Assembly (NCBI GenBank): GCA_043822925.1 | Contig: JBDRBF010000040.1 | Span: forward strand, 1-22,241 | Reading direction: 5' to 3' | Source of the DNA: a bacterium | GTDB lineage: Bacteria; Babelota; Babeliae; Babelales; RVW-14 | DNA length: 22,241 bases | Shown: positions 1 through 22,241 of the stretch, piece after piece | Layout: the number at the start of each line of letters is the position of its first letter | How positions within the stretch are numbered: the first letter of the stretch is position 1 | The notes under the pieces: model-generated | What the model saw: only the letters and a program-made list of their open reading frames with translations | What the model was told of the DNA's origin: nothing | The model's database searches: none | Made by a program: the position numbers and the translations under genes

Positions 1-12
1 AAGGGCAAGATA

Positions 13-1416
13 ATGGGAGCTACTGCTCAACGTTGCTTTGATGAGTGTACGTTTGTTATTCTTGGAGCAACTGGGGATTTGACCAAGCGTAAGCTTATTC
101 CGGCTATTTATAAACTTATAGCAGAACAAAAATTATGTAAATTTGCCATTGTAGGGGCTTCGTTTGATACGGTGACCGTTCAAGATATTCTTGCGCAAGC
201 CAAATTTTTTGTACCTGCGGCAAACCCTGAAATCTGGCAAAAGTTGGAAAAAGCTTTTTATTTTTATAGCATGGATTTTTATAATGCTCGTGCTTATGTT
301 GGTTTTTGTTCTCTTCTAAATAATGTAGAAAAAGAAAATAATCTTGTGGGTAATCGTGTGTTTTACTTTGCAACGTTACCTAAGCACTTTATTACGATTA
401 CCCAAAATTTAGTGCAATCATGTATTGTCAAAAAAAGTACCAAAGATCAGTTGCAAAATAGTTCTGTTTGGACACGCTTAGTGTATGAAAAGCCGTTTGG
501 TGATGATTTAAGTTCTTCAAAAAAGATAAACAAGTATTTGGCGAGCGTTTTTGACGAGAGTCAGATTTTTAGAATAGATAATTATTTAGGTAAAGAGCTT
601 GTTGGTACTATCCCACTTACTCGTTTTACCAATAAAATTTTAGAGCCGCTCTGGAATAATAAACATATAGATTCTGTGCATATTAATTTGAGTGAAAATT
701 TGGGCATTCAAAATCGCGGGCTATATTACGATAATTATGGCGCCATTAAAGATATGGTTCAGAGCCATATGTTACAGTTAATGGGCTTAACGACTATGGA
801 AGCTCCAGAATCTTTAAGTGCTCGGGCAATTCGTGATGCAAAAGCAGCCGTGTTCAAGAAAGTTATTATTGAAAAAGTGGTTGTTGGGCAGTGTGATGAT
901 TATACAAAAGAAAAATCTGTAGCATCTGATTCTCAGACAGAGACATATGTTGCCATTAAAGCGAGCGTTAATAATAAGCGTTGGCGAGGCGTGCCGTTTT
1001 ATTTAACGACCGGAAAATATTTGAGTAAGAAAGAATCGAGTATTCGTCTTAATTTTAAAAGAGTTAAATGTCTTTTAAATACTTGTCCATCGGTTCCTAA
1101 TTATTTTATTGTTAAGATCTTTCCTGTCGAAGGTATGAGTTTTGGTGTAAATGCAAAAGTACCTGGCAGTAGTTATGAAGTAACGCCTGTAGAGATGGAT
1201 TTTTGCCACGGATGTTTGTTTGGGCCAAATACTCCTGAATCTTATGAGACGCTTCTTTCTGATGTTATTAAAGGGGATCAGTCGGCATTTGTTCGTTCAG
1301 ATGAAGTTGAAAGTTCCTGGAGAATTGTTAAACAAATTGAAGCTTTAAAGGGGCCTCTTTGTATCTATAAAAAAGAATCACAAGGGCCAGTTCAAGCCCA
1401 AGAAATTTATAAGTAA
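13..1416 (+). CDS. zwf: Glucose-6-phosphate 1-dehydrogenase
   Basis: GATGDL Rossmann motif, EKPFG, RIDNYLGKE (canonical RIDHYLGKE), DMVQSH, RWRGVPFY..TGK; adjacent to gnd. Confidence 0.95.
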   Translation: MGATAQRCFDECTFVILGATGDLTKRKLIPAIYKLIAEQKLCKFAIVGASFDTVTVQDILAQAKFFVPAANPEIWQKLEKAFYFYSMDFYNARAYVGFCSLLNNVEKENNLVGNRVFYFATLPKHFITITQNLVQSCIVKKSTKDQLQNSSVWTRLVYEKPFGDDLSSSKKINKYLASVFDESQIFRIDNYLGKELVGTIPLTRFTNKILEPLWNNKHIDSVHINLSENLGIQNRGLYYDNYGAIKDMVQSHMLQLMGLTTMEAPESLSARAIRDAKAAVFKKVIIEKVVVGQCDDYTKEKSVASDSQTETYVAIKASVNNKRWRGVPFYLTTGKYLSKKESSIRLNFKRVKCLLNTCPSVPNYFIVKIFPVEGMSFGVNAKVPGSSYEVTPVEMDFCHGCLFGPNTPESYETLLSDVIKGDQSAFVRSDEVESSWRIVKQIEALKGPLCIYKKESQGPVQAQEIYK

Positions 1417-1429
1417 GGGGGCCGCTGAC

Positions 1430-2386
1430 ATGAATCAGAACATGAATAAAAATATAAATATTGGTGTTATTGGGTTGGGTAAAATGGGCCTGGGTATTGC
1501 AGAGCGTCTTATAAAATCAGGCTTTACGGTTGCTGGTTTTGATCCTAGCGAAGCTAGTTGTCAGCAAGCAAGTGCGCTTGGCGTAACTATTGCAAAAAAT
1601 TTACAAGACATAGCTGGTATGGTACAAACATTTTGGCTGATGCTTCCTGCAGGACCAATTATTGACGATGTGCTTGAAAAACTTACACAATACATAAAAC
1701 CTGACGTAATAAATCTTGGGGTAATTATTATTGATGGTGGCAATAGTTTTTTTAAAGACAGTATTAAGCGTAATAAAAAATTAACAGAAAAAAATATTTC
1801 TTATTTAGATTGTGGTACTTCAGGTGGCTTGGCCGGTAGAGAAATGGGCTATTCGCTCATGATCGGCGGCGACAAAAAAGCATTCGAGCGTGCAGTCGCT
1901 ATTTTTAATGCAATTGCTGCGCCTGGTGGCTATGGGTACATGGGGCAGTCTGGTTCAGGGCATTATGTAAAAATGGTGCATAACGGGATCGAGTATTCGT
2001 TATTACAGGCATATGCCGAGGGCTTTCACTTATTAAAAGAGGGCCATTACAAGAATCTTGATTTGTCTGAAATTACACGTGTCTGGCAGCATGGGTCTAT
2101 TATTCGTTCGTATATCGTAGATTTATCACATACTGTTTTTTCGCGAGATCAAGAGCTTGAAAAAGTTTCAGGCCAAATAGGTGAAAATAAGACCGGGCGT
2201 TGGGCGATTGAAGAAGCGCAAGCGCAATATATTCCTATGGATTTACTCGAGCACTCTCTTGCGATTCGTGAGCTATCTCGTGAAACAGGTGGCAATTATG
2301 CAACAAAAGTTGTTGCCATGTTACGTCATGAATTTGGGGGCCATGAAGTTAAGCTTGAAGTCAACCCAGAAGCAAAAAAAGAGTAA
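1430..2386 (+). CDS. gnd: 6-phosphogluconate dehydrogenase, decarboxylating (short ~300-aa type)
   Basis: IGLGKMG, IIDGGNS, DCGTSGG, GHYVKMVHNGIEY, C-terminal RHEFGGH; AAGGGG upstream of the ATG. Confidence 0.95.
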   Translation: MNQNMNKNINIGVIGLGKMGLGIAERLIKSGFTVAGFDPSEASCQQASALGVTIAKNLQDIAGMVQTFWLMLPAGPIIDDVLEKLTQYIKPDVINLGVIIIDGGNSFFKDSIKRNKKLTEKNISYLDCGTSGGLAGREMGYSLMIGGDKKAFERAVAIFNAIAAPGGYGYMGQSGSGHYVKMVHNGIEYSLLQAYAEGFHLLKEGHYKNLDLSEITRVWQHGSIIRSYIVDLSHTVFSRDQELEKVSGQIGENKTGRWAIEEAQAQYIPMDLLEHSLAIRELSRETGGNYATKVVAMLRHEFGGHEVKLEVNPEAKKE

Positions 2387-2391
2387 AAAAT

Positions 2392-3021
2392 ATGAAAAAA
2401 ATAATCGATATAAGTTGGCCGATTACGCAAGATATTACGACGTATAAAGATCGCAAAAACGTGCACTTTGAGCATAGCAGGATATTTGATCGGGATGGGA
2501 CGCATGAATCAAGTATTTGTATTTATTCTCACACCGGCACCCATATTGATGCGCCGGCGCATTTTGTGCGAGATGGCAAGGCTGTTGATCAAATAGCGTT
2601 AGATGCGCTTATTGGTGCCTGTCGTGTTTTAGATTTCACGCACATAACCGAAAAAATTACGGCGCAAGATTTAAGCGTGCAGGATATTCAGGCTGGCCAA
2701 AAAATCTTGTTTAAAACAAAAAATAGCTTATTAGGTGATATCTCACCGTTTGAAAAAGATTTTGTATATCTGGATAAATCTGGCGCGCAATTTTTAGCTG
2801 ATAAAAAAGTGTCTTTAATTGGGCATGATTATCTTGGCATAGAGCGTAATCAGCCAGAACATGAGACGCACAAAATTTTGCTTGAGCATAACGTTGTTAT
2901 TATCGAGGGGTTACGTTTAGGGCATGTTGTCCCCGGGGATTATTCTTTGTGCTGTTTGCCTATTGCTATAAAAGGGCTTGAGGCAGTTATGGCACGCGCT
3001 GTATTATTTATAAATATTTAA
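2392..3021 (+). CDS. Cyclase-family (kynurenine formamidase-like) metal-dependent hydrolase
   Basis: HTGTHIDAPAH matches HxGTHxDxPxH; IIDIS start, IIEGL, and C-terminal ARAV. Confidence 0.9.
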   Translation: MKKIIDISWPITQDITTYKDRKNVHFEHSRIFDRDGTHESSICIYSHTGTHIDAPAHFVRDGKAVDQIALDALIGACRVLDFTHITEKITAQDLSVQDIQAGQKILFKTKNSLLGDISPFEKDFVYLDKSGAQFLADKKVSLIGHDYLGIERNQPEHETHKILLEHNVVIIEGLRLGHVVPGDYSLCCLPIAIKGLEAVMARAVLFINI

Positions 3022-3044
3022 AATATTAAGTTAAGGTGAGAAAT

Positions 3045-3758
3045 ATGCAAGAGCATCATCGCAATAGAGATTTTATTCATCATCAGAGTCACGCTTATTT
3101 ATATGGTCGCGAGATTGTTTTTGGTGTGCAAGATGGCATGGTTTCGGTTATCGGTGCTTTGACTGGAATCGCTGTCGGTGCAAATGATCATTTTGTCGTA
3201 TTGCTTTCTGGGCTAGCAATAATTAGCATGGGTGCCATTTCTATGGCGATTGGAACTTTTATTTCTCTTGGGACCGAACGAAAAATGCAAAAGCGCATGA
3301 TTTATGAAGAAAAAATTGAGCTCAGTCAACGGCCCATAGAAGAAAGAAAAGAAATAGAAACGCTTTTTATCAAAGATGGTTGGCCGAAAACTATGGCAAA
3401 GAAAATGGCTGAGTGTGCGGCTGAAAATGAGGAGTTGATGTTGAATGAAATGTCCTATCGAGAGCTTTCGATTATTCCCGAAAAAACATCGCATCCATTT
3501 AAGAATTCGATGGTTATGTTTATGTCATGGCTTTGTGGCGGCTTTGTTCCAATGCTTCCCTATTTTTTTTGTTCGGTTTCTTTTGGTGTTTATATTTCGA
3601 TAGGTATAACCCTTTTGGGCTTGTTTCTTTTGGGGGTTATTACCAGTAGGTACACTAAGCAAAATCCATTAATGGCTGGATTTACGATCTTTTTGTTGGC
3701 GGGCGCGGCCATTGGTATTGGATATACGATCGGGCATTTTGCGAATATGCTTATATAA
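3045..3758 (+). CDS. VIT1/CCC1 family Fe/Mn transporter
   Basis: VFGVQDG motif, two N-terminal TMs, Glu-rich soluble region, three C-terminal TMs, His-rich N-terminus. ATG 3045 preferred over GTG 3036 because AAGGTG lies upstream. Confidence 0.9.
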   Translation: MQEHHRNRDFIHHQSHAYLYGREIVFGVQDGMVSVIGALTGIAVGANDHFVVLLSGLAIISMGAISMAIGTFISLGTERKMQKRMIYEEKIELSQRPIEERKEIETLFIKDGWPKTMAKKMAECAAENEELMLNEMSYRELSIIPEKTSHPFKNSMVMFMSWLCGGFVPMLPYFFCSVSFGVYISIGITLLGLFLLGVITSRYTKQNPLMAGFTIFLLAGAAIGIGYTIGHFANMLI

Positions 3759-3957
3759 TATTAAATTTTTAATTTTTAGGATCATCGCGCAATCTTTTCG
3801 TAGGTTATCGTTCTGTCTTCAGAAAAAGAGTAATCGTATTTTTTTTATGCTAGACGTTTATTTTTGTGGCGTTTTTTAGGCGACTGGATTTGCAGGCCCG
3901 ACTATAAGGGAGTATGTGTTGGTTTTTTGTTTTTTAAGTTTGAAGTAAAAAGTCTGG

Positions 3958-3985
3958 TTGACTTTCAATAGTTGCTCTCTAGAAT
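3958..3985 (+). promoter_or_regulatory. Putative sigma70 promoter for the MutS-like gene
   Basis: TTGACT (3958-3963), 16-nt spacer, TAGAAT (3980-3985). Confidence 0.55.
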
Positions 3986-4041
3986 TGGGAGATATTCTTT
4001 ATTGATTTGCTGTTTTTTATTTGTGGGCGGGAGTTTTTAGC

Positions 4042-6249
4042 GTGAATTTGTTTTTTTTGAATAAGTTTTATATAAAAATATCTGTATTATTTTTTGCGAT
4101 AATTATAAATATTTCTTTTTTTAATGTGATTGTGTGTGGCGAAAATAAAAACGATTTTGAGCAAAAACTTAATGCACGTCAGGCTGTGCTTGAGTTAATT
4201 AAAGATTTAAATTTACGGACATTTGATAGAGATGATGATCATTATGATTGCCAAACGCTCCAAGAATATATTGAATTGTGTTTGCAGTTAATTTTGAACC
4301 CTAAGCCGGTTGAGCTTCGTGAGAATGCTTTTAAATTTTTAAAAGTAGGTGCTCACATAAGCGATGCTCACGAGAATCAAGGACAAGTACAAAAACAAGA
4401 AAATGGGCTTGCATCGTGCAGGAGTGATAAAAAAGATAATGTTACGTGGCAAAATCTTGATCTTTTTTCTTCACAAGAAAAAAATGCAAATTACGTAGCC
4501 AAAGCGCTTGACCGAATGTGTACAGAAATTGGTCGTGTTGTATTTTTTGAGCAACTTGCATATCCCATAATCGGTGTCGATATTCTTAAAAAGCGTCAAA
4601 ATATTATAAAAACATGTGTTCAAAATACAGAATTGGCAGAGCATCTTGATGCGTTGTTGGTTCGCTTGCAAGAATCAGAAAAAGTTATGCTTTCTTTTTG
4701 GGATAACCAGGGGATTGGAAGAAGTTTTCAGTATAACCTAGAAGGTTATCACGTTGTTGGAAAATGGTTACAGAATGTTTATGGTTTAAAAGAACTTAAT
4801 TCAAGTAAGCATGCGTTATTATTAAAAAATATTCGTGACTATATTGTTAGCACTATTGGTGTAACGACTGGTGCCATTTCAGCAGCCGTACTAATTTATT
4901 ATGGTGCTCGGCTTGCTTTTAGCAATGTTAATTTGCCAGGTCTAGAAGATCGTGCAGGCAGAGCGTGCGGTTCGGCAGGTCTTGAGTTTCCGTACTTGTG
5001 GGATTTTACAAATAATCGTTGGGTGCGTTCGTCAGTTGCCCTAACTGGGGGTGTTTTGTGTGCTGTCGGCACATGGGAAAATATAAAGCAAATGCGTAAT
5101 AACGTTTTAATCGAGCAGGCAGCATATATTTTTATGCTTAATATTGCGCGTTATTTGTCTATAAGTAAAAAATTATATGGGTGCATAAAAACGAGCGATA
5201 TTTTGTATAAGTTTGAGGATTTTGCGGGGCTCATAAAGTTTTTTGAACAAGATATAAAAACAGATGAGCAGCTGGGCGAGCTTATGAATCTTATAGAAAC
5301 AAGTACGCTTCAGGGCAGCGGGAAGAATTTGGAAAATATTGAGATTCTTTTTAACCGTGGCGTTGTAATACGTTTTTTTGATCTTTTTATAAAAGAGCAT
5401 GAAAAATTGCATGCCATGATGATAGCTATAGGCAAACTTGATATGTATGCGTCGTGTGCAAAATTATACAAAGAATTTGAGCATAAACAGGTGTGTTTTT
5501 GTTTTCCTGAGTATGTCGAGACTCAAAAGCCGTTTATTAAAATGCAAGAATTTTGGCATCTATTAATAGATAGCGAAAAAGTTGTTTCTAATAGCGTTAC
5601 GTTGGGCACTGACGGGCAGAGACAAAACCTGATAATTACGGGCCCCAATGCTGGTGGCAAATCCTGTATTTTAAAAGCGGTGACCCTGAGTTTATTATTG
5701 GCTCAAACGATTGGGATAGCTCCAGCTAAATCGTTGGCATTTACGCCGTTTAAATTAATTTCGACGTATTTGAATATAGCTGACGATATTAATGCTGGTA
5801 GTTCGTTATTTAAATCAGAAGTGCTGCGAGCTCAAGAGTTACTAGATAGAATACAGGGATTTGGGCCGGGAGAGTTTGCGTTTACGGTATATGACGAAAT
5901 ATTTAAGGGCACGTCACCTGTTGAGGGTACGGCTGCAGCATATGGTGTTGCTAAGTTACTTGGTACGCTTGATAATAGTATATGTTTGATAGCGACGCAT
6001 TTTGGGGTGCTGACAGAACTTGAACAGGAAACAGATAATTTTAGTAATTATAAAGTTACGGTAAATAAGCGTCAGGCCAGAGTTCTTGGGGGCGTTAGCA
6101 TAGAGTACCCGTTTAAGTTAGTTACTGGGCTATCAGACCAGCATGTTGCCCTAGATATACTTCAGAATGAGGGGATTACGGGCTCAGTTGTCCAAGATGC
6201 AAAAAAAATTATTGATAAACAAAATATAGTTTTATTGAAAAAGAGTTGA
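4042..6249 (+). CDS. MutS-related ATPase (partial lever region + domain V) with N-terminal signal/TM and internal hydrophobic segments; not canonical MutS1/MutS2
   Basis: Walker A ITGPNAGGKS, SSLFKSE, Walker B YDEIFKGT, IATHF, T.IGR lever-type motif; no mismatch-binding or Smr domain recognisable. GTG 4042 follows GGGAG. Confidence 0.85.
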   Translation: MNLFFLNKFYIKISVLFFAIIINISFFNVIVCGENKNDFEQKLNARQAVLELIKDLNLRTFDRDDDHYDCQTLQEYIELCLQLILNPKPVELRENAFKFLKVGAHISDAHENQGQVQKQENGLASCRSDKKDNVTWQNLDLFSSQEKNANYVAKALDRMCTEIGRVVFFEQLAYPIIGVDILKKRQNIIKTCVQNTELAEHLDALLVRLQESEKVMLSFWDNQGIGRSFQYNLEGYHVVGKWLQNVYGLKELNSSKHALLLKNIRDYIVSTIGVTTGAISAAVLIYYGARLAFSNVNLPGLEDRAGRACGSAGLEFPYLWDFTNNRWVRSSVALTGGVLCAVGTWENIKQMRNNVLIEQAAYIFMLNIARYLSISKKLYGCIKTSDILYKFEDFAGLIKFFEQDIKTDEQLGELMNLIETSTLQGSGKNLENIEILFNRGVVIRFFDLFIKEHEKLHAMMIAIGKLDMYASCAKLYKEFEHKQVCFCFPEYVETQKPFIKMQEFWHLLIDSEKVVSNSVTLGTDGQRQNLIITGPNAGGKSCILKAVTLSLLLAQTIGIAPAKSLAFTPFKLISTYLNIADDINAGSSLFKSEVLRAQELLDRIQGFGPGEFAFTVYDEIFKGTSPVEGTAAAYGVAKLLGTLDNSICLIATHFGVLTELEQETDNFSNYKVTVNKRQARVLGGVSIEYPFKLVTGLSDQHVALDILQNEGITGSVVQDAKKIIDKQNIVLLKKS

Positions 6250-6274
6250 CATTAACAGCTAGAACATATAGTCT
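6246..6274 (+). promoter_or_regulatory. Putative sigma70 promoter for tRNA-Phe/ffh
   Basis: TTGACA (6246-6251, contains the upstream TGA stop), 17-nt spacer, TAGTCT (6269-6274). Confidence 0.6.
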
Positions 6275-6338
6275 ACCGTTTGAAAAGACCTTCTGATAGG
6301 TCGTTTTGAAATAACGAGCCACATTCAAGAAAAACCGT

Positions 6339-6414
6339 GCCAGGGTAGCTCAGGTGGTAGAGCAGAAGACTGAAAATCTTTGTGTCGGCGGTTCAACTCC
6401 GCCTCCTGGCACCA
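6339..6414 (+). tRNA. tRNA-Phe (GAA)
   Basis: 76 nt; acceptor GCCAGGG/TCCTGGC, D arm AGCTCAGGTGGTAGAGC, anticodon loop CT-GAA-AA, T loop TTCAACT, encoded CCA. Confidence 0.98.
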
Positions 6415-6477
6415 GTCAGTTTCGATCCGATAAATATTTTTATTATTTTTGGTTATAAGTAAATAAAGAAGTGAAGT

Positions 6478-7821
6478 ATGTTTGATTTTTTATCGCAAAA
6501 GTTTTCTGGGGTTTTGGGTTGGTTAAAAGACCGTGGCCGGCTTACCGAAGAAAATATAAATCAAGCTATTGGTCAAGTGCGCGAAGCGCTTCTTGAGGCC
6601 GACGTGCCACTTTCTGTGGTCGAAGATTTTTTAGCTCAAATAAAAAATGAAATTGTTGGTGATAAAGTTCAATCAGCGCTTAATCCAGGTCAGCAATGTA
6701 TTAAAATCGTTCACGATAAAGTTTTAGACTTTCTTGGTGGCAAGAATGCGTTGCCTCCGGTAGCGTTTCAAATTCCATCAATAATTATGGTAATGGGGTT
6801 GCAGGGGTCCGGAAAAACAACTAGTGTTGCTAAAATTGCATATTGGTTAATTCAACAAGCGAAGAGCAGGGGTAAGCAACGCAGAGTTTTGTTTGCTTCA
6901 GTCGATTTTTATCGTCCTGCGGCTGTTGAACAATTAGAGATTCTTGCTAAAAATATTGATGTGCATTTTTATAGAGCCAGTTCCCAAGATCCAGTAAAAG
7001 CTGCAAAAGAAATAAAAGATTATTTTAAGAAAAATGGCTACGAATTTTTGTTTCTCGATACGGCGGGTCGTTTACACATAGATGATACTATGATGCAGGA
7101 ATTAAAATCTGTTGAACGAGTTGTTGATCCACAATATAAATTTTTGGTACTTGATGCAATGACTGGTCAAGAATCGTTATCTGTTGCAAAATCATTTAAT
7201 CAAGCTATTGGTTTTAATTCTGTTGTTTTAACCAAGATGGATAGCGATGCTCGTGGTGGTGCTGCATTTGCATTTAAATATGCGATAGGGAAACCAATAA
7301 CATTTGTTGGTTCTGGTGAAAAAGTTGAAGATCTTGAGCTTTTTATACCTGAACGAATGGTCTCGCGTATTCTTGGTATGGGCGATATCATGACTTTGAT
7401 TGAAAAAGCAAGCGAGGGAATTGATAATCAGCAGCAAGAAACAATGAGCAAGCGTATGCTTGAAGGTCATTTTTCGCTTAAAGATTTTGCCGATCAAATT
7501 GATATGGTAAATAAGATAGGATCGCTCCAAAAGATATCACGATATTTGCCTGGCAGCGGTCAAATATCAGAAGATGCTATGGAAAAAGGACAAGTAGAAA
7601 TTAAGAAATTTCGTGCAATAATTTCATCAATGACTCCTAAAGAACAGCTATTAGTACATGTTCTCGATGGTTCCCGTAAGAAACGGATCGCTCGCGGAGC
7701 TGGTGTTACGGTGGAAGATGTGAACCAATTGTTACAAAGATTTGAACAAAGTAAACAATTTGTTAAAATGATGAAGAAGAATGGCATGTTTGGCAGTCTT
7801 CTGCGAGGGAAGCTTAAGTAG
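6478..7821 (+). CDS. ffh: Signal recognition particle protein Ffh
   Basis: ALLEADV, GLQGSGKTT, DTAGR, TKMD.DARGG, RILGMGD, M domain SRKKRIARGAG. Confidence 0.98.
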   Translation: MFDFLSQKFSGVLGWLKDRGRLTEENINQAIGQVREALLEADVPLSVVEDFLAQIKNEIVGDKVQSALNPGQQCIKIVHDKVLDFLGGKNALPPVAFQIPSIIMVMGLQGSGKTTSVAKIAYWLIQQAKSRGKQRRVLFASVDFYRPAAVEQLEILAKNIDVHFYRASSQDPVKAAKEIKDYFKKNGYEFLFLDTAGRLHIDDTMMQELKSVERVVDPQYKFLVLDAMTGQESLSVAKSFNQAIGFNSVVLTKMDSDARGGAAFAFKYAIGKPITFVGSGEKVEDLELFIPERMVSRILGMGDIMTLIEKASEGIDNQQQETMSKRMLEGHFSLKDFADQIDMVNKIGSLQKISRYLPGSGQISEDAMEKGQVEIKKFRAIISSMTPKEQLLVHVLDGSRKKRIARGAGVTVEDVNQLLQRFEQSKQFVKMMKKNGMFGSLLRGKLK

Positions 7822-7897
7822 AAATTTGATATTTGTCGCATTCGTGTTGTAGGTAATTATTGTAGATGTTGCAGTATTCTTGAAAGGATTTTATAGA

Positions 7898-8155
7898 ATG
7901 GCAGTTTCAATTCGGTTAAGTCGTTTAGGAAAAAAGAATCGTCCATTCTGGCGTATTGTTGCCGTGGATTCGAGAAAAAAACGCGATGGAGCTTTTTTAG
8001 CAGATTTAGGTACTTATGATCCGCTTACTCATGCATTAATTCAGTTCGATGTTGAAAAGCTTGAAGCGTGGATATCAAAAGGTGCGATTCCTTCTGCTGC
8101 TGTTGTTAGATTGCAAAAGATGTATAAGATCTCTCAATCTAAAGTAGCTGCGTAA
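7898..8155 (+). CDS. rpsP: 30S ribosomal protein S16
   Basis: [29 protein letters not shown]...LGTYDP; ATG 7898 after AAAGGA. Confidence 0.97.
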
Positions 8156-8241
8156 TTTATTTACGACTGACACAGTTAGTTCATTTGGTAAATTGGATAA
8201 AGATTTTAGCGAACGTGTTTTTAACATTCGGGAGCCGGGAT

Positions 8242-8475
8242 ATGCTTAAGGAACTTGTTGAGCACATTGTAAAAAAGCTTGTTGATAAACCTGAGAGTGT
8301 CGTTGTAAATGAAATTTGTGGCGAACAAGCAACTATCATAGAGTTGCGTGTTTCCCCTGAAGATTTAGGTAAAGTAATTGGTAAAGAAGGGCGAACTGCT
8401 CGTTCCATTAGAACGCTTGTACATGCTGCAGCGTCTAAAGAACATAAAAGAGCTGTTCTTGAAATATTAGAATAA
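8242..8475 (+). CDS. khpA: KH-domain RNA-binding protein KhpA (YlqC/UPF0109)
   Basis: [18 protein letters not shown]..., [18 protein letters not shown] (GxxG KH loop); conserved position after rpsP; ATG 8242 after GGGAG. Confidence 0.93.
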
Positions 8476-8504
8476 AAATTTACGCTTTATTTGAGATCAA
8501 TAAG

Positions 8505-8545
8505 AGCTGGTTGACACGTGTTAAACAATGTCAGCCAGTTTTTTT
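8505..8545 (+). terminator. Putative intrinsic terminator after khpA
   Basis: AGCTGGTTGACA / TGTCAGCCAGTT stem (two G-U pairs) ending in a T run through 8545. Confidence 0.7.
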
Positions 8546-8633
8546 ATTATTAGTGTGTGTTGATTTTACCTTTCGACAAGCTTATTTCTACGCCAAGGCT
8601 ATGGTGCATGGGTAGAATGATAAAAGTATAATT

Positions 8634-10040
8634 ATGAAGATATCAATCGTTACTGTTTTTCCAGAGCTATATACACAGTTTTTTACGACGAGTATTTTGG
8701 GCCGTGCCATAGAAAAAAATCTTATCGAGTTTAATTTGGTGCGTTTGTCTGATTTTGTAAAACCAAAAGAACGCATTGATGAGCCAACGTGTGGCCCAGG
8801 ACCGGGCATGATTATTAAGCCTGACGTTTTAGAGCGGGCGTTAATGGCTTGCGAAGAAAAGTGGGGAACGGGGTATCGTATATTTTTTTCGCCACAGGGC
8901 GTGACGCTTAATCAAAATATTTTAAAAGATCTTGCACAACAAATTGCACCAGAACGAAAACTTGTGTTTAAGCAGGATTGCCCGCAAGCTTCTGAATTCG
9001 CTCAAGATGCATCGCAGGGGTCTGGCGAAAATAAAGTATCGGGGCAGAAGCAAATAGAGCATCTTGTTCTTGTTTGTTCGCGTTACGAGGGGATTGATGA
9101 GCGTGTTTTGCAAAAACATGCGGATCTTGAGCTTTCGATAGGTGACTATGTATTATTTGGGGGTGATTTGCCTGCTCAAGTACTTATTGAGGGCTTGAGC
9201 CGTTTAATTTCTCATGTTGTCGGTACGCAAGAGTCTGTTGAGTGTGAGTCTTTTAGTGGGGCGTTTTTAGATCACCCACAATATGGTTTACCGGTTGAGT
9301 GGCACGGGAAGAATATTCCAGAAGTAGTTTTGTCCGGTAATCATGCAAAAATAGAACAATGGCGCAAGCAGGAAGCCTGTAGAAAAACTGTTTTGAATCG
9401 TTTTGATTGGTTTCGGTCTAGCCAGCCAAACAAGCAAGATGTGCAGTTAGCTACAAGTATTATCCCGCACCATTATGTAGCTGTTATGCATACGCAAGTT
9501 TTAATGAAAGATGGGAGTGTTGGCCAGACGTCAGTAGCTTCGCTTGATATACATGATATAGCTCGGTCGGCAAAAGCGTATGGTTTTAAAAATTTTTTTG
9601 TTGTCTCTCCATTGGTCGACCAGCAAGAGATACTTAAGGCTTTTCTTAGTTTTTGGCGGTCTCCTGAGGGAATAGATTATAACAAGAGTCGGCATGATGC
9701 GGTTGAACTTGTTGTTTTGGTAAAAAAATTAGACGAAGTTCTTGAGAATATTTATAAGTTAGAAGGTAAAAAGCCAATTATTATTGCAACATCGGCTAAG
9801 CAAACAGAGCGGGCAGCCGTTATTGATTATTACAGTCAGGCAATTGTTTGGAAGCACGAGCGCCCAGTTCTTTTTTTATTTGGTACAGGGTGGGGTCTAT
9901 GCGACGAGGTTTTGGTTCAATGTGATTATATTTTGACACCTGTTAATGGGATGACTGATTATAACCATTTGTCCGTCAGGGCGGCTGCTTCTATAATATT
10001 TGACCGTTGGTTGGGGCTGCAACCAAGAAAAAGAGCTTAA
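8634..10040 (+). CDS. trmD: tRNA (guanine37-N1)-methyltransferase TrmD fused to a Tm1570-type SPOUT RNA methyltransferase
   Basis: aa ~1-260: SPQG, RYEGIDERV, SIGDYVL.GG, ESF, LSGNH. aa ~279-468: LDIHDIARS, GTGWGL, YNHLSVRAA. Confidence 0.93.
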   Translation: MKISIVTVFPELYTQFFTTSILGRAIEKNLIEFNLVRLSDFVKPKERIDEPTCGPGPGMIIKPDVLERALMACEEKWGTGYRIFFSPQGVTLNQNILKDLAQQIAPERKLVFKQDCPQASEFAQDASQGSGENKVSGQKQIEHLVLVCSRYEGIDERVLQKHADLELSIGDYVLFGGDLPAQVLIEGLSRLISHVVGTQESVECESFSGAFLDHPQYGLPVEWHGKNIPEVVLSGNHAKIEQWRKQEACRKTVLNRFDWFRSSQPNKQDVQLATSIIPHHYVAVMHTQVLMKDGSVGQTSVASLDIHDIARSAKAYGFKNFFVVSPLVDQQEILKAFLSFWRSPEGIDYNKSRHDAVELVVLVKKLDEVLENIYKLEGKKPIIIATSAKQTERAAVIDYYSQAIVWKHERPVLFLFGTGWGLCDEVLVQCDYILTPVNGMTDYNHLSVRAAASIIFDRWLGLQPRKRA

Positions 10041-10058
10041 GACTCGTAAAAATCTTTA

Positions 10059-10087
10059 TTGATAAGCGGGTTAAATCCCGATATACT
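10059..10087 (+). promoter_or_regulatory. Putative sigma70 promoter for rplS
   Basis: TTGATA, 17-nt spacer (containing CGGG/CCCG), TATACT. Confidence 0.6.
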
Positions 10088-10137
10088 AAAAAACATTGTA
10101 AACCTATTATTTATCGACATTATTCAGGGATAAAGAT

Positions 10138-10563
10138 ATGAAAGCACGGATGCTCACGAAAGAAACTATTCTTAATTATGGCCAAACAGATAGAGGTTTT
10201 CCAGCTTTTAGAGTTGGTGATACTATTGACGTTTCTCAAGTAATTAAAGAAGGCGAAAAAGAACGTATTCAGCAATTTGCTGGAGAAGTTATCGCAATCA
10301 GAACGCATGGCATTTCTTCAACTTTTACTGTGCGTAAAATGGGCGCTAATAGCATTGGCGTAGAAAGAATATTCCCTTACTATTCACCAAACGTAAGTAA
10401 AATTGAGTTTTTAAAGCGTGGTAGAGTTAGACGTGCTAAACTTTCATACTTGAGCAAAAGGCTTGGAAAAGCTGGTCGCGTTGATGAAAAAATTATTACT
10501 AAAGAACAAAGAGCAGAAATTGTCGATGCTAACCATGTTTCTAAGTCTGATTCTTCCAAATAA
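10138..10563 (+). CDS. rplS: 50S ribosomal protein L19
   Basis: FRVGDT, EGEKERIQ.F.G, TFTVRK...GVER.FP..SP, GRVRRAKL.YL; follows trmD. Confidence 0.97.
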   Translation: MKARMLTKETILNYGQTDRGFPAFRVGDTIDVSQVIKEGEKERIQQFAGEVIAIRTHGISSTFTVRKMGANSIGVERIFPYYSPNVSKIEFLKRGRVRRAKLSYLSKRLGKAGRVDEKIITKEQRAEIVDANHVSKSDSSK

Positions 10564-10567
10564 GATT

Positions 10568-10594
10568 GTCATCCCAGACTTGATCTGGGATCCA
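10568..10594. repeat. REP/RPE-like palindromic element
   Basis: GTCATCCCAGACTTGATCTGGGATCCA: perfect 8-bp stem ATCCCAGA/TCTGGGAT with CTTGA loop and no T tail. Resembles the GTCATCCC..CTTGA..GGGATCC repeat class; only one copy in this window. Confidence 0.6.
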
Positions 10595-10600
10595 CTCCGC

Positions 10601-11041
10601 TTGGTAATAAATAAAAGTCTTGCTGCTTGTGTGGTAATTGTATTTTTTCTTTCCTCATGCGGCAGCAAGCAATCTTCTTCATCGTCTCCCTTCTTAAAAG
10701 ACCTTACAAATAAACAGCAACGTGCGTTTGTTTCTGGTGTTGAGGCTATTAATGGCCTTGATATTCCAGTACCTCTAAACTATTGTTTAATTAATCAGCC
10801 AAGTGCAAATTATTTTGTTTATGGTGGTAAGTTATCGCTTAAAAAGTTACAAGAATATTATGTTCGTGAAATGGAACGGCTTGGTTGGAATATTGTTAAT
10901 TTCGAATCTGATCAAGAGAAGTTATTGGTTTGCAATAATGTGTCGCACTATTGTGCTTTATCGCTCAGAAATGTCCAAAGAAAATATACAACATGTGTGT
11001 ATGTATTTCTTTCTTCAAAACACAAAAAGAGTGTGTCATGA
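10601..11041 (+). CDS. Putative lipoprotein of unknown function (start uncertain)
   Basis: From in-frame TTG 10601: basic residue, hydrophobic stretch, lipobox LSSC, Ser-rich linker. The ORF-track start at 10463 overlaps rplS. Confidence 0.65.
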   Translation: MVINKSLAACVVIVFFLSSCGSKQSSSSSPFLKDLTNKQQRAFVSGVEAINGLDIPVPLNYCLINQPSANYFVYGGKLSLKKLQEYYVREMERLGWNIVNFESDQEKLLVCNNVSHYCALSLRNVQRKYTTCVYVFLSSKHKKSVS

Positions 11042-11151
11042 TTCTTATTATTAAAATAATTCTTTTTCTTCTATTACTTGTTGGGATAGCATCTATTTCA
11101 TTTTATTTGCACGTGAAATTTCTCGGCAAATTTTTTGGCATAAAAAAATAG
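11038..11151 (+). CDS. Small single-TM protein, 37 aa
   Basis: ATGA overlap with the lipoprotein stop; MILIIKIILFLLLLVGIASISFYLHVKFLGKFFGIKK. Confidence 0.45.
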   Translation: MILIIKIILFLLLLVGIASISFYLHVKFLGKFFGIKK

Positions 11152-11155
11152 ATTT

Positions 11156-11371
11156 TTATTTTTTGCGTGTAAAAAGTGTTTTAATATAGTGCCAGAATTT
11201 GTGCATTTTAGTTAAAAGTTTCTTATTTCCCAATAATATTATTCCCGCGCTAATCATAAGAACCCCTTGCAAGAAGGGAAGAAATAGGCCAATAATTCCC
11301 ACTAAAATTAATAGTATGCCAAGAATTTTTTTTCCGTATGTTTTAAGCAGATTTTCATGTTCTTTGTGCAT
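11156..11371 (-). CDS. Small membrane hairpin protein (PGPGW/DUF454-like)
   Basis: GILLILVGIIGLFLPFLQGVLMISAGIILL helix-Pro-helix pattern; GGAG upstream of ATG at 11371. Confidence 0.7.
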   Translation of the reverse strand: MHKEHENLLKTYGKKILGILLILVGIIGLFLPFLQGVLMISAGIILLGNKKLLTKMHKFWHYIKTLFTRKK

Positions 11372-11436
11372 TTTACTCTCCAAATTTTGTTTTTAAGGCC
11401 AAATGCTTGCTAATAAACGCTATTTTGGTAAAAAAG

Positions 11437-11619
11437 AAAGATCTTCATTTCGAGTATATCTTTGTGTTAAATATTGGGAAGTCGTTTAGTGGTAGTACGT
11501 TGGATTCATGTCTTTGCCAGGGCTTGGACGGGAATGCTGAGTCCCTTTATCATTGAATGTGCGAAACAATATCCTCACCAAGTATAAGGTATGTTGGATA
11601 CACTTTCGGGAAGATCTTT
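11437..11619 (+). ncRNA. Candidate rod-shaped ncRNA, 6S RNA-like, containing a tRNA-Gln 5'-half copy
   Basis: Nested colinear helices with many G-U pairs on the + strand, a central bubble and 183-nt length; folded by hand only. Confidence 0.5.
11475..11507 (+). repeat. Degenerate copy of the 5' half of the adjacent tRNA-Gln
   Basis: TGGGAAGTCGTTTAGTGGTAGTACGTTGGATTC vs TGGGAAGTCGTCTAGTGGTAGGACCCTGGACTC (11697-11729): 28/33 identical; no 3' half follows. Confidence 0.85.
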
Positions 11620-11696
11620 TATTAAAAAACATTTTTGGTAATTTGCATTGCCCAAACGCCATTTTTTTGTTAAAACTATCACATCTAAAAACGCAT

Positions 11697-11770
11697 TGGG
11701 AAGTCGTCTAGTGGTAGGACCCTGGACTCTGAATCCAGTTACAGAGGTTCGAATCCTCTCTTCCCAACCA
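11697..11770 (+). tRNA. tRNA-Gln (CTG)
   Basis: 74 nt; acceptor TGGGAAG/CTTCCCA with U1-A72, anticodon stem CTGGA/TCCAG, loop CT-CTG-AA, T loop TTCGAAT, encoded CCA. Confidence 0.98.
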
Positions 11771-11915
11771 ATAGCTCCGCTTTCAATCGCGACTTAGCAA
11801 CTCTTTTTAAATGTGGCATACTCTTTTGTTTTCATGCATCAAGGTTTTGATTTTGTAAGGGAATAATAATGGCTACTATTGTCAATCAAACGAGCGTCTA
11901 AGAAGGATTATTGTA

Positions 11916-13250
11916 ATGAAAAACTATATTGCCTGTATATTGCTCTTATTGCATACTTCTTCAGCATTTTGCGATTATCAACCAACTCCATCTAATTTAG
12001 AAGCACGGCAATGGTTTAAAGGTGCACGATTTGGGCTTTTTATACATTGGGGAATTTATAGCCAACTCGCCCATGGCGAGTGGGTTATGCAAAATCAAAG
12101 AATGTCTTTAAAAAATTATGAACAATTAGCCCCTCTTTTTAATCCGGTTAAATTTAATGCTTCTGAATGGGTTGCACTCGCAAAAGCGGCTGGAATGCGT
12201 TACATGACTTTTACAACTAAGCATCATGATGGCTTTGCAATGTTTGGCACCAAACAAAGTACGTGGAATGTTGTTGATGGCTCTTTTTATGGCCGAGATG
12301 TTTTAAAACTCCTGGCTGATGAATGTCATAAACAAGATGTTAAATTGTTTTGTTATTATTCTCAATTAGATTGGCATAATCATAATTACTTTCCTCGAGG
12401 AGATACCGGCAATTTACCCGGGCGATCGAATAATGGAAACTGGAATACTTACATTCAATATATGAACGCTCAATTAACAGAATTGCTGACTAATTATGGG
12501 AAAATAGCTGGAATTTGGTTTGATGGGTGGTGGGACAAACCATATGCGAGTTGGGATCTTTTGGCAACGTTTGATTTGATACACGCCTTGCAACCACAGG
12601 CCTTGATAGGATCTAATCATCACAAAGCTCCGTTTGAAGGCCAAGACTTTCAAATGTTCGAACAAGATTTGCCAGGAGAAAATAGCGCTGGATTTGAAAA
12701 AGAAGCCACGATAAGCACATTGCCACTCGAATGCTGCATTACTATTAATAAACATGCATGGGGTATAGATTTAATAGATGCTCACAATGAACTTAAAACA
12801 ACAAAAGAACTTATTCATGCCTTGGCTAGCGCCGCTGGCCGCAATGCAAATCTTCTACTCAACGTTGGTCCTCTGTCAGATGGAACATTTCCTCAAGATG
12901 CAAAAGAAAAATTACTCGAAATAGGTTCATGGCTTAATAAAAGTGGAGAAGCAATTTATGAAACGAGTGGCGGCCCATTGACCCCACGTGCTTGGGGTGT
13001 GACCACTCAACGGGAAAGTAAAATATATGTGCATCTTTTATCGTGGACTCCACACGATACGTTGCAGCTTCCGATTAAAAACGTACAGAAAGCATATTAT
13101 TTGAAAAATCAAGTAGCACTCACCTATGAGCATTTGTGCGATAGCATTGTACTCAAAGATATTGTTTTACAAGACCCTTATGACACAATAATAGTTTTAG
13201 AAATCGATTTTCAAAAAACTATCCCTTCTAAGAAAAAACTGACAAAATAA
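11916..13250 (+). CDS. Alpha-L-fucosidase (GH29), secreted
   Basis: RFGLFIHWG, FNP..F.A.EW...AK.AG, TKHHDGF, nucleophile motif IWFDG, LLLNVGP; N-terminal signal peptide. Confidence 0.93.
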   Translation: MKNYIACILLLLHTSSAFCDYQPTPSNLEARQWFKGARFGLFIHWGIYSQLAHGEWVMQNQRMSLKNYEQLAPLFNPVKFNASEWVALAKAAGMRYMTFTTKHHDGFAMFGTKQSTWNVVDGSFYGRDVLKLLADECHKQDVKLFCYYSQLDWHNHNYFPRGDTGNLPGRSNNGNWNTYIQYMNAQLTELLTNYGKIAGIWFDGWWDKPYASWDLLATFDLIHALQPQALIGSNHHKAPFEGQDFQMFEQDLPGENSAGFEKEATISTLPLECCITINKHAWGIDLIDAHNELKTTKELIHALASAAGRNANLLLNVGPLSDGTFPQDAKEKLLEIGSWLNKSGEAIYETSGGPLTPRAWGVTTQRESKIYVHLLSWTPHDTLQLPIKNVQKAYYLKNQVALTYEHLCDSIVLKDIVLQDPYDTIIVLEIDFQKTIPSKKKLTK

Positions 13251-13314
13251 AAAAAGTTAACAAAGTAGAAGTTTTGTTAAAAATTTGTCCAAGAACAAAA
13301 AAAGGAGTTTTGGG

Positions 13315-14592
13315 ATGTTAAATAAAACAGGCCTGCTTGCCAAAACAGGAGTTTTTGGTAAAAAAATATTTTTTACCGTATTTTTTGCAATGGTCTTATT
13401 GAGTTTTTCTTTTACAATATCAATGCAAGCGAACCCGCCCTTGTTTGATGCGTATTCAAAACTAAAAAATAGTGTCCCCTATGTTTCTTTGGGAGACCTT
13501 GAAACGACGCCTATTATTTATGTCGAGTCGCTTAGCCAACGAGGTGGCGCACAATTTTATGTTAAAGATGATGGAATTTGTGGCATTGATAAAATGGGCA
13601 AAAAAATATTTGCGGGAAACAAACGCCGCAAGCATGAGTTTTTACTTGCTGACGCGCTTGCTCATGGCGCAAAACGTATTTACACGTTGGGTGGCGCAGG
13701 GTCAAACCATGCAACTGCAACAGCTGCTTATGCACGTGAACTGGGCCTAGCATGTACGTTAGTGCTTGGGCCGCAGCGTAACACGCGCTATGTACAGCGT
13801 AATCTTAAACTCGATCTTTTTTATGGGGCGAATATTGTTGCCTGTCAAACACGTCAGGAGCGAACACAAACCTGTAAAGAATTAGTGCAACGTGATCCTG
13901 CTGGCTATTTTATTCCTCTTGGAGGCTCAAATAAAATTGGAGCTATTGGGTATGTTAATGCAGCTTTTGAACTTAAAAAACAAATTGAACAGGGATTAAT
14001 GCCAAAACCTGATGTTATTTATGTAACCGTGAGCAGCGCGGGCATGGCAGCAGGACTCATTGTTGGAATTAAAGCAGCAGGACTTGATATTCTTGTCAAA
14101 CCTGTTCGCATTGACGATACGCCAGAAGAAATTGAAACAGAACTGTCTCATTTAATTAAAGAAGTAAGCGAATATCTTTATGAGCATGATTCAAGTTTCC
14201 CACGTATCTCGATTGCCCCAAGCCAACTTAACGTTATTAACGATATAGCTGGCGAAGAATATGTAGCGGATGATCATGCGCGTATCGCACGAAATTGCAT
14301 TTTTGATGCCTATGCCCTTACTACACCAGCAGGTGCGAGCGCTATTCAAGAGCTTTTTCAAGTTACAGGAATTAAGCTTGATGGAACATATTCTGGTAAA
14401 GCATTTGCAGCGTGTCTTCGTGATTTAAAATCGGGAGAGCTTCAAGGTAAAACGGTACTTTTTTGGGACTCTTTCTGTGACGGCGATTTTAGCGAGTATA
14501 CAAGCGCTGTTGACACAAAAAAACTTCCCCTAGAACTACAAAAATATATCGATGAAGTTTATCCAATTCAACTCCTAGACCAAGGGGTATGA
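13315..14592 (+). CDS. PLP-dependent D-cysteine desulfhydrase / ACC deaminase family protein with N-terminal signal-like segment
   Basis: GNKRRK (PLP lysine), GGAGSNH, IPLGGS, LDGTYSGKA; ATG 13315 after AAGGAG. Confidence 0.85.
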   Translation: MLNKTGLLAKTGVFGKKIFFTVFFAMVLLSFSFTISMQANPPLFDAYSKLKNSVPYVSLGDLETTPIIYVESLSQRGGAQFYVKDDGICGIDKMGKKIFAGNKRRKHEFLLADALAHGAKRIYTLGGAGSNHATATAAYARELGLACTLVLGPQRNTRYVQRNLKLDLFYGANIVACQTRQERTQTCKELVQRDPAGYFIPLGGSNKIGAIGYVNAAFELKKQIEQGLMPKPDVIYVTVSSAGMAAGLIVGIKAAGLDILVKPVRIDDTPEEIETELSHLIKEVSEYLYEHDSSFPRISIAPSQLNVINDIAGEEYVADDHARIARNCIFDAYALTTPAGASAIQELFQVTGIKLDGTYSGKAFAACLRDLKSGELQGKTVLFWDSFCDGDFSEYTSAVDTKKLPLELQKYIDEVYPIQLLDQGV

Positions 14593-14667
14593 GTAAAAAT
14601 CAGCTGGGTTCATTCTTTGGGATCTTTATGCTCAAGGTCATAATTTGGAGTAAAGAGTAGGTATAAA

Positions 14668-16026
14668 ATGAAAATAACTTTTTTGGGTGCGATAGAAGAA
14701 GTTGCTGGATCACGATATCTTGTTGAGCATGAAGATACAAAAGTTTTAGTTGATTGTGGTTTATTTCAGGGGAATAGTGAGCTCCGTAAATATAATTGGG
14801 ATAAGTTTCCAATAGACCCGAGTCGCATTGATGCAGTTGTATTAACGCATGCCCATATAGATCATAGCGGGTATATACCTGTACTCGTTAAAAATGGTTT
14901 TAAAAATAAAATCTATTGTTCAAGCGCTACGTTTGAGTTGTGTTCTATCTTGCTCGTTGATGGTGGAGTTTTACAGGAAGAAGATGCAAATAATGCTAAT
15001 AAACACGTCTGTTCTAGTCACCATCCAGCATTGCCTTTATATACTAAAATTGATGCTGAGCATTCTTTAAAATTTTTTCAGGTAATTGATTACGATACAG
15101 TTTTGACTATAGGTAAAAGCTTAAAAATTACGTTAATTCGCTCAGGCCATATTCTTGGTTCATCATTTATTACTATATCAGATGGAAAGCAAACAATAAC
15201 TTTTTCGGGAGATCTTGCTCGTCCCAATCAGCTTTTAATGAAACCTCCTACACATTTAAAAAAAACAGATTTTCTTGTTATTGAATCAACTTATGGTGAT
15301 AGATTGCATGAAGAAGGCGATCCAATAAAGGTTATAGGTGAGGTTGTAAATAAAACAGTAGCAAAGGGAGGGGTGCTTATAATACCAGCCTTTGCTGTAG
15401 GACGAACACAAACAATTCTTTATTGTCTTTATCAATTAAAACAAAAAAAGATTATTCCAAATATTCCTATTTTTTTAGATAGCCCCATGGCTATAAATGT
15501 TACTAACTTGCTTTGTACGTTTAAAGATGACGTTAAGCTATCGTCTACGTTATGTACGGATATATGTGATATTGCTACTTATACGCGAACAAGAGAAGAA
15601 TCAAGGCAGATTGATCGCGTTAAGGGTTCTTCGATAATTATTGCAGCAAGTGGTATGGCAACCGGGGGACGAGTTTTACATCATTTTAGACATTTTATTT
15701 CTGATTCTAAAAATACGATACTTTTTGTAGGTTTTCAGGCAAATGGTACTACTGGACAAGCATTAGTAGATGGTGCAAAGGAAATAGAAATTCATGGGAA
15801 AATATATTCGGTTCATGCAGAAATAAAAGCAATAGAAACGTTCTCAGGTCATGCTGATTATAATGAAATATTGGAATGGATAGGATATTTTGAAGGTGGG
15901 CCTAAAAAAGTATTTGTTACACATGGCGAGATAGAAGCTGCTCAGCCATTGAAAAAGAAAATAGAAGAGCGTTTTGGTTGCTCTGTTGTAATTCCAAAGT
16001 ATTTAGAATCTTTTGAGTTAAATTAA
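14668..16026 (+). CDS. MBL-fold beta-CASP ribonuclease (TTHA0252-like)
   Basis: LVDCG, THAHIDHSG, GHILGS, FSGD, ESTYG, PAFAVGR, SGHAD, VTHGE. Confidence 0.92.
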   Translation: MKITFLGAIEEVAGSRYLVEHEDTKVLVDCGLFQGNSELRKYNWDKFPIDPSRIDAVVLTHAHIDHSGYIPVLVKNGFKNKIYCSSATFELCSILLVDGGVLQEEDANNANKHVCSSHHPALPLYTKIDAEHSLKFFQVIDYDTVLTIGKSLKITLIRSGHILGSSFITISDGKQTITFSGDLARPNQLLMKPPTHLKKTDFLVIESTYGDRLHEEGDPIKVIGEVVNKTVAKGGVLIIPAFAVGRTQTILYCLYQLKQKKIIPNIPIFLDSPMAINVTNLLCTFKDDVKLSSTLCTDICDIATYTRTREESRQIDRVKGSSIIIAASGMATGGRVLHHFRHFISDSKNTILFVGFQANGTTGQALVDGAKEIEIHGKIYSVHAEIKAIETFSGHADYNEILEWIGYFEGGPKKVFVTHGEIEAAQPLKKKIEERFGCSVVIPKYLESFELN

Positions 16027-16241
16027 TTTTTCTTACTAAGCTTGCTTCAGGTGCAGTTATTGCTAATTTTGCATAGTCGATGGGGTGATGCTCTGTTACA
16101 ATAGCGAGCTGCTTTTGCCTAAAATTTGTTCTTTAACGTCGAATGATAGATCGCTTAGTCTTGAAAAGTACATGATTTGAAAAATAGGGCGAATTAATGT
16201 TGTATGAAGAATAAACTTGATTTCTGGATATTATTCTGTAG

Positions 16242-16263
16242 GTTATGAATATGTATTCATAAC
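16242..16263. promoter_or_regulatory. Perfect palindrome, candidate operator upstream of DUF5320-DUF134
   Basis: GTTATGAATA-TG-TATTCATAAC, overlapping a possible -10 TAGGTT (16239-16244) with -35 TTGATT (16217-16222). Confidence 0.65.
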
Positions 16264-16290
16264 GTGTGTATTTATAGAAAGGATTTTATT

Positions 16291-16545
16291 ATGCCTAGAT
16301 TTGATGGAGCTGGTCCTCATGGACAAGGGGCAATGACGGGACGTGGAATGGGTAATTGCAAACAAGGACGAGGTTGCGAACGAGGCCGTGGGTTAGGACA
16401 GGGGTTAGGTCGCGGACAGGGTGAACCGTGTCGATTTGCTGATTCTGGAAAAGATCTTACATTGCAAGAAAGACTTGAATTGCTTAAGGCTAATAAGAAG
16501 CGTCTTGAACTAGAAATAGAATTACTAGAAAAAGAACAATCATAA
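16291..16545 (+). CDS. DUF5320 family Gly/Arg-rich protein
   Basis: MPRFDGAGPHGQGAMTGRGMGNC signature, GRG repeats, C-terminal coiled coil; ATG after AAAGGA. Confidence 0.85.
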   Translation: MPRFDGAGPHGQGAMTGRGMGNCKQGRGCERGRGLGQGLGRGQGEPCRFADSGKDLTLQERLELLKANKKRLELEIELLEKEQS

Positions 16546-16546
16546 T

Positions 16547-16831
16547 ATGGTTAGACCAAGAAAAACCAGGATTATGAGGGGTATCCCATGCGTTTCTTAT
16601 TTTAAGCCACAGGGAATTCCTCTCCGTTCTCTTGATGAAATAACACTTTTGTCTGATGAGTTTGAAGCTTTAAAATTATATACTATTGATGAACTTGATC
16701 AGACAGCGGCTGCTCAAAAAATGGGCATTTCACAGCCAACTTTTGCGCGTATATTGCAACGCGCAAATAAAAAAATTGCACAAGCAATTGTGTATGGCAT
16801 GGCAATAAGAATAGAAACCGAAAATTATTAG
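16547..16831 (+). CDS. DUF134 (UPF0251) HTH DNA-binding protein
   Basis: MVRPRK.R, YFKPQG, DEFEALKL, LDQ..AA.KMGISQPTF.RIL.RA.KKIA.A. Confidence 0.92.
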   Translation: MVRPRKTRIMRGIPCVSYFKPQGIPLRSLDEITLLSDEFEALKLYTIDELDQTAAAQKMGISQPTFARILQRANKKIAQAIVYGMAIRIETENY

Positions 16832-16843
16832 GCGTAAAACTAT

Positions 16844-17422
16844 TTAAAGTAATCGCTGTAGCTTTTCCAAGTCTTGTTTATGCTCTACTTCGTCGTTAAA
16901 TATTTCAAGAATAATATCATGTGTTTTTGTATCTTTTGCGTTTTCGGTCATATTTAAAAGATCTTGATAAAAATCCATAGCACATTGTTCGCCTTTAATG
17001 TTTTCTTTAAGTATTGAGATTACATGAGTATTAGTGATTGAATCATAATGACAATGGCCGTGTTTTTTCCAATCTTGGGGGAATATGCGAAAGTCTCCGT
17101 CAAGTTCAATTAGGCGCGTTGCGATCATATTAGCATGTCGTAGTTCATCGTGGTAGTGTTCTGTTAGTTCAGCAATTATTACTGATGTTTTTTCTCCCTG
17201 AACTAATTTGGCTGCCATCCAGTACTGATAGCCAGCCATCCATTCATCGGCAAAAGCGGTAACTAATTTACTAATAAGCTGCTTTTTGTAATTTTCGTCT
17301 AATGTGAGTGGATTTTTTTGATGGTCTTGTTTTGTGCTTATTTTAGCTTTTTCCCAAGAAAAATAATATGTTACTAACAATGCAATAACGCAAAAGATCA
17401 AAAGAGAAATGCCTGTTTTCAT
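16844..17422 (-). CDS. DPS-like (DPSL)/bacterioferritin-related protein with N-terminal hydrophobic anchor
   Basis: A.ADEW.A.YQYW, di-iron ligands E60, E93xxH96, E145, E178xxH181; Cys124 and Cys147; AAGGGG upstream of the ATG. Confidence 0.85.
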   Translation of the reverse strand: MKTGISLLIFCVIALLVTYYFSWEKAKISTKQDHQKNPLTLDENYKKQLISKLVTAFADEWMAGYQYWMAAKLVQGEKTSVIIAELTEHYHDELRHANMIATRLIELDGDFRIFPQDWKKHGHCHYDSITNTHVISILKENIKGEQCAMDFYQDLLNMTENAKDTKTHDIILEIFNDEVEHKQDLEKLQRLL

Positions 17423-17471
17423 AAAAAGTGCCCCTTTATGAATAGAAATGGATTAATCAAAAAATAACATG

Positions 17472-20036
17472 TTAGGCTTGCACAATAAATTTATCTGCTT
17501 TTATATCGATTGTTATATTTTTTGTATCAGCATGCTCAATAAGAAAACGAGCGATTGGTGCTGCAATTTCTGATTGAATTACGCGTTTAAGCGGGCGTGC
17601 TCCAAACTCAGCGCTATATCCACGTTTGGCGATTTCGGTTGATGCTGCTTTTGTTATGGTTAACGAGACTTCTTTTATAGATAGGCGCTTAATAAACTCG
17701 TTTAATTGTAATTGGGTGATTTTTTCTATATCTGTTTTACTGAGCATTTTAAAATAGATAATTGCATCAAGGCGATTGAGAAATTCTGGTCTGAACATTT
17801 TGTTGAGCAAAACTTCTATTTTTTCTTTTGTAGCAGGTGTGATTTCTGGGCTTTTAAGTAACAAATCAGAGCCGATATTAGACGTCATGATTATAATACA
17901 GTTCTTGAATGAAACAGTACGGCCCTGACTGTCTGTAAGGCGACCTTCATCAAGAATTTGTAAAAATACATTGAAAACATCAGGGTGAGCTTTTTCTATT
18001 TCATCGAATAATACGATACTATATGGGTTGTGCCGTACTTGTTCTGTGAGCTGGCCACCTTCTTCGTACCCTATATATCCTGGGGGAGCTCCGATCAGGC
18101 GAGATACTGCGTGTGCTTCCATATATTCAGACATATCTATGCGTATGATGCGTTGAGGGTCATCGAATAAAAAACCGGCAAGTGTTCGTGCGACTTCTGT
18201 TTTGCCAACTCCTGTGGGCCCGAGAAAAATAAAAGAGCCAATCGGTTTGTTTGGATCGCTTAGTCCTGCTCTGTGTATTTGAATAGATTCGACGATCTTA
18301 TCTATTGCTTCATCTTGGCCGATAACGTTATTTTTAAGAACGCTTCCCATGGTGAGTAATTTTTCAGATTCTGATGCTTTGAGTTTTTCGACGGGGATTT
18401 TTGTGCTTCTGGAAACAATGGTTGCAATATCTTCTACATCGACAGATTGTTTAACGAGTTTTGTTGGCATAGAATCAAGTTTTTGTTGTTGTTTTTCAAT
18501 CTCTTTTTGTAACTTGGCTATATTTTCATATTTGATTTCAGAAGCTTTGGCATAGTCTCCGTATTTTTCTGCTTGCTGAAATTCGATGGTTTTTTGTTCG
18601 AGCTTTTCTTTGAGATCATTCATTTTTTCAAGTGGTATTTTTTCGGCTTTCCAGGTGCTTAATAGTTGTGCATGTTCTTCTTTTAGTTGTGCGAGTTCTT
18701 GATCAAGTTTTTTTAAGCGTGCTTGGGCTATTTCATCTTTTTCTTTGCTCAGTGCTATTTTTTCAATCTCAATTTGACGAATCCTGCGGTCAAGTTTATC
18801 TATTTCTTCTGGTTGGGAATCTATAGACATTTTAACCATAGCTGCCGCTTCATCAATAAGATCGATGGCTTTATCTGGTAAAAAACGATCTGGTATATTT
18901 TTTGCTGAAAGTTGGACAGCGCTGACAATAGCCTGATCTTTGATGCGTACGCCATGGTGGAGCTCATATCGTTCTTTGAGTCCGCGTAAAATTGAGATAG
19001 CATCTTCTATTGTTGGTTCTTCTACAAGAACTTTTTGAAACCTACGTTCAAGCGCTGCATCTTTTTCGATGTATTTTTTATATTCAACAAGTGTTGTTGC
19101 GCCAATGCAGTGCAAAGTACCGCGGGCCAGTTCAGGTTTGAGAAGATTTGAGGCATCCATGCCGCCAGATCCTGATGCTCCCGCGCCAACAAGCATGTGT
19201 AATTCGTCAATAAATAATATAATATTTCCGGCAGCATCTTTTATTTCTTTCAAGACGCCTTTAAGCCTACTTTCAAATTCACCCTGATATTTAGCTCCGG
19301 CAATAAGTAAGCCTAAATCAAGAGAGTAAATTTCTTTATTTTGTAATACTTCAGGTACGTCGTTATTTACAATTCGCTGCGCTATGCCCTCGACAATTGC
19401 CGTTTTGCCAACCCCTGGTTCACCAATGAGCACTGGGTTGTTTTTTGTTCTACGAGATAAAATTTGGAGCACGCGGCGAATTTCTTCATGTCGACCAATA
19501 ACAGGATCTAATTTTCCGTTTCGGGCAAGTTCCGTAATATTGTGACAATAGAGATCGAGCGTTTTGTTTTGTGATTCTGCATCACTGGCTTGACTGGTTT
19601 TTCCTTTTCTAGCCGATTTTACATAATTTGTAACGGTTTGTGTTGTGAATTTTGATTCAGAGAAAAAGCTTCTAATTTTGTCAGGCAAGTACAATGTTTT
19701 TGCCACTTCTATAAGAATATGTTCAAGCCCAATATACGTGTCACCTAAAGTATCAGCCTCTTTTTTGCAATTTTGCAGGAATTCATGAAAAATACCGTCG
19801 ATCTCTGTTCTGCCCGTCACACTTTTTTCTGAAGCATCAAGTTCTTGTTCGACAAGAAAAAATAGTTTTTCAGTATCAACGCCGAGTGCCTGGAAAAAAG
19901 AACGGCAAAATTGTTCATGTAGGCTTACTGCGAGTATATGTAATGGCATTACCAGTGCATGTCGATATTCACGTCCTAGTTCGACACTTTGTTTGATAAG
20001 TTCGTGACTTGCTTTTGTAAAATGCTGAACATTCAT
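17472..20036 (-). CDS. clpB: ClpB disaggregase
   Basis: N-domain, [13 protein letters not shown], long coiled-coil M domain, [20 protein letters not shown]; 854 aa. Confidence 0.95.
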
Positions 20037-20208
20037 ATTATTTTCCTCTTAAAATTATTAATTTAATTAGAAGCTTAAGAAATAAAGGTCCAAGAAGTAA
20101 ACAGTTGTGAATAAAAAGTAGCTTTAATTATCGTTGCTTGCAAGCGTGTAGGCATATTTACTATCTTTTAGAATGTCGATTAATCTTAAGCTTAAAAAGG
20201 AGCTCGCT

Positions 20209-22241
20209 GTGAAGTATTCTGATGCGTCTATTAAAGATTTTTCTTCTGTTCTAAAAGAGCTGAGCAGCACACTTCATGGTCTTCCTTTAGCCGAAGCAAA
20301 AATGCGATTGACAACCTATGGGCTTAACGAAATAGAGACATATCGAGCCGAGTTATACACGCTTTTATTTAAACAGTTCAAATCACCATTTGTTGTGCTA
20401 CTTATACTTGCGAGTTTTATTTCTCTTGTGATAGGAGAAGTAAGTAATGCTTTTATTATTATATTATTTGTAGTAATTAACGTTGTTTTAGGTTTTTTTC
20501 ATGAGGCGCGGGCTCATAAGGCGGCGGCTCTTTTAAAGAAGAAAATTCCATCGAAAACCACTATTTTACGTGCTAATAAAAAAATTATTATAGATAAAGA
20601 ATTCTTAGTTCCTGGTGATATTGTATTTCTCAACCAATGGGATATTGTGTCTGCCGATCTGAGAATCATGCAAGCAGATAATTTATTGGTTGATGAATCA
20701 ATGCTCTCTGGTGAATCAACTCATGCGATCAAGACATCAGATGTGCTTAAACACGAGGCTGATACGGTGTTTCGAGCGAAAAACATACTCTTTGCTGGAT
20801 CAATGGTTGCTTCAGGATATGCTACTGGCATTGTGATAGCAACGGGAAAAGATACGGTATTTGGTGAGATTGCCAAATTTGTGACAGCCATAAGTCCTGA
20901 AAGTAATTATGGGAAAGAGTTACAGTTACTTTACTGGGCTATTCTCAAGATTGTTCTTGTTTCGATTATTGTTCTTTTTATTGCTCATTTAGTTATTAAA
21001 GGGCCAACGCATTTGGTTGGATTTACTATTTTTGTTATAGCATTGATTGTGGGTATAGTTCCAGAGGCCTTGCCTACGGTTGCTACGTTTTCGCTATCGT
21101 TGGGCGCACTTAAATTGGCAAAAAAGCATGTGATTGTTAAGCGGCTTGGGGCTATTGAAGATTTGGGTGATATTGAAATTTTATGTACCGATAAAACGGG
21201 AACACTTACAGAAAATAAACTTTCACTTGAACATGTTTTTTCTGATGATCCTCAAAAATGTTTACTCTTTGGTCTTTTGGGACAGGGAGCGTCAAAGACA
21301 TCGTTTGATTTTGCGTTGGAAAAAAATGCGCCAAAAGATGTTACTCAAAAACTACATGAATACAAAGTTATCTCAGCAAATTCATTTGATTCTTTTAGAA
21401 TGAGTAGCAGCATTATGGTGCGTCATATATCGGGCAAGCATTTTTTGATTGTTAAGGGAGCGCTCGAAAAACTTATTAAGATATCAGTAAATCTTACTGA
21501 TACTCAAAAAAATGAACTAGAAAAACAGCTTGCCCATGAGGGGATGGCTGGGCGAAGAACGCTTGCGATTGCTTTTAAAGAGTGTGTATTATCTGATATT
21601 TGTGTAAAAAATGAAACACAGGTAACTTTTTTAGGTTTTTTTTCATTTATTGATCCATTAAAAAAACAAAGTAAACAGACGATTGACGCAGCACGGCAAT
21701 TGGGGCTAACGGTAAAAATATTAACGGGTGACAATAAAGATGTTTCTGTGGCTGTTGGTAAAGAAATAGGTCTTGTCTCAGGGGTTGATCAGGCGATATC
21801 GGGGGAAGAGCTTGAAGCTTTGTCTGTTAAGGATTTTCAAGAGGCCTGTGAAAAATTTTCAATTTTTACGAGAGTGTCGCCAAAAATAAAACATAGAATT
21901 ATTAAAGAGTTGCAAAAGAAACATAATGTTGGCTTTTTAGGTGATGGTATAAATGATGCTCCTGCTCTAAAGCTAGCTCATGTTGGCATAACGGTTAAAG
22001 AAGCAGTTGATGTGGCGCGAGAAGCCTCAGATATTATCCTGCTCAGAAAAGATCTTATGGTGCTTGTTGAGGGAATAAAAGAGGGGAGAATAATTTTTGC
22101 CAATATTAACAAATTTATTGTATGTACTTTGATTAGTAATTTTGGAAACTGTTATTCGATGGCTCTGGTTTCTCTCATGTTGCCATTTATTCCCATTTTA
22201 CCCATACAAATTTTACTTGTTAATATGTTGTCAGATTTACC
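20209..22241 (+). CDS. P-type ATPase, MgtA-like cation (Mg2+) transporter; truncated by window end
   Basis: GTG 20209 after AAAGGAG; in-frame YGLNEI, LVPGD, DESMLSGES, VPEALP, LCTDKTGTLTEN (21181), ILTGD, GDGINDA, SNFGN. Absent from the ORF track because there is no stop in the window. Confidence 0.92.
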   Translation, partial: MKYSDASIKDFSSVLKELSSTLHGLPLAEAKMRLTTYGLNEIETYRAELYTLLFKQFKSPFVVLLILASFISLVIGEVSNAFIIILFVVINVVLGFFHEARAHKAAALLKKKIPSKTTILRANKKIIIDKEFLVPGDIVFLNQWDIVSADLRIMQADNLLVDESMLSGESTHAIKTSDVLKHEADTVFRAKNILFAGSMVASGYATGIVIATGKDTVFGEIAKFVTAISPESNYGKELQLLYWAILKIVLVSIIVLFIAHLVIKGPTHLVGFTIFVIALIVGIVPEALPTVATFSLSLGALKLAKKHVIVKRLGAIEDLGDIEILCTDKTGTLTENKLSLEHVFSDDPQKCLLFGLLGQGASKTSFDFALEKNAPKDVTQKLHEYKVISANSFDSFRMSSSIMVRHISGKHFLIVKGALEKLIKISVNLTDTQKNELEKQLAHEGMAGRRTLAIAFKECVLSDICVKNETQVTFLGFFSFIDPLKKQSKQTIDAARQLGLTVKILTGDNKDVSVAVGKEIGLVSGVDQAISGEELEALSVKDFQEACEKFSIFTRVSPKIKHRIIKELQKKHNVGFLGDGINDAPALKLAHVGITVKEAVDVAREASDIILLRKDLMVLVEGIKEGRIIFANINKFIVCTLISNFGNCYSMALVSLMLPFIPILPIQILLVNMLSDL

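Follow-up and report, generated by a model that had tools for sequence, protein, structure and literature searches.

Upstream of an intact tRNA-Gln(CTG) gene in the DNA described here lies a copy of that gene's 5' half, which is probably the disabled original 5' part of the gene, now separated from the working tRNA by a decayed cassette with a GIY-YIG nuclease gene. The window, meaning the whole stretch that was analysed, is one complete contig of 22,241 nt (C40; JBDRBF010000040.1) from assembly GCA_043822925.1, a genome of the Babelota that is called G000 below. This genome comprises 1.52 Mb in 86 contigs, with a G+C content of 37% and an estimated completeness of 92%, and DNA identical to the window was seen in groundwater and biofilm metagenomes from several studies. 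Among the reference genomes, the genus is represented by this genome alone, the family by 34 others, and the order and the phylum by the same 261 genomes. Closer relatives were sought by scanning metagenomes for RplS, which returned sequences of at most 64% identity, with a tRNA-Gln gene nearby in one of 80 loci.

Table 1. Features around the duplicated part of tRNA-Gln(CTG); positions are those of the window.
Feature	Position	Strand	Evidence or remarks
Small membrane-protein gene (PGPGW family)	11156..11383	-	Pfam PF09656, E 1.6e-5
Old upstream region (P1)	11395..11474	+	Promoter-like TTGCTA 11407-11412, TAAAAA 11429-11434
Dead 5' part of tRNA-Gln(CTG)	11475..11507	+	28/33 identical to 11697-11729; no tRNA called
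Spacer, 34 nt	11508..11541	+	Weak likeness by eye to the leader of the tRNA-Gln cassette of G023
Pseudogene of an 80-residue GIY-YIG nuclease	11542..11641	+	Profile N- and C-terminal matches; DNA matches; tblastn
Upstream region of the working tRNA (P2)	11642..11696	+	Promoter-like TTGCCC 11648-11653, TAAAAC 11671-11676
Intact tRNA-Gln(CTG)	11697..11770	+	ARAGORN; Rfam RF00005, 67.2 bits; sole one in the assembly

The repeat and its setting

The two copies form a direct repeat of 35 nt (11473-11507 and 11695-11729, spacing 222 nt) in which 30 bases are the same (86%). Its local alignment score of 45 compares with a mean of 17.3 (SD=2.6) and a maximum of 30 in shuffled sequence (n=500). An earlier note, made by reading the letters of the window, had described this identity, including the matching AT before the tRNA, and had placed its end at the first anticodon base. 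Both statements were confirmed, the latter by ARAGORN, which puts the anticodon at linear position 33. The half copy thus spans the 5' strand of the acceptor, the D arm, the 5' strand of the anticodon stem, and the loop as far as the first anticodon base. Since ARAGORN and Rfam find no tRNA there, no T arm or 3' acceptor strand follows it, as the note had said, and no complete cloverleaf is recognised; apart from the intact tRNA-Gln(CTG), the one tRNA called in the window is at 6339-6414. The source of the copy is the CTG isoacceptor and not the tRNA-Gln(TTG) gene of this genome, which is located on contig C74. Four of the five differences in the half copy are states absent from 14 relatives and fall in stems, which is the pattern of dead sequence; the C-G pair of the D stem has become T-T.

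The junction was checked in contigs from other sequencing runs. A 698-nt contig of run X1, which may be the source sample itself, spans 11372-12069 with 0 differences, and run X2, which belongs to a different study, has two overlapping contigs (11400-11610 and 11597-11941) that likewise show 0 differences; the support comes from these two runs, the contigs of X3 and X4 not spanning 11467-11623. Because contigs from two studies cover the junction without differences, it is neither a chimera nor an assembly artefact. No contig in the sequencing runs joined the flanks into a form lacking the 222 bases. Among the 261 genomes of the phylum, G000 is the sole one with two copies of the first 20 bases of this tRNA. 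A search of the genome for a displaced 3' half of tRNA-Gln gave just one match, of 19/20 bases to the variable region and T-arm part (C64:13139-13158, E 0.02); it lies inside apparent coding DNA and is probably due to chance.

In relatives, the gene order is rplS, a conserved ORF, the PGPGW gene on the opposite strand, and tRNA-Gln(CTG). By tblastn, the PGPGW gene is upstream of this tRNA in 7 of 14 relatives' loci, about 60-150 nt away in six of them, and rplS lies within 1.5 kb of the tRNA in 4 of the 14. In the window, the PGPGW gene starts upstream of both copies, at a distance of 91 nt from the half copy and of 313 nt from the working tRNA. Judged by gene order, it is the half copy that occupies the ancestral position of tRNA-Gln, adjoining PGPGW.

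The tRNA-Gln(CTG) gene is also a point at which synteny breaks (window position about 11770; loci L026-L029): trmD, rplS, the ORF, and PGPGW are common to the relatives on the upstream side, and the genes on the downstream side are different in each relative examined (L026-L029). In the window, the upstream side includes a 468-residue ORF (8634-10040, + strand) that encodes TrmD (tRNA m1G methyltransferase, PF01746) fused to a second SAM-dependent RNA methyltransferase domain (PF09936). Next after tRNA-Gln is an alpha-L-fucosidase gene (11916-13250, + strand). Such a gene was found in one of the 34 other family genomes, at 35% identity, and its best relatives (47-57% identical) are in Acidobacteriota, Bacteroidota, and other phyla, with no shared context. 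Since it is rare in the family and its closest kin are in other phyla, the fucosidase gene was probably acquired sideways.

The regions upstream of the two copies differ more than the copies themselves do. P1 aligns with the region upstream of tRNA-Gln in G024 (L007) with a score of 22, which 0/500 shuffles reached (maximum 18), and the 80 nt before the working tRNA align with the corresponding regions of G004 (L010) and G015 (L012) with a score of 21 each (0/500 shuffles, maximum 19). Because each of these likenesses is the best of 14 comparisons and the control consisted of simple mononucleotide shuffles, they are taken as moderate evidence. Between P1 and P2 the score is 13, equalled or exceeded by 103/1000 shuffles, and there is no significant likeness. 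A consensus promoter scan flags neither region, and the elements listed in Table 1 are candidate promoters. Two upstream regions that are unlike each other and that each resemble different relatives, before tRNA parts that are 86% alike, fit a replacement from another lineage.

A decayed nuclease gene between the copies

The half copy and the intact tRNA are separated by 189 bases. When this intervening DNA was searched against the 261 genomes, nearly all matches fell on 11600-11650, and in G045, G239, and G252 they hit, at the DNA level, the 3' ends of intact genes (E 1e-6 to 4e-6 per genome). The matched segments are the last codons of small ORFs whose products end in ...YLKSGSGR.F.K.HF. In these intact relatives the protein consists of a GIY-YIG catalytic domain alone, of about 80 residues, with PF01541 scores of 49 and 56.5 bits, the cut-off being 22.6. 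By tblastn the identity is 48% over 29 residues, and Pfam gave no hit to the remnant at E<=10.

A family profile was built from 19 intact relatives. Its positions 65-80 match 11591-11638 on the + strand (8.2 bits), and its positions 6-21, which contain the ...YVGYT motif, match 11557-11604 on the same strand in another frame (5.0 bits). Taken singly, both matches are weak, and the N-terminal one is significant only together with the adjoining C-terminal match; a genome-wide control was run on 59,976 translated windows of 317 nt, with a threshold of at least 7.5 bits for the C-terminal part and pairs taken within 400 nt. The C-terminal match of the pseudogene was the sole one in the genome at that threshold, N-terminal-like matches occurred at 17 places, and the sole N-then-C pair within 400 nt was the locus described here; the chance of a random N/C pairing is about 17 x 400 / 3.04 Mb = 0.002. 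Since the profile pair is unique in the genome and is joined by the DNA matches, this stretch is assigned, on its sequence, to a decayed GIY-YIG nuclease gene.

No full-length open frame is left. Codons 1-21 are at 11542-11604, with a TGA at 11554-11556. Approximately profile positions 22-69, which amount to about 48 codons or roughly 140 nt, are missing, and the frame shifts near 11605; the terminal 11 codons (11606-11638) then run to a TAA at 11639-11641. An intact copy of this subtype is absent from the genome. The spacer that precedes the pseudogene is possibly the collapsed remnant of a hairpin leader of the kind that precedes intact cassette genes. On the opposite strand, an ORF at 11486-11662 encodes 58 residues and is basic and featureless.

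If a cassette is taken to be a nuclease gene of this subtype at most 200 nt from a tRNA gene on the same strand, the window locus is one: the pseudogene begins 34 nt after the dead tRNA part and ends 55 nt before the working tRNA, all on the + strand. It is also bracketed by a partial copy of its host tRNA (the 33-35-nt repeat), but of the 5' end of that tRNA, where relatives have the 3' end. The breakpoint is sharp, the intervening DNA being unlike the flanks, the rest of the genome, and the relatives' upstream regions. It has no other copy elsewhere in the genome, is unlike the DNA that precedes tRNA-Gln in 14 relatives, and has no match in phage or plasmid collections. Tandem duplication of neighbouring DNA was considered as its source and rejected, since it resembles neither the flank before the old promoter nor the flank after the tRNA (472/500 and 359/500 shuffles as good).

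Two further small GIY-YIG genes of G000, both of a subtype other than that of the pseudogene, are located on C2 (35307-35630, + strand) and C57 (reverse-strand 5597-5950, with the profile match at forward 5883-6104). On either side of them are repeats of the form CGTCATCC...hairpin...GGATCC, which are similar to the NTS/SRM motif that PMC11893778 gives for Ssn nucleases.

Nuclease genes beside tRNA genes in the family

The nuclease subtype was found in 26 of the 34 other family genomes, with 1-8 matches each. Internal stops are present in 10 of the 66 matches listed, and truncated matches are common as well. In 24 of the 30 loci that were fetched (L198-L227), the nuclease gene is preceded on its own strand by a tRNA gene at a distance of 71-194 nt; some of the six loci without a tRNA end at contig edges. 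The host tRNAs span at least 11 isotypes, including Gln, Glu, Asn, Asp, Ala, Leu, Thr, Ser, and Arg, and in all 24 loci the nuclease gene is behind the tRNA. By this proximity, the nuclease gene family is tied to tRNA genes across the family.

Four loci (at tRNA-Ala, tRNA-Thr, and two tRNA-Arg genes) carry a 16-23-nt copy of the tRNA 3' end about 45 nt past the nuclease stop, exact in three cases and 16/17 in the other. In three loci that were read closely (L215, L225, and L227; tRNA-Thr and two tRNA-Arg), the ends of the cassette are complementary inverted repeats. From its boundaries, the tRNA-linked GIY-YIG cassette has the look of a mobile unit about 450 bp long; example loci are L211, L215, L225, and L227.

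At tRNA-Gln(CTG) itself, 5 of 25 other loci, and G030 in addition, have an intact nuclease gene 137-170 nt behind the tRNA. Two genomes of one genus differ in this respect: G049 has the cassette, G050 lacks it, and their flanks share 88.7% identity as far as 10 nt beyond the tRNA. In G050 (L250), tRNA-Gln is followed by a hairpin rich in GC (CTGTCCGCCATAGC...GCGACGGCGGAGG), and no nuclease gene lies closer than 1.5 kb. This hairpin is of the cassette-flanking kind and may be a solo remnant. Behind tRNA-Gln(CTG) of G011 (L026; C14:1-9500) there are an intact nuclease gene, a second full-length match, a copy that a frame shift breaks in two, and a short piece of the C-terminal end; this stack suggests that one site was entered repeatedly.

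Of the tRNA-Gln(CTG) loci that were examined, just two have a nuclease remnant upstream of the tRNA: that of the window, where it ends 58 nt before the tRNA, and that of G022, where the distance is 31 nt. In G022 (C10; L008/L252), the C-terminal remnant (...LKSGSGRAFLQRHS) lies about 31-82 nt before tRNA-Gln and abuts the end of an unrelated gene. An intact layout, with a dead 5' part, a nuclease gene, and a live tRNA in that order, was found in none of the 261 phylum genomes; the 5'-type layout is represented in this phylum by two remnants, those of G000 and G022.

Origin of the locus and comparison with known systems

Most likely, a cassette with one gene, that of the 80-residue nuclease, entered tRNA-Gln(CTG) at the anticodon loop. 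Its far end would have supplied a replacement upstream region and 5' part, which, joined to the old 3' part, would form the working tRNA; P2 would have come with the cassette. As long as the nuclease gene was whole, the repeats would have been about 360 bases apart. The gene would later have decayed by gaining a stop codon and losing about 140 bases internally, and the old 5' part would have gathered its four private substitutions. The same reading has a variant in which the nuclease induced a break that was repaired sloppily. We infer the order of these events and, between insertion and break repair, favour insertion at the anticodon loop, since it takes one insertion followed by decay and explains how tRNA parts that are alike come to have upstream regions that are not. 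Today the half copy would have no function of its own, and would at most form part of a long leader if the old promoter still fires.

An unlikely alternative that nevertheless deserves weight is that the cassette first stood behind a complete tRNA-Gln, as it does in G011, G017, G023, and G049, and that tandem duplication or amplification was followed by deletion of the 3' half of the first copy and of the cassette leader. The five other tRNA-Gln(CTG) loci with a nuclease gene behind the tRNA are consistent with this, as is G011, which has exactly the upstream synteny of the window and carries a stack of further copies and fragments downstream, and SegB-driven repeats of a tRNA with a truncated nuclease gene are documented for phage T6 (PMC13096335). 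More events would be needed, however (one duplication and two deletions), and no relative has a second tRNA-Gln behind the cassette. An in-place copy moreover predicts upstream regions about as alike as the tRNA halves, and P1 and P2 cannot be aligned while the tRNA parts are 86% alike, so duplication in place does not fit. Much less probable again is a decayed tandem tRNA duplicate, or a scar of illegitimate recombination, with the nuclease gene merely nearby. The synteny break downstream of tRNA-Gln and the fucosidase gene next door, with its rarity in the family and its kin in other phyla, would suit such a history, but the gap between the two copies is taken up by the nuclease pseudogene in the same orientation, and coincidence is unlikely since the nuclease family is tRNA-linked in 24 of 30 loci. 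Gradual decay, furthermore, would not produce an abrupt edge at which identity drops from 85% to nothing. We give very little credence to the scar of an integrase-borne island or prophage attached at tRNA-Gln. In its favour, tRNA genes are reportedly classic attachment sites and the downstream gene content is variable. Integrase scars at tRNA genes usually duplicate the 3' part, however, and the earlier note was fair in calling a 5' half atypical of them: here a 5' part with a separate upstream region is duplicated, and only 189 bases lie between the repeats. Neither a recombinase gene nor 3'-part repeats were found at the locus, no integrase or recombinase family was found by Pfam in the 17 window ORFs scanned, and the phage and plasmid collections gave no match. 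Of the options that the earlier note had offered, a decayed tRNA duplicate or att scar came closest, but with a small GIY-YIG nuclease cassette as the partner in place of an integrase element.

Its other options gave the half copy a role in an RNA, as part of a structured RNA, at the head of a mini-element, or as a partner of pre-tRNA-Gln, and these found no support. The note had described an RNA rod in which an arm at 11538-11572 is complementary to the fragment, GAGTCC (11539-11544) being the complement of GGACTC in the tRNA; that hexamer is indeed there. Within the 140 nt that follow, the half finds its best partner at 11538-11569 (-18.4 kcal/mol), and dinucleotide shuffles give a mean of -18.1 (SD=2.8), 413/1000 being equal or better, so that the arm pairs no better than chance; of random genomic 140-mers, 773/2000 pair with the half as well as the real arm does. 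The supposed arm overlaps the start of the broken protein-coding gene. A functional structured RNA of about 190 nt containing the tRNA half (a regulatory RNA, for instance, or a divergent one like 6S), or an RNA antisense to pre-tRNA-Gln, is accordingly given next to no weight, even though a promoter-like site lies directly before the rod, 6S RNA was not found in the genome with RF00013 (SRP RNA is present elsewhere, on C83), the rod (191 nt) folds slightly above its shuffles (z = -1.79), and the 5' half of the working tRNA pairs with 11516-11546 at -25.3 kcal/mol. Against it, 8/200 shuffles fold as stably as the rod, and the wider stretch of 281 nt has a z of -0.09 on the + strand and 0.00 on the - strand; the duplex with the working tRNA is matched by 97/1000 shuffles. 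Rfam, run on the whole window at the gathering threshold and on 11200-11900 at E<=10, returned only the two tRNAs and two chance-level rows. The intervening stretch is conserved in none of the 260 other phylum genomes save for the 3' end of the nuclease gene, and its sequence is accounted for by the broken coding gene. A divergent 6S RNA as the identity of the rod was dropped after the fold and duplex controls.

The preferred reading, a dead 5' part cut off by a nuclease cassette, removes a tempting false lead, in that the supposed tRNA-derived structured RNA would be the fossil of a gene. More tentatively, and nearer to possible than to probable, the locus may be the fossil of an undescribed minimal mobile element of a few hundred bases, with one 80-residue GIY-YIG gene and hairpin ends, that enters tRNA genes and rebuilds them from a spare part. 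If this is true, the sole tRNA-Gln(CTG) of this bacterium runs on an upstream region and 5' half supplied by the element, and the host cannot lose the element's remains. If mobile, such units would be among the smallest self-contained elements known, and would show how selfish DNA can enter essential genes safely by carrying a replacement part along. The wider point is that a small GIY-YIG gene follows many tRNA isotypes across a phylum of small-genome bacteria, often bracketed by copies of tRNA ends and often decayed. For annotation, the rule would be that where an orphan tRNA fragment lies near an intact gene for the same tRNA, the space between them should be inspected for a small nuclease gene or its remains. 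The cassette family is apparently undescribed: a limited full-text search found no published account of chromosomal tRNA-linked mini GIY-YIG cassettes, and one may exist.

Four known systems invite comparison. Group I introns interrupt bacterial tRNA genes in the anticodon loop, as the locus does, and GIY-YIG genes are common passengers of such introns. Here, however, the "intron" would include a second 5' half, no splice is needed since the downstream tRNA gene is complete, Rfam brought up no group I intron when 11200-11900 was searched at E<=10, and each possible 3' junction is preceded by T or C where a group I intron would have G. Integrase islands at tRNA genes share with the locus a partial tRNA copy beside an intact gene, a gene that is rebuilt on entry, and a hotspot of variable content. 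They differ in having a recombinase, for which there is no counterpart here, and in measuring kilobases against a few hundred bases; in the window, it is the 5' part with its upstream region that is duplicated.

The Ssn family, the second closest of the four, comprises small GIY-YIG nucleases that are site-specific for single-stranded DNA and whose genes, according to PMC11893778, are flanked by hairpin-forming repeats. The cassettes of the relatives are likewise bounded by hairpin or inverted repeats; the repeat motif differs, and tRNA is mentioned 0 times in that paper. The genes of G000 that do have Ssn-like repeats, on C2 and C57, are not of the pseudogene's subtype.

The closest published parallel is SegB and the other free-standing GIY-YIG homing endonuclease genes of T-even phages, which share with the cassettes a lone GIY-YIG nuclease gene adjoining tRNA genes. 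SegB is a phage GIY-YIG homing endonuclease; according to PMC13096335, the surroundings of phage tRNA genes (within 1 kb) are enriched in its homologues, and its activity yields tandem units of a tRNA gene with a truncated segB. The cassette proteins differ from SegB in being about 80 residues long, with the catalytic domain alone, and in being chromosomal in bacteria. The cassettes differ further in their hairpin or inverted-repeat ends and in the short copies of tRNA ends that accompany them in four loci.
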